In this document: positions 1 through 64,000 of the stretch, one piece after another
Layout: each line of letters opens with the position of its first letter
Position numbering within the stretch: position 1 is the stretch's first letter
DNA from: an uncultured Candidatus Saccharibacteria bacterium
GTDB taxonomy: Bacteria > Patescibacteriota > Minisyncoccia > UBA6257 > CAYRSR01
Assembly: GCA_964427275.1 (NCBI GenBank)
Contig: CAYRSR010000002.1
Coordinates: 1,956-65,955, forward strand
DNA: 64,000 nt
Direction: 5' to 3'
Made by a program: the position numbers and the translations under genes
The notes under the pieces: model-generated
The model's input: only the letters and a program-made list of their open reading frames with translations
What the model was told of the DNA's origin: nothing
Databases searched by the model: none

Positions 1-368
1 GAAGTCCCTTTTATTACATCGTAAATAAACTTATCATCAAAACCTATCTTTGCCGCATCATTTCTTGTGCAGCCGTAATATAATTTCTTCATTTTAGCCC
101 AATGAATTGCTGCAAAACACATAGGACATGGCTCACAAGAAGAATATATCTCGCAATCAGAAAGATCGAATCTCTTTAATTTAGCAGAAGCTTTTCTTAT
201 AGCTACAATTTCGGCATGAGCAGTAGGGTCATTAGTTTTAATAACCTCATTATGGCCCTTTGCAACAATCTTTCCATTTCTTACTATAACTGCACCAAAG
301 GGGCCGCCATCGTTTTGTCTTAAACCTTTAAAGGCTTCTTCAATGGCTATTTTCATAAATTTATTCAT
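1..368 (-). CDS. Guanine deaminase-like cytidine/deoxycytidylate-deaminase-fold zinc enzyme; the C-terminus runs off the window edge
   Basis: Reverse translation gives MNKFMKIAIEEAF...GGPFGAVIV...NDPTAHAE...CEPCPMC...DAAKIGFDD, with the HAE and PCxxC zinc motifs. It closely resembles the Bacillus GuaD/TadA family. ATG at 366-368. Confidence 0.65.
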   Translation of the reverse strand, partial: MNKFMKIAIEEAFKGLRQNDGGPFGAVIVRNGKIVAKGHNEVIKTNDPTAHAEIVAIRKASAKLKRFDLSDCEIYSSCEPCPMCFAAIHWAKMKKLYYGCTRNDAAKIGFDDKFIYDVIKGT

Positions 369-403
369 ATTTAGTTTGTTTACAAACTAAGATATATTAA
401 TAC

Positions 404-493
404 TGGCGGTGGGGGTGAGATTCGAACTCACGATACCCTTTTGGGGTATAGCGGTTTTCAAGACCGCCCCTTTCAACCACTCAGGCACCCCAC
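404..493 (-). tRNA. tRNA-Ser (anticodon UGA), long variable arm
   Basis: Cloverleaf folded by hand: acceptor GGTGGGG/CCCCACC, anticodon loop cTTGAaa, long extra arm, T-loop GGTTCGAATCC. Confidence 0.8.
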
Positions 494-692
494 CATAATA
501 AATTTAAAATATAAATATCAAAATGTAAAATGACAATTAAAAATTCAAAATTAACAAATTCTAAAAATGTAAAATGTAAAAATCAAAAATCAAAATACTA
601 TAATCAATTTTCAATTTTCAAATTGTTAATTTGTTTGAAAATTAGCTCGCCCACTCGCAATACTTAGGTCTATATTGATGAGCAGATTATAG
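494..692. repeat. AT-rich modular intergenic repeat element, copy A, between divergent tRNA genes
   Basis: Shares the blocks AAATTTAAAATNTAAATATCAAAATG, AAAATGTAAAATGACAATT and AATCAATTTTCAATTTTCA...TTTGTTTGAAAATT with copies at 14425-14644, 57747-57878 and 58764-58904. Confidence 0.6.
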
Positions 693-765
693 TGCCCCGA
701 CTAGGATTCGAACCCAGATCTTATCCTTAGGACGGATCTGCTCTATCCAATTGAGCTATCGGGGC
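693..765 (-). tRNA. tRNA-Arg (anticodon CCU)
   Basis: Acceptor GCCCCGA/TCGGGGC, D-arm GCTCAATTGGATAGAGC, anticodon loop gtCCTaa, T-loop TTCGAAT. Confidence 0.7.
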
Positions 766-814
766 TTTACAACTTTAAAATTATACTATAAAATTTAATT
801 GATAACAATTAATT

Positions 815-888
815 GGGCGTATAGCTCAGTTGGTTAGAGCGCTACGTTGACATCGTAGAGGTCTCCTGTTCGAGTCAGGATACGCCCA
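815..888 (+). tRNA. tRNA-Val (anticodon GAC)
   Basis: GGGCGTATAGCTCAGTTGGTTAGAGC...; anticodon stem CTACG/CGTAG with loop tTGACat; T-arm GTTCGAGTC. Confidence 0.85.
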
Positions 889-897
889 CTTAAAGCT

Positions 898-971
898 GGG
901 CCGTTAGCTCAGTTGGCTAGAGCGTCTGCGTGGCACGCAGGAGGTCAAGGGTTCAAGTCCCTTACGGTCCA
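898..971 (+). tRNA. tRNA-Ala (anticodon GGC)
   Basis: GGGCCGTTAGCTCAGTTGGCTAGAGC...; G3:U70 Ala identity pair present; anticodon loop gtGGCac; T-arm GGTTCAAGTCC. Confidence 0.8.
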
Positions 972-993
972 CAGAAACAAAGCTCAAGCTAAA

Positions 994-2040
994 ATGAAAG
1001 AAAAATCTAGAATAATAACTACAATTAAGAAAGTAATACCTGCAGTGGTTTCAATTGTTATTACTAAACGTCTTCGACAGTTAGAAGAAGAATTGAGAGA
1101 AAGGTTTTATCCTTTTTATCCCTTGCTTCCTCCAATTCAAATCCCAAGAGAAATGATTGGTCCAGGAGGAAGAATAAGAATTGGTGGAGGTTCTGGATTT
1201 ATCTTTGATTCCTCCGGCTTAATTTTAAGTAATCGACATGTAGTTTCTGAACCTAATGTTGAATATACTGTAATTACTCATGATGAAAAAAGATATCCAG
1301 CTAGAGTTCTAGCAACAGATCCAACTACAGATGTAGCAATTATTAAAATTGAACCTAAAAAACCCTTACCAATAGTTAAACTCGGAGATTCAAATGAACT
1401 GGAATTAGGACAAACAGTTTTAGCAATAGGATATGCTTTAGGAATATTCCGAAACACTGTGTCCAAAGGAATAATTTCTGGTTTAAGCAGAGCAATTGTA
1501 GCCAGGACCAAAGGATTGTTACTGGAAGAAAGTGAAGAAAGACTTAAGGGATTAATTCAAACCGATGCTGCAGTCAATTTAGGAAATTCAGGGGGACCGC
1601 TTGTAAATGTTTTTGGAGAAGTAATTGGAATAAACGTTGCAGCAGTAATTGGAGCAGAAAATATTGGCTTTGCTATTCCAATTAATACTGCTAAGAAGAC
1701 TTTGGCTAGCTTTAAAAAATATGGCCGAATAGCTAGGCCATTTTTAGGGGTTAGATACTTAACTATAAATAAACAGGTTCAGCAGGAACTAAAACTGCCA
1801 GTAGGTTATGGAGCATTGATTATTAAAGCTAGAGGCGCGATAGTTTTAGGCAGTCCGGCAGATAAGGCTGGTTTACTTCCCGGTGATATAATTTTAGAAT
1901 GCAATGGAAAAAAGATTAGTACTAAAAAAACCTTATCAGATCATCTGGAAGAATTTAATGCTGGAGATAAAATTGAATTAACCGTACTCAGAGGAACTGA
2001 AAAATTTAGAATAAAAATTACTTTAGCTGAAAGACCTTAA
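994..2040 (+). CDS. htrA: HtrA/DegP-family periplasmic serine protease with C-terminal PDZ domain
   Basis: N-terminal TM helix, trypsin-like His/Asp/Ser context (HVV, DVAIIKI, GNSGGPL) and a PDZ region. The ORF-track start at 913 overlaps tRNA-Ala, so the start was moved to the internal ATG at 994. Confidence 0.8.
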   Translation: MKEKSRIITTIKKVIPAVVSIVITKRLRQLEEELRERFYPFYPLLPPIQIPREMIGPGGRIRIGGGSGFIFDSSGLILSNRHVVSEPNVEYTVITHDEKRYPARVLATDPTTDVAIIKIEPKKPLPIVKLGDSNELELGQTVLAIGYALGIFRNTVSKGIISGLSRAIVARTKGLLLEESEERLKGLIQTDAAVNLGNSGGPLVNVFGEVIGINVAAVIGAENIGFAIPINTAKKTLASFKKYGRIARPFLGVRYLTINKQVQQELKLPVGYGALIIKARGAIVLGSPADKAGLLPGDIILECNGKKISTKKTLSDHLEEFNAGDKIELTVLRGTEKFRIKITLAERP

Positions 2041-4445
2041 ATTACCAGATTAATAAGCTTATCTGGAATATAAATTATTTTCTTAATCTTTTTACCTTGA
2101 ATATATCTTTTTATTTTTTCAGAATTTAAAGCTATTTCTTTTACTTCTGATTCAGATAAACCACCTATTACTTCCAATTTGTCTCTCAACTTACCATTTA
2201 CTTGAATAATCAGAGTAATTTTTTCTGCTTTAATTAATTCAGGATTGTATTTAGGCCAGCTTTGAGTAAATATGGATTTTTTATTTCCTAGCCTTTGCCA
2301 TAATTCTTCAGCTATATGAGGAGTAAATGGAGCAATTAACTTTATCAAGCTCTCATAAGTAGACTTTGATATATAAGGCTGTTTTTCTATTTCATTTACC
2401 AATACCATTAAAGTTGAAACGGCAGTATTAAATCTAAAATCTTTAATATGTTCAGTAACCATTTTAATACTTTGATGTAAAAGTTTTTGAATTTGACTGG
2501 ATTCAGGCTTTAATTCTTTAATTTTAGATTGTAATTTCCAAATTCGATTTAAAAATCTGTAGCAACCAACTACACTTCGATCTGACCACTCAGTAGCTTG
2601 TTCAGCAGGACCCATAAACAATTCGTATAATCTTAGTGTATCCGCTCCATATTTTTTGATTAATTCATCTGGCACAACTACATTTCCCTTAGATTTGGAC
2701 ATTTTTGCTCCATGTCGATAAACTGTTCCCTGATTGAATAACTTAGAAAATGGTTCGTCAAAGTCAATAAGTTTCTTATCAAATAAGAATTTAGTAAGAA
2801 ACCTTGCATACAACAGGTGCATTACTGCATGTTCTGCTCCACCAATATACAAATCAACCGGCAGCCATTTTTTAATTTTTGATTTCGAAGCAAATTGCTT
2901 TGAATTTTTTGAATCAATATATCTAAGAAAGTACCAGGAAGAACAAACAAAGGTGTCCATTGTATCAGTTTCACGAAAAGCTTTTCCTCCACACTTAGGA
3001 CACTTTACTTTTACAAACTTCTCACTTTTAGCCAGTGGTGACTTTCCTCCTCCAGCTGGTTTAAAGTCCTTAATTCTGGGCAGAATTACTGGCAATTCCG
3101 ATTCGGGAACTGGAACCCAACCACATTTAGAACAGTGTATCATTGGTATTGGAGCACCCCAGTATCTCTGCCTGGAAATTAACCAATCCCTAAGTTTATA
3201 GTAAACTTCTTTCTTTCCTAGATTGTTTTTTTGCAAATACTGAGCGATTTTTGCTCTAGCTTGTTTGGAAGTTAATCCGGAAAACTTTCCTGAATTTATT
3301 AATATTCCATCCTCAACATAGGCTTCATCTGGAAAGTTAGATTTTCCAGATTTTGGTCTAATAACTTCAATAATTTTTAAGTTATGTTTCCTGGCAAAAT
3401 CAAAATCTCTTTGGTCGTGAGCAGGAACTGCCATAATTGCACCGGTTCCATATTCTCCAAGTACATAGTCAGCCACATAAACCGGCACTTGCTTCTGATT
3501 AACTGGATTTATTGCTAATATTCCTTTTAGTTCAATTCCAGTTTTTGACTTATCTTGAGAAGTTCTTTCAATTTCAGTTTTCTGTTTAGCTTGTCTAATA
3601 TATCTTTTAACCGAGTTAAAGTTTGAAATTCTTGGCTTAAGTGTTTCAATTATAGGATGTTCCGGAGCTAAAACGATATAAGTACAACCAAATAAAGTAT
3701 CAGCTCTGGTGGTAAATACATCAACTGAAAGTTTAGAATTCACAATTTGGAACCGAACAGTAACTCCGGAGGACTTACCAATCCAGTTTCGCTGCATTAA
3801 TTTTATATTTTCGGGCCAATCAATTTTTTCCAAATCTTTCAATAGTCTTTCAGCATATTTAGTAATCTTAAAAAACCATTGCTCAAGGTCTTTTTGTTTA
3901 ACCAGACTACCACATCTTTCACACCTGCCATTAATTACTTGTTCTCTAGCCAAAACAGTTTTACATTTTGGACAATAATTTACAGCTGATTTTTCCCGAT
4001 AAGCTAATCCAGCTTTGTACAATTGTAAGAACATCCATTGAGTCCATTTGTAATAATCTGGAGTTGAGGTATTAATTTCTCTACTCCAATCATATCCTAA
4101 TCCGGAGCTAATCATTTGTTTTTTAATTCGATTAATTGACTTTTTTGTAGTTATTCTTGGATGAATTCCGGTTTTAATAGCAAAGTTCTCGGCTGGTAAT
4201 CCAAAAGCATCCCAGCCCATTGGATGAAGAACATTATAACCTTGCATCAATTTCTGTTTGGCTATCAGGTCAGAAATAGTGTAACCTTTAAGATGTCCAA
4301 CGTGAAGTCCGTAAGCAGAGGGATAAGGAAACATGTCCAAGCAATAAAACTTTGGTTTCTTCGATCTATCTGAAGCTCTAAAAATCTTAAGTTCTTCCCA
4401 ATTTTTTTGCCACTTTTTCTCAATTTTTTGAAAAGGATAAGACAT
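2037..4445 (-). CDS. leuS: Leucyl-tRNA synthetase
   Basis: 802 aa; HIGH motif (HVGHLKGY), KMSKS motif, CP1 editing region and zinc-finger cysteines. Confidence 0.9.
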   Translation of the reverse strand: MSYPFQKIEKKWQKNWEELKIFRASDRSKKPKFYCLDMFPYPSAYGLHVGHLKGYTISDLIAKQKLMQGYNVLHPMGWDAFGLPAENFAIKTGIHPRITTKKSINRIKKQMISSGLGYDWSREINTSTPDYYKWTQWMFLQLYKAGLAYREKSAVNYCPKCKTVLAREQVINGRCERCGSLVKQKDLEQWFFKITKYAERLLKDLEKIDWPENIKLMQRNWIGKSSGVTVRFQIVNSKLSVDVFTTRADTLFGCTYIVLAPEHPIIETLKPRISNFNSVKRYIRQAKQKTEIERTSQDKSKTGIELKGILAINPVNQKQVPVYVADYVLGEYGTGAIMAVPAHDQRDFDFARKHNLKIIEVIRPKSGKSNFPDEAYVEDGILINSGKFSGLTSKQARAKIAQYLQKNNLGKKEVYYKLRDWLISRQRYWGAPIPMIHCSKCGWVPVPESELPVILPRIKDFKPAGGGKSPLAKSEKFVKVKCPKCGGKAFRETDTMDTFVCSSWYFLRYIDSKNSKQFASKSKIKKWLPVDLYIGGAEHAVMHLLYARFLTKFLFDKKLIDFDEPFSKLFNQGTVYRHGAKMSKSKGNVVVPDELIKKYGADTLRLYELFMGPAEQATEWSDRSVVGCYRFLNRIWKLQSKIKELKPESSQIQKLLHQSIKMVTEHIKDFRFNTAVSTLMVLVNEIEKQPYISKSTYESLIKLIAPFTPHIAEELWQRLGNKKSIFTQSWPKYNPELIKAEKITLIIQVNGKLRDKLEVIGGLSESEVKEIALNSEKIKRYIQGKKIKKIIYIPDKLINLVI

Positions 4446-4549
4446 TAATTTCTAATCAGCTAAGTTCTGATGGTTTTATTATATAATAAAATAAACAGAA
4501 AGCAATTGAATATTGAAAACTAGCTTAAAGTTGACTATAGTTAGTTAGT

Positions 4550-5527
4550 ATGGAAAAGAAAAAAGTAGTAACAATTGGTGGTGGAACAGGAAGCTATAAC
4601 CTACTGAGGGGATTAAAAAAATACACTGATAAAATTGAAATTAGTGCAATAGTGACAATGATGGATTCAGGGGGAAGTTCAGGAATACTAAGAGACGAAT
4701 ATGGAGTTTTACCGCCGGGAGACATCAGAAGATGTTTAATAGCCTTATCCGATGAAACTGAAATCCTTAAAAAGCTATTTAATTACAGGTTTCATTCTAA
4801 AAAAGGAAATAGTTTGTCAGGCCATAACTTTGGCAATTTGTTTTTAACTGCACTGGAAAAAATACTAAACAGCGAACAAAAGGCAATTAAGTTTGCTTCC
4901 AAAATTTTGAAAGTAAGAGGTAAAGTATTGCCGGTAACTTTTCAAAGCACTCATCTGTATGCACGCCTGGAAGATGGAACCCTAATTAAAGGAGAATCAG
5001 TAATTGATTTGCCTCGTTCAACTTCAAACTTAAGAATTAAAAGACTATATCTAAAACCTCCGGCAGAGGCAAATCCAGAAGTTTTAATAGCTATAAAACA
5101 GGCTCAGGTTATAATAATAGGCCCGGGAGATTTATTTACCAGTATTATTCCAAACCTAGTAGTTAATGGAGTATCCAAAGCTATTAGAAAATCAAAAGCC
5201 TTAAAAATTTATAACTGCAATATAATGACCAAATATGGTGAAACCAATGATTTTTCAGTTTATGACCACTTGGCTACCATTGAAGAGTATATTGGTTGTC
5301 CTTGTATTGATGTTTTAACCTATAACAGCAAAAAATTGAGGTCAAAGATTTTGAAAAGATACCAACGAGAAAAAGCTAAACCAGTAAAATTTATCCAGAA
5401 TGAATTCAAGTCTAGAAATATAGAAATAATCGGTAGAAATTTAGTTACCGAACCAAATGTAGCCAGGCATGACCCGGAAAAAATTGGAAAACTAATTATG
5501 AAAATAATCTCTAAAAGGTTGAGCTAA
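4550..5527 (+). CDS. YvcK/CofD-family (UPF0052) gluconeogenesis-factor-like protein
   Basis: VVTIGGGTGSYNLLRGLK...IVTMMDSGGSSGILR...LPPGDIRRCLIAL is characteristic of the YvcK/2-phospho-L-lactate transferase fold. Confidence 0.7.
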   Translation: MEKKKVVTIGGGTGSYNLLRGLKKYTDKIEISAIVTMMDSGGSSGILRDEYGVLPPGDIRRCLIALSDETEILKKLFNYRFHSKKGNSLSGHNFGNLFLTALEKILNSEQKAIKFASKILKVRGKVLPVTFQSTHLYARLEDGTLIKGESVIDLPRSTSNLRIKRLYLKPPAEANPEVLIAIKQAQVIIIGPGDLFTSIIPNLVVNGVSKAIRKSKALKIYNCNIMTKYGETNDFSVYDHLATIEEYIGCPCIDVLTYNSKKLRSKILKRYQREKAKPVKFIQNEFKSRNIEIIGRNLVTEPNVARHDPEKIGKLIMKIISKRLS

Positions 5528-5539
5528 AAGTTAAGTCAC

Positions 5540-6445
5540 TTAAGGACTCCAGTTTATGATTATTTCCTCTACTAGCGGAGTAGTTTCTTTGCAGGGATCA
5601 GATTCTAAAATCACTTTATACCTGAAATAGCGATGATTATTATGGTAACTTCGGTTAATCTTTATTGGGAAATTTGGGCCAATTGGCTCATAAACGTCAG
5701 TTTCTAAACCGGTTCCTCCAGGTCCTAGAAACTTCCATTCACCAGTATCACATTGAGGAGGATTGGTAGCTCCATTTGGACAATTTGAGGAGGCAAATTG
5801 AAACTTAACTTTGGTACCAGATGGCTTGTATCCCTTCCACATAAGCGAATTAAATCCAGCTCCTGATTCTATTCCAGTATCGTATACTAAAGAAACAAGA
5901 TAACCTGTTTTTCCAGAAGTAGACCAGGAAGTTTTTACTTTATAATCAATTGGTCCCTCAGCACCAGGATTGTTGCTATTAAAGGAAATCCAGCCAATTA
6001 TATCATTCCAGGCCCAACCCTGGAAGTTTCCTGCAGCATCAATAGTTACTCGATAATTTGATTGGGTGCAAACATTCAAATCACGACAATTAAAGGAAAT
6101 CCAGCCAATTACCTCGTTCCAGGCAAAACCGGATAATTCTCCGTTACAGTTGTTTTCAACTTTAAAGTTAGAACTGCTGCAGATATTTCCATTGGGGGAA
6201 GTTTCACAATCAAGGGCAATATAACCTACACTGGAACTAGCGTATCCTTTAATTTTGTAATCAGTTACTTCCACATTGCCGGTAGAATAGAAATCAATCC
6301 AGCCAATAATATCATTCCAGGCCCAGTGCTCCCCTTCTTCCGAACTAATATTAGTAGCTGCAGCTGCTTGTTTTGTTTCAAATAATAGGCAAATTTGGAT
6401 TATTAAAATAGTTAACAATAGTAATTTCAGTAGATTTTTTTTCAT
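5540..6445 (-). CDS. Secreted cysteine-rich protein with three Trp-rich G[WF]AWN[DE][IV]IGWI[SD]F repeats
   Basis: Signal peptide MKKNLLKLLLLTILIIQICLLF; three ~15 aa Trp-rich repeats encoded by three near-identical ~35 bp DNA repeats (around 5981-6023, 6091-6132 and 6291-6340); many Cys residues. No confident family match from memory. Confidence 0.6.
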   Translation of the reverse strand: MKKNLLKLLLLTILIIQICLLFETKQAAAATNISSEEGEHWAWNDIIGWIDFYSTGNVEVTDYKIKGYASSSVGYIALDCETSPNGNICSSSNFKVENNCNGELSGFAWNEVIGWISFNCRDLNVCTQSNYRVTIDAAGNFQGWAWNDIIGWISFNSNNPGAEGPIDYKVKTSWSTSGKTGYLVSLVYDTGIESGAGFNSLMWKGYKPSGTKVKFQFASSNCPNGATNPPQCDTGEWKFLGPGGTGLETDVYEPIGPNFPIKINRSYHNNHRYFRYKVILESDPCKETTPLVEEIIINWSP

Positions 6446-6490
6446 AATTCTAGTATAATATTATTATACTGAATAAACCATTATCCGTAA

Positions 6491-7408
6491 ATGCGAAGTA
6501 TCTATGATATTAAAGAAAACTTACACTGGATAGATATTCTTTCTCCTTCTCCGCTAGATTTGCAGTATCTGAGACAAAATTATAACTTTCACTCAGTAAT
6601 TCTGGATGAGCTTTTACACCTTTCCAGTCGAGGAAAAGTAGATAGGTTTGAAGACGATTATCTTTACATAGTATTTCGGATTCCGGTTTACGATATTAAA
6701 GAAAAAACTTCAAAATGTGGCGAAATTGATTTACTTATTACCAGAAATAGTCTAATCACTGTTCACTACCAGCCTTTGCAGCCAATTGAAGAGTTTGAGA
6801 GAAAGTTAAAGAATAAAAAATTAATAGAGGAAATCAATGATACTGCCAGATTAACCTATCAGTTTCTGGAAGAGGTTAATCAATTTTCTTTACATCAACT
6901 CCAACGTATTCAGGAAAAAGTAAACCAGGTTGGAGAGCAACTTTTTGCTAAACATCAACAGGATTTACTAGAAAGAATTTCCTGGATTAAAAGAGATTTA
7001 GTTACTATAGGAATGATTGTCCAACCTCAACTTAGGATATTAGAATCTTTACTATCAGTCTGTTCAGATTTCTGGGGTAAGCGCGCTGAAGTGTATTTTT
7101 CAGACTTACTAAACGACTATGGTAGAGTAATTAACTTATTTGAAAGCTTAAAAACTACTCTATCTGATTTCGAAACTACCAATGCCCAACTACTGAACTA
7201 TAAGTCAAATGATGTAATGAAAAAATTTACTGTACTGGCTTTTTTAACATTTCCATTAATGCTGGTGGTAGCAATAATTACTATTCCGACAATTTCTGAA
7301 GCAATTGAAAACTGGATGGGATTAAATGGATTTATTCTATTAATTCTGGGCTCAGTACTAACTATGGGTTTACTAGCTTACATTTTCAGAAAGAAGGATT
7401 GGATGTAG
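6491..7408 (+). CDS. CorA-like divalent cation transporter (two C-terminal TM helices, non-canonical GMN region)
   Basis: 305 aa soluble N-domain followed by two TM helices at the extreme C-terminus, which is the CorA/ZntB architecture. The loop reads ENWMGLNG rather than the canonical YGMNF. Confidence 0.45.
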   Translation: MRSIYDIKENLHWIDILSPSPLDLQYLRQNYNFHSVILDELLHLSSRGKVDRFEDDYLYIVFRIPVYDIKEKTSKCGEIDLLITRNSLITVHYQPLQPIEEFERKLKNKKLIEEINDTARLTYQFLEEVNQFSLHQLQRIQEKVNQVGEQLFAKHQQDLLERISWIKRDLVTIGMIVQPQLRILESLLSVCSDFWGKRAEVYFSDLLNDYGRVINLFESLKTTLSDFETTNAQLLNYKSNDVMKKFTVLAFLTFPLMLVVAIITIPTISEAIENWMGLNGFILLILGSVLTMGLLAYIFRKKDWM

Positions 7409-7439
7409 CTACCTAAGCTTAATACTTAACCACATAATA

Positions 7440-8819
7440 ATGGTCTATATTTTTGACACCTTATCTGAAAAAATTAAACCCCTTCCAAAGAAAATTAACC
7501 TATTTGTGTGTGGTCCTACAGTTTACGATTATGTTCACATTGGCCATGCCAGATTATACCTGGTATTTGACATGCTGGTCAGATATTTAAGATTTAAAAA
7601 ATTTAAAGTTTTTTATTTACAGAATATTACCGATATTGATGATAAAATAATTGACAAAGTTAAAAGTAAAAAGAATAAATTTACTAGAAAAGATATACTA
7701 AAACTAGCTCACTTTTATGAAAAAAAGTACCTTGAGGATATGCAAAAAATTAACATTAATACGGTAGATGCCTATGCCAGAGCTTCTGAGCACATTAAAG
7801 AAATAATAAGCCAGATTAAAAAATTGATTGAGCTAGGATATGCCTATCAAACTATGCGAGGAATCTATTTTGAAGTAAAGAAGTTTAAAAACTACGGAAA
7901 GTTATCCAAACAGAATTTAGATGAATTGAGACCAGGCTGGAGAATTGAACCAGACCCGCAAAAAAAAGACCCTTTGGATTTTAGTCTGTGGAAATTCTGG
8001 AAATTAGGCTGGAAATCTCCCTGGGGAATAGGCCGACCTGGCTGGCACATTGAAGATACAGCTATAGCTTATAAGTTTTTTGGACCTCAGTATGATCTAC
8101 ATGGTGGTGGAATGGATTTAAAGTTTCCTCATCATGAATCAGAAATAGCTCAAATGGAAGCTTTTTCTTCCAAAAGGCCAATGGTTAAAGTCTGGATGCA
8201 TGTTGGATTACTAAAAATAAATGGGAAAAAAATGTCCAAAAGCTTAGGAAACTATCTAACTTTAAGAGATTTTTTAAAGCCAGATGTTAAAAAAAGAGTA
8301 AATTTATTGAGATTGATGGTGGCAAGCTATCACTATCGTTCACCACTAAACTATACCGAAAAACTACTAAAACAAACCGAAAGTAAGTTTCAAAACTTAA
8401 TTGAATTTCTGGAAAAATTAAGAATGATTAAGCAGAGTCAGAAAATTCTAAAGATTTCCTACCAATTAAAATTGGCTCAAAAAAACTTTCAACAGGCTCT
8501 GGACAAGGATTTTAACACTCCTAAAGCTTTAGGAGTGTTATTTAAACTTATTTCTGAAATTCAAAGAGACCTTTGGAAGCTGAATAAGACCCAGGCAAAG
8601 CAGATTAGCAAGTTTATTCAAGAAAGGTTGAAAATTTTTGGAATTGAGTTAAACTTAACTGGAGTACCAGAGTTAATAAAAAACTTAGCTAAACAACGAG
8701 AAAAGTTTAGAAAAAACAGACAATGGAATGAAGCAGATAAATTACGAAAAAAAATAAACAAACTAGGATATCAGATAGAAGATACCCCAGCTGGACCATA
8801 CATAAAGCCAATCACTTAA
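7440..8819 (+). CDS. cysS: Cysteinyl-tRNA synthetase
   Basis: CGPTVYDYVHIGHAR (HIGH) and KMSKSLGN motifs; 459 aa. Confidence 0.9.
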   Translation: MVYIFDTLSEKIKPLPKKINLFVCGPTVYDYVHIGHARLYLVFDMLVRYLRFKKFKVFYLQNITDIDDKIIDKVKSKKNKFTRKDILKLAHFYEKKYLEDMQKININTVDAYARASEHIKEIISQIKKLIELGYAYQTMRGIYFEVKKFKNYGKLSKQNLDELRPGWRIEPDPQKKDPLDFSLWKFWKLGWKSPWGIGRPGWHIEDTAIAYKFFGPQYDLHGGGMDLKFPHHESEIAQMEAFSSKRPMVKVWMHVGLLKINGKKMSKSLGNYLTLRDFLKPDVKKRVNLLRLMVASYHYRSPLNYTEKLLKQTESKFQNLIEFLEKLRMIKQSQKILKISYQLKLAQKNFQQALDKDFNTPKALGVLFKLISEIQRDLWKLNKTQAKQISKFIQERLKIFGIELNLTGVPELIKNLAKQREKFRKNRQWNEADKLRKKINKLGYQIEDTPAGPYIKPIT

Positions 8820-8823
8820 AACT

Positions 8824-10143
8824 ATGGTTAAACTACCACCGCAGGATATTGAAGCCGAAAAATCAGTACTCGGAGCTTTAATGATTAATCCTCAGGCGAT
8901 TGTAAAAGTTTGTGATGTCTTAAGTCCAGAAGATTTTTACAAGCCTGAGCATCAGGAAATTTATTCAGTAATTGTTGATCTTTTTTCTAAGAATGAGCCA
9001 ATTGATATTTTAAGCGTATCTTCTGAGTTAAAAAGAAGAAAGAAGATTAGGCAGATTGGAGGGGTAAGTTATCTAACTGATCTAGTTGAGGGGGTAGCCA
9101 GTGCCTCCCATATCACCCACTATGCTAAGATAGTTAGAGAAAAAAGAAACCTACGTGACTTACTTGGAGTTGCTGCTGAAATAACTGAAAAGGCATTTGA
9201 ACAAAAAGAGGCCAAGTACTTACTGGATGAAATTGAGCAAAAAATCTTTAAAATTTCTCAGCATTCACTGGTTAAAGAAAGAATTCCCTGGGAGACTGAA
9301 CTAAAAATGGCATTTGAAAGAATAGAAAAACTTCAACAGAAAAAAGAAGGACTTCGAGGAATTCCAACTGGCTTTAAAAAGCTGGATAATTACCTTTCTG
9401 GACTTCAAAAGTCCAACTTGATTATCCTGGGAGCCCGTCCCTCTCTTGGAAAGACTGCATTTGTTCTAGATATAGCCAGGCATGTTACGACTGAACAGCA
9501 TATTCCAGTTGCCTTCTTTTCCTTGGAAATGTCTAAAGATGAAATAATAGACAGATTAATATCTGCCGAATCCTCAGTAGATTTATGGAAACTAAGAACA
9601 GGCAGGGTAGACGATTCTTTGGAGTTTGAAATGATCCAATCTGCTCTGGATAGACTTTCTAAAACTCCAATTTTTATTGAGGATTATCCTTCTCCAACGG
9701 TTCTCCAGATTCGTTCAATATCCAGAAGATTGCAGTTGGAAAAAGGATTGGGGTTAATAATTATCGATTATGTTCAACTTATTACTCCTTCTGGAAACTT
9801 TGATAACCCTGTTCATCAGTTTACTGAAATCAGTCATGGCCTAAAAACTCTGGCCAGGCAACTAGAAGTACCAGTACTGGCTGTTTCCCAACTTACTCGA
9901 GCAGTAGATCAGAGAGAAACTGGGATTCCTAGACTATCCGACTTAAGAGAAACTGGCTCCTGGGAACAGGACGCTGATGTAGTTATGTTCCTATACCGGC
10001 AGAAAGAACAACTTGAGGATTTGGGAGATAGTAACTTGATGAAGATAAGAATTGCTAAACATCGAAATGGACCCCTGGGAGTAATAGAATTAAATTTTGA
10101 TCCTCAAAAAGTTACTTTTAGAGAGATTGATGAAACTTTGTAA
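8824..10143 (+). CDS. dnaB: Replicative DNA helicase DnaB
   Basis: N-terminal DnaB domain; Walker A GARPSLGKTAF; RecA-like C-domain; 439 aa. Confidence 0.9.
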   Translation: MVKLPPQDIEAEKSVLGALMINPQAIVKVCDVLSPEDFYKPEHQEIYSVIVDLFSKNEPIDILSVSSELKRRKKIRQIGGVSYLTDLVEGVASASHITHYAKIVREKRNLRDLLGVAAEITEKAFEQKEAKYLLDEIEQKIFKISQHSLVKERIPWETELKMAFERIEKLQQKKEGLRGIPTGFKKLDNYLSGLQKSNLIILGARPSLGKTAFVLDIARHVTTEQHIPVAFFSLEMSKDEIIDRLISAESSVDLWKLRTGRVDDSLEFEMIQSALDRLSKTPIFIEDYPSPTVLQIRSISRRLQLEKGLGLIIIDYVQLITPSGNFDNPVHQFTEISHGLKTLARQLEVPVLAVSQLTRAVDQRETGIPRLSDLRETGSWEQDADVVMFLYRQKEQLEDLGDSNLMKIRIAKHRNGPLGVIELNFDPQKVTFREIDETL

Positions 10144-10157
10144 AAATTTGACCTACT

Positions 10158-10757
10158 GTGATTCCTGAAGTTATAAGAAAACTTATTAAAATCTTAATGA
10201 AATTCCCTTCAATTGGCCCAAGACAGGCTACCCGCTTAGCTTTTCATCTAGTACATCAAGAAAAATCACAACTAGAAAATTTTGAACAAACCCTTAAAGA
10301 ACTTCAAAAAATGAGAATTTGCCCTAATTGTTTTTTTCCTTATCAGGGTAATTACAGACTTTGTCCAATTTGTCGTGATAATAGTAGAGATAAACATGTG
10401 ATTACTATTGTAGAAAAAGAAACTGACTTAATTTCAATAGAGAAAACCAAAACATATAAAGGAAATTATTTGATTCTGGGTGGACTGGCTAAAAGAGAAA
10501 TGTTGGAACCAGCTCAAAAACAAAGACTGAATGCTTTGGAAAGAAGAATAAAATACGAGTTAGGTGGAAAAGTTAAAGAAATAGTTATTGCTTTAAATCC
10601 AAATACTTATGGAGATTTTACTTTTTTGTTGATTAAAAAGCAGTTTGAAAACTTAGCTGACAAAATTACCAGACTAGGTCGGGGAATTCCAACTGGTGGA
10701 GAAATAGAATTTGCTGACAAACAAACTCTAATTGAGGCATTCAAACGAAGAAGTTGA
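10158..10757 (+). CDS. recR: Recombination protein RecR
   Basis: HhH N-terminus, C4 zinc finger CPNC...CPIC, Toprim domain; 199 aa. Confidence 0.85.
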   Translation: MIPEVIRKLIKILMKFPSIGPRQATRLAFHLVHQEKSQLENFEQTLKELQKMRICPNCFFPYQGNYRLCPICRDNSRDKHVITIVEKETDLISIEKTKTYKGNYLILGGLAKREMLEPAQKQRLNALERRIKYELGGKVKEIVIALNPNTYGDFTFLLIKKQFENLADKITRLGRGIPTGGEIEFADKQTLIEAFKRRS

Positions 10758-10775
10758 AAATTTGATATAAGAGTT

Positions 10776-11084
10776 TTAGGTTATGGACTTTAGTATTTCT
10801 ATTTCAGTATAAGGTTGTCGATGTCCTTTCTTTTTTCTATACCTGGTTTTAGGTTTATATTTAAACACTATCTTTTTTTCAGTTTTTCCTTGAGCTAAAA
10901 TTCTTGCTTTAATCTTTTTATCAAGATAAGGAGTTCCAATTTCAACTGTGTTGTCATTGGCAAAAAGTAAAATTTTATCTAAAACAATCTCATCTCCTAC
11001 TTTGCCATTGATCTTCTCTACCTTAATTTTATCTCCTGGCTTTAGCTTATATTGTTTTCCTTTTATTTCTGCTACAATTAACAT
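10776..11084 (-). CDS. rplU: 50S ribosomal protein L21
   Basis: MLIVAEIKGKQYKLKPGDKIKVEKI... typical bL21; 102 aa. Confidence 0.85.
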   Translation of the reverse strand: MLIVAEIKGKQYKLKPGDKIKVEKINGKVGDEIVLDKILLFANDNTVEIGTPYLDKKIKARILAQGKTEKKIVFKYKPKTRYRKKKGHRQPYTEIEILKSIT

Positions 11085-11085
11085 A

Positions 11086-11406
11086 TCAATTTAACTTTAA
11101 CACACTGGTTAAAAAAGTAAATATCAAAATTGTTTCTAGAAACGTGACACAACTCAAAAAAAATGATAATAACTTTTCTCGATGGAATAAAAAATTAGCC
11201 AGACTGAAATTTGCTAAAAAAACTAAAAAACTTAGTAAAATGAAATTTTTAAGATAACTTATATTTCTCAGATAATTTGATCCAGAATATAAGTTTTTAG
11301 GAAATACAATGTAGCTCTGGTTAGAAACCTTAGCATAGCTAACTATAAAAATTACCATTAAAGCTGAAAAACTTACTGCAAAAATAACTTTTAGAGTAAT
11401 AGGCAT
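11086..11406 (-). CDS. Hypothetical small membrane protein (ORF-track ORF trimmed to the first ATG that clears tRNA-Glu)
   Basis: Very hydrophobic 106 aa with 2-3 predicted TM segments. The longer 135 aa ORF overlaps tRNA-Glu and is not credible. Codon usage is AT-rich and could be non-coding. Confidence 0.25.
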   Translation of the reverse strand: MPITLKVIFAVSFSALMVIFIVSYAKVSNQSYIVFPKNLYSGSNYLRNISYLKNFILLSFLVFLANFSLANFLFHREKLLSFFLSCVTFLETILIFTFLTSVLKLN

Positions 11407-11414
11407 AGTTCCAG

Positions 11415-11488
11415 TACCGTTACCGGGATTCGAACCCGGGTTACCTGGCTGAGAACCAGGTGTCCTAGGCCAGCTAGACGATAACGGC
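11415..11488 (-). tRNA. tRNA-Glu (anticodon CUC)
   Basis: D-arm TCGTCTAGCTGGCCTAGGACAC is nearly identical to canonical bacterial tRNA-Glu. Anticodon stem CCTGG/CCAGG with loop ttCTCag; T-arm CCGGGTTCGAATCCCGG. Confidence 0.8.
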
Positions 11489-11543
11489 AACAAAACTAAG
11501 TATAAACAGTAATAACTTAAAAATCAACTCTTAGAAGGCTTTG

Positions 11544-12776
11544 TTAATATTTCTTAATTTCTTCTACTACTTTTTCCAAGTGCATTGCCCTACTCCCTTT
11601 AACTAAAATTACATCTCCTGGTTGCAATTCCAGTTCTACTGGTTTTTTAGCCTGGTCGGCGTAAAGATAGGAGAATATTTTATCCTGGGGCATTCCCATT
11701 TGCTTAGCCCCAGCAGCAATGAATTTCGCTCTGGGTCCTATTGTAAACAAAACATCTACAAAGGAAGCTAAAAATCTTCCAATTTCTTGATGCACTTTAA
11801 GAGAATATCTACCTATCTCCAGCATATCTCCTAAAACTACTACCTTTCTCTTAGCTGGCAATTCTTTTAATGTATTAAGTGCATTTTTCATTGATAAGGG
11901 AGAGGCGTTATAACAATCATCAATGATTATGGTATTTTTTACTCCAACCAGTAGATTCATTCGAGATTTTGGAGGCGAATACCTTTCAGATAATGCTTCA
12001 GTAATTTCAATTAGATTTAATCCAAAGGTTAGTCCTACACAGGCAGCACATGCAGCGCTATAGGCAGCTCCTCGACCTAAAACTTTATTCAACTTAACTG
12101 GAACACAATTTCCCTGGTATTCTAGCTTAAATCTTACTCCCCAGGGAAATTCTTTATAATAATTTTCAAAGTTAGAAATCATTACCTGAGCTGACTTATT
12201 AAAACCATAAGTTATTATTTTAGCCTTTAGTCTTGATTGAATTTCTTTAGTCCAAACGTCATCAATATTTAAGACAGCAATTCCTGAACTTGAGAGAGAT
12301 TCTACTAATTTTGCTTTTTCTCTAGCTACCTCTTCCGGACCAGAATAAAATTCAACATGAACTGGAATTTCTCCAACAGCAGTTATAACTCCAATTTGAG
12401 GCTGAGCAATACTTAGTAGATAATTTAAATCTCCAGGCTTATCTGCACCGTATTCCAAGACTAAAATTTCTGGATAATCAGCCCTTAAAACTAAATTTTT
12501 AATTGAACTGAGTATAACTCTTAGCCAGAATAACCTCCCGGTTATAGCAGAATAATCGCCCAAAATAGTTAACGGAAGCCCAATTTCATTATTAAAATTT
12601 GCTGGAGAAACTCTAGTTTTTCGATACTTTCCCAGTACTGCTCCAATTGCTAGCTTAGCAGAGGTTTTACCAACACTGCCGGTTACACCAATTATTCCAG
12701 GCTGATACTTCCTTAATGTAGCTTTAGCCAAGCTTTTTAGAATAAATCTTAAAATTTTTAGTCCAATCTTTTTCAT
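11544..12776 (-). CDS. Mur ligase family enzyme, most likely UDP-MurNAc-tripeptide--D-Ala-D-Ala ligase (MurF) or MurE
   Basis: P-loop GVTGSVGKTS; Mur ligase central and C-terminal domains; position directly after ftsI in the division/cell-wall cluster; 410 aa. Confidence 0.7.
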   Translation of the reverse strand: MKKIGLKILRFILKSLAKATLRKYQPGIIGVTGSVGKTSAKLAIGAVLGKYRKTRVSPANFNNEIGLPLTILGDYSAITGRLFWLRVILSSIKNLVLRADYPEILVLEYGADKPGDLNYLLSIAQPQIGVITAVGEIPVHVEFYSGPEEVAREKAKLVESLSSSGIAVLNIDDVWTKEIQSRLKAKIITYGFNKSAQVMISNFENYYKEFPWGVRFKLEYQGNCVPVKLNKVLGRGAAYSAACAACVGLTFGLNLIEITEALSERYSPPKSRMNLLVGVKNTIIIDDCYNASPLSMKNALNTLKELPAKRKVVVLGDMLEIGRYSLKVHQEIGRFLASFVDVLFTIGPRAKFIAAGAKQMGMPQDKIFSYLYADQAKKPVELELQPGDVILVKGSRAMHLEKVVEEIKKY

Positions 12777-12778
12777 AA

Positions 12779-14143
12779 TTAGTCTGCTGGAAATAAATGA
12801 TAGTAACTAATTATAAATTGAGCTAGTTCCTTAAATGCTGGAACTACCGTAATTCCTGCTAAAGGTGCACCTTCTGGCTTTTCCAATTTTACCAGAATGA
12901 CAATTTCCGGTGAAGTGCCCGAGATAAATCCTACAAAAGTGTTAATTACTTCTGAGCTATATCCGCCATTTTCTAAATCTGGAACTTGAGCAGTACCAGT
13001 TTTTCCTCCTATCTTATATCCATCAATCACAGCTACACCTGCCTTTTCTACAGTACTGATTAACATCAATTTTATTTGTTCACTTACTTCTGGGCTAATA
13101 GTATTTCCAATTATCTTCTTGCCCAACTTTTTATTTAGATATGGTCGCATTAGCTTACCTCCATTAATTAAACTTGAAAAAGCATTAATAAGTTCAATCG
13201 GAGTTACTGATATTCCCTGTCCAAATGAAGCACAGGCAAAATTCAGTGGCTGATTATCCTTAAGATTTGAAAGATCTCCATGTTGTTCAAATGGAAAATC
13301 AATGCCAGTTGGCTGGTCAAAGCCAAATTTTTTTAAGTAATTGTAAAAAGTTTGATGACCAATCTTTCTTTCCAGAAGGACTGCTCCAGTATTAATTGAA
13401 TGTTCTAATACATCCTTTATAGTTATTTCTCCATAACTTTTATTGTCCCAGTTGGTAATAGTTTTAGAGCCAATGGTAACCTTGCCCGGATCAAATAGAG
13501 TGTAATCTGGAGTGAATGAGCCTGAATCCAGGCCAGCAGCTATTGTGAATGGCTTTATTACTGAACCAGGTTCATATCTTTTACATATAGCCTGGTTTAC
13601 AAATAGACTTGGATTGGCTTTATTGTATTGATTTGGATTAAAATCTGGCTTACTGGCTAATGCTAAGATTTCTCCACTATTTGGATTTTGAACAATAATG
13701 GTCCCGGCTTGGGCATTAGTTCTTTTAATCAGCTGTTCTAAAATACTTTCAGCTTGATTCTGAATGTTTATGTCGATAGTTAAATACTGGTCCTCTCCTT
13801 GTTCCAATTGTTGATTATAATATCTTTCCAAACCGTATAAGCCAGTTGGAAACTTATTCTCTTTTGTATAGCCAACATAACCAATAAGTTGAGAAGCTAA
13901 GTTTTTTAATGGACAATACCTGGGATTTCTAAAATCACCAGTTCGATTTAGAGCTACAGGAAAGCTATTATTATGGCGGTCAGTGAAAAAAAATATTCCT
14001 CTAGAATTCTTAATTGAAACGTAAGAATCTTGCTCAGCTTTAACTAAATTAGTTTTTCCAACCTGAAGATCATAAAGACGGAAAACCAAAAAAGAATAAC
14101 CAAGCCAAAACAATATTGCCAGGAATATTATTTTAGACTTCAT
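12779..14143 (-). CDS. ftsI: Penicillin-binding protein FtsI (PBP3), septal transpeptidase
   Basis: N-terminal TM anchor, SVIKP (SxxK) and GKTGTAQ (KTG) motifs; follows ftsL. Confidence 0.8.
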   Translation of the reverse strand: MKSKIIFLAILFWLGYSFLVFRLYDLQVGKTNLVKAEQDSYVSIKNSRGIFFFTDRHNNSFPVALNRTGDFRNPRYCPLKNLASQLIGYVGYTKENKFPTGLYGLERYYNQQLEQGEDQYLTIDINIQNQAESILEQLIKRTNAQAGTIIVQNPNSGEILALASKPDFNPNQYNKANPSLFVNQAICKRYEPGSVIKPFTIAAGLDSGSFTPDYTLFDPGKVTIGSKTITNWDNKSYGEITIKDVLEHSINTGAVLLERKIGHQTFYNYLKKFGFDQPTGIDFPFEQHGDLSNLKDNQPLNFACASFGQGISVTPIELINAFSSLINGGKLMRPYLNKKLGKKIIGNTISPEVSEQIKLMLISTVEKAGVAVIDGYKIGGKTGTAQVPDLENGGYSSEVINTFVGFISGTSPEIVILVKLEKPEGAPLAGITVVPAFKELAQFIISYYHLFPAD

Positions 14144-14424
14144 AAGTTGGAAGCTGAAAGATACTTTGGACTTGATTCTAGAATCAAGCCTTGCTGTTTG
14201 GCTATTTTTTCCAAGTTAGAGGGACTGGTTACCTGATATAGCTCTTTCTGAAGGCCCAAATTAATGCTTTTTAAACTAGCCAGCTCATTTTCTAGATTTT
14301 TAATCTGATAATGGAGAGAAACCAGCTGATTGTATTGGTAAATGTACAATTCACCAAGAAGTAAAAGTATACCCAGGAAAATCAACCAGTTATACTTTTT
14401 TGGTGATGATTTAATAATAGTCAT
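14140..14424 (-). CDS. ftsL: FtsL/DivIC-like cell-division protein (single TM plus coiled coil)
   Basis: 94 aa; TM helix then leucine-zipper-like coiled coil; sits between rsmH and ftsI as in canonical division/cell-wall clusters. Confidence 0.6.
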   Translation of the reverse strand: MTIIKSSPKKYNWLIFLGILLLLGELYIYQYNQLVSLHYQIKNLENELASLKSINLGLQKELYQVTSPSNLEKIAKQQGLILESSPKYLSASNL

Positions 14425-14644
14425 AATAAAAAATTTAAAATGTAAATATCAAAATGAAAAATGCTATTAATCAATTTTCAATTTTCATTGAATTTTCAAT
14501 TTTCAATTACCGAGTCCCATTATCGAGGTTGAACCTCGATAATTTCTTCCTTCTAAATTGCATTTGTTTGAAAATTGGTTTATTGATAATTGATTGAAAA
14601 TTAGAAATTGAAAATTGTAAATTGTAATTTTGATTTTTAAATTT
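14425..14644. repeat. AT-rich modular repeat element, copy B, inserted between rsmH and ftsL; long imperfect palindrome with a central perfect hairpin
   Basis: Left arm AAATTTAAAATGTAAATATCAAAATG...CAATTTTCAATTTTCA mirrors right arm TGAAAATTGTAAATTGTAATTTTGATTTTTAAATTT. Central perfect 10 bp stem ATTATCGAGG/CCTCGATAAT (14519-14543, loop TTGAA). Shares blocks with copies A, C and D. Confidence 0.6.
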
Positions 14645-15538
14645 TTAACTTACTATGGCTGCTCTTAGTTTAGCTGAGCGACTTCGAGGATTGAATTTGA
14701 TTTCTTCTGGATCAGGAACTACTGGCTTTTTGGTAATAATCTTTACCTTTTCCTCTTTAGCTAATTGTCTAAATTTATTCTTTACTATCCTATCTTCTAA
14801 AGAATTAAAAGAAATCACCACTACTCTTCCATTCGGTTTTAAAATTTCTGGCAAGTTATTAAGTACTTTCTCAAGATTCTCTAGTTCCCTATTTGCAAAG
14901 ATTCTTAAGGCTAAAAATGTTTTTGTAGCTGGATGAATTCTTCTTCTTCGATAACTTAAAGGTACTGCCAATTTTACAACTTCTGCTAGTTCTAAATTGG
15001 TCTCAATTGGTTTTATTCTTTCTCTCTCTTTTATAGCTTTAGCTATTCTTTTGGCATACCTTTCTTCTCCGTAGATTTTTAAAACCCAGGCTAGCTCCTT
15101 TTGATTCATCTTCTTGAGCAGTTCCTTTACTGGAGTATATTCAGGAGAATAAATCATCAGCAGTGGTTCAGATTTACCTGAGAAAGAAAATCCTTTTCCG
15201 CTTTGAAGCTGAATTGATGAGAATCCCAGATCTAAAAGCAATCCATCAGCCTTTCCTAGTTTTTCTTGCTTAAGAATTGTAGTTAGGTCAGCAAAATTTC
15301 CATTTCTGAAAACCAATTTTATTTGCTTATCCTTTAATACTTGAGTTAATCGCTTCTTAGCCAGATTTAAAGATTCCAAATCTAAATCAACTCCTAAAAA
15401 CTTTCCGGCATTCATTTTTTTCAGGATTACTTCTGAATGTCCTCCACTTCCAAGAGTTCCATCAATAAAAAAATCTCCAGGTTTCAAATCCAATATTTCC
15501 ACAACCTTTTTTAAAAGAACTGGAATATGATACATCAA
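14645..15538 (-). CDS. rsmH: 16S rRNA (cytosine1402-N4)-methyltransferase RsmH
   Basis: GTLGSGGHS SAM-binding motif; position downstream of mraZ; 297 aa. Confidence 0.85.
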   Translation of the reverse strand: MMYHIPVLLKKVVEILDLKPGDFFIDGTLGSGGHSEVILKKMNAGKFLGVDLDLESLNLAKKRLTQVLKDKQIKLVFRNGNFADLTTILKQEKLGKADGLLLDLGFSSIQLQSGKGFSFSGKSEPLLMIYSPEYTPVKELLKKMNQKELAWVLKIYGEERYAKRIAKAIKERERIKPIETNLELAEVVKLAVPLSYRRRRIHPATKTFLALRIFANRELENLEKVLNNLPEILKPNGRVVVISFNSLEDRIVKNKFRQLAKEEKVKIITKKPVVPDPEEIKFNPRSRSAKLRAAIVS

Positions 15539-15547
15539 AAATTAGGA

Positions 15548-15979
15548 TTATATCCCTAATTCTCCCAGTTTTTCAGCAATTTCCTTTGAAGCTGACTCAG
15601 TCTTACTCTTGTATTGCTCCCAGATATGCTGGTCCCATAACTCTATTCGGTTATACAAGCCTGCAAATACTACTTGTTTCTTAAGTCGAGCATATTTCCT
15701 GAGATATTCAGGAATTAAAATTCTTCCCTGCGAATCTATTGATATATCTACTGCCCCGGCTAACATCAGTCTGACAAAGGCTCGAGAATCTGCCTTAGCC
15801 AAAGGCAATTTAACTAATTTTTGAGCCAGGGTTTCCCATTCTTTTACTGGAAATAAAAACAAGCAACAGTCCAAGCCCCTGGTAATTACAGCCTTTTTAC
15901 CCAATATTTTTCTGAATTTGACCGGAATAGCTACTCTTCCCTTGTTATCAATATTGTATTGATATTCGCCAATAAACAT
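15548..15979 (-). CDS. mraZ: Transcriptional regulator MraZ
   Basis: MFIGEYQYNIDNKGRVAIP matches the MraZ N-terminus, and the protein has the duplicated SpoVT/AbrB-like MraZ domain. The ORF-track start at 15991 overlaps a repeat box; the conserved MF start at 15979 is preferred. Confidence 0.8.
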   Translation of the reverse strand: MFIGEYQYNIDNKGRVAIPVKFRKILGKKAVITRGLDCCLFLFPVKEWETLAQKLVKLPLAKADSRAFVRLMLAGAVDISIDSQGRILIPEYLRKYARLKKQVVFAGLYNRIELWDQHIWEQYKSKTESASKEIAEKLGELGI

Positions 15980-15983
15980 AAAG

Positions 15984-16125
15984 TTATCCACAATTTTTTA
16001 GACTTATCCACATATTTATCCACAATTCCCCACTTTGTTATAAGATTACACCACTGGTCAGGAAAAGTCAACTAAAACTGTGGATAACTTTAAAATAATT
16101 TAGTTATATTAGGTTATAAGATTGC
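15984..16125. promoter_or_regulatory. Cluster of four perfect TTATCCACA 9-mers plus a GTTATAAGATT direct repeat upstream of mraZ
   Basis: TTATCCACA on the plus strand at 15984-15992, 16004-16012 and 16016-24; TGTGGATAA (reverse complement) at 16080-16088. GTTATAAGATT appears twice (about 16038-16048 and 16112-16122). The surrounding region is AT-rich. Confidence 0.6.
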
Positions 16126-16144
16126 AATAAATTAAAAACAGGTT

Positions 16145-16426
16145 TCAGTACTTGATTTCAAAATGATCAAACTCTTCCTGACATTTTTGCCATTCAATTT
16201 CTAAATTAGTCACTTTTGCTAAAGGTGGACCTACTTTAATCCAGTTAATCATTTGATTGATTCTTTCTTTTTCACCTTCCAAAACAATTTCTACTTTTCC
16301 ATCAGGTAAATTTTTTACCCAGCCGGTTATTCCCAAACTTTGAGCCTTCTTTTGAGTATAATCACGAAAAAAGACTCCCTGAACTTGTCCGGAAACAATA
16401 ATATGAACTCTAACCTTCTCAGACAT
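16145..16426 (-). CDS. acyP: Acylphosphatase
   Basis: VSGQVQGVFFRDYTQ...GITGWVKNLPDGKVEIVLEG; 93 aa. Confidence 0.85.
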   Translation of the reverse strand: MSEKVRVHIIVSGQVQGVFFRDYTQKKAQSLGITGWVKNLPDGKVEIVLEGEKERINQMINWIKVGPPLAKVTNLEIEWQKCQEEFDHFEIKY

Positions 16427-16445
16427 AGCTTAGAAATTTGAAAAT

Positions 16446-16518
16446 GTGGACGGTATAGGATTTGAACCTATGACCCCTGCAATGTGAGTGCAGTGCTCTA
16501 CCGCTGAGCTAACCGTCC
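16446..16518 (-). tRNA. tRNA-Val (anticodon CAC)
   Basis: GGACGGTTAGCTCAGCGGTAGAGCACTGCACTCACATTGCAGGGGTCATAGGTTCAAATCCTATACCGTCCA; anticodon loop ctCACat. Confidence 0.8.
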
Positions 16519-16545
16519 ACCAGAGAACTTTGAGTAATATAATCT

Positions 16546-16920
16546 TTACTGTAGTTCTACTTTAGCTCCGGCTTGTTCCAGTTTTTTCTTTATTTCTTCA
16601 GCTTCCTCTTTTTTAACTTCTTCTTTTATTACCTTGGGGGCTGCTTCAACCATATCCTTAGCCTCTTTTAAGCCAGTTTTAGTTATTTCTTTAACTACTT
16701 TAATTACTTCAATTTTCTTAGGCCCAACTTCTTTTAGTAGTATGTTAAATATACTCTTTTCTTCGGCTGGTTTTTCTGCTGGCACTACTGATGGTGCTAC
16801 TGCAGCCGGAGCAGTTATTCCAAATTTATCCTGTAATACCTTAACCAATTCAGCTAACTCCAGAGTAGTTAATCCTTCAATTTCTTTAATTAAGTTTTTA
16901 ACTTTACTTTCCTCAGCCAT
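16546..16920 (-). CDS. rplL: 50S ribosomal protein L7/L12
   Basis: N-terminal dimerisation helix, Ala/Pro-rich hinge, conserved C-terminal domain; 124 aa. Confidence 0.9.
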
Positions 16921-16926
16921 ATTTAC

Positions 16927-17442
16927 CTATTTCTTCGACCTTTGTTCCAAAATATACAATAAATTTGCCAGTGGATTTTTTAAGCTGGAAATTAAGTTAT
17001 AAATTGGGCTCCCAATTAATCCAATTAATCTGCCAAACAAGTTTTCCCGAGAGGGTGACTTTACTAGAATTTCTACTATTTCTTCTTCTTTCATTTCTTT
17101 TCCAATTAAATCATAAATTCCTAGCAACTTAAATTGATCCAAATTCAATAAATCTTTCATTTTAAGGATTACTTTCCCAATATCTCCTAGTACGAATATG
17201 ATACCTAGCTGACCAGAATAAATTTCTCTTGGGTCAATTTCAATATCTTTTTCTCTAAAACCAATCTTTAGTAACCTTTTTTTTATAATTTTCAGTGTAG
17301 CCTCTTTTTTAATATCCTTTCTTAACCTGATAAACTCCATGGCTGGAATTTTGGAAAATCCAAATAAAATCAAGCTATTAGCTTTTTCCAAAAGCTTTTT
17401 ACATTCCTCTAATTCTTTAATTTTTTGTTGTTTAGATTTCAT
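16927..17442 (-). CDS. rplJ: 50S ribosomal protein L10
   Basis: Position immediately upstream of rplL and typical uL10 N-domain; 171 aa. Confidence 0.85.
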   Translation of the reverse strand: MKSKQQKIKELEECKKLLEKANSLILFGFSKIPAMEFIRLRKDIKKEATLKIIKKRLLKIGFREKDIEIDPREIYSGQLGIIFVLGDIGKVILKMKDLLNLDQFKLLGIYDLIGKEMKEEEIVEILVKSPSRENLFGRLIGLIGSPIYNLISSLKNPLANLLYILEQRSKK

Positions 17443-17561
17443 TAAATAAAAAAATCTGCTTCCGCAGACTTATGTTTATTAGCTACCCTCGGCAGGAATT
17501 TAGGAACCTGCTGTCTGCGGATAGTCAAAAAGAATATAAACAATTTTAAATTAAATGTCAA
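17443..17561 (-). promoter_or_regulatory. Consensus sigma70-type promoter (TTGACA-17-TATATT) and structured leader upstream of rplJ
   Basis: On the minus strand, -35 TTGACA at 17561-17556, a 17 nt spacer, and -10 TATATT at 17538-17533. The ~85 nt leader has paired CCGCAGAC/GTCTGCGG segments and a CTGCGGAAGCAG hairpin followed by a T-run just before the ATG. Confidence 0.45.
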
Positions 17562-17566
17562 CCTTC

Positions 17567-18190
17567 CTAATCTTGAATTAGAGGTACAAAACTAAATCCC
17601 CAGAAGCTCTTCTGTTCAAATTTATTTTTGGTAACCTTATCTAGAACTATAATACTGTCTCCTGAGGGAGTAATTAATCTTCCTCCAACTTTTAACTGGT
17701 TTTTCCAGCTTTCAGGAATAATCTTGGCGTCTGCCCCGCAAATTATCTTATCAAACGGAGATTCGCTGATGTATCCTTTTGAACCATCACCATAAACAAT
17801 CTTAACTATCCCCTTCTCTATGAAGTTGAATTTAGAAACATTATTGGTAGCCATTCTTGCTAACTCAAAAATTCTTTCAATTGCGACTACTCTTCCCTTT
17901 TCTCCAACCAAGTAAGCAAGAAGGGCAGTTACCCAGCCAGAACCTGCTCCAATATCCAAAACTTTATCGCCTGACTGTGCTTGAAGTAATTCCAGCATGA
18001 AAGCTACTACCAATGGTTGAGAAATAGTTTGACCGTAGCCAATCGGCAAAGGAGTATTTAAATAGGCCTGATTTTGATATTTTTTTAAAACAAATTCTTT
18101 TCGATCAACTGTTTGGAAAGCTTTAATAATTCTTTCTGATTTAAGATAGCCATGATTAATTAATTCCTCAATCAGTGATTGATTAGACAT
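17567..18190 (-). CDS. pcm: Protein-L-isoaspartate O-methyltransferase
   Basis: VLDIGAGSGW SAM-binding motif; PCMT fold; 207 aa. Confidence 0.85.
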   Translation of the reverse strand: MSNQSLIEELINHGYLKSERIIKAFQTVDRKEFVLKKYQNQAYLNTPLPIGYGQTISQPLVVAFMLELLQAQSGDKVLDIGAGSGWVTALLAYLVGEKGRVVAIERIFELARMATNNVSKFNFIEKGIVKIVYGDGSKGYISESPFDKIICGADAKIIPESWKNQLKVGGRLITPSGDSIIVLDKVTKNKFEQKSFWGFSFVPLIQD

Positions 18191-18332
18191 AGATATATTA
18201 AGTTTAATTATAAATTAGCTTAACTTAAATTACAATAAAAACCTTGACAAATTGTAAAGAATTAGTATAACTGAAGAAAGATTTAAAAATTAACAAATTT
18301 ATAAGGTAGCAAAAACTAAGGGAGGTGGGGAA

Positions 18333-18809
18333 ATGGTTTTTTTAGTGAAACTACTGGCGATAGTGGTTAGCTTAGTATGTCTGGATTATTTTTTGACAGC
18401 CATTGTACCCTGGCCTTATCGTCGAAAAAAGGAAATTAGAGTTTTTCTAATTTGCCCGGTTAGAAAAATCAAAGAGGAAGAAAAAGTAGCAATTAAAGAA
18501 TATATTGAAAATCTAGAATCAAAAGGATATAAGGTCTACTGGCCGTTAAGAGACACTGATCAAAATGATCCAATTGGTATTCGGATTTGTACTGATAATG
18601 CTAGAGCAATTATGAAAGCAGAAGAAATTCATGTCTGGTATAATCCTTCTTCTTCCGGTTCAAAATTCGATCTGGGAATGGTGTTTATGTTCAACCTTCT
18701 AAACCCTAGAAAAAGAAAGAAAATTATTATTGCCAACCCTTCAGCTGTTAGGGAAACAGATTATAAGAGCTTTGAAAATCTTTTGTTATATTTAGCAAGA
18801 CAAAAATAA
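18333..18809 (+). CDS. Hypothetical membrane-anchored protein with a nucleoside 2-deoxyribosyltransferase-like Rossmann core
   Basis: Strong RBS AAGGGAGGTGGGG; N-terminal TM helix; core VFLICPVR...HVWY...SSGSKFDLGMVF resembles the NDT/SLOG-like motif; followed by a strong intrinsic terminator. Family assignment is tentative. Confidence 0.4.
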   Translation: MVFLVKLLAIVVSLVCLDYFLTAIVPWPYRRKKEIRVFLICPVRKIKEEEKVAIKEYIENLESKGYKVYWPLRDTDQNDPIGIRICTDNARAIMKAEEIHVWYNPSSSGSKFDLGMVFMFNLLNPRKRKKIIIANPSAVRETDYKSFENLLLYLARQK

Positions 18810-18814
18810 TGTAT

Positions 18815-18839
18815 AAACGCGCCTTCCGGCGCGTTTTTT
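18815..18839 (+). terminator. Rho-independent terminator
   Basis: AAACGCGCC-TTCC-GGCGCGTTT perfect GC-rich 9 bp stem followed by TTTT(T)A. Confidence 0.7.
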
Positions 18840-18867
18840 ATTTATTTGTTGCTAAAAAATATTCGAG

Positions 18868-18954
18868 CGGAGGTGGAAGGATTCGAACCTTCGTTTCGCA
18901 CTAGCGAAAAGCGGTTTTCGAGACCGCCCCGTTAGACCACTCCGGCACACCTCC
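18868..18954 (-). tRNA. tRNA-Ser (anticodon CGA), long variable arm
   Basis: GGAGGTGTGCCGGAGTGGTCTAACGGGGCGGTCTCGAAAACCGC... anticodon loop cTCGAaa; extra arm; T-arm GGTTCGAATCC. Confidence 0.8.
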
Positions 18955-19018
18955 TCTTTTATTATATCACCTTTAACCCCCTTTTCAATTTCAGTTTTAA
19001 GTTTTATAATTTATTATT

Positions 19019-21715
19019 ATGGCTAAGTACGTTTACTTCTTTGCCAAGAATAAACCTGAAGGAAATGCTAAGTTAAAGGATATTCTTGGAGGTAAAGGAG
19101 CTAATCTAGCTGAAATGGCTAAAATTGGAATTCCTGTTCCACCCGGATTTACTATCTCAGCCGAAATTTGTCCAATATATTTAAAATATAAAAAAATTCC
19201 CTCCAAACTAAAACTTGAAATAGAAAAAAATCTTAAAAAATTAGAAAAAGTTGTTAGAAAAAAATTTGGTGACAAATGCGATCCACTATTAGTTTCAGTA
19301 AGAAGTGGAGCAGCTATATCTATGCCTGGAATGATGGATACTATTTTAAATCTGGGACTAAATCAAAAGTCAGTTGAAGGATTGGCTCAAAAAACAGGTA
19401 ATCAAAGATTTGCCTGGGATTCTTATCGAAGATTAATTCAGATGTTTGGAAATGTAGTAACTGGGATTGAACACTCTAAATTCGAACAGGAGATAGAAAA
19501 GATCAAAAAAAGAAGAAAAATTAAACAGGACCTGGAATTAACTGTAGAAGACTTAAAAGAGCTAGTAAAAAAATTTAAGGAAGTATACAAAAAGGAGACT
19601 AAACAGGACTTTCCAGATTCTCCTAGACAACAGCTATATTTAGCTATTGAAGCAGTATTTAAATCCTGGAACAATCCCAGAGCAGTTAAGTATAGGAAAA
19701 TCAACAAAATAACTGGTCTTCTTGGAACTGCTGTTAATGTCCAGACAATGGTTTTTGGAAATATGGGAAGAAATTCAGCTACCGGAGTAGCTTTCACCAG
19801 AAATCCAGCTACTGGAGAAAATGAATTTTACGGCGAGTACTTAATTAATGCTCAGGGAGAAGACGTTGTAGCCGGGATTAGAACTCCTAACCAGTTAACC
19901 AAAAAACTTTCAAGGAAATGGGCTAAAGAGAATGGAGTTAGTGAAGCAGTAAGGAAAAAACTTTATCCATCTCTGGAAGAAGCTATGCCGGAGGTATTTA
20001 AGCAACTTTGCGACATTAGAAAAAAATTAGAAAACCATTATAAGGATATTCAAGATATTGAGTTTACTATTCAGGAAGGAAAGCTGTATATCCTTCAAAC
20101 CAGAACTGGAAAGAGAACTGGTACCGCAGCAGTGAAAATTGCTGTAGATTTGGTAAAAGAAAAACTAATTGATAAACAAACTGCTTTAATGAGAGTTGGC
20201 CCGGAAAAAATTAAAGAACTCTTACATAAAAGAGTTGACTCTCAAGCAAAAATAAATGTTTTGGGAACTGGACTACCAGCTTCACCAGGAGCTGCTACAG
20301 GACAAATCGTGTTTGATGCTGAAGAGGCAGTCAGACAGGTAAAAGACGGAAAATCAGTAATTCTGGTTAGAAACGAAACCTCACCTGAAGATGTTGAAGG
20401 AATGAGTGTATCTGAAGGAATTTTAACTGCAATTGGTGGAATGACTTCTCATGCTGCAATTGTAGCAAGAGGAATGGGAACTCCTTGTGTAGTTGGGTGT
20501 TCAGACCTTGTCATTGATTATAAAAAACAAATTTGTACCATTGGAGGAAAAAAATTCAAGACGGGGGACTTTATTACTATTGACGGAACTAAAGGAAGAG
20601 TAATTGAAGGAAAAGTAAAACTGGTTTATCCAAAGCTAACTGCAAATTTTGCTAGATTAATCAAATGGGCTGATCAGATTAGAAAACTTGGAGTTAGAGC
20701 TAATGCCGAAACGCCTGAAGATGTAAAAAAAGCCAGAGAGTTTGGCGCTGAAGGAATTGGATTGTGTAGAACTGAACATATGTTTTTCAAAGAAGACAGA
20801 ATCATAAAGATGCAGCAAATGATCCTAGCCGAAACTGAATCAGCTAGAAAAGAAGCAATTTATTCTCTTTTACCTTTTCAAAAAAAAGACTTCATAGAGA
20901 TATTTAAAATAATGATGAATTTACCAGTAACTATTAGATTACTGGATCCGCCTCTTCATGAATTCCTCCCTAAAACTGAATTAGAAATTAAAACTCTAGC
21001 TAAAAAATTAAAAGTATCGGTCAGGGAAATAAAACAAAAAATTAATGATTTAAAAGAAGTTAACCCAATGTTAGGACATCGAGGATGTAGATTAGGTATT
21101 TCTTATCCAGAAATAACCAAAATGCAAACCAGGGCAATAATTGAAGCTGCAGCTGAACTTGTAAAGAAAGGAGTTCGGGTAAAACCGGAAATTATGGTTC
21201 CATTGGTTTCGATAAAAAATGAACTGGAAAATCAAATTAAGCTTATTAAACAAGAGGTTAGTAGAGTAATAAAAGAGAAACGGCAAAAAGTTAATTATAA
21301 AATCGGGACAATGATTGAAACTCCACGAGCTTGTATGATAGCTGATAAAATTGCTGAATTAGTTGACTTCTTCTCCTTTGGAACTAATGACTTAACCCAG
21401 ATGAGCTATGGGTTTTCAAGAGATGATATTGGAAAATTTTTACCAGCTTATATTGATGCTAGAATTGTCGAATATGATCCATTTATGATTTTAGATAGAT
21501 CTGGAGTTGGGCAATTGATGAAGCTTGCTGTTGAAAAGGGAAGAAAGACTAAACCAGATTTAAAAATCGGAATTTGTGGAGAACATGGTGGTGAACCAAC
21601 TTCAATTGAATTATGTCACCAGCTTAATTTAAGCTATGTTTCCTGCTCTCCGTACCGAGTCCCGATAGCTAAGTTAGCAGCAGCACAGGCAGCTATTAAG
21701 GATAAGAAAAAATAA
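19019..21715 (+). CDS. ppdK: Pyruvate, phosphate dikinase
   Basis: 898 aa; N-terminal ATP-grasp (GGKGANLAEM); central phospho-His domain GGMTSHAAIVARGMGTPCVVG; C-terminal PEP-utilising TIM barrel. Confidence 0.9.
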   Translation: MAKYVYFFAKNKPEGNAKLKDILGGKGANLAEMAKIGIPVPPGFTISAEICPIYLKYKKIPSKLKLEIEKNLKKLEKVVRKKFGDKCDPLLVSVRSGAAISMPGMMDTILNLGLNQKSVEGLAQKTGNQRFAWDSYRRLIQMFGNVVTGIEHSKFEQEIEKIKKRRKIKQDLELTVEDLKELVKKFKEVYKKETKQDFPDSPRQQLYLAIEAVFKSWNNPRAVKYRKINKITGLLGTAVNVQTMVFGNMGRNSATGVAFTRNPATGENEFYGEYLINAQGEDVVAGIRTPNQLTKKLSRKWAKENGVSEAVRKKLYPSLEEAMPEVFKQLCDIRKKLENHYKDIQDIEFTIQEGKLYILQTRTGKRTGTAAVKIAVDLVKEKLIDKQTALMRVGPEKIKELLHKRVDSQAKINVLGTGLPASPGAATGQIVFDAEEAVRQVKDGKSVILVRNETSPEDVEGMSVSEGILTAIGGMTSHAAIVARGMGTPCVVGCSDLVIDYKKQICTIGGKKFKTGDFITIDGTKGRVIEGKVKLVYPKLTANFARLIKWADQIRKLGVRANAETPEDVKKAREFGAEGIGLCRTEHMFFKEDRIIKMQQMILAETESARKEAIYSLLPFQKKDFIEIFKIMMNLPVTIRLLDPPLHEFLPKTELEIKTLAKKLKVSVREIKQKINDLKEVNPMLGHRGCRLGISYPEITKMQTRAIIEAAAELVKKGVRVKPEIMVPLVSIKNELENQIKLIKQEVSRVIKEKRQKVNYKIGTMIETPRACMIADKIAELVDFFSFGTNDLTQMSYGFSRDDIGKFLPAYIDARIVEYDPFMILDRSGVGQLMKLAVEKGRKTKPDLKIGICGEHGGEPTSIELCHQLNLSYVSCSPYRVPIAKLAAAQAAIKDKKK

Positions 21716-21716
21716 T

Positions 21717-22751
21717 TTATTCAACAATGTTTAAGTCTGTACCACACTTAGAACATTTTCCATTCTTATCAATCCGTTGGATGGTATAACCTACTCGACT
21801 AATCATCTTAGCTCCACATTTTGGACAATAGGTATTCTCAGCTTCTAGCCCTGGAATGTTGCCAATGTACACATATTTAAGCCCCATTTCTTTTCCAATT
21901 TGATAGGCTTCTTTCAAAACTTCAATTGGGGTATCAGGTAATTGCTTTAATTTCCAGGAGATACTTCCACAAAACTGGGTTATATGCCAGGGTGTATCAG
22001 GACCTAAATTACTTTTGATAAATCTGGCAATGTCTTTAAAAATCTTAGGCTTATCATTTAAGCTTGGAATAACTAAAGTGGTTACTTCTAAATGAATTTT
22101 TGCTTTCTTAACTCTAATCAGATTATCTAAAACCGGCTTTAATTTGCCACCACAATATTTAAGATAGAAATCATCTTCAAAACTTTTCAAATCGACATTT
22201 ACTGCATCAAGATAAGGAGAAATTAAATCAAAAGTTTGTCTTGACCAGAATCCATTGGATACCCAGGTATTTTTTAGTTTGGCTTTTTTTGCTAGCTTCA
22301 TAGTTTCTAAAGCAAATTCCAAAAAAATAGTCGGTTCAGTATAAGTATAAGAAATTGAGGGTAAATTATTTTTCAGTGCAATCTCTACAATTTCTTCTGG
22401 CGTATATTCTTCTCCCTCAATTTTTTTATATAACTTAGGACCCTGAGAAATATACCAGTTCTGACAGGAATAACAAGCAAAATTACAGCCAGCTGAAGCA
22501 ATAGATAAAGAATTTGTTCCGGGTAAAAAATGATAAAATGGCTTTTTTTCAATTGGATCAATATTTATGGCACAAAGTTTCTTATAATTTAAAGAATATA
22601 GTCTTCCTTGAATATTTTTAACTGTCCCACAAATACCAACTTCTCCTTCTGAAATAATGCAATAATGACTACATCTTAGACATTGAGCTTGATTATTAGA
22701 CAATTTTTTGTACAAATAGAGCTCTTTCATAGTTATCTTTTGCTTACACAT
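21717..22751 (-). CDS. Radical SAM enzyme of the AmmeMemoRadiSam / PFL-activase-like family
   Basis: N-terminal CLRCSHYC...GICG; DPIEKKPFYHF; CX3CX2C radical SAM cluster motif GCNFACYSCQNW; C-terminal zinc ribbon CPKCG...CSKCG. Confidence 0.7.
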   Translation of the reverse strand: MCKQKITMKELYLYKKLSNNQAQCLRCSHYCIISEGEVGICGTVKNIQGRLYSLNYKKLCAINIDPIEKKPFYHFLPGTNSLSIASAGCNFACYSCQNWYISQGPKLYKKIEGEEYTPEEIVEIALKNNLPSISYTYTEPTIFLEFALETMKLAKKAKLKNTWVSNGFWSRQTFDLISPYLDAVNVDLKSFEDDFYLKYCGGKLKPVLDNLIRVKKAKIHLEVTTLVIPSLNDKPKIFKDIARFIKSNLGPDTPWHITQFCGSISWKLKQLPDTPIEVLKEAYQIGKEMGLKYVYIGNIPGLEAENTYCPKCGAKMISRVGYTIQRIDKNGKCSKCGTDLNIVE

Positions 22752-23359
22752 GGACTATTCTTCAAATAAAATCTCCACTTCCTTTTAGACCAGTAGGGTC
22801 CAGCATAATCAATTCCAATTCGTCTGGTTGAAACAATTTCACCTTGACTTACTTTAACTCCTCTATCTTCTAACCAAATCCTCTGACTAGTACATAAGTC
22901 CTCGCCATAGAAGGATTTATTTAGTTTCAGGTACTGACAGACTTTTCCAGGTCCCTTAGCTAACTCGCTAATCTTTACTAGCCTATTATTAATCTTTATT
23001 AGTTTATTTAAATCAGGAGTAATAAATTGATGGTTTTTTACTATTACCGGTTCTAATGCTCTTATCAGAACACATTCTGGCTTTCCCTTTAAAGAAGTAC
23101 TAATATTCAATTGCCAGTACATTCCATAAATTAGATAAATATAAATATGTCCTCCAATAAAGTATTCAGCCTGATTTCTGGGAGTAAGTTTTCCCTGATA
23201 AGCATGTGATGCCTTATCTTCTGGGCCAATATAAGCCTCAGTTTCTACTATCTTGCCAGCTATTTTTCTTCCACGATAAACTCTAACAATATACTTACCC
23301 AAAACTTGTTTAGCTACTGTTAGAGTAGGTTGAGTATAAAATTTTCTGGGCAATCTCAT
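22733..23359 (-). CDS. mpg: DNA-3-methyladenine glycosylase (Mpg/AAG family)
   Basis: MRLPRKFYTQPTLTVAKQVLGKYIVRV...IVETEAYIGPEDKASHAY is the characteristic Mpg N-terminus; 208 aa. Confidence 0.8.
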   Translation of the reverse strand: MRLPRKFYTQPTLTVAKQVLGKYIVRVYRGRKIAGKIVETEAYIGPEDKASHAYQGKLTPRNQAEYFIGGHIYIYLIYGMYWQLNISTSLKGKPECVLIRALEPVIVKNHQFITPDLNKLIKINNRLVKISELAKGPGKVCQYLKLNKSFYGEDLCTSQRIWLEDRGVKVSQGEIVSTRRIGIDYAGPYWSKRKWRFYLKNSPCVSKR

Positions 23360-23361
23360 AA

Positions 23362-24699
23362 TTACATCTCGATAGCCGGTATTTCGGTAGTTGGAATTAA
23401 GGATTCTTCAGTTGGTAAGGTAAAGTAAAAAGTAGTTCCTCTGCCCAGAATGGATTCAACCCAGATTTCTCCACCATGATTTTCAATGATGTTTTTAGTG
23501 AGATAAAGTCCCAGTCCAGAGCCTTTTATCTCTTTGACATTGGAAGCCCTGAAGAATTTAGTGAACAATCTATCTACATCCTGTTTGGGTATACCTATCC
23601 CGGTATCTTCTACTGAAAGTTGAATGAACGGCTTTTGTTTTAGTTTTTTTATTCTAACCACTAATCTTCCCCCAGGAGTATTATATCTGATTCCATTGTC
23701 AATCAAATTTGATAAAGCCAATCCCAGCTTATCCGGATCAATTTTTAACAAGGGGATTGGTTCTTTTGGAGCTTCAAAAAATAGCTTGACTTCAAATTCC
23801 TTGGCTAATGGCTTGGCTGAAATCAGTATATCCTGAACAAACCTTACTATATCAACTTTCTTGAATTTATAACCAAACTTTCCTTCTTCTATTCTGGAGG
23901 TAGTCAAAAGGTCAGCCACTATTTTTAGTAAATGATTAGCAATATTAAGAGCTTCCTCCAGCATAATTTTTTGGTCTTCAGTTAAATTTTCTGCTTCAAC
24001 TAAACTTTCAAGTCCCCACTTAATTTCCCCAAGTGGCGTTCTGAGTTGATGAGCTGCTATGGTGACAAACTCCCCCTTAGCTTTGATTAATCTTTTTATT
24101 CTGGTCTGGTCTCTAATTACTTTAAAAAATCCAAGTAGTCTTCCAGATGGGTCGGTAATTTTACTAGTAGCTACTCTAAGTTCCAGACTTTTGAATGAAA
24201 TTTCTACAATACTGGGCCAGCTATCTGGAGAAGTAACAGGTTTCACTGCTGGAGCCAGGGAAGGAAAAACTGTTTGAATTAGAATTTGGTATTCAGGTTG
24301 CTTACTTAAAGCTGGGGTTAGGGTTTTGCCTAGAATCTTTTTGGCAGGAATTTTAAATATTTTCTCAGCAACCTTATTAAATATTATTACTTTGAAATCA
24401 GGATCATAAGCAATTAAACCATCTTGAAGTCCAGCAATAATACTTCTAATCTGGTTTCTCTCAATTTTCATTTCCCAATTTAACTTAGCTAATCTTAGAG
24501 AATTAACAAAAATTAAGCTGATAGCTATTAAACTGACTCCAAAGACAAGCCAGGCTAGAACAACTGGAAGAAAGATAAAATTAATTACTATAATAATAGT
24601 TAAAGCTGGTGTTAAAAACCAGAAAGTTCTCATTTCTGGAAGAGAAAGATAAAATTTAATCCTTCTGAAAAATCTTTTTATTGGATAAAAAACTCTCAT
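23362..24699 (-). CDS. Membrane-anchored PAS sensor histidine kinase; no response regulator in the window
   Basis: Two N-terminal TM helices, PAS-like region, HisKA H-box AAHQLRTPL, HATPase_c motifs (NLIDNGIRY, DTGIGI, GSGLGL). Confidence 0.8.
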   Translation of the reverse strand: MRVFYPIKRFFRRIKFYLSLPEMRTFWFLTPALTIIIVINFIFLPVVLAWLVFGVSLIAISLIFVNSLRLAKLNWEMKIERNQIRSIIAGLQDGLIAYDPDFKVIIFNKVAEKIFKIPAKKILGKTLTPALSKQPEYQILIQTVFPSLAPAVKPVTSPDSWPSIVEISFKSLELRVATSKITDPSGRLLGFFKVIRDQTRIKRLIKAKGEFVTIAAHQLRTPLGEIKWGLESLVEAENLTEDQKIMLEEALNIANHLLKIVADLLTTSRIEEGKFGYKFKKVDIVRFVQDILISAKPLAKEFEVKLFFEAPKEPIPLLKIDPDKLGLALSNLIDNGIRYNTPGGRLVVRIKKLKQKPFIQLSVEDTGIGIPKQDVDRLFTKFFRASNVKEIKGSGLGLYLTKNIIENHGGEIWVESILGRGTTFYFTLPTEESLIPTTEIPAIEM

Positions 24700-24718
24700 T
24701 AATTTTATTCTAGCATTT

Positions 24719-25621
24719 CTAAGTGTCCAAATTCAATTGATTTCCCTGGAATTTTTCCAATCTAGAAATCAGACGATTGAATCCCAGCTTCCTGAAATAA
24801 TTGATTAAATCTGCCCTTGGAATTTGATAAGCTAAATGATCTAACTTTAAATCAAACTTTAAATCCTGTCTGATAGAGGCCAGCTTTTTAACCAGCAGAG
24901 CTTGAGATTTTAATTGCTTGAGACTCTGACAAACTTTTGGAGAAACTATATTATCCAGCTTATTAAAGTTCTTATAAATTCCATCTAGATCACCAAATTG
25001 ATTGAGTAAAATTGCAGCAGTTTTTGGTCCAACTCCAGGAATTCCAGGCAGATTATCTGAAACATCCCCTACTAAAGCCTTGAAGTCTGGAATTTGTTCT
25101 GGAAATATACCTAGCCTGGATTTAACCTTAATCCTATCATAGGTATTCATTTCAGTTAATCCTTTTTGTGGAGTTCTAACCACAATTTTTTCTCCTCTTA
25201 CTAATTGTAAAGCGTCCAGGTCTCCGGTAAGAATGACTATTTTTAAATCCTTATATTTGGAAAAAAGATTAGCTAACGAACCTAAGATGTCATCGGCTTC
25301 AAAGCCGCTTTTTTCAAAAAATTTCATCTTAAATTTCTGTAGCAGCTTGCGAGACATTTTAATCTGAATTGCTAGCTCACCAGGAACCTTTGGTCTTTGA
25401 ATTTTGTATTCAGGATAAAGTTCTTCCCTAAAAGTTGGTTCAGGTCTATCAAAAGCAGCGGCTATGAAATCGGGCTTCTCTTCCCGAATTATCTTAAGTA
25501 AAGTACTGGACAATCCGTATAATGCATTAACTGGCTGTCCTGCTGGAGAAGTTAAAAGAGGTATAGCATGAAAACAGCGATGAATTATAGAATTAATATC
25601 AATTAACAATAAAGTTTTCAT
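24719..25621 (-). CDS. 5'-3' exonuclease / flap endonuclease (Pol I N-terminal domain homologue)
   Basis: MKTLLLIDINSIIHRCFHA...; acidic metal-binding residues; H3TH motif GIPGVGPKTA; 300 aa. Confidence 0.8.
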   Translation of the reverse strand: MKTLLLIDINSIIHRCFHAIPLLTSPAGQPVNALYGLSSTLLKIIREEKPDFIAAAFDRPEPTFREELYPEYKIQRPKVPGELAIQIKMSRKLLQKFKMKFFEKSGFEADDILGSLANLFSKYKDLKIVILTGDLDALQLVRGEKIVVRTPQKGLTEMNTYDRIKVKSRLGIFPEQIPDFKALVGDVSDNLPGIPGVGPKTAAILLNQFGDLDGIYKNFNKLDNIVSPKVCQSLKQLKSQALLVKKLASIRQDLKFDLKLDHLAYQIPRADLINYFRKLGFNRLISRLEKFQGNQLNLDT

Positions 25622-25626
25622 AAAAA

Positions 25627-27426
25627 TTAGTCTTTTTTAAGACGATGTTGGTAATACCAGTTAAACAACTTTTTAGCTACTGGCAGGGTATTTAAGCTTC
25701 CTTCTTTAGAGTTTTCAATTAAAATTAAAATGACTATTTGAGGATTGTCTACTGGTGCATAACCAACAAAAATAGCATTGGTCTGCTGTTTTTTTCTTAC
25801 CTCTACACTTCCAGTTTTTGCTGCAACTTTGAATGGTAAATCTTGTAACATTCTGGCAGTTCCATAAGGTTTACTAACTGATTCTACCATTCCCCGCTCT
25901 ATCTCCTTGAATATGAATGAATTAATATTCAGCTGAGATAATATTTCAAAATTCTGAGCCTTGGAAATTCTAAGCTTTAGAATTTTTCCTCTATTAGCAA
26001 TAGCACTAATGTAGCTAATCAATTCTAATGGGGTAATTGAAATCTCTCCCTGGCCAATGGAAATATTGTAAGTGTTTCCTAAAGTCCATTTGGAATTTAC
26101 TTCAGGTAAGTTTCCATTCACTTCTCCGGGAATATCAATTTGAGTTGGCTTATCCAGGTTAAATTTTTTAAAATATTCAATTAATTTTTTTGCTCCTAAT
26201 CCTTTAAAATCTCGATACCCTCCACCCAGCCGGTAAAAATAAACATTACAGGACTTAGCTAGAGCTGAATACAAATTTGTTTCTTGATGAGCTTTCCAAT
26301 CTCTAAAAATTGTTGGCAAGCCACCATAGGGATTTTCTAGAACCAATTTCCCGGAACAATAAATTGATTCCTCAGAGGAAATTATTTTTTCATTCAATCC
26401 AGCTATGGCTATTAATGGCTTAATAGTAGAACCGGGGGAATAGAGTCCGGATACAGCTCGATTAAATAGAGGCTGATTTTTTTGTTTTAAAAACTTGGAA
26501 ACCTGATTTAAATCAAATGAAGGTAAACTAACCAAAGCTAAAATTTCACCGGAGTTGGGATCAACTGCAATTCCAACTGCTCTGGTTAAATTCAATTCAG
26601 CTAATCTTTGTTTCAAAGTAGAATAAAAATATTTTTGAAGTTCTAGATCAATAAAGGTAGGAAGATCTCTTCCTGAAACTGGAGCTTTAACTATTTTCTG
26701 ACCTAAAACTTTTCCTTGAGCATCTCTAAATACTAACTTTCTCCCATTCCTTCCTCTCAGGTAAGAATCATAATATTTTTCTAGTCCAGTTTTACCTACT
26801 AAATCATTTATGTCTAGGTTAGGATTTTTTTGTAGTTCATCTTGATCAGCTAAGCTTAAATATCCTAAAACATGAGAAAGAACTAGAGAATCAGAATATT
26901 TTCGATTCCATCCTAATTCGATTTGAACTCCAGGTAAATCTTTTTGTCTTAAATCTAAAGCAATAGATTTATCCAAATTATCAACCAGGCAAATTTTACT
27001 AGCAGAGTCTTTAAGTTGATTAAACTTCTGTTCAACTACAGAAATATTTAGGTTTAGACTTCTAGCTAATTCTTGAAATATTTTTAGTTTTAGTTTTGGA
27101 TCCTTGGGTAAAGAATCTGGTAGAAGATTAAGACGATAAACTGGCTGATTGCTAGCTAATATAACTCCAAATCGGTCTAAAATCTTTCCACGTTTAGCAA
27201 AGACAGTGTAAGATTGATTTATATTCTGAAGAGCAATTTTTTGATAGGTTGGATAATTGGAAAATATTATTATCAAATAAAGAATCATAGTTATGCAAAT
27301 TAAACAAAAGATTATTAAAAAAAATTTAAAGACCCTGCTACTCAGTTGAACTTCAAGTAAGTCTTCAGATTGTTTTTTATCAATTAAAATATCTTCCAGA
27401 TTAATTTCCCGTTTTGTCCGTTGCAT
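25627..27426 (-). CDS. mrdA: Penicillin-binding protein 2 (elongasome transpeptidase, MrdA-like)
   Basis: N-terminal TM; STIKP (SxxK) and KTGS motifs; adjacent to an mreB homologue; 599 aa. Confidence 0.75.
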   Translation of the reverse strand: MQRTKREINLEDILIDKKQSEDLLEVQLSSRVFKFFLIIFCLICITMILYLIIIFSNYPTYQKIALQNINQSYTVFAKRGKILDRFGVILASNQPVYRLNLLPDSLPKDPKLKLKIFQELARSLNLNISVVEQKFNQLKDSASKICLVDNLDKSIALDLRQKDLPGVQIELGWNRKYSDSLVLSHVLGYLSLADQDELQKNPNLDINDLVGKTGLEKYYDSYLRGRNGRKLVFRDAQGKVLGQKIVKAPVSGRDLPTFIDLELQKYFYSTLKQRLAELNLTRAVGIAVDPNSGEILALVSLPSFDLNQVSKFLKQKNQPLFNRAVSGLYSPGSTIKPLIAIAGLNEKIISSEESIYCSGKLVLENPYGGLPTIFRDWKAHQETNLYSALAKSCNVYFYRLGGGYRDFKGLGAKKLIEYFKKFNLDKPTQIDIPGEVNGNLPEVNSKWTLGNTYNISIGQGEISITPLELISYISAIANRGKILKLRISKAQNFEILSQLNINSFIFKEIERGMVESVSKPYGTARMLQDLPFKVAAKTGSVEVRKKQQTNAIFVGYAPVDNPQIVILILIENSKEGSLNTLPVAKKLFNWYYQHRLKKD

Positions 27427-27468
27427 GTAACGGTTTAAACTAATAAAAGATATAAGATTTGAATTTGA

Positions 27469-28509
27469 TTATATCTTGACCTGATTCTTTGGAAAAACTT
27501 CCAGGAATTTTCGATACTTTTTGAAATCTTCTAAGATTACCCCGGTCCCTCTAGATAAACATCCAATTGGGTCATCTACTCGAGATACTTTTATGGAGAG
27601 TTGTCTGGCCAAAAACTTATCTATTCCTCTTAGTAAACTACTCCCTCCGCAGATATAAATTCCATTTTTATAAATATCCCCGGCTAACTCAACTGGAGCT
27701 CTCTCAATTAATTCAGCTATACTATCGACAATAATTTTAAGGGGTTCTTCTAAAGCTATCTGAATGTGAGAACTCTTGACCACAATTTCACGAGGAAGTC
27801 CGGTATTAACATCACGACCTCTAGCAAGGGTATCTAATTTCTCCGACTCTCCTAATGCTGTACCAACTTCTATTTTAATTCTTTCGGCAGTTTTCTCTCC
27901 AATAATCAATCCTGCTTCCTTTTGAATAAAATTGATAATGTATCTATTAAACTGATTTCCAGCAACTTTCAATTTTTCTGAAATTACCACTCCTTCAGCA
28001 GACAGTAAGGCAATATTGGTAACCCCTCCTCCAATGTCTACAATCAAAATTGCCTGGGGCTGGTCAATATTCAAATGTGAACCTAAAGCAGCGGCAACTG
28101 GCTGGGAAACAAAAAATACTGTAGATGCCCCAATGCTCTGATAAAGATCTTCTATAGATTTTCTTTCTACTTCAGTTAAACCAATTGGTATGGTGGAAAC
28201 TACTAGAGTATTAAAAGACCAGGGGCAAGATTTAGCAAAAAATCTTTTCAACATCTCCTTGGCAATATCAAAATCTGAGATTACTCCATTAGATATTGGA
28301 GAAAGAGCAGTAATATGATGAGGGGTTCGGCAAAACATTTTATCAGCTGGTTTTCCCACTGCAGTAATTCGATTAGTTACATTATTAAATGCAACCATGG
28401 ATGGTTCTCTTAAGACAATTCCTTTCCGTCTCAGATAAATCAAAGTGTTACAGGTTCCTAAATCAACTCCTACACCCTTCTTAAAAATATTCACATTAAA
28501 AATACTCAT
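27469..28509 (-). CDS. Second actin-like MreB-family protein (divergent paralogue)
   Basis: GVDLGTCNT phosphate-1 motif, DIGGGVT, CGGSSLLRG; 346 aa; only distantly similar to the canonical mreB at 32081-33088. Confidence 0.7.
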   Translation of the reverse strand: MSIFNVNIFKKGVGVDLGTCNTLIYLRRKGIVLREPSMVAFNNVTNRITAVGKPADKMFCRTPHHITALSPISNGVISDFDIAKEMLKRFFAKSCPWSFNTLVVSTIPIGLTEVERKSIEDLYQSIGASTVFFVSQPVAAALGSHLNIDQPQAILIVDIGGGVTNIALLSAEGVVISEKLKVAGNQFNRYIINFIQKEAGLIIGEKTAERIKIEVGTALGESEKLDTLARGRDVNTGLPREIVVKSSHIQIALEEPLKIIVDSIAELIERAPVELAGDIYKNGIYICGGSSLLRGIDKFLARQLSIKVSRVDDPIGCLSRGTGVILEDFKKYRKFLEVFPKNQVKI

Positions 28510-29744
28510 ATTTTATTTAGTAACTGTCTTAAGCTAACTAATCTTTTTTTGGTTTGATTTCTTTTTTTGATTTCTATTTTGTTAACCGCCTTAGTTTTTG
28601 GACTTACTACCAGTCGATTTGGAATTCCAATTAGATCAGCATCGGCAAACTTCTCTCCAGCTGAAACCTTTCTATCATCACATAATACTTCAGCACTTTT
28701 CTGCTTAAGCTTAGCATATACTTTTTTTGCAAATTTTTCAACCTCCTTATCATTGGATAAAATTAGCAGATGGTACTGATAAGGACTGATTTCTTCAGGC
28801 CAGATAATTCCGGCTGAATCGTGATTTACTTCTACTACCGTAGCTAAAGTCCTTTCAATTCCTATTCCATAACAGCCCATGACTACTGGCTTAAGTTCCC
28901 CAGTTTTGGTTCTAAACCTAAGGTCTAGAGATTCTGAAAACCTGGTTCCTAATTTAAAAATATTTCCAACTTCAATAGCTCTGGTTTTTTTAATTGTTCC
29001 TTTACCGCAGCGAGGACATTTTTGTCCTTCTTTTAAACTGCTTATTTCTTTATTCTGGGAAAACTTGCAATTTTCACACCAGAAAATAGTATCTTCTCCA
29101 GAAGGACTTTCTACCATAAATTCATGAGAATATTTAGAAAAATAACCTCCGGAAGCTTCAGTAACTATTGCAGTTAACCCACATCTTTTAAATATTCTCA
29201 GATAAACTTTTTTCAATTTCTGGTAGTATTTTTCCAGGTCTGCTTGATCCTGGTGAAAACTATATAAATCCTTCATTGTAAATTCCCTCCCCCTTATTAA
29301 TCCAGACCTAGCTCTAGGTTCATCCCGAAACTTAGTTTGAATCTGATAAACTGAAATAGGTAGGTCCTGATAGGAAAGAATTATTGGCTTGGCTAATTCA
29401 GTAACTATTTCTTCATGAGTTGGCCCTAAAACTAACTTCTTGCCTGCTCTATCGACAAACTGATACATAATTTCACTCAAATCCTTAAATCGATTAGTTT
29501 GCTCCCAGATTTTTTGAGGTTGAACTGCAGGCATCAATATTTCCTGAGCTCCGATTTTATTTAGTTCTTCTCGAATGATATTTTCTATCTTCTTTTTAAC
29601 CCTTAACCCGAGAGGCAGAAAGCTATATACTCCAGCCATTAATTTACTAACAAATCCACCTTTAATTAAAAATCTAGCATTAGCTGATTTTTCTTCTTTA
29701 TAAAATTGCTTAGAAGTTTTTGAAAATAACTTAGACTGAAGCAT
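28506..29744 (-). CDS. proS: Prolyl-tRNA synthetase (minimal form, no editing insertion)
   Basis: Class II motifs (FRDE, GLIRGREFTMKD, GIGIER), an anticodon-binding domain and a C-terminal zinc-ribbon-like CxxC pair; 412 aa. Confidence 0.75.
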   Translation of the reverse strand: MLQSKLFSKTSKQFYKEEKSANARFLIKGGFVSKLMAGVYSFLPLGLRVKKKIENIIREELNKIGAQEILMPAVQPQKIWEQTNRFKDLSEIMYQFVDRAGKKLVLGPTHEEIVTELAKPIILSYQDLPISVYQIQTKFRDEPRARSGLIRGREFTMKDLYSFHQDQADLEKYYQKLKKVYLRIFKRCGLTAIVTEASGGYFSKYSHEFMVESPSGEDTIFWCENCKFSQNKEISSLKEGQKCPRCGKGTIKKTRAIEVGNIFKLGTRFSESLDLRFRTKTGELKPVVMGCYGIGIERTLATVVEVNHDSAGIIWPEEISPYQYHLLILSNDKEVEKFAKKVYAKLKQKSAEVLCDDRKVSAGEKFADADLIGIPNRLVVSPKTKAVNKIEIKKRNQTKKRLVSLRQLLNKI

Positions 29745-29763
29745 AATAAAACCCTTTTATTAA

Positions 29764-30777
29764 TTATAAAACCATTCTAATATCCTTGAAAACAAGTAAA
29801 ATGGCTAAAATTAACAAAAAGATAAATCCATAGGCATTAATTGTTGAAACAATTTTCTTAGATAAGGGACGACCCTTAATTTTTTCAATGGCAGTATAAA
29901 CTAAAAACATTCCATCCAGAGCAGGAAATGGTAGTAAATTGAAAACTGCCAAACCTACTGAAATACTAGCCATTACCTGCACAAGGTAAATTAGTCCAAT
30001 CTGACCAATTTTATAGGCAAAAAATACCATTCCTACCGGACCAACTACATCCTGAAGTAGTTCGGGCTTTACAAAAGATTGAGTAATAATTTTGTATAGT
30101 CCCTGAAGAGTAGCTCTTATAACCCAGAAAGTTCGTCTAGTAGCTACAGCAAGACTTCCCAAAAAAGATTGCTTGGGAATTCCAGCATCAAAAAAGCCAA
30201 TACCTAGCTTTCCTTCTCCAGAAGGAGGAGATACTCTAGGAACAATTGATTTGGTTAAAATATTACCATTTCGCCTTATTTTTAAAGTTATTTTCTTTCC
30301 AGCCTGTTGGTTTAAGAACTGAATCATTTGCTCACCTGTAAATGGAAAATCTAATCGCTGCTGCCCGTAGCTTAAGTTAATAATTTGGTCCTGAACTTGA
30401 AGACCGGCTTGTTCAGCTGGTGAACCGGGAAAAACCTTGTTGATTAACAAAACCGGGTCAGTTCCTATCAGGGACACCATAACAAATAACAAAAATCCTA
30501 ACATTAGATTAAAAAGTACTCCCCCAAGAAAAATAGCCGATTTATGTAAAGGAGGCTGTCTGAGCAGGTCGGTTTCAGATATTTTGTTAAACCCACCAAA
30601 CGGTATAGCATTGATGCTATATTTGGTTCCTCCAAGCTTCTTAGAAAAAATGCAGGGAGGATAACCAAGTCCAAATTCTTCAACCTTAACCCTAAAAGAT
30701 TTTGCTAAGCAAAAATGTCCGAATTCATGAACCAAAACGATTATTGAAAGAAAAATTACTGCTAATAAATAAATCAT
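29764..30777 (-). CDS. rseP: RIP site-2 metalloprotease RseP
   Basis: HEFGHF HExxH motif in TM1, PDZ domain, LDG motif; 337 aa. Confidence 0.85.
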   Translation of the reverse strand: MIYLLAVIFLSIIVLVHEFGHFCLAKSFRVKVEEFGLGYPPCIFSKKLGGTKYSINAIPFGGFNKISETDLLRQPPLHKSAIFLGGVLFNLMLGFLLFVMVSLIGTDPVLLINKVFPGSPAEQAGLQVQDQIINLSYGQQRLDFPFTGEQMIQFLNQQAGKKITLKIRRNGNILTKSIVPRVSPPSGEGKLGIGFFDAGIPKQSFLGSLAVATRRTFWVIRATLQGLYKIITQSFVKPELLQDVVGPVGMVFFAYKIGQIGLIYLVQVMASISVGLAVFNLLPFPALDGMFLVYTAIEKIKGRPLSKKIVSTINAYGFIFLLILAILLVFKDIRMVL

Positions 30778-31310
30778 CTCTGTATTTCTTCAATTTTAGA
30801 TTGAACAATTTGTTGAATCTGATTATTAATCTCTTTAGTGTGTTGGTCAATTTGTTCTTTTAACCTAAACTTTTGATCCTCGGTAAGTTCTTTATCTAGG
30901 TACTTTTGTTCAATTTGTTTATTAAAATTATCTCGTTCAGCTCGAATTAAAATTCTAGTTTGTTCAGCAATACTTTTAACCTGCTTAATTATTTGCTGTT
31001 TTCTTTCTGAAGACAGTGGAGGGAGCTTTACAAAAATTGTTTTCTCCGAAACCCGGTTAGAATAACCGCGCTTGGATAAAGCTCTGGTAATCTCTGGAAT
31101 AGCATCTTTATCCCATACTTCAATTGAAAATTCCTGGACTGAAGGCATCCGAATAGTAGCTAGTTGTTTTAAGGGAATTTGCTGTTGATAATATTCTATT
31201 TTAATGTCCCCAATTAAGCTTGAATCAATCCTACTTCCTCTAATTAAATTTAGTTTTTGTCTAAAGTTATCAACAATTTGTTTAGTTTTAGTTTTATAAT
31301 CTTCTAGCAT
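30774..31310 (-). CDS. frr: Ribosome recycling factor
   Basis: Typical RRF three-helix bundle plus beta domain; 178 aa. Confidence 0.85.
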   Translation of the reverse strand: MLEDYKTKTKQIVDNFRQKLNLIRGSRIDSSLIGDIKIEYYQQQIPLKQLATIRMPSVQEFSIEVWDKDAIPEITRALSKRGYSNRVSEKTIFVKLPPLSSERKQQIIKQVKSIAEQTRILIRAERDNFNKQIEQKYLDKELTEDQKFRLKEQIDQHTKEINNQIQQIVQSKIEEIQR

Positions 31311-31311
31311 A

Positions 31312-32052
31312 TTAGTCTTCAGCTACCATTAGTTCTAATGCCCTTTGTTGAAGTTTTCGATTTAAATTATATTTAGAAAGCTCCACCTGTTTATTTAAAA
31401 GCATCTTAATTTTAGAATATTTTTTCTCTTTTCTCAATTTAATTATTATCCGTTCAATCCTTTCATTAAGGTCTTTAATTTGGTTATTTTGCTTTAGTAA
31501 CTGGATAGCTCTTCCTAGTCGACCAAAAGAATCTTTAGCCAGTTTCTCAGCTAAATCTTCAGTCAGGTTATATTTGACAAGTAAGATTTTTTTTATCCGG
31601 CATTCAGGCAAAGTTGGAAAATAAATCTTAGTTAACCTTGAACTTAAGGTTTCTAAAAGAAATAAAGGATTCCTGGCAATAAGAATAATTACAGAATAAG
31701 CCGGTGGCTCTTCAACAATCTTTAATAAGGCATTGCTAGCTTGATAAGTAAGTAAATCAGCCTGGTCAATAACTACCGAACGATATTTCGATTTCAAAGG
31801 TTTAAGCTTCAAAAACCTTTTGATTTCCTTAACTTTATCTATACCAATTTTACTCTCTGGAAGAATTATCCGAGCATCAATTAAGTTGGTAAAATGGCTA
31901 TAATTTCCCTTTTCCAGAAAATTTACCAATTCTAACGCAAAACTAAACTTACCTACGCTTTTCTCTCCAAAAAAAACATAACTTCCAGATAGTCTACCCT
32001 CATTAATTAGTTTTTCAAACTGCTTGTATTTTTCTTCCAGACCAAATAGCAT
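31312..32052 (-). CDS. holB: DNA polymerase III delta-prime-like AAA+ clamp-loader subunit
   Basis: Walker A-like GEKSVGKFS; SNALLKIVEEPP box; SRL(TKI) sensor motif; 246 aa. Confidence 0.55.
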   Translation of the reverse strand: MLFGLEEKYKQFEKLINEGRLSGSYVFFGEKSVGKFSFALELVNFLEKGNYSHFTNLIDARIILPESKIGIDKVKEIKRFLKLKPLKSKYRSVVIDQADLLTYQASNALLKIVEEPPAYSVIILIARNPLFLLETLSSRLTKIYFPTLPECRIKKILLVKYNLTEDLAEKLAKDSFGRLGRAIQLLKQNNQIKDLNERIERIIIKLRKEKKYSKIKMLLNKQVELSKYNLNRKLQQRALELMVAED

Positions 32053-32080
32053 AAGTTTTCAGTCTAATATTTGCTATATT

Positions 32081-33088
32081 TTAGAACTTTGATAGTAATG
32101 CCCTTTTATAAACATCAAGATGGTCCAGAATAAGGGCAGTCCCTTTAACCACACAATATAAAGGATCTTCAGCTACATAAGCTGGTACTTTCAAAACTTT
32201 TTCAAAGTATTTATCAATTTTCCTTAGTTTTGCTGTTCCTCCGCTAATTATTATTCCTTTTTCCATTATATCAGCTACCAGCTCTGGGGGGGTCTGATTA
32301 AACACTTTCTCAATACTTCTAGCAATTTCACTTAAATGAAAGGAAATGGCTTCCTGGACATGAACATTCTGAATAACTAAATCTTTAGGTAATCCGGTTC
32401 TGAAATCTCTTCCTCTTATTTTAAGTTCAACAATTTTTTTGGGAGGCAGAGCTTCGCCTATTTCAAATTTAATTTTCTCGGCTGTTCTTTCACCAATAAC
32501 TAACTTAAATCTTTTTTTAATGTAGCTAGCAATAGCCTGATCAAGCTTATTGCCACCAATTTTTTCACTGGCATAAGAAACAATTCCACCCAGAGAAATT
32601 ACTGCTATTTCTGAAGTTCCTCCACCTAAATTAACAATCATATTTCCTTCAGAAGAATTAATTGGAATTCCTGCCCCTAAAGCTGCTAAAATTGGCTCCT
32701 TTACTAGGTATACTTCTCTAGCCCCGGCTTCTTTAGCTGCCTTCACTACAGCTCTCCTTTCTACTGGAGTAATTCCACAAGAGACTGATATTGCTACCTC
32801 TGGCTTAAGTAAATTGAATCGACCAATAGCTTTATTAATAAAATAGGCAAGCATAGCCTTGGTAATATAGTACTCGGCAATTACTCCTTCTTTTAATGGC
32901 TTATAAATTACAATATTAGAAGGAGTTTTACCAACCATTTCCTTAGCTTCCCGACCAACCGCCATTACTTTATTTTCTGGCTTAACTAAGGCTACCGCAG
33001 TTGGTTCATTAATTACTACTCCTTTTCCTGGAACATAAACTAAAGTATTGGTAGTTCCTAAATCAATTCCCAGCTTAGATATCAGCAT
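32081..33088 (-). CDS. mreB: Rod-shape-determining protein MreB
   Basis: GIDLGTTNT, VNLGGGTS, SGGTAKL motifs; 335 aa. Confidence 0.9.
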   Translation of the reverse strand: MLISKLGIDLGTTNTLVYVPGKGVVINEPTAVALVKPENKVMAVGREAKEMVGKTPSNIVIYKPLKEGVIAEYYITKAMLAYFINKAIGRFNLLKPEVAISVSCGITPVERRAVVKAAKEAGAREVYLVKEPILAALGAGIPINSSEGNMIVNLGGGTSEIAVISLGGIVSYASEKIGGNKLDQAIASYIKKRFKLVIGERTAEKIKFEIGEALPPKKIVELKIRGRDFRTGLPKDLVIQNVHVQEAISFHLSEIARSIEKVFNQTPPELVADIMEKGIIISGGTAKLRKIDKYFEKVLKVPAYVAEDPLYCVVKGTALILDHLDVYKRALLSKF

Positions 33089-33274
33089 AAGTCTAAGGTA
33101 ACTTACTTGTTTGCAGGCTTAATAAATGCTTGAAAACTCATACTTTAAAATTTTGTATTGCTTTATTATAATATAGTCTAACTTCAAAAGTCAATTAAAG
33201 TTAAATTAAATCACTTTTCCAGAATCTTATTTCTCTTGTTTTAGAAATTTCTTGAGACTATAATTATTAAGTCT

Positions 33275-36200
33275 ATGGAATTTGTTCACCTTCATACTCA
33301 CAGTCATTATTCACTTTTAGACGGACTAGCCAAGATTGACGAGTTAATAGACCGGGCTAAGGAATTGGAAATGAAAGCTCTAGCCTTAACTGACCATGGA
33401 AATCTTTATGGAGCTATCGAATTTTACAAAAAAGCTAAATTAAAAGGTATAAAGCCAATTCTAGGAGTAGAAGCTTACCTAGCTTTAAAAGACAGATTTA
33501 CTAAGAGACCTAAAGTTGATTCAAAAAATTATCACTTGACTCTAATTTGTAAGAATAATACTGGCTGGAAAAATTTATTAAAATTGGTAACAAAATCTTA
33601 CCTGGAAGGATTCTATTATCATCCAAGAATGGATAAGGAATTGCTGACTCAGTATCATGAAGGGTTAATCGGAATGTCTGGGTGCCTAGCGGGTGAAATT
33701 CCCCAGCTTCTATTAGAAAACAAATTTGAACAAGCTAAAAATAAATTAGCAGAATACCAGAAAATCTTTGGGAAAGAAAATTTTTATCTAGAATTAAGTG
33801 CTCATCCAGAAGTAAAAAAAATAAACCTAGTAAATCAAAGAATAATCAAGTTAGCTAAACAAACCAATACTCCATTGGTTGCTACTCAGGATATTCATTA
33901 TCTTTATCCCGAAGATGCTAAGTATCACCAGATACTTTTAAATGTTCAAACTAATCATGCGGAAAAATTAGTTATGGAAGGTGACTATTCAATGCGCTCT
34001 CCTCAACAAATGTTTCAAATTTTTAAAGATATTCCTGAAGCTATTTCCAATACAGTAAAAATTGCTGAGCAATGCAATGTTGAAATTGAGTTAGGAAAAG
34101 TTCAATTACCTAAATTCAAAGATTCTGAAGAACAGGATTCATTTAGCTATTTGAAAGAACTGGTTAAAGAAAAATTACCTTCAAAGTTTTCTCAAGTTAC
34201 TCCTGAAATTAGAAACAGAATCAACTATGAGCTTTCAGTAATTAAAAAAACTAACTTTGCAGATTACTTCTTAATTGTTCAGGATGTTTGCAACTGGGCT
34301 AGAAAACGAAAAATCGTAGTAGGTCCAGGCCGAGGTTCAGCAGCTGGAAGTCTAGTTGCCTATGTTCTGGGAATAGTAAAAATTAACCCACTAAAGTACG
34401 ATCTTTTGTTTGAAAGATTTCTTAATCCCCAAAGAGTTCAGCTTCCAGACATTGATATTGACTTTGCTGATACCAGAAGAGATGAAGTAATAGATTATGT
34501 TCGCCAAAAATATGGAAAAGACAGAGTAGCTCAAATTGTCACTTTTGATACTATGGCAGCTAGAGCAGCAATAAGAGATACTGGTAGATCTTTGGGATAT
34601 AGCTATAGCTTCTGCGACAAAATAGCCAAGTTAATTCCACCCAATCTTTCACTAAACCAAGCATTAAATACTTTACCGGAATTAAATCAACTTTACCTGA
34701 GCAATCAACAAGTTAAAAATCTAATTGATTCAGCCAAAAAATTAGAAGGGGTAGTCAGGCATGCCTCAGTTCATGCCTGTGGAGTAGTGATTTCAAAGTA
34801 TCCACTAACTGATTTAGTTCCTTTGCAATTTGCTCCTCAGGATAAGTATTGCATTATTACTCAATTTGACATGCATTCAATTGAAGATCTGGGATTACTA
34901 AAAATAGATTTTCTAGGATTAAGAAATTTAACCATCATAGAAGAGACTTTAAAACTAATAAAAGAACATTATAATCGAGATATAAGAATTGAAGATATTC
35001 CTGAGGATGACAAGCAAACTTTTGATTTACTCAAACGTGGAAATACTGCCGGAATATTTCAACTTGAATCTGAAGGAATGACTGCTTACCTTAAGAAACT
35101 AAAACCAAATCGGTTTGAAGACATTATAGCCATGATAGCTCTCTATCGCCCGGGACCACTAAAGGCAGGTTTAATTCCCAGCTACATTAATAGAAAAAAT
35201 GGAAAGGAAAAGATTGAATACATTCATCCAAAGCTTGAACCAATTTTAAAAGCAACTTATGGAGTGCCAATTTATCAAGAACAGTTGATGAAAATTGTCC
35301 AGGTGCTGGCTAATTTTTCTCTGGCTGAGGCTGATATTTTAAGAAAAGCTATAGGAAAGAAAAGAGAGGATTTAATTAAAAGACTTTCCCAAAAAATAAT
35401 TGACGGAATGGTAAAAAACAACATTCCAAGAAACACTGCACTTCGAATCTGGGAGTGGATAAAGCCATTTGCTGGCTACGGCTTCAACAAAAGCCACAGT
35501 GCTTGTTATGCCACAATTTCTTATCAAACTGCTTACCTTAAGGCTCACTTTCCAGTTGAATTTGCTGCAGCTTTATTTAATGCTTCTTTGTTTGATATTG
35601 ACCGAGTTGCTTACCTAATCAAGCAAGTTGAAGAATCTAATATAAAGGTCTTACCTCCAGATGTAAATTTGAGTCAGGCCAAATTTAGTCCTGAGGAAAA
35701 TAATATCAGATTTGGTTTAATAGCTATAAAAAATGTCGGAATAGGTTTAGCAAGCGAAATTGTTGAAAATAGGATCCAGAATGGTCCATTTCAAAACTTA
35801 GCTGATTTCCTATTTAGAATTAAGCACAATCTAAACAAAAAATCTCTGGAAAGCTTAATCAAGTCTGGAGCACTGGATAGCCTTGGAACAAGCCGAGAGA
35901 CTGCAATTGACAACTTAGACAAGTTGCTTAAATTTAACTCATCCAACAAAATATCTACCCAGCCAGCTTTATTTAGCTATCAGCCTTCAAAATTATCATT
36001 AAAACTAAAACCGTCTAAGCCTAATTTGAGTTTAAGACTTTCCTGGGAAAAGGAATATTTAGGGGCTTATCTTACTGGCCACCCATTGCATTTAATTAAA
36101 GTAAACCAGAAAGATATAACTCCAATTAGCAAATTAAAGGAAAAAATCGGCAAAAAATTAACTATAATCGGGATAATTTCTAAGATTAAGAAGAAAATAA

Positions 36201-36397
36201 CCAAACTTGGTGAACCAATGTTATTCGTAAAACTAGAAGATTTAACCGAACAAGTAGAGATAGTAGTTTTCCCAAAAGTTTTAACCAGTTATCCTGAATT
36301 ATTTAAGGAAAATAAAATAATAATGGCAAGAGGCCTAGTTTCTTCAAGATTAGGAAAGATAAGTTTTATTTGCGACCAAGTTAAATTACTAAGATAA
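33275..36397 (+). CDS. dnaE: DNA polymerase III alpha subunit
   Basis: PHP domain FVHLHTHSHYSLLDG; polymerase core; OB fold; 1040 aa. Confidence 0.9.
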   Translation: MEFVHLHTHSHYSLLDGLAKIDELIDRAKELEMKALALTDHGNLYGAIEFYKKAKLKGIKPILGVEAYLALKDRFTKRPKVDSKNYHLTLICKNNTGWKNLLKLVTKSYLEGFYYHPRMDKELLTQYHEGLIGMSGCLAGEIPQLLLENKFEQAKNKLAEYQKIFGKENFYLELSAHPEVKKINLVNQRIIKLAKQTNTPLVATQDIHYLYPEDAKYHQILLNVQTNHAEKLVMEGDYSMRSPQQMFQIFKDIPEAISNTVKIAEQCNVEIELGKVQLPKFKDSEEQDSFSYLKELVKEKLPSKFSQVTPEIRNRINYELSVIKKTNFADYFLIVQDVCNWARKRKIVVGPGRGSAAGSLVAYVLGIVKINPLKYDLLFERFLNPQRVQLPDIDIDFADTRRDEVIDYVRQKYGKDRVAQIVTFDTMAARAAIRDTGRSLGYSYSFCDKIAKLIPPNLSLNQALNTLPELNQLYLSNQQVKNLIDSAKKLEGVVRHASVHACGVVISKYPLTDLVPLQFAPQDKYCIITQFDMHSIEDLGLLKIDFLGLRNLTIIEETLKLIKEHYNRDIRIEDIPEDDKQTFDLLKRGNTAGIFQLESEGMTAYLKKLKPNRFEDIIAMIALYRPGPLKAGLIPSYINRKNGKEKIEYIHPKLEPILKATYGVPIYQEQLMKIVQVLANFSLAEADILRKAIGKKREDLIKRLSQKIIDGMVKNNIPRNTALRIWEWIKPFAGYGFNKSHSACYATISYQTAYLKAHFPVEFAAALFNASLFDIDRVAYLIKQVEESNIKVLPPDVNLSQAKFSPEENNIRFGLIAIKNVGIGLASEIVENRIQNGPFQNLADFLFRIKHNLNKKSLESLIKSGALDSLGTSRETAIDNLDKLLKFNSSNKISTQPALFSYQPSKLSLKLKPSKPNLSLRLSWEKEYLGAYLTGHPLHLIKVNQKDITPISKLKEKIGKKLTIIGIISKIKKKITKLGEPMLFVKLEDLTEQVEIVVFPKVLTSYPELFKENKIIMARGLVSSRLGKISFICDQVKLLR

Positions 36398-36399
36398 AA

Positions 36400-38109
36400 A
36401 TGTCCAGATACAAACTATCCACTATCAGACACTCTCTAGCTCATATCCTAGCCACCGCAGTTTATGAACTTTACCCCAATGCTAAATTTGGTACTGGGCC
36501 AGCTACAGAAAACGGGTTCTATTACGACATAAAATTTGAAACTAAAATTGCCGAAAAAGACCTACAGAAGATTGAATCAAAAATGAAGGAATTAATAGAT
36601 GAAAACATTCCATTTATAAAGCAAGAGATTTCTATCAGTCAGGCTAAAAAAATATTTGAAAATCAACCTTTTAAGCTGGAGTTAATACAAGAATTGAGCA
36701 GAAAACAGAAATACGTATCAGTTTATCAAAGTAAAGATTTTATTGATTTGTGTAAAGGACCTCATGTAAGAAAATCTGGAATAATCAATAAAAGTGCATT
36801 TAAATTGACTAGAATTGCTAGTGCTTATTGGAAAGGAGATGAAAAAAATCCAATGCTAACTAGAATCTATGGAGTTGCATTTACCACCAAGGAGGAGCTA
36901 GAAAAGTATTTAGAAAATCTAAAAGAAATCAAGTTAAGAGATCACCGAACCTTAGGGCAAACTTTGGAATTGTTTATGTTTGATGAAGAAGTAGGAGCTG
37001 GGCTTCCTTTATGGTTACCAAAAGGAGAAACCTTACGTCACATTATTGAAGAATATCTTTACAAAGAACTTAAATCTACTGGATATCAATGGGTGAGAAC
37101 TCCTCACATTGGTAATCTAAAGCTCTGGAAAACCTCAGGACACTGGGAACTTTACCGAGAAAACATGTATTCTCCAATAGAAGTAGATAACCAGAAGTAC
37201 TTACTTAAACCAATGAACTGTCCTTTTCATGTTAAGATTTATCAGTACAAGGTTAGAAGCTACAAAGACTTGCCTTTAAGGTATGCTGAATTAGGTACTG
37301 TGTACCGATATGAAAGAACTGGAGTTCTTCATGGATTAACCAGAGTTAGAGGTTTTACTCAGGATGATGCTCATATCTGGTGCACTCCAGCACAACTATC
37401 TGATGAACTAACTAGAATTTTAAAGCAAGGCCTAAAAATCTTAAAAACCTTTGGATTTAGAGAATTTAACATTTACCTTTCTACCAGACCTGAAAAATAT
37501 GCTGGAACCATTAAAAAATGGCAGAAAGCTACTAAAAGTTTGAAATATGTACTAAATAAACTGAACCTGGATTATAAAATTGACCGTGGAGGAGGAGTAT
37601 TTTATGGACCAAAAATTGACATAAAGATTAAAGATGCATTAGGTCGAGAATGGCAATGTACTACCATTCAGGTAGACTTTAACTTACCAGAAAGATTCAA
37701 TATTGTTTATATGGATGAATCTGGCAAAAAAAGACAACCAATTATGATTCATCGAGCCTTATTAGGATCCATTGAGCGATTTATTGGAATACTTTTAGAG
37801 CATTATCGAGGAGCTTTACCTCTATGGCTATCACCTATTCAGGTAGTTATACTTCCGATTGCTAAGCGTCATCTAAATTATGCCAAAAAAATTCAAAAAC
37901 AACTAAACCTACGCTCTGAAATCTGGCTAGAAAAGCAAACATTGGCTAAAAGAATTAGAGAGGCTGAGATTCAGAAAATTCCTTACATGCTGATAGTTGG
38001 TGACCGGGAAATCAAGGAAAATCAAGTTGCAATAAGAAGCGAAAAGAAAGGAGACTTAGGTAGAATGAAGCTAGAACAATTTTTGAAAGAAATCAAAACT
38101 AAGAATTGA
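36400..38109 (+). CDS. thrS: Threonyl-tRNA synthetase (lacks the N-terminal TGS domain)
   Basis: Editing-domain HxxxH (HSLAHIL), class II core, HRALLGSIERFIGILLEH, anticodon-binding domain; 569 aa. Confidence 0.85.
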   Translation: MSRYKLSTIRHSLAHILATAVYELYPNAKFGTGPATENGFYYDIKFETKIAEKDLQKIESKMKELIDENIPFIKQEISISQAKKIFENQPFKLELIQELSRKQKYVSVYQSKDFIDLCKGPHVRKSGIINKSAFKLTRIASAYWKGDEKNPMLTRIYGVAFTTKEELEKYLENLKEIKLRDHRTLGQTLELFMFDEEVGAGLPLWLPKGETLRHIIEEYLYKELKSTGYQWVRTPHIGNLKLWKTSGHWELYRENMYSPIEVDNQKYLLKPMNCPFHVKIYQYKVRSYKDLPLRYAELGTVYRYERTGVLHGLTRVRGFTQDDAHIWCTPAQLSDELTRILKQGLKILKTFGFREFNIYLSTRPEKYAGTIKKWQKATKSLKYVLNKLNLDYKIDRGGGVFYGPKIDIKIKDALGREWQCTTIQVDFNLPERFNIVYMDESGKKRQPIMIHRALLGSIERFIGILLEHYRGALPLWLSPIQVVILPIAKRHLNYAKKIQKQLNLRSEIWLEKQTLAKRIREAEIQKIPYMLIVGDREIKENQVAIRSEKKGDLGRMKLEQFLKEIKTKN

Positions 38110-38152
38110 ATTTACCTGATAAGATTATTAGATTTGTATAGTTCCTATAGTA

Positions 38153-39061
38153 ATGAGTCAGGCTAGGAAAAATAAACCAAAAGTAATTGTAATCTTGGGA
38201 CCTACTGCTTCAGGAAAATCAGACTTAGCCATAAAAATAGCTTTAAAATTCAATGGCCAGATAATTTCTGCAGATTCAAGACAGGTATATAAAGGATTAG
38301 ATATTGGTACCGGCAAAGTAACCAAAGCTGAACAAAAATTAGTTAAGCATTATCTTCTAGATGTTTGTTCTCCAAAAAAGATATTTACAGTGGTTGATTA
38401 CCAAAGACTAGCTAAAAAGGCTTTAGATAAAATATTAGCTGATGGTAAGATTCCAATAATCTGTGGTGGAACTGGCTTTTATATTGATACCTTAATTTAT
38501 GACTTAAAATTTCCTGAAGTTGCCCCAAATGCAAAGTTAAGAAAAAGGTTGGAAAAATACTCAGCTGAAAAATTGTATCAAATACTTAAAAAATTGGATC
38601 CTCTTAGGGCAGAAACCATTGACAAAAAAAATAAAAGAAGACTGATTAGAGCAATTGAGATTATAAAGGGTGGAAAAACTATCTCTGAAATTAAAAAGAA
38701 ATCTCCATACCAATTACTAAAAATCGGAATTAAAAGAAGTCGAGAAGAATTGAAAAAAAGAATTATCGCTAGATTGGATAAAAGATTAGCCCAGGGATTA
38801 ATATCAGAAGTAAAAAATCTTCACCGCCAAGGACTAAGTTACAAGAAAATGGAGCAGCTAGGATTAGAATATCGATGGGTAGCTAGATATTTGCAGAAAA
38901 AAATAGATTATCAACAAATGAGACAGAATCTAATTAACAAAATTTATCAGTATAGCAAGCGTCAGATGACCTGGTTCAAAAGAGACAAACAAATTCACTG
39001 GATAACCAGTCAATCTGAAGCATTTCAATTAGTTAAGAAGTTTCTAGAACCCGATTTTTAA
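38153..39061 (+). CDS. miaA: tRNA dimethylallyltransferase
   Basis: P-loop ILGPTASGKS; MiaA fold; 302 aa. Confidence 0.85.
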   Translation: MSQARKNKPKVIVILGPTASGKSDLAIKIALKFNGQIISADSRQVYKGLDIGTGKVTKAEQKLVKHYLLDVCSPKKIFTVVDYQRLAKKALDKILADGKIPIICGGTGFYIDTLIYDLKFPEVAPNAKLRKRLEKYSAEKLYQILKKLDPLRAETIDKKNKRRLIRAIEIIKGGKTISEIKKKSPYQLLKIGIKRSREELKKRIIARLDKRLAQGLISEVKNLHRQGLSYKKMEQLGLEYRWVARYLQKKIDYQQMRQNLINKIYQYSKRQMTWFKRDKQIHWITSQSEAFQLVKKFLEPDF

Positions 39062-39576
39062 GTGTCAATATTTCTTGCACTTACAGTAACTTGAAGGTTA
39101 ATTTTAGCTTCTATTTGAGGAATATTTGGGACAGCTTCTAACAAAATAGTAATTCTAGGAGGAAGTCCATCTCCGGTCTCACAGCCTTTCAAGATAAAGT
39201 CTAAAAACTTAATTTGAACATTGGAAGAAGTAATTGGATAAAAATCTTCGCCAGCTTCACTCCTTTCAATAGCTTGTGAATGTAACCTATAAGTTACTGA
39301 ATTTCCATATTGATTAACAAAATCTATTCTCCCTTTTTCTGGAGAGGAAAAATTGGTTCCGGTTCTAATTTCTCTTACCATCTGCTCTAAAATTTTAGAA
39401 GCATTGTCACTAGCTGCTATTAGTGAAACTATATTTCTTTGAGTTCTCAATCCTCTGGTAAATGCTCCAGTAGCTATAGCAAAGAAAATTGTAAATAAAC
39501 CTAAGGCCACAATCATTTCTATCATAGTGAATCCTCTTTTATTTAATAATTGAAACTTAAAAATTGAAATTTTCAT
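39058..39576 (-). CDS. Minor (pseudo)pilin with prepilin-type N-terminus
   Basis: Class III signal KRG|FTMIEMIVAL; 172 aa. Confidence 0.65.
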   Translation of the reverse strand: MKISIFKFQLLNKRGFTMIEMIVALGLFTIFFAIATGAFTRGLRTQRNIVSLIAASDNASKILEQMVREIRTGTNFSSPEKGRIDFVNQYGNSVTYRLHSQAIERSEAGEDFYPITSSNVQIKFLDFILKGCETGDGLPPRITILLEAVPNIPQIEAKINLQVTVSARNIDT

Positions 39577-39579
39577 TTT

Positions 39580-40065
39580 TTATGGTCTCCAATTGAAAAA
39601 ATGACTTTCAGAATTTACTTCATATCTTCCTCCTTTAATGTTCCAGTAAACTCTAGAGTTTATTTTGACTTCATCTGGGCTAATATTTTCAATTTCAATT
39701 TTTCTTTTAAAGATAGTTTCTTCTCCGGAATCATAACTATAAATTCGGGTATTTGGATCATGCTTAAGAAAATTATCAGTAAAAGGCTCTAAAGATTCGC
39801 TATTATAATCTACCTGGTAAGTTCCATCAAAAATTCCTTCATTCCATGGTCTGAAGTTAATATAGTTAGTATCAATGATGTTTTTCACTATTTCTATTCC
39901 TTCAGCAGCTAAAAATGAACCAATGTAATTTGCTGAGATTACTTTATTTAAAGATAAAGAATGAGAGAGTAAAGTAAATATACCTCCAAAAGCAATACAT
40001 AAAATAGCTAACGATACTGCTGCTTCAATCAATAAATAGCCTGATTTTCTATAATCGTCATTCAT
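39580..40065 (-). CDS. Minor (pseudo)pilin with prepilin-type N-terminus
   Basis: Prepilin motif SG|YLLIEAAVSLAIL; 161 aa. Confidence 0.6.
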   Translation of the reverse strand: MNDDYRKSGYLLIEAAVSLAILCIAFGGIFTLLSHSLSLNKVISANYIGSFLAAEGIEIVKNIIDTNYINFRPWNEGIFDGTYQVDYNSESLEPFTDNFLKHDPNTRIYSYDSGEETIFKRKIEIENISPDEVKINSRVYWNIKGGRYEVNSESHFFNWRP

Positions 40066-40068
40066 ATT

Positions 40069-40611
40069 TTATTCTGGAGTAATTTGACCAGCTCGATTAA
40101 TTTTAATGGTAACGGTATCTTGATGGGCTAAATCTTCCAGAATAACTACTGCTTCAATTTGATCAGGAACAATTTTAGTTTTTGGCTCAGGAGGAATGAA
40201 ATTCACGCTGTCTAAAGTTAGGCTTTTAAATCTAACTCTGAAGTCTAATTGATACTTTTTAACTAACTCTGAGCTGCCGGAATATCTAAAGTCGGAATCT
40301 TTGCAATCATCAGCCAAATCCTGATAAAGAATAAAACTATTTTCTTTGGGAATAAATTCAATTCCATATGCACAAGGAAGAGTTTCCTTAGCATACATTC
40401 CCATAGCCATAGATTTAGCTCTACTTATAGCTCCAATTAACTTGGATTGTTCTCTTAAAAGTAATACCCTTCTTTCTCCAATCCGGCTAAAAGTTATAAC
40501 TACTGCGGTTAGAATTACCATAACAAAGATAACCACTAGCATTTCCAGTAAGGTAAAGCCAGACATTCGATGGTAAAGTTTTAAGTCCTGTATTGTCTTT
40601 AATTCTGACAT
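40069..40611 (-). CDS. Minor (pseudo)pilin with prepilin-type N-terminus
   Basis: Prepilin motif SG|FTLLEMLVVIFVMVIL; 180 aa. Confidence 0.65.
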   Translation of the reverse strand: MSELKTIQDLKLYHRMSGFTLLEMLVVIFVMVILTAVVITFSRIGERRVLLLREQSKLIGAISRAKSMAMGMYAKETLPCAYGIEFIPKENSFILYQDLADDCKDSDFRYSGSSELVKKYQLDFRVRFKSLTLDSVNFIPPEPKTKIVPDQIEAVVILEDLAHQDTVTIKINRAGQITPE

Positions 40612-40632
40612 AAATCTTAAAATGTTTGTTAT

Positions 40633-41505
40633 TTAGAATCCAAATGAGCTAAAGTAAAAACTCAGTATTTGATAGCCAAATAGTCCAGTTAAAACTACCC
40701 CCAAGCTGAAAAATGGACCAAAAGCTAGATAATCCTTTCTATGTTTCTTTTTAGCTAACAGACAAAATAAACCTGCCATTCCCCCAATTAAAAAGGAAAG
40801 CATTAAAGCTAAGATTATATCCGGCCAGCCTAAAATTAATCCTCCGGCAAGTCCCATTTGTACATCTCCCCAGCCCATTATTTTTTCTCTAGAGAAAAAA
40901 ACCATCCCTCCAAAAAATACCAAAGTTAATAAACTTCCAGCTAGGTGATTTAGCCAGTAACTTGAAAACTTTGTAATCATTAAACTAAAATAACCTAGAT
41001 ATGACTCAGGATGCCAGAAGATGGAAACTACTCCTAAAACTATTAAAACCAAAACCAATTCGCCTGGAATTAGTAGGTTTCTTAAGTCAATAATTGAAAC
41101 TAATAAAAGAACTAATAGAATTAAACCCCAGACAGCTGCTAGCTTTAAGTTATTCGTAAAAACAAGAAAACTAATAGTCAACCCTATACCTCCTAACAAC
41201 TCAACTATTGGATATTGCCAAGAGATAGGCTTCTTACAGTGACGACACTTTCCTTTTTGAATCAGAAAACTAAGAATAGGTATTAACTCATACCAGGATA
41301 GCCTGGTTTTACAATAAGGACAGTAAGACCTGGAAAAAAATACTTCTCTTCTAAAAACTGGCTTACCTGGTGAAAATCGTAAGCTTAATACATTAATAAA
41401 ACTTCCTAGAGTAGTTCCGATTAGAAATAGAATTAAATAGTTAAAACTGCACACAATAATTGGGGTCATCACAATCAACGTTATAAACCATTCCATCAGT
41501 ATCAT
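40633..41505 (-). CDS. pilD: Prepilin leader peptidase / N-methyltransferase (A24 family)
   Basis: N-terminal zinc-binding CPYC...CRHC between TM helices; polytopic membrane protein. The ORF 5' end overlaps the pilin gene, so the start is probably an internal Met. Confidence 0.75.
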   Translation of the reverse strand: MILMEWFITLIVMTPIIVCSFNYLILFLIGTTLGSFINVLSLRFSPGKPVFRREVFFSRSYCPYCKTRLSWYELIPILSFLIQKGKCRHCKKPISWQYPIVELLGGIGLTISFLVFTNNLKLAAVWGLILLVLLLVSIIDLRNLLIPGELVLVLIVLGVVSIFWHPESYLGYFSLMITKFSSYWLNHLAGSLLTLVFFGGMVFFSREKIMGWGDVQMGLAGGLILGWPDIILALMLSFLIGGMAGLFCLLAKKKHRKDYLAFGPFFSLGVVLTGLFGYQILSFYFSSFGF

Positions 41506-41881
41506 CAGCTAAAGCTGGGTTGTTAGAATCTTCCAAGGTAGCCCTCAACACATAGTTTTGTTTATCTCCAGATACTCCATACTCATAAGAATAATCAGGA
41601 TATAGCGGGTCATTGGAAATTGTAGTTACTCCAATTCCTGCTCCAACCAATGCTTCTTTTAAAGAAGTCCAGCTATCTGCTCCAGTAATTTCCGGGTAAC
41701 TATTATACTTAACATAATAAAGTTCCAAAGCATTCTGAGTTTCTCTTAAATCTGCTATTCTTCTAGCATCTCTACCTCTAGCTCTAAATCCACCAAGTCC
41801 TACCAAAACTACTGAAGCCAAAAGTCCAATAATTGATACTACAATTAAAAGCTCAATTAAAGTAAATCCTCTTTTTTTCAT
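41441..41881 (-). CDS. pilA: Type IV major pilin
   Basis: MKKRG|FTLIELLIVVSIIGLLASVV N-terminus; C-terminal disulfide pair CDDPNYC; 146 aa. Confidence 0.8.
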   Translation of the reverse strand: MKKRGFTLIELLIVVSIIGLLASVVLVGLGGFRARGRDARRIADLRETQNALELYYVKYNSYPEITGADSWTSLKEALVGAGIGVTTISNDPLYPDYSYEYGVSGDKQNYVLRATLEDSNNPALADDTDGMVYNVDCDDPNYCVQF

Positions 41882-41904
41882 AAAATTTATTTGCTTAGCG
41901 ACCT

Positions 41905-43116
41905 TTAAAACTTCAATGCCAGGTTGTAAATTGGCATAAGAATCGAGGCAAACAGGAAACCTACCATTACACCAATAGCTACAATTAACACTGGTTGAAT
42001 CAATTCAACTAAATTAGTTACAGCATCATCAACTTCTCGAGAATAAAAATCTGAAATCCGATTCAGCATTGAAGTAACCTGACCAGTCGATTCTCCCACT
42101 GAAATTAACTGAGAAACCAAAGGTGGAAAATAGGAAGGAGCTTTAGTTAAAACCTGAGACAATGCCTTACCTTCTCTTATCCCTTTAACAGCTTCTCTTA
42201 GTAAGTCCCTATAAACTATATTACCAATAGTAATTGCAGAAATTTCAATAGCTTGTGCCATAGGTATTCCTCCTTTAATCAAAACAGCACAAGCTGCAGT
42301 AAACCTAACTATTGAAAGTTTTCTTAGTAAAGCTCCTATTCCAGGAAGTCTTAAGGAAATTTCATCAAAAACAATTCTTCCTTCAGGGGTACGAATGTAA
42401 TCAATAACTAGAAAAATAACCAAAGCTATAACTGAGGTAACAAGCCACCACCATTTTATCCCAAATTTACCAATATAAATCAAAGCTTTGGTAAACAAAG
42501 GTAACTCCACTTTTGCTTCAGCAAAAATTGGTTCAATTTGAGGAAATACTTGAGTGACCATTAAAAGCACTACCCCGATAAATAAGACTATCACTATAAC
42601 TGGGTAAATCAAAGCTCCTCTTATTTTAGATGTCAAGACAACTTCTTTTTCATAGTAAGAAGCCATATATTCTACTGCTTCATCTATCCTTCCGGTTACC
42701 TCGCCTGAACGAACCATATTAACAAAAAAACTGGAAAAGATTGAGGGATGCTTTTCTAAAGCTTGGGAAAATGACAATCCAGCTTCAATATCAGATATTA
42801 GTGCTGCAGTAGCTTCTTTTAAATAAGGATTACTAACCTGCCCATAAAGAATTTTTAATGATCTGGATAATGAGATTTTTGATGATAATAAGGTAGCCAG
42901 CTGTCTTGAATAAATCATTAAATCCTTCCTATTTACTTTTTTAAGGAACTCTAAAATTCTCTGAATTAGTCCTTTTTTAATTCTTATTTTTTCTAAACTT
43001 AGAACATACAACCCGTGTCCCTCCAAAATATTTAAAGCAGCTTCTCGAGAAGCAGCAGTTACTATACCAACCTGTAGCTCCCCTGTTTCGGTTCTAGCTT
43101 TATATCGAAACTTCAT
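41905..43116 (-). CDS. pilC: Type IV pilus inner-membrane platform protein (GspF family)
   Basis: Duplicated GspF domain with three TM segments; 403 aa. Confidence 0.85.
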   Translation of the reverse strand: MKFRYKARTETGELQVGIVTAASREAALNILEGHGLYVLSLEKIRIKKGLIQRILEFLKKVNRKDLMIYSRQLATLLSSKISLSRSLKILYGQVSNPYLKEATAALISDIEAGLSFSQALEKHPSIFSSFFVNMVRSGEVTGRIDEAVEYMASYYEKEVVLTSKIRGALIYPVIVIVLFIGVVLLMVTQVFPQIEPIFAEAKVELPLFTKALIYIGKFGIKWWWLVTSVIALVIFLVIDYIRTPEGRIVFDEISLRLPGIGALLRKLSIVRFTAACAVLIKGGIPMAQAIEISAITIGNIVYRDLLREAVKGIREGKALSQVLTKAPSYFPPLVSQLISVGESTGQVTSMLNRISDFYSREVDDAVTNLVELIQPVLIVAIGVMVGFLFASILMPIYNLALKF

Positions 43117-43119
43117 AAT

Positions 43120-44193
43120 TTATTCTCTTTCTAGTAAAATTCTAAGTTCAGATGGATTCAAGGAATATAACTCAGCATTTTCTAAAGAAATTTCCTTTTT
43201 CCTCACCAGATTAGCCAGAGAACGATTAAGAGAAATCATGCCTTCTTCCAGAGAAGTCTCTATAACTAAATCTATCTGAAATGCCTTTCTTTCTCTGATT
43301 AAGTTACGAATAGCCGAATTACAGATCATCACTTCACAAGCTGGAACTCTACCACCTTCAATCTTAGGAATTAATCTTTCTGAAATTACACCAGCCAATG
43401 TGGCTGCTAATTGAATGGTAACCTGAGTCTGTTGAGCTGCCGGAAAACTATCAATTATCCTGTCTATTGTTTGGGAAGCAGAATTAGTATGCAAAGTGGA
43501 AAATACTAAATGGCCAGTTTCAGCAGCAGTTAGAGCTGCTGACATAGTTTCAGGATCTCTCATCTCACCAATCATGATTACATCAGGGTCCTGTCGTAAA
43601 ATAGAACGTAAGCCGGTATGAAAATCTCTAGTATCTTTACCTACTTCACGCTGAGATATTAAACATCTATCCTGAATAAGCATATATTCCACCGGATCTT
43701 CGATAGTAATAATATGTTCAGTTCTAGTATGATTTATCTCATCTAGCATTGCTGCTAATGTCGTAGTTTTTCCATGACCAGCTGGACCTACCACTAAAAC
43801 AAATCCTTGTTTGAGTTTAACAAAATTATGAATAACCGGAGGCAAATTAAGTTCTTTAATTGTTGATATCTTTCTGGGAATAAGTCTCAAAGCTGCAGCC
43901 ATAAAGCCTTGTTGAAAATATACATTTACTCTAAACCTTGCTTTATCCTCAAATTCATAAGCAAAATCAAGTTGTTTTTCTTTTAAAAACTCTTTCATCT
44001 GTTCCTCGGTTAATAAAGCTGAAACTAACCCATTAACTGCTTCAGGAGTTAAAATTGGTTCACCAGACAAAGGCATTAGTGCACCATCAATCCTTAAAGT
44101 AGGATAATAACCTACTCCCAAGTGAAGATCAGAAGCATTTTGCTTTAAGGTGGTTAACAAATATTCTCTTAATTTTTGTCTATAATCAATCAT
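43120..44193 (-). CDS. pilT: Type IV pilus retraction ATPase PilT
   Basis: Walker A GPAGHGKTTT, Asp box, Walker B, His box; 357 aa. Confidence 0.85.
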   Translation of the reverse strand: MIDYRQKLREYLLTTLKQNASDLHLGVGYYPTLRIDGALMPLSGEPILTPEAVNGLVSALLTEEQMKEFLKEKQLDFAYEFEDKARFRVNVYFQQGFMAAALRLIPRKISTIKELNLPPVIHNFVKLKQGFVLVVGPAGHGKTTTLAAMLDEINHTRTEHIITIEDPVEYMLIQDRCLISQREVGKDTRDFHTGLRSILRQDPDVIMIGEMRDPETMSAALTAAETGHLVFSTLHTNSASQTIDRIIDSFPAAQQTQVTIQLAATLAGVISERLIPKIEGGRVPACEVMICNSAIRNLIRERKAFQIDLVIETSLEEGMISLNRSLANLVRKKEISLENAELYSLNPSELRILLERE

Positions 44194-44197
44194 TTTT

Positions 44198-45937
44198 TTA
44201 AATAGTTTGTCTTAATACTTCTTCAATAGTAGTTTCTCCTCTCAGAGCTTTAATAATACCATCCTGTCTTAATGTTATCATTCCTTGCCGCTTTGCTTCC
44301 TGCTCAGCTTTTTCTCTAGAAAAACCCTGTTCAATAATTGAGGCTAGTTGAGAAGTCATTTTAAGAACTTCAAATATACCAATTCTTCCTTTTAATCCCT
44401 TACCCATACACTTGGGACAACCAATTCCTTTATAAAGAACATAAGGCCTTTGATACTTACCAAGTATTTCACTTTTTATTTTTTCCGGTAAGTTGTTTAA
44501 CTCCTGCTCAATGATATCTTGAACTTGCTCAGAAACCTGGACTTCTTTCTTACAGAATGGACAGATTCTGGCTACTAATCTCTGAGCTAGCATTAAAATA
44601 AGCGAAGAAGGTAAAAGAAAAGGTCTGACTTTTAAATCTAACAACCTCGGAATAACTCCAACAGCATCATTTGTGTGAATAGTGGACAAGAGTATATGAC
44701 CGGTTAAAGCTGCCTGAATTGCCAGGCCAGCAGTTTCTTCATCTCTAATTTCTCCGACCATGATAACATCCGGATCCTGACGAACAACTTGACGCAAACC
44801 AGAGGCAAAACTATACCCAATATCTTCTTTGATTTGAGATTGGCTAATTCCTTCAATAAAATATTCTACCGGATCCTCTAAGCTAACTACGTTAACTTCT
44901 TCTTGATTTAATTTCTGTAGTAATGCATATAAGCTGGTTGTTTTTCCAGAACCGGTTGGTCCACTAATCAAAATCATCCCGTAAGGTTTACTAAGGGCTT
45001 CCAAAGTAGCTTCCAAGTTTGGCCCCTCTAATCCCAATTCATATAATCCTTTTAGGCCCACAGTAGGATCCAGAATTCTAATTGCCACCTTCTCACCTAG
45101 AGGTGTAGGGAAAGTAGCTACCCTAAAGTCAATATGTTTTCCATAAATTACAGTTCGGAATCGACCATCCTGTGGAATTCTGGTTTCATCAAGTTTAAGA
45201 TTGGACAAAACCTTTATTCTAGAGATTATTGGGCGATGAAGTTCTGAAGGTAAACTAGAAACTTGCTTAAGTTTCCCATCAATTCTAAACCTGATTCTCA
45301 AATAATTTTGCTGAGGTTCAATATGAATATCAGAAGCCTGAACTTCTACAGCTTCTTTTAAAGTAGAAGCTACAATTTTTATTATCGGTGCTTCTTCTTC
45401 AGCAGAAATTGCTTTTTCCAGTTCTACTACTTTTTGAGTTGGAGGAGCTTTTATTTCCCCAATAACTTGTAAAGCCTTTTCAATCTCAGTCTGATATGGA
45501 GAATACTTTCTCCAGACTTTTTCTAAATCAGATGGGGTAATTAAATATACCCCTAGATTTAAATCCTCTCTTCGAGCAATAAACTTTAAAGCATTTTGAG
45601 CTCGAGTATCATCAGGATTAAGCATTCCAACAATCAAGGTATCACCTTCTATCTTAATCGGAACAACCTTATAAGTTCTGGAAGTATCTTCTGATATAAT
45701 TTTCAATAATCTTGGCTCAATTTCTTCCAGATTAAACTTCTTATAAGGCACTCCCAAATATCGACTTTTTACTTCAGCAATTTTTTGTTCAGGAATCAAA
45801 TTTCTCTCATAAATCAAATCCTCTAAGGATTTAGCTGAAGCACGAGCTTCTCTTAGTAACTTTTGTCCAATTTCTTCTTTAATCAATCTTTCTTCTCTTA
45901 ATAGATTAAAAAGTTCTTTATCTTTCATATAAAGCAA
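44198..45937 (-). CDS. pilB: Type IV pilus assembly ATPase PilB (GspE family)
   Basis: N-terminal GSPII domain; Walker A GPTGSGKTTS; tetracysteine CPFC...CPKC; 579 aa. Confidence 0.85.
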   Translation of the reverse strand: MLYMKDKELFNLLREERLIKEEIGQKLLREARASAKSLEDLIYERNLIPEQKIAEVKSRYLGVPYKKFNLEEIEPRLLKIISEDTSRTYKVVPIKIEGDTLIVGMLNPDDTRAQNALKFIARREDLNLGVYLITPSDLEKVWRKYSPYQTEIEKALQVIGEIKAPPTQKVVELEKAISAEEEAPIIKIVASTLKEAVEVQASDIHIEPQQNYLRIRFRIDGKLKQVSSLPSELHRPIISRIKVLSNLKLDETRIPQDGRFRTVIYGKHIDFRVATFPTPLGEKVAIRILDPTVGLKGLYELGLEGPNLEATLEALSKPYGMILISGPTGSGKTTSLYALLQKLNQEEVNVVSLEDPVEYFIEGISQSQIKEDIGYSFASGLRQVVRQDPDVIMVGEIRDEETAGLAIQAALTGHILLSTIHTNDAVGVIPRLLDLKVRPFLLPSSLILMLAQRLVARICPFCKKEVQVSEQVQDIIEQELNNLPEKIKSEILGKYQRPYVLYKGIGCPKCMGKGLKGRIGIFEVLKMTSQLASIIEQGFSREKAEQEAKRQGMITLRQDGIIKALRGETTIEEVLRQTI

Positions 45938-46214
45938 ACGGATTGGCTCGACCTAACTCTGGAATAGTTAATGGAGTACTATAATCACGGAGGTTTTGAT
46001 AAACTGGATTTTCAAAAATGGATTTAGAAATCAAATTAATTCTAGACATTTCGTGGATTTGTTTAAACTGAGAAGGAATAACCACTTCAATTAAAGGTGG
46101 AGTCTTAAAAAACAGAAAATACACACTCGCACCTAACATCAAAAATATAATTAATCCAGTTACTATTTTTTTAAAATCTAATCCAGGTTTAGGTTCTTCT
46201 ACAACTATAGCCAT
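45918..46214 (-). CDS. Small single-TM protein inside the pilus operon (PilP-like or lineage-specific component)
   Basis: 98 aa with one TM helix; lies between the pilO-like gene and pilB. Confidence 0.4.
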   Translation of the reverse strand: MAIVVEEPKPGLDFKKIVTGLIIFLMLGASVYFLFFKTPPLIEVVIPSQFKQIHEMSRINLISKSIFENPVYQNLRDYSTPLTIPELGRANPFALYER

Positions 46215-46216
46215 AA

Positions 46217-46783
46217 TTATTGAGCTTGATAATAAGTATCGACCGTTAGCTCCTGAACATATAAGTTTTCTTCCGGAACATCTGCTTTTTCCATCTTTAT
46301 ATTAATTAAATCATTAAGCTGAATACTAGTCTCCAAAATCTCTGAAAATTTCTTAATTGCCTCATAAGTTCCAAAAATCTTCATATCAAAACGGAGAGTA
46401 CCTATTCCTTTAGCTATCGAACCTTTTTTAGATGGCTTTATTCCTAATATCTTAACTGACAATGAATTAATTGATACCCCACAGGATTCAGCAACAGTTT
46501 GATATAAGTGAATAGCCTGCGGGATGCTTTCCTCAATTGGTAAAATCTTAGATAAGATCTCTTGCTGCTTTTGAATGTTCTCCTCTTGCTGAGCAACTTG
46601 CATAAATTCCTCAATTATAGAAGTTTGCTCAGTAAGCAGTCTAGTTTGACTTAAAAGCTCTCCTTTTAGTCTCACAATCTCCTGATAGGAAGGAATAACC
46701 ATCTTAATAAATACCAGTATAGCAGTAATGATAAAAATAGCTGAAAGTAAAATTAATAAAATTCTTTTAACCGAAGCTTTCAT
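46217..46783 (-). CDS. pilO: PilO-like pilus assembly protein (single TM plus coiled coil)
   Basis: N-terminal TM, coiled coil, C-terminal alpha/beta domain; gene order after pilN. Confidence 0.55.
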   Translation of the reverse strand: MKASVKRILLILLSAIFIITAILVFIKMVIPSYQEIVRLKGELLSQTRLLTEQTSIIEEFMQVAQQEENIQKQQEILSKILPIEESIPQAIHLYQTVAESCGVSINSLSVKILGIKPSKKGSIAKGIGTLRFDMKIFGTYEAIKKFSEILETSIQLNDLINIKMEKADVPEENLYVQELTVDTYYQAQ

Positions 46784-47340
46784 ATTTTTTGTTCAAATTT
46801 AAACAATTGTTCATTAAATAAAATCATAGTTGAGAAAGTTATTCCTTCTTCACCCTTCTCTGATTCATTTAATACTACTTGCTTTATTAAAGGATTTTGC
46901 TTAAAGACCAGAATCTGTTGAGCTAAATTCTTGTAGGAAAGAGCTATGCCTTCCAGAGTCAAATAATGTTGTTTTAAGTCAGCATCAATTTTAGTAAGAT
47001 AAACCTCTTTTAATATATTTTGCTCCAAAAATGAGAATAAATTGGATGGTTTAATGTGATTTCTAAACAGTTCCTGTACATTAACTAGTTGGGAATAAAA
47101 ATTTATAAGATTTTCTCTCTGTTCGGAGGTTATCCTTTTTTCCAGCTCAGTAATTCTTTTTTCCACCGACTTTAATTCTGAATTTAAAAATGACTTATAG
47201 CCAAATTCAAGAGAAAAATAAAGAACCAAAACCAGTCCTAATCCTAATAAAGAAAACCAGAATAATCTCCAGGGCAAATAGACCGGAATTTTCTCTGGTT
47301 CCAAAAGATATTCCTTTCTAGTTTTCTGATAATCTATCAT
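46780..47340 (-). CDS. pilN: PilN-like pilus assembly protein
   Basis: Short cytoplasmic N-terminus, single TM, periplasmic coiled coil; immediately downstream of pilM. Confidence 0.55.
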   Translation of the reverse strand: MIDYQKTRKEYLLEPEKIPVYLPWRLFWFSLLGLGLVLVLYFSLEFGYKSFLNSELKSVEKRITELEKRITSEQRENLINFYSQLVNVQELFRNHIKPSNLFSFLEQNILKEVYLTKIDADLKQHYLTLEGIALSYKNLAQQILVFKQNPLIKQVVLNESEKGEEGITFSTMILFNEQLFKFEQKI

Positions 47341-47347
47341 AAGCTAA

Positions 47348-48439
47348 TTATATAAACTCTCTAAGGCCAAGTCCAATTGATACTGCTAGGGACGAACCCA
47401 AATCCTTAAGAGCTGGTTCTACTTCTTTTGGATAATTAATTTTACTGATAAAACTTTCAGCTTTAACTGGGACTCCAAGCTTTCTTTCAAAGTATTCACT
47501 TATTCCTAACAATTTAGCTCCCCCACCGGCTAAAATTATCCTTTCTGGCTTCCGACCTAAATTTTCCTTCAGGTAAGCATTTCGAGTTCGTTCCACATCT
47601 TTTATTATAGCATCTAAAATTGGGGTAATCAAACTAGATAGCTCTCTATGCTCTTCTCCACCTAATAAACCATAGCGTTTTTTAAGGTTTTCCGCTCTAT
47701 TTATGTCTATTCCTAATCCTCTGGCTATTGCCCTGGTTAAAGAATTTCCAGCAAGGTCAGTTCGCTCACTATACTTCAAGGCTCCATTGTCAACTATAGT
47801 AATATTGGTAACACATCCACCAATATCTATCAACATGGTTGGAGTAGAACCAATACCTGCTGCTCGAACTAAACTGAGACTTTCTATCTCTAAGGCTACT
47901 AACCTTAACCCAGCTAGTTTAAAAATCTGTCGGTAGATTTCGATTCTTTCATTGGGCATAGAAATAATAAATATCTGCTGTTTTTTTATCCCCCTTTCTT
48001 CTCTCTCTCCAACCTTTAACCAGTCAATGGTTACATCAGAAATTGGTAAAGGAATATACCTTCGGCATTGAAGCGGAATAGCTTTTACCAAGTCACTTTC
48101 AGGCATCATTGGAAATTCAATAAGAGTAGTAAACGCAGCAAATAACGGCAGACTAGCTATAACATCAGAAGTTTTAACATTAGCTTTTTCAAATAAATAC
48201 CTTAAGGTTCTAGCAGTTTCTTTCTTTAAAGGCTTAAGAGAACTGGTTTGAATAGCATTATTTAATCTTTCCAGATAACCATAGGTTTCCAGATAACCAT
48301 AATTTTTAAGATAAGGTCTTCCTCTTACTGGAGAAATTTCAACCAGTTTTAGAGTAACTGTACCTATATCTACTCCTAAATAACTTCTCTTTGGTTTAAA
48401 AATTTTAAATACCATAACAAGGAAATATTTGACTTGCAA
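47348..48439 (-). CDS. pilM: Type IV pilus assembly ATPase-like protein PilM (actin fold)
   Basis: YLGVDIGTVTLKLVEI... actin-like fold; 363 aa. The start may be the internal Met at ~48415. Confidence 0.8.
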   Translation of the reverse strand: MQVKYFLVMVFKIFKPKRSYLGVDIGTVTLKLVEISPVRGRPYLKNYGYLETYGYLERLNNAIQTSSLKPLKKETARTLRYLFEKANVKTSDVIASLPLFAAFTTLIEFPMMPESDLVKAIPLQCRRYIPLPISDVTIDWLKVGEREERGIKKQQIFIISMPNERIEIYRQIFKLAGLRLVALEIESLSLVRAAGIGSTPTMLIDIGGCVTNITIVDNGALKYSERTDLAGNSLTRAIARGLGIDINRAENLKKRYGLLGGEEHRELSSLITPILDAIIKDVERTRNAYLKENLGRKPERIILAGGGAKLLGISEYFERKLGVPVKAESFISKINYPKEVEPALKDLGSSLAVSIGLGLREFI

Positions 48440-49129
48440 TTATTATATCACAATCATAATATAAAAAAAGTGTTTAGTAAAATTAAAATTGGGGAATTCT
48501 TATTAGATCTAATTTTTCCTCCATTTTGCCTGGTGTGTGAAAAAAACTATTCTAAAGAATTTTTGTGTGGGAACTGCCAGAAAAAAATAAAATTTTTTAA
48601 TGTAGCTTATCAATTTAAAAACCCCAATTTCACTTTACTTGCAGCTACCTCCTACCAAAATCAAGTTATAAGCAAGTTAATTACCATTTTGAAGTATCAG
48701 AAAATCAAATCTGCTGCTAAACCACTGACAAGAATTGTGATTGAATACTTAAACAGAATGAAATTGGTTTCAAAAATAAGCTCTTACATCTTAGTCCCTA
48801 TTCCACTTCATCACCAAAAACTAAGACAAAGAAAATTTAACCAGTCAGAAATTATAGCTAAAATTTTGGCTCAAAAGCTAAATCTTAATTTTTCGCCAGA
48901 GATAATGATTAGGACCAAAAACACTACTGCCCAAGTAAATCTACGAGAGAAAGAAGAAAGAGTGCAAAACGTAAAAGGTTGTTTTAAAGTCAAAGGAAAT
49001 GTTTTTGGGAAAAATATTTTAGTTTTTGACGATGTATTTACCACTGGAGCTACTATGAAAGAAGCAATTAAAACCTTAAGAAAAGCTGGAGCCAGAAAAG
49101 TAATTGGCTTGGTAGTAGCTAAAGCTTAA
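48434..49129 (+). CDS. comFC: ComF-family phosphoribosyltransferase (competence protein ComFC-like)
   Basis: N-terminal zinc finger CLVCE...CGNCQ; C-terminal PRTase motif ILVFDDVFTTGATM. The ORF-track start is a TTG that overlaps the pilM start; the true start may be GTG at 48470. Confidence 0.75.
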   Translation: MQLLYHNHNIKKVFSKIKIGEFLLDLIFPPFCLVCEKNYSKEFLCGNCQKKIKFFNVAYQFKNPNFTLLAATSYQNQVISKLITILKYQKIKSAAKPLTRIVIEYLNRMKLVSKISSYILVPIPLHHQKLRQRKFNQSEIIAKILAQKLNLNFSPEIMIRTKNTTAQVNLREKEERVQNVKGCFKVKGNVFGKNILVFDDVFTTGATMKEAIKTLRKAGARKVIGLVVAKA

Positions 49130-49136
49130 AAATATA

Positions 49137-50609
49137 ATGAAAAATCATCAACAAAGTCGAATACCCAGGTGTATGAGTACCCAGCATCCCGATAATGTTA
49201 ATCTGCCATTTTTTGCCGAAAATAGCCGACTCAGCGGGGAAGATGAAATTCAAGAAGCCTATTATGCATTTTCATATCTGGGCTGCGATGAACAACTGTG
49301 GGATTGCGAAGGAAAAGAAATAGATAATTTCGTAATTAAAAAACTACTGTTGAAATATCCGCAGTTTTTTAAAACTAGAAGATTAGGTAGAGATGTTTTC
49401 ATAACTTTAAGGGTTCCCAATCCAGCTATAGAAAAGACAGAAGCAAAAATACTACTGGAGACGTTGGAGAGTATACCTCGCTCATTTGATGCAGCTAAAT
49501 TATTTTACGGAAGAAATATTTCGCCGATATTTGAAGTTATCTTACCAATGACCAGTTCAGCCAGGCAGATAGACAGAGTTTACAAATATTACCGCGATTT
49601 TGTAGCCGGAAAACAAAATAAGCAACTTTACCCGGGAGATATAAAAATTGGCCAATGGATAGGCAAGTTTCAGCCTGAACAAATTAAAGTTATTCCATTG
49701 TTCGAAGACCTAAATCATCTATTGAATTCTGCTAATATAGTTAAACAATATTTATCCGATAAACTTATTGATTATCAGAGAGTTTTCCTGGCTCGATCGG
49801 ATCCGGCTATGAATTATGGACTAATAAGTTCAGTGATATTAAATAAAATTGCCCTGCAAAGATTACAAAAATTATCTGAAAATACCGGCATTAAAATTTA
49901 TCCCATCATTGGACTCGGCCCATCTCCATTTAGAGGAAACTTAAAACCAGAAACAGTAGAAAGAATAATAGCTGAATATCCCAGCGTCTGGACTTTCACT
50001 ATTCAATCAGCATTCAAATATGATTATCCGGCTGAACAGGTCAAATTGGCAATTCAAAAATTAAAGCAAAAACCAGTCAATCCAGTTCATAAAGTCGAAG
50101 AGAAAAAAACTCTACCAATATTAAAAAAGTATTCTGCGGAATATCAGAGACAAATTAAAAAATTAGCCAAGTTAATTAACAAAATTGCCAGATATATTCC
50201 AGAAAGGAGAAAAAGAAAACTCCATGTTGGATTATTCGGCTATTCCAGAAATATCCAGGGAATTCAGTTGCCTAGAGCAATTAGTTTCACTGCTTCCCTT
50301 TATTCTATTGGTTTACCTCCTGAAATTTTAGGTTTAAATGCTTTAACTAAATCGGAGATTGAATTTGTAAGCCAGATTTATCTAAACCTTAAGTCCGACC
50401 TAACTGATGCCCTAACTTACTTTAATCCTAACTGTAAATTTTTACCCAGAAATCTAAGTCAAAAAATTAGAAAACTGTTTAATTTTCAATTAAATAAGCA
50501 ACATAGACAAATAACTAATCGGATCCAAGATCTATTAATTAAAGGTAAAACTGAAAATTTAAAACACTATATTTTAGCTGCAGCTAATTTAAGAAAATTT
50601 TTGGGATAA
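49137..50609 (+). CDS. Archaeal-type phosphoenolpyruvate carboxylase (atPEPC, PepcA family)
   Basis: N-terminal signature RIPRCMSTQHPDNV is diagnostic of the archaeal-type PEPC family; 490 aa fits the family size. Confidence 0.7.
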   Translation: MKNHQQSRIPRCMSTQHPDNVNLPFFAENSRLSGEDEIQEAYYAFSYLGCDEQLWDCEGKEIDNFVIKKLLLKYPQFFKTRRLGRDVFITLRVPNPAIEKTEAKILLETLESIPRSFDAAKLFYGRNISPIFEVILPMTSSARQIDRVYKYYRDFVAGKQNKQLYPGDIKIGQWIGKFQPEQIKVIPLFEDLNHLLNSANIVKQYLSDKLIDYQRVFLARSDPAMNYGLISSVILNKIALQRLQKLSENTGIKIYPIIGLGPSPFRGNLKPETVERIIAEYPSVWTFTIQSAFKYDYPAEQVKLAIQKLKQKPVNPVHKVEEKKTLPILKKYSAEYQRQIKKLAKLINKIARYIPERRKRKLHVGLFGYSRNIQGIQLPRAISFTASLYSIGLPPEILGLNALTKSEIEFVSQIYLNLKSDLTDALTYFNPNCKFLPRNLSQKIRKLFNFQLNKQHRQITNRIQDLLIKGKTENLKHYILAAANLRKFLG

Positions 50610-50643
50610 TTGCAAAATTCTTAATTTAGGTTAATATTTAAAT

Positions 50644-51102
50644 ATGTCTAAATTCTCTCAATTTTATCAGCTAAAGCTAGAGCAAATAATGGAAAAGGAA
50701 GTTGCTAATCTTCCGTTAATAGAAGAACATGCTAGTATAAGTAAAGCTATGATTATGCTAAAAAAACATGACCACCTTTGGGTAGTAAAAGACCTTAAAA
50801 GTCGGGTATTAGTTGGAGTAGTTACTAACTATGACATGCTAAGATTTTTTTCTCCTAGAAAGAAAGTTCCAATTGTTGGACTTATCAAACACTTAATTCA
50901 TTATACTCCAGGCGAAATTAGAGAAATTATGCATTATCCAATTACTTGTAATCCAGCTGAAAAAATCAGCGATGCAATCAAAAAAATGATAGCCCATCGC
51001 ATCAGAAGAATACCAGTAGTAAAAAACCATCAGATAATTGGAGAAATAACTTCTCGTCAGATAATTAAGGAATTTATATCTAGATACCTGACGCATCTTT
51101 AA
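50644..51102 (+). CDS. CBS-domain pair protein
   Basis: Two CBS repeats (..ISKAMIML...VVTNYDMLR.. and ..ISDAIKKM...RRIPVV..); 152 aa. Confidence 0.7.
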   Translation: MSKFSQFYQLKLEQIMEKEVANLPLIEEHASISKAMIMLKKHDHLWVVKDLKSRVLVGVVTNYDMLRFFSPRKKVPIVGLIKHLIHYTPGEIREIMHYPITCNPAEKISDAIKKMIAHRIRRIPVVKNHQIIGEITSRQIIKEFISRYLTHL

Positions 51103-51103
51103 A

Positions 51104-52282
51104 ATGCAGAATGTAATTTTATTAGCTGGAATAATTCTGGGACTTGGCTTTATATTTGGCAAGATAACTGATCATTTTAAGCTAACTACTGTAGTTGGCT
51201 ATATCATAACCGGAATTATTTTAGGACCAGTCTTTCACCTAATAAAAATTTCTTCAACAACAACTGAAATTGTAGTTGGTTTCGTTTTAGCTTTAGTTGC
51301 TTTTATAATCGGAGGAAACTTTACTATTAACTTTCTAAGAAGATTGGGGAAAGCTACTGGAATAATACTTGTTTCTCAGGCATTAGCTACAGCTATTTTC
51401 ACTGGAATCGGAATCTATTTATGGACAAATAATCTACTAACTGCTTTAATTCTGGGAAGTCTAGCTGTAGCTACTGCTCCAGCTGGAACTATAGCAGTTA
51501 TTCAGAGTCATCATGTTAGAAATCGAGTAAGTAAGATAATTACTGCCATAGTCGGCCTTGATGACGGAATAGCTATAATTATTTTTGTAGTAGCTTTATC
51601 AATAGTAAAAACTATTCTTGGGGGTAATTTATCAATACTTGGTTCAATTTATAAAGTAACCTGGGAAATTGGAGGAGCAGTCATTCTAGGAATAATAACT
51701 GGAATAATTTCTTCTCAATTAGCTAAAAGGATTAGAACTGAGGAAAGTATCTTAATTACTGCACTGGTAAGTATTTTAATCTGTGCTGGATTAGCTAAAA
51801 TAGCTGGAGTTTCATTAATTCTTTCTGAAATGTTTTTAGGAGCTAGCTTAGTTAATCTAGCACCAGGGATATCCAGAAGTTATTTTGAAGTTATAGAAAA
51901 ACTCCTTCCATTATTTTTTGTTTTGTTCTTTGTAACAGCTGGATTGAATTTAAGATTAGATTTGTTAATTAAAAGTGGTGGAATAGGACTAATTTATATC
52001 TTGTGCAGGATTATTGGAAAAATTGTTGGTGCAGCTGGAGGAGCCAAATTAGCAAAAGCAAAACCAGTAGTTCAAAAGTACCTTGGATTTGCCTTACTAT
52101 CTCAGGCCGGAGTAGCAATCGGATTAGCTGCCATAGCAAGTCATGAGCTTTCGATTTTAGGTTCATCAGGACAATACTTAGGTACATTAGCATTGACCAC
52201 AATTACTGCCACCACCGTAATATTTGAAATAATCGGACCTATCGGAGTTAGATTTACTTTAACCCAAATTAAGAAATGTTAA
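51104..52282 (+). CDS. Cation/proton antiporter (CPA family) membrane protein
   Basis: About 11-12 TM helices rich in Gly/Ala with the Na+/H+ exchanger topology; 392 aa. Confidence 0.6.
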   Translation: MQNVILLAGIILGLGFIFGKITDHFKLTTVVGYIITGIILGPVFHLIKISSTTTEIVVGFVLALVAFIIGGNFTINFLRRLGKATGIILVSQALATAIFTGIGIYLWTNNLLTALILGSLAVATAPAGTIAVIQSHHVRNRVSKIITAIVGLDDGIAIIIFVVALSIVKTILGGNLSILGSIYKVTWEIGGAVILGIITGIISSQLAKRIRTEESILITALVSILICAGLAKIAGVSLILSEMFLGASLVNLAPGISRSYFEVIEKLLPLFFVLFFVTAGLNLRLDLLIKSGGIGLIYILCRIIGKIVGAAGGAKLAKAKPVVQKYLGFALLSQAGVAIGLAAIASHELSILGSSGQYLGTLALTTITATTVIFEIIGPIGVRFTLTQIKKC

Positions 52283-53184
52283 ATTTTTAAATACTTTTTT
52301 ACTGCAAATGCACTAGAAAAGATTCCCAGTCCAATTCCGGTTATTAATTGCCAGCCAAATAAAGTAAAATAGTTATTCTGAAGATAGTTTTGAAGATTTA
52401 CTTGAGGTATAAAAGCAGTGACATAAGGTGAAGCCAAACTGATTAAAGGAGAAAAAAATGAAAAACTTAAAACTGCTGCTAAAGCTCCACAAAGAATACC
52501 TTGAACAACAAATGGCCCCCTAATAAAGCTATTAGGAGCACCTACCAGTCTCATAATTTCTATCTTCCTTCGGTTAGAATATATTCCCAATCTAATCGTA
52601 TTAAACGCCACCAAAAATGCTATTATTGCTAGACCAGCAGTTACAGCAATTCCCCCCTTATTAATAACATCAGTAATCTTAATTAATCTATCAATTATTA
52701 ACTGGTTCTGAGTATAAGTTATCTTCTTTATGATTGGATAATTGGCATCCTCCAGATATTTAGCAATATTTTGATAATCTTCAGGATTAAAAGCTTTTAT
52801 TTCTAGAGAAGCCAGTAGAGGGTTTTCCTCCAGTTCACTTAAAGCCTGTATCACTATCTTTTCTTCAGCATGTCTGGATTTAAATTTGACTAAAGCCTGT
52901 TCTTTAGAAATATAGCCTACTCTCTTTACCTCTGGCAAATTCTCTAGGTCATTTTTTAAAAGTAGAATATCATCCTCTGGAGCATCAGGTTCAAAGTACA
53001 CGCATATATCAATCTTATCTTGAAGACTCTTTACTGCTGAACTAGTAACCACATTGAAAATAATCAATGACTGGAAAACAATCAATCCTAAAATCATCAT
53101 TATTACAGTTACAGCTGAAAGCCAGCTACTTCGCAGAAAGTTCTGAACTCCATATTTTATTATTCGATAAAGACTGGTAAACAT
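52279..53184 (-). CDS. ftsX: Cell-division ABC-transporter-like permease FtsX
   Basis: TM1, large extracellular loop, then three C-terminal TM helices; follows ftsE. Confidence 0.75.
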   Translation of the reverse strand: MFTSLYRIIKYGVQNFLRSSWLSAVTVIMMILGLIVFQSLIIFNVVTSSAVKSLQDKIDICVYFEPDAPEDDILLLKNDLENLPEVKRVGYISKEQALVKFKSRHAEEKIVIQALSELEENPLLASLEIKAFNPEDYQNIAKYLEDANYPIIKKITYTQNQLIIDRLIKITDVINKGGIAVTAGLAIIAFLVAFNTIRLGIYSNRRKIEIMRLVGAPNSFIRGPFVVQGILCGALAAVLSFSFFSPLISLASPYVTAFIPQVNLQNYLQNNYFTLFGWQLITGIGLGIFSSAFAVKKYLKI

Positions 53185-53188
53185 GTAA

Positions 53189-53902
53189 CTACTTACTTAA
53201 AACAAACTGACCATGCTGTTCATCTCTAATTACTCTTCCTTTTTCCAGGGTTATTACTCTTTGCCCTAGTGTATCAATAATTTCTTTATTGTGAGTAGCT
53301 AGAATCACTGTACTACCAGCCTGATTAATTTTCACCAATAGTTTTATTACTTCCCAGGTATTAAACGGATCTAAGTTTCCAGTAGGCTCATCGGCAATTA
53401 CCAGCTGTGGCTGATTTATCATAGCTCTAGCAATGGCGGTTCTTTGCTTTTCTCCCCCGGATAACTCCCTGGGAAAATTTCTGGCTTTATCTTCTAATCC
53501 AACCATTTTTAGTAGATAAGGAACCAATTTATTAATTCTTCGTTGAGGATGTCCTTCCACCTCCAAAGCATAAGCAACATTTTCAAAAACTGTCTTTTCT
53601 GGAAGCAAACGAAAGTCCTGAAAAATTATCCCAAGATTACGTCGATAAGCTGGAAGTTGATATGGTTTGAGCTTATTAACTTCATATGAGTTAAAAAATA
53701 TTCTTCCTTTAGTTGGTTTTTCTTCACCAATCAATAATTTAACAATTGTAGTCTTTCCTGCTCCAGAAATTCCTACAATAGATACAAATTCTCCGGGTTT
53801 AATTTTAAAACTAACATCTTCAAGAGCAGTAAATCTACTATTATAAACTTTATAAACATTTTGAAACTCCACTATAAACATATAACACTGAAGTTCTTCC
53901 AA
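53189..53902 (-). CDS. ftsE: Cell-division ATP-binding protein FtsE
   Basis: Walker A GISGAGKTT, ABC signature LSGGEKQR, Walker B VIADEPTGNLD. Confidence 0.85.
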   Translation of the reverse strand: MEELQCYMFIVEFQNVYKVYNSRFTALEDVSFKIKPGEFVSIVGISGAGKTTIVKLLIGEEKPTKGRIFFNSYEVNKLKPYQLPAYRRNLGIIFQDFRLLPEKTVFENVAYALEVEGHPQRRINKLVPYLLKMVGLEDKARNFPRELSGGEKQRTAIARAMINQPQLVIADEPTGNLDPFNTWEVIKLLVKINQAGSTVILATHNKEIIDTLGQRVITLEKGRVIRDEQHGQFVLSK

Positions 53903-53961
53903 CTAAAAAAACTCTTATGATTTTATCAAATTAAAGTTCCTTTGCAATAATCTTAAAAGAA

Positions 53962-54411
53962 TCAGCTAATTTTTTCTATTACCTTTCCACCAGCTTTTTC
54001 AATTTTTCGTTTAGCAGTTTTCGATACCGGCAATTCAACCTCTATCGGTTTATCAATTTCTCCATCTCCTAAAATTTTAACTTTCTTTTTAGATTTCTTG
54101 ATTAATCCATATTGACAAAGAACCTCCTGATTAATTTTAGTAAGTTTTTTTTGTTCCACCAGCTTGCTTATATCATCTAGATTAAATACTTGAGGTTTTA
54201 TCCTCTTTGCTTCCCAATAGGACATTCTGAAACTTTTTCCTCTTAATTTTGGGTATTTTAGTATGGTATCTCGATAAAATAATCTTAATTTTCTTCCAGC
54301 TCTGGCTTTCTGTCCTTTCATTCCTCTCCCAGAGTAATTTCCTCTTTTTCCTCCACGACCAACTCTTTTTTTAGTTTTGAATCTAGTTGAGGATAGCTGA
54401 TGTAACTGCAT
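53962..54411 (-). CDS. rplO: 50S ribosomal protein L15
   Basis: GRGGKRGNYSGRGMKGQKARAG glycine-rich N-terminus. Confidence 0.9.
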   Translation of the reverse strand: MQLHQLSSTRFKTKKRVGRGGKRGNYSGRGMKGQKARAGRKLRLFYRDTILKYPKLRGKSFRMSYWEAKRIKPQVFNLDDISKLVEQKKLTKINQEVLCQYGLIKKSKKKVKILGDGEIDKPIEVELPVSKTAKRKIEKAGGKVIEKIS

Positions 54412-54430
54412 ACTTAAAGTAAATAAAAAC

Positions 54431-54889
54431 TTAACCTTTTAACTTTTTTAAGGCCTTAACCGTAGCTAAGGCAGTGGTCAGTTTGTTTTTGGTATGACTT
54501 AAGATTTTGCAGGAAATATCCTTTACTCCTCCCAATTCCAGAACTACTCTGGCTGCTCCCCCAGCTATTAAGCCATGCCCAGCTCGAGCTGGCTTAATTC
54601 TAACTCTAGCTGCACTATACTTTGCTTCTACTTCATGTGGAATTGTGCGATTCTCTCTTAAAGGTATGGTAAATAACTTCTTTTCGGCATCACGCTCAGC
54701 CTTGTCAATTGCTTCAGCTACATCTAATCCTTTGCCAATTCCTACTCCTACTTTTCCATTTCTATTGCCAACTACCAGAGTAGCTCGAAACTTAAATCTT
54801 TTGCCCCCAGCTACCACTCGAGCTACTCTTCTTAAATCCAGAACTAACTTCTCCATTTTTTCTTCTTTTTTTATTTCTTTTTCAGCCAT
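54431..54889 (-). CDS. rpsE: 30S ribosomal protein S5
   Basis: dsRBD-like N-domain plus S5 C-domain; 152 aa. Confidence 0.9.
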   Translation of the reverse strand: MAEKEIKKEEKMEKLVLDLRRVARVVAGGKRFKFRATLVVGNRNGKVGVGIGKGLDVAEAIDKAERDAEKKLFTIPLRENRTIPHEVEAKYSAARVRIKPARAGHGLIAGGAARVVLELGGVKDISCKILSHTKNKLTTALATVKALKKLKG

Positions 54890-54890
54890 G

Positions 54891-55247
54891 TTATGCTTTT
54901 AGATTTTTCCTAAACTCTTCTATCAGTGCCTTTACTCGACCATGATACTTATACCAGCCCCTGTCAAAAACTACTTGACTAATGTTTAATTGTTTAACTT
55001 TTTGTGCTATTATTCTTCCCACTTCTCGAGCTCGTTCAATCTTTGTTTGTCGTTTTGTACCAATCTCCAAGGAAGATGCATGAGCTAATGTATACCCGGT
55101 TTGGTCATCAATTAATTGAACATAAATATGCTTATTGCTTCTGAAGATAGAAAATCTTGGTTTAAATCCAGTTCCCTTTCCGATTTTTGCTCTGGTTTTA
55201 ATTTTTCTTCTCTCTCTTAATTTAAGTGTCTTTTTTATCTGCTTCAT
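54891..55247 (-). CDS. rplR: 50S ribosomal protein L18
   Basis: Operon position and a uL18-like sequence; 118 aa. Confidence 0.85.
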   Translation of the reverse strand: MKQIKKTLKLRERRKIKTRAKIGKGTGFKPRFSIFRSNKHIYVQLIDDQTGYTLAHASSLEIGTKRQTKIERAREVGRIIAQKVKQLNISQVVFDRGWYKYHGRVKALIEEFRKNLKA

Positions 55248-55282
55248 AACTTTTAAAAACCTAGTCCATCACAGGTATATTT

Positions 55283-55858
55283 CTATGTTGCAGTAGTAGT
55301 TGTTGCTCTTTTAGTTGGCTTTAATTTTACCTCTTCTCCTAAATATCTAATTCCTTTTCCTTTATATGGATCCGGTTTTTTTAATTCTCTAATTTTAGCA
55401 GCAACCTGTCCCACTCTTGCCTTGCAGTACCCTTTTACTTTAATGATATTCTCTTTCACTTCAACATCTATATCCTCAGGAATTTTAAAGTTTACTGGAT
55501 GAGAATAACCAAGTTGAAATATCAGATTTTGTCCTTCCTTTCTTACTCGATATCCCAATCCTCGAATTTCAAGTTGTTTCTCAAAACCAGAAGTCAAGCC
55601 AATTACCGCATTATTACACAAAGCTCTCATAGTTCCCCAAAAAGCCTTTGTTTGTCTTCCTGAGGTTATAGGTTTAAACGATAAAACCTGATCTTCTAAA
55701 TCAATTTCAATTCCAGGTAATTTGCTAATCTCTAGCTTCTGTCCTTTTTGATTGCTAAAAATAATTTTGTTATCTTTAAGTTCTATCTTTACTTCCTGGG
55801 GTATTTTAATTGGTTTTTTACCTATCTTAGACATACTAAAAATAAATTTGTTATTCAA
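55283..55858 (-). CDS. rplF: 50S ribosomal protein L6
   Basis: Duplicated uL6 domain; 191 aa with a Thr-rich C-terminal tail. Confidence 0.85.
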   Translation of the reverse strand: MNNKFIFSMSKIGKKPIKIPQEVKIELKDNKIIFSNQKGQKLEISKLPGIEIDLEDQVLSFKPITSGRQTKAFWGTMRALCNNAVIGLTSGFEKQLEIRGLGYRVRKEGQNLIFQLGYSHPVNFKIPEDIDVEVKENIIKVKGYCKARVGQVAAKIRELKKPDPYKGKGIRYLGEEVKLKPTKRATTTTAT

Positions 55859-55977
55859 AAAAGCCTGATTTTAATGTTATATTACAGTAAGTACTTTGTC
55901 AATTGGTTGATAAGCTACTAGTCAAGCTTTGGTTTAAAAGATTTTAAGCTAGGTAAAATTCTAATTTAGATTTTTAC

Positions 55978-56349
55978 TTACCAGATCTCAAATAATATTT
56001 CACCTCCAACCTTCTTTTTTTTAGCTTCCTCCCCGGTCATTATTCCAAGTGAAGTGGAAACTACTAATTTTCCAAAGCCACTCTTAACTGGCTTAATGTC
56101 CCTATAGCCGGCATAGATGTGCCTGGATGGCTTACTTATAAACTTAACCTCATTTATGGGTCTGTTACCCAATGTAACTTCAATGCTTTTTTTGTTTTTC
56201 TTATTATTTATTATCTTAATTTCCTTTAAAAACTTATGTTTAACCAGAGACTCTAAAATACTAAAATCCATTTTTGAATAAGGAACTATTACTGTTTTTT
56301 TACCAGCATCCTGAGCATTTTTAATTCTAATTAGAGTATCCCAATACAT
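55978..56349 (-). CDS. rpsH: 30S ribosomal protein S8
   Basis: MYWDTLIRIKNA... typical uS8; 123 aa. Confidence 0.9.
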   Translation of the reverse strand: MYWDTLIRIKNAQDAGKKTVIVPYSKMDFSILESLVKHKFLKEIKIINNKKNKKSIEVTLGNRPINEVKFISKPSRHIYAGYRDIKPVKSGFGKLVVSTSLGIMTGEEAKKKKVGGEILFEIW

Positions 56350-56370
56350 AAAAAATTTTGCATTTTTCTA

Positions 56371-56556
56371 TTACCAGCTTGCTTTTTTAACTCCAGGAAT
56401 CTCGCCTCTAGATGCCAGTTCTCTAAAACAAATTCGACAGAGTCCAAAATCTCTCATGTATCCCCTCTTTCTTCCACAACGCCAGCATCGCCTAACTATT
56501 CGAGTTTTATATTTTGGTTTCTTTTTAGCCCGAGCAATTACAGATTTCTTTGCCAT
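56371..56556 (-). CDS. rpsZ: 30S ribosomal protein S14 type Z (zinc-binding)
   Basis: 61 aa with CWRCGRKRG...CRIC zinc motif. Confidence 0.9.
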
Positions 56557-56568
56557 AATATTATTTTA

Positions 56569-57063
56569 TTATATCTTTAGTGGTATTCCAATCTGCTTAT
56601 AAATCTCAATAGCCTTTTCTCTGTTTCTAACTTTAGGGACTATAGTTACCTGCAAGCCAAACCTTACATTAGATTTTTCCAGGTCAATTTCTGGAAAAGC
56701 ATAGTGTTCTCTAAATCCAATATTCAAACATCCCTTTTCATCAATACTTTTCAAATCAATACCTCTAAAATCCTTAACTCTGGGCAAGACTAGATTAATC
56801 AATCGAAACAAAAAATCTCTCATTCTTTTTCCTCGTAAGGTTACCTTTAAGCCAACCAACTGTCCTGCTCTGACTTTAAATCCAGAAATGGATTTTCTTG
56901 CAGTAGTATATGCCGGTTTCTGGCCAGTAATCAAGCTTAATTCCTTAACTATTTCTGGTAGAATTTTTTGCTCAAACTGAGATTCATTTCTAAACTTTCC
57001 CACACCGGTACTAATCACTATCTTTTCTATTTGAACTAAATATTTTTTTGGAAATAATTCCAT
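56569..57063 (-). CDS. rplE: 50S ribosomal protein L5
   Basis: Operon position and a uL5-like sequence; 164 aa. Confidence 0.85.
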   Translation of the reverse strand: MELFPKKYLVQIEKIVISTGVGKFRNESQFEQKILPEIVKELSLITGQKPAYTTARKSISGFKVRAGQLVGLKVTLRGKRMRDFLFRLINLVLPRVKDFRGIDLKSIDEKGCLNIGFREHYAFPEIDLEKSNVRFGLQVTIVPKVRNREKAIEIYKQIGIPLKI

Positions 57064-57068
57064 AAAAA

Positions 57069-57374
57069 TTAAACCTTACCTTTACATTTTTTACAATACC
57101 TAACTTTTTTACCGTTCTCAAAACGATATCCTACTCTAGTGGGTTTTTCGCAGTTAGGACAAATTAAAGCTACATTGGAAACATCAACTGGTCTGGGAAT
57201 CTCAACTATTTCTCCTTTTTCTCCTTCTCTTCGAGGACGATAATGTTTCTTACAAAGATTTAATCCTTCTACTACAACTTTATTCTTTTTTGGAAAAACC
57301 TTCATTACTTTTCCAATCTTTCCTTTATCCTTCCCAACCAGCATTAAAACTTTGTCACCAGATTTAATTTTCAT
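57069..57374 (-). CDS. rplX: 50S ribosomal protein L24 with a C-terminal four-Cys zinc ribbon
   Basis: KOW domain MKIKSGDKVLMLVGKDKGKIGKV; C-terminus CPNCEKPTRVGYRFENGKKVRYCKKCKG, where most bacteria have no Cys. Confidence 0.85.
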   Translation of the reverse strand: MKIKSGDKVLMLVGKDKGKIGKVMKVFPKKNKVVVEGLNLCKKHYRPRREGEKGEIVEIPRPVDVSNVALICPNCEKPTRVGYRFENGKKVRYCKKCKGKV

Positions 57375-57377
57375 AAT

Positions 57378-57746
57378 TTAAACTACGTTTTTAGCTAGAT
57401 TAACAATGTTTTTAAATCCCTTTTCAGCTAATTCATGAGGAACCGGGCCAAAAATTCTAGTGGCTTTGACCTCTTTCTTTTTAGTGGTTAATACCGCAGC
57501 ATTTTCGCTGAATCTTACATAAAATCCTCCTTTTCTCCTAAAATTTTTTCGCTGTCTTACTATGACTGCATAAACTATGTCGCCTTTTTTAACTGACTTT
57601 CCTGGTTCAGCTTTTTTTACTGAAGCAACAATTATATCTCCAATTTGAGCATATCTTCTTCTGGTTCCACCCAAAATCCTGAAGCATTGAATCAATTTTG
57701 CTCCAGAATTATCAGCCACTTTTAACATTGTACGTTCTTGAATCAT
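57378..57746 (-). CDS. rplN: 50S ribosomal protein L14
   Basis: [17 protein letters not shown]... typical uL14; 122 aa. Confidence 0.9.
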
Positions 57747-57878
57747 AACAAATGTAAAATTTAAAAATCAAAATGTAAAATGACAATTTAAAATTCAAAA
57801 TGAACAAATGTTAAAATGATTTTAAGCTTGTCAATTTTAACATTTTGCATTGTAGTTTTGATTTTTGATTTTTTAATT
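57747..57878. repeat. AT-rich modular repeat element, copy C, between rplN and rpsQ; contains the ~75 bp unit in + orientation
   Basis: 57751-57826 (AATGTAAAATTTAAAAATCAAAATGTAAAATGACAATTTAAAATTCAAAATGAACAAATGTTAAAATGATTTT) is ~95% identical to the reverse complement of 58831-58904. The rest of the element is a partial inverted copy. Confidence 0.65.
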
Positions 57879-58112
57879 TTAAATTTTCTTGATTATTCTC
57901 CACCTCTTCTCTCTACTTAATGGCCTAGTTTCCTCAATTATCACTCTGTCTCCTACTTTGTACTGATTTTTCTCATCATGAGCCTTAAATCTCTTAGAAT
58001 ACTTATAGTACTTACGGTAAAGTGGATGTTTCTTTAATCTCTCCACCAAAACAACTCTGGTCTTATCCATTTTATCTGAAACTACTATTCCTTTTAATCT
58101 TTTTCTAGCCAT
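57879..58112 (-). CDS. rpsQ: 30S ribosomal protein S17
   Basis: OB-fold uS17; 77 aa. Confidence 0.9.
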
Positions 58113-58127
58113 AATTTTTGATATATT

Positions 58128-58337
58128 CTACTTAGTTAACCTGGATTTTTCAATTCTTATAGTTAAGATTTTAGCAATATTCCTTTTTACCTTTCTAATT
58201 TCCCTAACATTCTTTAGTTTTCCAGCTGCCAAATCAAAGTTCAATTGCTGTAGTTTTTTTTTGGATTCTTGCAATTCCCGGTCTAATTCCTGAAGACTCA
58301 TAGTATGTAATTTTTTAAGATATTCTTTAGCCTTCAT
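58128..58337 (-). CDS. rpmC: 50S ribosomal protein L29
   Basis: Helical uL29; 69 aa; operon position. Confidence 0.85.
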   Translation of the reverse strand: MKAKEYLKKLHTMSLQELDRELQESKKKLQQLNFDLAAGKLKNVREIRKVKRNIAKILTIRIEKSRLTK

Positions 58338-58346
58338 ACTTGTTTG

Positions 58347-58763
58347 TCAGGTTGCGCTGATAACTTTTGTTTTAAGAGGTAGTTTATAACCAGCCAGAGT
58401 TAAAGCCTTTCGAGCCAGAGAATGATCAGGTGAATCAATCTCTATAATAATTCTACCCGGTTTTACCGGACATACATAGTGATCTACACTTCCTTTTCCT
58501 CCCCCCATTCCAACTTCTGGTGGAAACTTAGTAACTGGCTTATCTGGGAAAACTCTTATCCAGATTCTTCCGCTAGATTTAAGATAATGAACAATTACCC
58601 TTCTAGCTGATTCTAATTGTCGGTAAGTTAGCCAAGCTGAAGTTAAAGCCTGTAGCCCAAAGTTTCCAAAAACTAACTTCACTCCTCTTGTTTCTTTGTT
58701 TCGATTCAAGGAGCGCCCTTTTTGCCATTTCCTATGTTTTACTTTTCTTGGAGCCTCACGCAT
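58347..58763 (-). CDS. rplP: 50S ribosomal protein L16
   Basis: uL16 core; 138 aa. Confidence 0.9.
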   Translation of the reverse strand: MREAPRKVKHRKWQKGRSLNRNKETRGVKLVFGNFGLQALTSAWLTYRQLESARRVIVHYLKSSGRIWIRVFPDKPVTKFPPEVGMGGGKGSVDHYVCPVKPGRIIIEIDSPDHSLARKALTLAGYKLPLKTKVISAT

Positions 58764-58904
58764 AATAAATTAAAAATTTAAATATCAAAAATTAAAATTA
58801 CAAATCAAAATGTTAAAATTAGCAAATTTCAAAATCATTTTTAACATTTGTTCATTTTGAATTTTAAACTGTCATTTTGTATTTTGATTTTTAAATTTTA
58901 CATT
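58764..58904. repeat. AT-rich modular repeat element, copy D, between rplP and rpsC; contains the ~75 bp unit in - orientation
   Basis: 58831-58904 is the inverted copy of the 57751-57826 unit. The 5' part (AAATTAAAAATTTAAATATCAAAA...CAAAATGTTAAAATTAGC) resembles the first block of copies A and B. Confidence 0.65.
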
Positions 58905-59567
58905 TTACGTAAAGGTTTCACCTTTGTAAATCCAGACTTTTATTCCTAACTTTCCATAGACAGTTAAAGCCTCTGATTCTCCATAATCAATATTACTTCT
59001 AATTGTCTGCTGAGGAAGTTTTCCCTTGCTTAGATGCTCACATCTTGCATGTTCCGAGCCATCTAGTCTTCCACAAATTCTGATTTTGGCTCCAAGTACT
59101 CCGGGATGTTGCATTATATTGGCTAAATGAGTTTTCATTACTCTGCGAAACTTCTTTCTCTGCTCCAGTTCTGTAGCAATATATTGTGAAACTACACTTG
59201 CTGAAACATCAGTCCTTTTTAGTTCCTTGATATCAAGCTTAATCTGAGGCAATTCTTCAATATTCCTGGCTAGCCTATTTTTCCTAATCATTTTGACAAC
59301 GGCCTTATTCAGTTCTTCCAGTTTCTTTCCACCTCGCCCGATAATTAATCCCGGCCTGGCTGCTGTTATAATAACGTTAAGCTTTTCTCCTAGTCGTTCA
59401 ATTTCAATTTTATCTATTCCAGTACGTCCAACCCGTCTTTTTATTTCTTCTCTGATTAAATAATCCTCTTCTAATTGATAATTAAGCCTTCGCTGAAATA
59501 ACCAGCGACTCTTCCAATCCTTATTTATTCCTAATCGAAAAGAATATGGGCTAATTTTCCTACTCAT
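58905..59567 (-). CDS. rpsC: 30S ribosomal protein S3
   Basis: KH domain plus S3 C-domain; 220 aa. Confidence 0.9.
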   Translation of the reverse strand: MSRKISPYSFRLGINKDWKSRWLFQRRLNYQLEEDYLIREEIKRRVGRTGIDKIEIERLGEKLNVIITAARPGLIIGRGGKKLEELNKAVVKMIRKNRLARNIEELPQIKLDIKELKRTDVSASVVSQYIATELEQRKKFRRVMKTHLANIMQHPGVLGAKIRICGRLDGSEHARCEHLSKGKLPQQTIRSNIDYGESEALTVYGKLGIKVWIYKGETFT

Positions 59568-60085
59568 GTGGCTTTTCTTCTAAATATTTTAGTTATACCA
59601 CCTTTCCTTTCTTTTTTTGGCTCAACTTTTTCTTCAGCTTTGGTTAATTTAGTCTTTTCTTCTTCTACTTTCTCTTTTTCCTCCTTTTTTGCTACCTTCT
59701 TTTCTTTCTTCTTTTCCTTTTCTGGAAAACTAAATTGTTGAGGAAAAGGCTTTTCTGCTTCAGCTAAGCATAGGCTTACATGTGTTGATTTTTTCTTAAT
59801 CAGATGCACTCTACCTCGAGCCTCAAACCTGTATCTTTTTAAGCTCGGACCCTGGTCTACTCTGATTTCACTGATAAAAAGCTTTTCTTTAGCCAGATTT
59901 TTATTCTGGGCATTAGCTATAGCAGAATTTAAAAGCTTAAATAAAGGCTTTGCAGCTCTATTAGGTAAAAGATAAAGCTGGGCTAGGGCTCGATTTACAG
60001 GCATCCCTCTGATTAAGTCAGCAACAAGTCTCACTTTTTTGGGACTAATTCTTAAATATCTTAGTTTTGCCTTGGCAGTTCTCAT
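59564..60085 (-). CDS. rplV: 50S ribosomal protein L22 with ~55 aa Lys/Glu-rich C-terminal extension
   Basis: uL22 core (~115 aa) followed by a K/E-rich tail [26 protein letters not shown]...; 173 aa. Confidence 0.85.
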
Positions 60086-60387
60086 GATTGTGCTAGAGCT
60101 CTTTTTCTTTCTAGTTCCCTTTGCATTTTCCCTCCATGTTTGACGAATTTTTTGGTTGGAGCAAATTCTCCCAGTTTGTGACCAACCATTTCCTCAGTTA
60201 CCTTTACCTTGATAAAATCCTTCCCATTATGTACTGCAAAGGTAAACCCAATCATTTCTGGAGAAATCTCTGAATTTCTAGCCCAGGTTTTAATCACTAC
60301 TTCATGCTTCCGTTCAGGTTCTATTTTGGAAATCTTCTTCAATAACTTTTCATCTACATATGGACCTTTTTTTGAACTACGACTCAT
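60082..60387 (-). CDS. rpsS: 30S ribosomal protein S19
   Basis: uS19; 101 aa. Confidence 0.9.
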
Positions 60388-60393
60388 ATTTTT

Positions 60394-61155
60394 TTATTTT
60401 CTTCGTTGAATAATAAGCTTGTCCGACGGTTTATGTTTTTTTCTAGTCTTCCTACCTCCAGTAATCTTCCCCCATTTTGTCTTCGGATATTTAGTTCCTC
60501 GTTGAGTTTTTCCTTCTCCTCCGCCATAAGGGTGATCTCTAGGATTCATAGCAGTTCCTCTAACCACCGGCCTTCTTCCCATGTGTCTTTTAGTCCCGGC
60601 TTTTCTAATTACTCTTAAGTTATGCTCAGGATTAGAAGCTACTCCTATCGTAGCAAAACAATCCCAGGGAACCTTTCTAATTTCTCCAGAAGGAAGTTTT
60701 AAGTGAGTATATCCATCTTGATTAGCTAAAACCTGAGCAGAACTACCTGCTGACCTACAAAGCTGTCCACCTTTCCCTGGAAAAAGTTCAATATTAAAAA
60801 CCAGACTTCCTACTGGTATTCTGGATAACTTTGTTCGATTACCTACTTCAATTGGAGCTTCAGGTGAACAAATAATTTCCTGACCAGGTTTAGAATCTTT
60901 AGGAGCCAGAATATAGCTTCTGTGACCATCCTGATAAACTATTCTAGCAATATTGGCAGTTCGATACGGGTCATACTCTATCTTTTCTATCTTTGCTGGA
61001 ATACCAATTTTTTGTTTAAAATCAACCATCCTATAAAGTCGTTTTGCTCCTCCTCCACGATGTCGAATAGTTACTTTCCCAGAAGAATTTCTTCCACTAT
61101 TCTTTTTTATTTTTATAGTTAATGGCTTATAGACCATTTTAGTGAGTAATTTCAA
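60394..61155 (-). CDS. rplB: 50S ribosomal protein L2
   Basis: uL2 motifs (GGGAKR, HPYGGGEG); 253 aa. Confidence 0.9.
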   Translation of the reverse strand: MKLLTKMVYKPLTIKIKKNSGRNSSGKVTIRHRGGGAKRLYRMVDFKQKIGIPAKIEKIEYDPYRTANIARIVYQDGHRSYILAPKDSKPGQEIICSPEAPIEVGNRTKLSRIPVGSLVFNIELFPGKGGQLCRSAGSSAQVLANQDGYTHLKLPSGEIRKVPWDCFATIGVASNPEHNLRVIRKAGTKRHMGRRPVVRGTAMNPRDHPYGGGEGKTQRGTKYPKTKWGKITGGRKTRKKHKPSDKLIIQRRK

Positions 61156-61483
61156 TGGTATACCCTTTTTCCAAACTAACTATAGCTTTTTTAAAATCGG
61201 GCCTTTTTCCTTCAGTAAATCTAAATCTTTTAACTTTGCCCTTCTGATTAATTATTCGAACTTTACTTATCTTTACATTATAAATTCTTTCAATCTCTTT
61301 TTTAATTTGAGGCTTATTAGCAATTTTTTTCACAATGAAAAGATATTGATTGTACTTTTGTAAATCAATAGCCTTTTCGGTAATCTTAGGATACTTTACC
61401 AAGAAAGTAAGTCGTTCTCCCTTAGTTGGAGGTAACTTAACTTCCTCTTTTTTCTTTTCTCCTTTTGATTTTCTTTTGAACAT
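61139..61483 (-). CDS. rplW: 50S ribosomal protein L23
   Basis: uL23; 114 aa; operon position. Confidence 0.85.
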   Translation of the reverse strand: MFKRKSKGEKKKEEVKLPPTKGERLTFLVKYPKITEKAIDLQKYNQYLFIVKKIANKPQIKKEIERIYNVKISKVRIINQKGKVKRFRFTEGKRPDFKKAIVSLEKGYTIEITH

Positions 61484-61501
61484 AGTTAAAGCTAATCCAT
61501 A

Positions 61502-62137
61502 TTAAACCAATTTGTAATGATTTTCAATAACTTCTACCGATTTATAGGCTAATAAAACAAGCTGATATTTTAATAGGTCGTAAACACTTAAACTAGTTGG
61601 TTCAATTATTTTTACTTTTGGTACATTTCTTCCAGCTAAAAAAATCTCTTTGTTTCCTGACTCTGGTATTATTAAAACCGAATCTTTCCCGGGAACCAAA
61701 AAATTCCTAATTAACTTGATGAAAACCTTTGTCTTTGGTTGTTCCACAACCAGATCTGAAACTATCTTTAATTGATTTTCCTTTAATTTTTTGGAAAGTA
61801 GAGAAAATAAAGCTTTCTGGACCATTTTTTTATTTATTTTCCGAGTATAATTCTCGTATTTGGTTGGACCAAAAGCTACTCCTCCACCTTTCCATATTGG
61901 AGATCGGATTGAACCATGTCTAGCTCTTCCAGTGCCCTTCTGTCTCCACGGTTTTTTTCCACCACCACTAACTTCAGCTCTTGTCTTAGTGTGAGCTAGA
62001 TGTTTTCTTCGGTTAGCTAGTTTAACTGTTAGTACCTGATGAATTAAACTAGGATTAAACTCAACTCCAAAAATCCTATTTGGTACATCAATTTGTTTAA
62101 TTTTTTGATTTTTTTGATTGTATAAATCTGCTTTCAT
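61502..62137 (-). CDS. rplD: 50S ribosomal protein L4
   Basis: uL4; 211 aa. Confidence 0.9.
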   Translation of the reverse strand: MKADLYNQKNQKIKQIDVPNRIFGVEFNPSLIHQVLTVKLANRRKHLAHTKTRAEVSGGGKKPWRQKGTGRARHGSIRSPIWKGGGVAFGPTKYENYTRKINKKMVQKALFSLLSKKLKENQLKIVSDLVVEQPKTKVFIKLIRNFLVPGKDSVLIIPESGNKEIFLAGRNVPKVKIIEPTSLSVYDLLKYQLVLLAYKSVEVIENHYKLV

Positions 62138-62156
62138 GATTTAAGTTTAGCTAAGG

Positions 62157-62588
62157 TTACTTCACTTCCAACCTTTTGATCTCACACTTGCTATTTTTGT
62201 ATCCTGGTACCGCTCCCTTTACAAATATTAACCGGTTAGATTTATCAACTTTTACCACTTTCAGGTTCTTTACTGTAACCATTCTTCCACCCATTCTTCC
62301 TGCCATCTTTTTTCCTTTAAGTACCCTTTGAGGTGTAGTTGCTCCAATAGAACCCGGAGCTCTAAATTTTTCTTTTTGACCATGAGTCTTTGGTCCTCCA
62401 GAAAAGCCATGACGTTTTACTACCCCTTGAAATCCCAATCCCCTACTTCTTCCTCTAACCGAAACTAATTCTCCTTCAGTTATGGTTATCGGTTCCTTCT
62501 CTTCTATTTTTAAAGGAGTAACCGGAATTACTTCCTCTCCTTTAAAGATTTGAGTCATTTTCATTTTTTTTGCTATAAATTTACTCAT
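62157..62588 (-). CDS. rplC: 50S ribosomal protein L3, minimal form with ~65 aa internal deletion
   Basis: N-terminal KKMKMTQIF and C-terminal [15 protein letters not shown]...[10 protein letters not shown]...VKGAVPG match uL3, but the protein is only 143 aa against ~210 in most bacteria. Confidence 0.8.
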
Positions 62589-62599
62589 ATTGAGATACT

Positions 62600-62640
62600 A
62601 AAAACTGCCAATCCGCTAAGTTTAGCAGACTAGCAGTTTT
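62600..62640. other. Long imperfect hairpin flanked by A- and T-runs between rpsJ and rplC (terminator/attenuator-like)
   Basis: AAAACTGC(62600-07)...GCAGTTTT(62632-39) outer stem with inner GCTA-agtt-TAGC palindrome; T-run follows on the plus strand and a short T-run on the minus strand. Confidence 0.4.
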
Positions 62641-62662
62641 TTATCAATCAATCAACACTTTT

Positions 62663-62995
62663 TTACATCATCTTAATTTGAACTTCCACTCCGGCTGGTA
62701 AATTAAGTTCAGTTAAAGCATTAATCAGCTTCTGACTAGGATCAACTATTTCTATTAATCTTTTATGAATTGTCATTTCAAACTGCTCTCTAGAATCTTT
62801 ATGGACAAAAGGCGAGCGATTTACAGTATAGCGACGAATCTCAGTAGGAAGTGGTATCGGACCAATTAGTTTATGCCCGGTTTTTTCTATTACTCCCACA
62901 ATTTGTTTACAGGAACTATCAACTAGCCGGCGATCGTAAGCCTTTAATTTTAATCTCAATCTCTGAGTTTCTTTTTCCAACTTCTTCTTGGTCAC
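62663..62995 (-). CDS. rpsJ: 30S ribosomal protein S10
   Basis: uS10; 110 aa. Confidence 0.9.
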   Translation of the reverse strand: MTKKKLEKETQRLRLKLKAYDRRLVDSSCKQIVGVIEKTGHKLIGPIPLPTEIRRYTVNRSPFVHKDSREQFEMTIHKRLIEIVDPSQKLINALTELNLPAGVEVQIKMM

Positions 62996-63007
62996 TGTGT
63001 CTTTTGG

Positions 63008-64000
63008 TTACTTAATTATTTTAGTAACCACACCTGCTCCAATGGTTTTCCCACCTTCTCTAATAGCAATCCTTTGTTGCTCCTCTAATGCTACCGGAGC
63101 AATGAGTTTCACTTTTAGATTAGCAGTATCCCCTGGCATTACCATTTCCATTCCTTCCGGTAAAATTACCTCGCCAGTAACATCTGCAGTTTGAATATAA
63201 AATTGTGGCTTATAACCACTGAAAAATGGTGTATGTCTTCCGCCTTCCTCTTTAGATAAGACATAAACCTCAGTTTCAAATTCAGTATGCGGGGTAATAC
63301 TTCCAACAGCAGCCAATACCTGTCCTCTCTGAACCTCCTCTTTTTTAATACCTCTAAGTAAAACTCCAATGTTGTCACCAGCTCTTCCTTCTTTTAAAAT
63401 CTTTCTAAACATCTCTATGCCAGTTACTACTACTTTTCTGGTAGGTTTAAATCCTACTAATTCTACTTCCTGATTAAGTCTTACAACCCCCCTAGCTACT
63501 CTTCCAGTAACAACGGTTCCTCTGCCAGCAATAGAAAAAATGTCTTCAATTGGCATTAAAAATGGCTTATCTTCCTCTCTTACCGGTAAAGGTATATACT
63601 CATCTAAGGCTTTAATTAGCTCCAGAATTGATTTTACTGATTCATCTTCCAGTGAGTCTGCCTGCAAAGCTTTTAGAGCTGAACCACGAATTACCGGTAT
63701 TTCATCACCAGGAAAATCATATTTTTTCAGCAGTTCTCTAGTTTCTGATTCAACTAAATCTATTAACTCTTTATCTTCTACCTGGTCAGTTTTATTTAGA
63801 TAAACTATTATTGCTGGTACTCCAACCTGACGAGCTAACAGTAAATGCTCTCTTGTTTGAGGCATTGGACCATCCACAGCAGAAATCACCAAAATTGCTC
63901 CATCCATCTGAGCTGCTCCTGTAATCATATTCTTAATATAGTCGGCATGTCCGGGGCAGTCGATATGAGCATAATGGCGATTTTCGGTTTCATACTCAGA
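63008..64000 (-). CDS. tuf: Elongation factor Tu; the N-terminus lies beyond the 3' edge of the window
   Basis: ...[27 protein letters not shown]... through the C-terminal beta barrels. The reading frame continues unbroken upstream of the ORF-track Met to position 64000. Confidence 0.9.

What the first reader, a model, noticed from the sequence alone, without database searches (positions are those of the whole stretch)
57747..58904. Inverted ~75 bp repeat pair bracketing rpsQ-rpmC-rplP inside the conserved S10/spc ribosomal-protein operon
The two intergenic gaps rplN|rpsQ (57747-57878) and rplP|rpsC (58764-58904) each carry the same ~75 bp AT-rich unit, AAATGTAAAATTTAAAAATCAAAATGTAAAATGACAATTTAAAATTCAAAATGAACAAATGTTAAAATGATTTT. 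It is in opposite orientations, about 95% identical between copies, with 3 substitutions and 1 indel. Each gap is also an imperfect long palindrome. In most bacteria these gene junctions are only a few bp long, so both elements are insertions into one of the most conserved operons. Together they form a ~1.15 kb inverted-repeat-bounded segment holding S17, L29 and L16. The repeats could be MITE-like mobile DNA, internal promoter or terminator modules, RNA-processing sites, or recombination substrates. None of these can be decided from sequence alone.
Basis: seen in the sequence. Interest (0 to 1): 0.75.

Follow-up and report, generated by a model that had tools for sequence, protein, structure and literature searches.

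The report
Widespread AT-rich palindromic intergenic repeat family
The two odd spacers in this ribosomal-protein operon are copies of a roughly 135-base AT-rich palindromic repeat that recurs across many Patescibacteria (CPR) genomes, varies in copy number between near-identical strains, and whose outward-facing arms look like promoters placed just before start codons.

Summary
Gaps 57747-57878 (rpsQ|rplN) and 58764-58904 (rpsC|rplP) are reverse complements of each other (88.5% over 131 nt; best arm pair 96%), and each is an imperfect palindrome.

They are not a private pair. Two more copies lie in the window: 497-640 in a tRNA spacer and 14425-14644 between rsmH and ftsL. A sister strain (98.9% identical) has an extra copy at rpsN|rpsH, where the window has only 21 nt. 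The arm core TCAAAATGTAAAATGACAAT occurs in at least 119 metagenome contigs of 24-57% GC, including a Buchananbacteria contig. Related genomes carry the family at other ribosomal-operon junctions.

Each arm is about seven AAAATKY heptads around an invariant AAAATGACART.

The elements fill stop-to-start spacers and are depleted between convergent genes (3/146, p=2e-4). Read outward, an arm gives TTGTCA-17 nt-TAnATT about 11 nt before the ATG. This motif is intact more often in start-facing arms than in end-facing arms (47% vs 22%, p=0.008).

Best reading: a new ERIC/Correia-like interspersed palindrome, copy-number variable, probably carrying outward promoters. The RNA hairpin is likely secondary. 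The "inverted-repeat-bounded segment" has no special meaning. No transcript data were available.

The parts
57747..57878 (.). Element A: 132-nt AT-rich imperfect palindrome filling the rpsQ|rplN spacer
   Evidence: 100% identical in the sister-strain contigs L083 and L084
57750..57816 (-). Arm of A facing the rplN start. It holds the canonical core (20-mer at 57768-57787). Read on the minus strand: TTGTCA (57786-57781), 17 nt, TAAATT (57763-57758), 11 nt, ATG (57746-57744)
57820..57886 (+). Arm of A facing the rpsQ stop. It is degenerate: the core is CTACAAT, and the outward reading gives TTGTAG...TTAATT
58764..58904 (.). Element B: 141-nt copy filling the rpsC|rplP spacer, inverted relative to A
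58767..58833 (-). Arm of B facing the rplP start. Read on the minus strand: TTGTAA (58803-58798), 17 nt, TAAATT (58780-58775), 11 nt, ATG (58763-58761)
   Evidence: read; same geometry as A
58839..58905 (+). Arm of B facing the rpsC stop. It has the canonical core, but in this strain it carries all three A/B substitutions, one of which turns TTGTCA into CTGTCA. The sister strain keeps TTGTCA
497..640 (.). Third family copy, between tRNA-Arg (692-765) and tRNA-Ser (404-494). The canonical arm is 503-547. Its outward reading gives TTGTCA, 17 nt, TATATT, ending 13 nt before the tRNA-Ser 5' end. The second arm is weak
14425..14644 (.). Fourth, more diverged copy between rsmH/mraW (14645-15538) and ftsL (14140-14424) in the dcw cluster. 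Its heptad arms are split by a central GC hairpin (ttatcgaggttgaacctcgataa). dG -50 kcal/mol, z -5
56350..56370 (-). Unoccupied rpsN|rpsH spacer (tagaaaaatgcaaaatttttt). The sister-strain contig L084 carries a further element copy at this site
57378..59567 (-). Flanking genes: rplN, rpsQ, rpmC, rplP, rpsC

Best explanation
The two spacers are copies of an interspersed, copy-number-variable, AT-rich palindromic intergenic element, comparable to ERIC or Correia elements. The family is spread through Parcubacteria/Paceibacteria-type Patescibacteria. Each arm is about seven degenerate heptads AAAATKY around an invariant core AAAATGACART. Two arms lie back to back around a variable centre.

Shown:
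- the family exists within this genome and across many others;
- copies are gained or lost between near-identical strains;
- copies occupy different junctions in different genomes;
- copies fill the few-nt spacer between a stop codon and the next start codon;
- copies avoid junctions that have no gene start.

Inferred:
- Read outward, each arm is a sigma-70-type promoter: TTGTCA, 17 nt, TAnATT, then about 11 nt to the ATG. This would give very short-leader or leaderless transcripts, as this genome's own promoters appear to do.
- The opposite A-tract arm may act as an UP-like upstream region.
- On this reading, A and B supply internal promoters for rplN and rplP. That would explain why insertions are tolerated inside essential operons.
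- The arm pointing back into the upstream gene tends to decay.
- The long AU hairpin in read-through RNA is probably a by-product of the palindrome. It may still attenuate or be processed.
- Spread probably works by copying through heptad microhomology rather than classical cut-and-paste. No target-site duplication is seen, and the one filled/empty comparison shares AAAATGCAAA at the junction.
For: Family and spread:
- Four copies in the 64 kb window.
- An iterated nhmmer profile finds 232 arms, 102 of them without the seed 20-mer. These still keep AAAATGACART at 88-100% per position.
- The 57% GC carrier is a Candidatus Buchananbacteria contig. Named Patescibacteria MAGs L032, L034, L039, L040, L049 and L079 also carry the family.

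Mobility:
- L084 (98.9% identical to the window) has an extra copy after rpsN. The window, L206 and L207 have 21 nt there.
- In the sister strain the A arm and B arm differ by only one indel.
- In other genomes the family sits at junctions including L3|L4, L2|S19, S19|L22, L22|S3, S3|L16, S17|L14, L24|L5, S14|S8, S8|L6 and after L18.
- Normal gaps at these junctions have medians from about -7 to 18 nt, except L23|L2 at about 52 nt.

Link to gene starts:
- Of 146 non-redundant elements, 124 are between co-directional genes, 19 between divergent genes and 3 between convergent genes. The background for convergent junctions is 10.4% (p=2e-4).
- Arm ends lie 0-8 nt from stop codons or 2-15 nt from start codons.

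Promoter reading:
- TTGTCA-17-TAAATT is called at 57786-57758.
- The same geometry precedes rplP and tRNA-Ser.
- Intact TTGTCA plus TAnnnT occurs in 24/51 start-facing arms against 13/60 end-facing arms (Fisher p=0.008). CTGTCA occurs in 14/60 end-facing arms against 3/51 start-facing arms.
- The window's own non-element promoters place TATAAT-like boxes 6-10 nt before the ATG.
Against: - There are no transcript 5'-end data, so promoter activity is an inference.
- The -10-like hexamer has A at its second position in only 59% of start-facing arms. Fewer than half of start-facing arms pass the intact-motif test.
- AT-rich heptad arrays generate promoter-like hexamers easily: the region gave 39 hits against 27 +/- 5 in shuffles.
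- The close fit of elements to start codons could partly reflect very short native spacers rather than promoter geometry.
- In several relatives' ribosomal operons, the canonical TGACA arm sits after the upstream stop codon. There its outward reading is antisense, and the start-facing arm lacks TTGTCA.
- No target-site duplication was found, and no cognate transposase was searched for (no transposase-like gene was recognised in passing), so transposition is unproven.
- The p-values treat de-duplicated copies as independent, although some come from related strains.
Confidence: 0.6

Rival explanations
1. RNA-level element. The long AU hairpin in the polycistronic mRNA is the functional unit: an RNase III processing site, stability determinant, attenuator or terminator that divides the operon transcript.
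For: A and B fold into stems of about 60 bp (dG -27 kcal/mol, z -3 to -3.7) on either strand. The rsmH|ftsL copy has z -5. In relatives, 54% of 226 enlarged ribosomal-operon gaps have z below -3. Many family members have a central GC hairpin followed by a T-rich arm, which resembles a terminator flanked by A and U tracts. Correia and ERIC elements are known to act this way (background knowledge).
Against: Within two-arm elements, the arms are less alike at the variable heptad positions than random arm pairs are (0.35 vs 0.458 +/- 0.019). Pairing is therefore not being maintained. One arm is often degenerate or missing: 116 of 172 elements have only one detectable arm. The tRNA-spacer copy does not fold better than shuffles. 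What is conserved is sequence (AAAATGACART), not structure. A terminator would be expected between convergent genes, but those junctions are depleted. No terminator-like site is called in A or B.
Confidence: 0.2
2. A purely selfish MITE-like repeat with no role in expression. It is tolerated wherever it does not break a gene, and the promoter-like hexamers are a side effect of AT-rich heptads.
For: Insertion polymorphism and near-identical copies. Occupancy is patchy and genome-specific. The density is about 0.5 extra elements per 10 kb. AT-rich sequence gives many consensus promoter hits. The canonical arm shows no significant orientation preference relative to transcription (50:36, p=0.16).
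Against: Neutral insertion should also populate convergent junctions, but only 3 of 146 do, against 10.4% expected. Start-facing arms keep the TTGTCA/TAnnnT motif more often than end-facing arms. The consensus is held across hosts from 24% to 57% GC. No target-site duplication was found, and no partner transposase was looked for. There are no hits in 2.9 million viral contigs that could act as vectors.
Confidence: 0.25
3. A binding array for a conserved DNA-binding protein, such as a nucleoid-associated, IHF/HU-like or regulatory protein. The protein would recognise phased A-tract heptads and the TGACA core, and would organise or co-regulate the flanking genes.
For: Conservation is periodic: AAAAT is invariant and two positions in each heptad vary. 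One irregular core is invariant. The pattern holds in either orientation and with variable arm spacing, with loops of 3-182 nt. WATCAA within the arm resembles half of the IHF consensus (background knowledge; one mismatch when read).
Against: No candidate protein and no fixed spacing between cores. This does not by itself explain the link to gene starts or the start-facing versus end-facing difference. It was not tested further.
Confidence: 0.1
4. An ancient lineage-specific spacer, a mere low-complexity AT-rich coincidence, or an invertible/composite segment bounded by the two inverted copies.
For: The closest strains carry A and B at the same junctions. The sequence is 13-17% GC.
Against: The next-closest relatives (57-69% L16 identity) mostly have 1-18 nt at these junctions, or the family at other junctions. 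The identity is 88.5% over 131 nt. The same element sits as an 18% GC island in a 57% GC genome. Gene order is identical in every assembly that spans the segment, and inversion would reverse three essential genes within their operon.
Confidence: 0.03

Closest known systems
ERIC / IRU elements of Enterobacteriaceae and Vibrio (about 127-bp imperfect palindromes)
   Same: Similar size. Imperfect palindrome. Located in transcribed intergenic regions, including inside operons. Found in either orientation. The consensus is strongly conserved across genera while locations differ between species. No coding capacity. (ERIC properties are from background knowledge; the features of this family are.)
   Different: No sequence relationship is evident from the remembered ERIC consensus (it is not AT-heptad based); this was not aligned. 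The hosts are Patescibacteria. The arms are arrays of AAAATKY heptads with a TGACA core. This family is depleted at convergent junctions and abuts start codons.
Correia elements (CREE/NEMIS) of Neisseria
   Same: A 100-155 bp element with inverted ends, inserted next to genes and co-transcribed. Correia elements are known to carry outward-facing promoter elements, an IHF site and an RNase III-cleavable hairpin. This is the closest working model for 'mobile palindrome that brings a promoter'.
   Different: Correia elements have defined 26-bp terminal repeats and a TA target duplication. Here the ends are fuzzy and no duplication exceeds chance. The sequence is unrelated. Promoter activity here is inferred, not shown.
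REP/BIME elements and RAYT-associated repeats; RUP and BOX elements of Streptococcus pneumoniae
   Same: Interspersed, non-coding, hairpin-forming intergenic repeats of bacteria, with copy numbers in the tens to hundreds.
   Different: REPs are short (20-40 nt) and GC-rich. They are typically found after gene ends and between convergent genes, and they are associated with a RAYT transposase. This family is about 135 nt, 13-20% GC, avoids convergent junctions, and no associated transposase was recognised in the window (none was searched for).
UP-element-assisted sigma-70 promoters of rRNA and ribosomal-protein operons
   Same: A-tract-rich DNA lies upstream of a -35/-10 pair with 17-nt spacing, in front of highly expressed genes (rplN, rplP, tRNA-Ser).
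   Different: The module is repeated, palindromic and variable in occupancy. The -35-like box is TTGTCA and the -10-like box is weak (TAAATT or TACATT). There is no experimental start site.
TIGR arrays (tandem interspaced guide RNA arrays with Tas proteins, found in CPR bacteria and phages; PMC12045711)
   Same: Repeat-containing non-coding loci in CPR genomes, with palindromic parts.
   Different: TIGR arrays have a 36-nt unit with box C/D-like motifs next to a Nop-domain Tas gene. Here the periods are 6-8, 13, 15, 20, 21 and 27 nt, never 36. The flanking genes are ribosomal proteins, tRNAs, and rsmH and ftsL. This is not a member.

Membership tests
MITE (miniature inverted-repeat transposable element) | Small, non-coding, multi-copy element | tested here: met
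   The elements are 132-220 nt. Four copies lie in 64 kb, with about 0.5 extra copies per 10 kb in other carriers.
MITE (miniature inverted-repeat transposable element) | Terminal inverted repeats | tested here: met
   The whole element is an imperfect palindrome, and both arms match one 45-nt profile. The termini are not sharply defined.
MITE (miniature inverted-repeat transposable element) | Target-site duplication flanking each copy | tested here: not met
   The longest direct repeat between the 20-nt flanks of 52 two-arm elements averages 4.33 nt, against 4.11 +/- 0.13 with permuted partners. A 2-nt palindromic duplication such as TA cannot be excluded.
MITE (miniature inverted-repeat transposable element) | Presence/absence polymorphism at orthologous sites | tested here: met
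   The rpsN|rpsH junction is filled in L084 and empty in the window, L206 and L207. Only the left end of the insertion is assembled.
MITE (miniature inverted-repeat transposable element) | Cognate autonomous element or transposase sharing the termini | not tested
   No systematic search was made. No transposase-like gene was noticed in the window, and the 20-mer has no hit in viral contigs.
ERIC/IRU | Match to the ERIC consensus sequence | not tested
   The consensus was not available in the tools. The element's composition (13-20% GC heptads) makes homology implausible. The resemblance is in architecture only.
Correia element | 26-bp terminal repeats with a TA duplication, outward -10 boxes, and an IHF site | tested here: not met
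   No defined terminal repeat or duplication was found. Outward promoter-like boxes are present. The IHF-like WATCAA half-site is only a partial match.
Intrinsic (Rho-independent) terminator | Short GC-rich stem-loop followed directly by a U tract | tested here: not met
   The scan calls no terminator-like site in either gap. A and B have no GC stem. Other family members do have a central GC hairpin.
Sigma-70-type promoter | -35 and -10 hexamers with 16-18 nt spacing upstream of a gene start | tested here: met
   The motif is TTGTCA-17-TAAATT-11-ATG before rplN, TTGTAA-17-TAAATT-11-ATG before rplP, and TTGTCA-17-TATATT before tRNA-Ser. Intact motifs are enriched in start-facing arms. Consensus matches are common in AT-rich DNA.
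Sigma-70-type promoter | A mapped primary transcription start | not testable with these tools
   No transcriptome or 5'-end data are available for this uncultured organism.
TIGR array | 36-nt repeat unit with edge and loop repeats, and an adjacent Nop-domain Tas gene | tested here: not met
   The Tandem Repeats Finder periods are 6-8, 13, 15, 20, 21 and 27 nt, never 36. The neighbours are ribosomal-protein, tRNA and dcw genes. The definition is from PMC12045711.
Any Rfam RNA family | Covariance-model match | tested here: not met
   No hit at gathering thresholds overlaps the elements. With E up to 10 on 57700-58950, only chance-level eukaryotic matches appear.

The most novel reading that the evidence does not exclude
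A portable transcription module, found in at least three named Patescibacteria lineages. It is a palindrome of A-tract heptads in which each arm is both an outward core promoter for short-leader or leaderless mRNAs and the UP-like upstream region of the opposite promoter. It copies itself into the few-nt spacers ahead of genes by heptad microhomology, without a transposase. In doing so it repeatedly re-partitions otherwise invariant operons (S10/spc, dcw, tRNA clusters) into new transcription units in different lineages.
Probability: 0.3. Interest if true: 0.8.

Novelty: new member of a known kind. Interest (0 to 1): 0.6.

Why it matters
Patescibacteria have tiny, tightly packed genomes, and almost nothing is known about how they start and stop transcription. 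This work identifies an interspersed element with three notable properties. It keeps one consensus across hosts from 24% to 57% GC. It sits inside the most conserved operons. It is tied to gene starts.

The element is useful in two ways. First, it is a practical marker: occupancy differs between strains that are 98.9% identical, and assemblies break at it. Second, it gives a concrete, testable handle on promoter architecture and leaderless expression in an uncultured radiation.

If the arms are real promoters, operon structure in these organisms is far more fluid than gene order suggests. If they are not, this is still the first family of ERIC/Correia-type repeats that I could find described for this group. 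Four literature searches and Rfam gave nothing.

Tried and rejected
- TIGR arrays: no 36-nt period and no Tas neighbour.
- Rfam at gathering and at lax thresholds: nothing relevant.
- Intrinsic terminator scan: no site in A or B.
- Target-site duplications: none beyond chance.
- Phage carriage: no exact core match in viral contigs.
- Global orientation bias of the canonical arm relative to transcription: 50:36, not significant. Copies within ribosomal operons of some genomes are, however, mostly co-oriented.
- Selection for arm pairing: the opposite was found.
- tRNA genes next to arms in 119 metagenome loci, as an independent test of transcription versus translation: only one case within 60 nt, so uninformative.
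- Enrichment in S10/spc clusters: 11 of 119 loci, roughly threefold by a rough estimate, not decisive.
- Right-hand end of the extra copy in the sister strain: not recovered. L084 ends inside the repeat, and the other S8 contigs are empty sites.
- Closer relatives: none between 98% and 59% S3 identity in the protein database, so there is no graded series of genomes to date the insertions.
- Literature searches for CPR intergenic palindromes, MITEs or leaderless promoters: nothing relevant.
Full report
**1. What is there**

The window is 34% GC. The region holds a minus-strand S10/spc ribosomal-protein cluster: rpsJ ... rpsC 58905-59567, rplP 58347-58763, rpmC 58128-58337, rpsQ 57879-58112, rplN 57378-57746 ... 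rplO. The best L16 relatives are Patescibacteria MAGs labelled Harrisonbacteria, Colwellbacteria, Liptonbacteria, Wolfebacteria and Paceibacterota, at only 57-69% identity.

Most junctions in this cluster are -17 to 21 nt (row L001). The rpsC|rplP gap is 141 nt and the rpsQ|rplN gap is 132 nt.

The repeat call holds:
- Arms 57750-57816 and 58839-58905 are 96% complementary.
- Arms 57820-57886 and 58767-58833 are 82% complementary.
- The full gaps align in inverted orientation at 88.5% over 131 nt (E 2e-36) and in direct orientation at 76%, because each gap is itself a 71-76% palindrome.
- As RNA, either strand folds into one stem of about 60 bp: dG about -24 to -28 kcal/mol, z -2.8 to -3.7.
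- Tandem Repeats Finder shows the arms are built from degenerate 7-nt units.

**2. The pair is part of a family within this genome**

Of 22 intergenic gaps of at least 30 nt, only four are dense in AAAAT/ATTTT:
- the two ribosomal-operon gaps;
- 495-691, between tRNA-Arg and tRNA-Ser;
- 14425-14644, between rsmH/mraW and ftsL in the cell-division cluster.

All four lie between co-directional minus-strand genes. The tRNA copy keeps one canonical arm and only a poor second arm, and it does not fold better than shuffles. The dcw copy has its arms split by a GC hairpin.

**3. Recent gain or loss**

Two ENA contigs are 100% identical to the window.

Two JGI contigs, L083 and L084, are 98.9% identical over 5-6.5 kb.
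- In them, element A is unchanged.
- Element B differs at exactly the three positions that distinguish B from A in the window. In the sister strain, therefore, the two best arms differ only by one indel.
- All three window-specific changes lie in the arm that faces the rpsC stop codon.

L084 also carries a further copy directly after the rpsN stop codon.
- Its first 30 nt or so are unique.
- The next 74 nt are identical to A.
- The contig then ends.

The window, a Logan contig and a third JGI contig have only tagaaaaatgcaaaatttttt at that junction. The filled and empty alleles share AAAATGCAAA at the junction. This points to copying through heptad microhomology rather than cut-and-paste, but the right end is not assembled.

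**4. The family is widespread**

The contigs range from 24% to 57% GC and come from many samples.
- The flanks are stereotyped over about 52 nt.
- An nhmmer profile iterated to convergence finds 232 arms, of which 102 lack the seed 20-mer.
- In 43 unique unseeded full-length arms, AAAATGACART is conserved at 88-100% per position and the AAAA blocks at 81-100% per position (mostly 100%). The two positions between blocks vary as K and Y.
- The 57% GC carrier is a Candidatus Buchananbacteria contig, where the element is an 18% GC island between two glycosyltransferase genes.
- There is no hit in 2.9 million viral contigs.

**5. Occupancy differs between genomes**

In 80 relatives, junction gaps in the cluster have medians from about -7 to 18 nt (L23|L2 about 52 nt; S10|L3 set aside because the window's L3 is short). 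Gaps of 60-300 nt occur sporadically at every junction: S3|L16 in 14 of 79 genomes and S17|L14 in 18 of 78.

Of 226 such gaps, 54% fold with z below -3.

The present family sits at junctions including L3|L4, L2|S19, S19|L22, L22|S3, S3|L16, S17|L14, L24|L5, S14|S8, S8|L6 and after L18 in different genomes. Other genomes carry other, genome-specific repeat families in the same kind of position, mostly co-oriented.

**6. Context**

- In co-directional two-arm elements, the 45-nt arm models end a median of 6 nt from each flanking ORF. The element therefore fills the spacer.
- Arm ends lie 0-8 nt from a stop codon or 2-15 nt from a start codon.
- Of 146 non-redundant elements, 124 are co-directional, 19 divergent and 3 convergent. 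The background is 79%, 10.6% and 10.4% in the same loci, so convergent junctions are depleted (binomial p=2e-4).
- Nearly every copy thus has a gene start on at least one side. This is unlike REP-type repeats and unlike terminators.

**7. How it may work**

Read outward, the conserved core is TTGTCA, followed by 17 nt and T-R-M-A-T-T.

In the window:

| Gene | Outward reading |
|---|---|
| rplN | TTGTCA-17-TAAATT-11-ATG |
| rplP | TTGTAA-17-TAAATT-11-ATG |
| tRNA-Ser | TTGTCA-17-TATATT, 13 nt before the 5' end |
| ftsL | TACATT, 14 nt before the ATG |

The genome's element-free promoter regions place TATAAT-like boxes 6-10 nt before the ATG at 4550, 6445, 19019, 33275 and 38153. Most ribosomal genes here also lack a Shine-Dalgarno motif. 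Very short or absent leaders therefore look normal for this organism.

I set up one test before looking at the data. Intact TTGTCA plus TAnnnT is found in 24 of 51 start-facing arms against 13 of 60 end-facing arms (odds ratio 3.2, p=0.008). CTGTCA is the commonest defect in end-facing arms (14/60 vs 3/51). The window-specific change in B is exactly this T-to-C in the end-facing arm.

Against a structural role, the two arms of an element are less alike at variable positions than random arm pairs (0.35 vs 0.458 +/- 0.019). In addition, 116 of 172 elements have only one detectable arm.

**8. Limits**

- Promoter activity is inferred from sequence statistics only.
- The -10-like box is weak and often has G at the critical second position.
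- AT-rich heptads make promoter-like strings easily.
- In several relatives the canonical arm is the one after the stop codon.
- The tight fit to start codons could partly be a consequence of tiny native spacers.
- My gene calls in metagenome loci are crude ORF-based calls.
- Some copies come from related strains, so the p-values are approximate.

**9. Comparison and verdict**

The closest known things are ERIC/IRU and Correia elements. Both are interspersed imperfect palindromes of similar size in transcribed spacers. ERIC elements are conserved across genera while their locations differ. Correia elements have outward promoters and cleavable hairpins. These properties are from background knowledge.

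This family is not a sequence member of either. It fails the target-site-duplication criterion for a classical MITE, and it matches nothing in Rfam. It is not a TIGR array. I found no paper describing it.

I file it as a new family of a known kind of element. I give about 0.85 confidence to the claim that it is a widespread, copy-number-variable interspersed repeat. I give about 0.4-0.5 confidence to the claim that its arms act as promoters.

Noticed in passing
window 62589-62662 (rpsJ|rplC gap, minus strand): A GC-containing hairpin (actgctagtctgctaaacttagcggattggcagt) followed by TTTTT. It folds with z about -5. It looks like a terminator or attenuator between S10 and L3 and is not part of the heptad family.
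   Followed up: partly
window 55859-55977 (rpsH|rplF gap, minus strand): A 119-nt spacer with a good promoter-like match: TTGACA-17-TAACAT, 15 nt before the TTG start of rplF. It is unrelated in sequence to the palindromic family.
   Followed up: partly
window 62157-62588 and 54411-54431: The uL3 ORF is only 143 aa (usually about 210), and there is no rpmD (L30) between rpsE and rplO. The missing L30 is typical of CPR genomes. The short L3 may explain the large apparent S10|L3 'gaps' measured in relatives.
   Followed up: no
window 4550, 6445, 19019, 33275, 38153, 50644 (gene starts); 18333: TATAAT-like boxes end 6-10 nt before the ATG at several genes with real upstream regions, which suggests leaderless or near-leaderless mRNAs. 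A strong Shine-Dalgarno motif (AAGGGAGGTG) appears at 18333.
   Followed up: partly
L083:10217-12162 (JGI Ga0186713_162238): This sister-strain contig departs from the window in the middle of rplN and continues into unrelated genes (for example an ATP-cone protein). This is either an assembly chimera or a rearrangement.
   Followed up: no
L079, L057, L040, L039 (ribosomal-protein operons of related MAGs): Other genome-specific repeat families fill ribosomal-operon junctions. L079 has palindromes with arms GAAATGAGACATGAGAAATGAGG...CCTAATCTCTCATATCTCAT at eight or more junctions. L057 has five direct copies of about 200 nt. L040 and L039 have GC-rich CCCGTACGAAAC...GTTTCGTACGGG hairpins. Structured repeats inside this operon appear to be a general trait of the group.
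   Followed up: partly
52 two-arm elements in L085-L203 and the window: The two arms of one element are less alike at the variable heptad positions than arms taken from different elements (0.35 vs 0.46). This fits selection against perfect long palindromes, or two distinct arm types.
   Followed up: partly
window 17440-17538 (minus strand): An Rfam L10 leader match (45.8 bits against a gathering score of 44) lies upstream of rplJ-rplL. This is an ordinary autoregulatory leader.
   Followed up: no
window 898-972 and 913-2040: The listed TTG start of the HtrA-like protease ORF (913) overlaps tRNA-Ala (898-972). The real start is probably further downstream.
   Followed up: no
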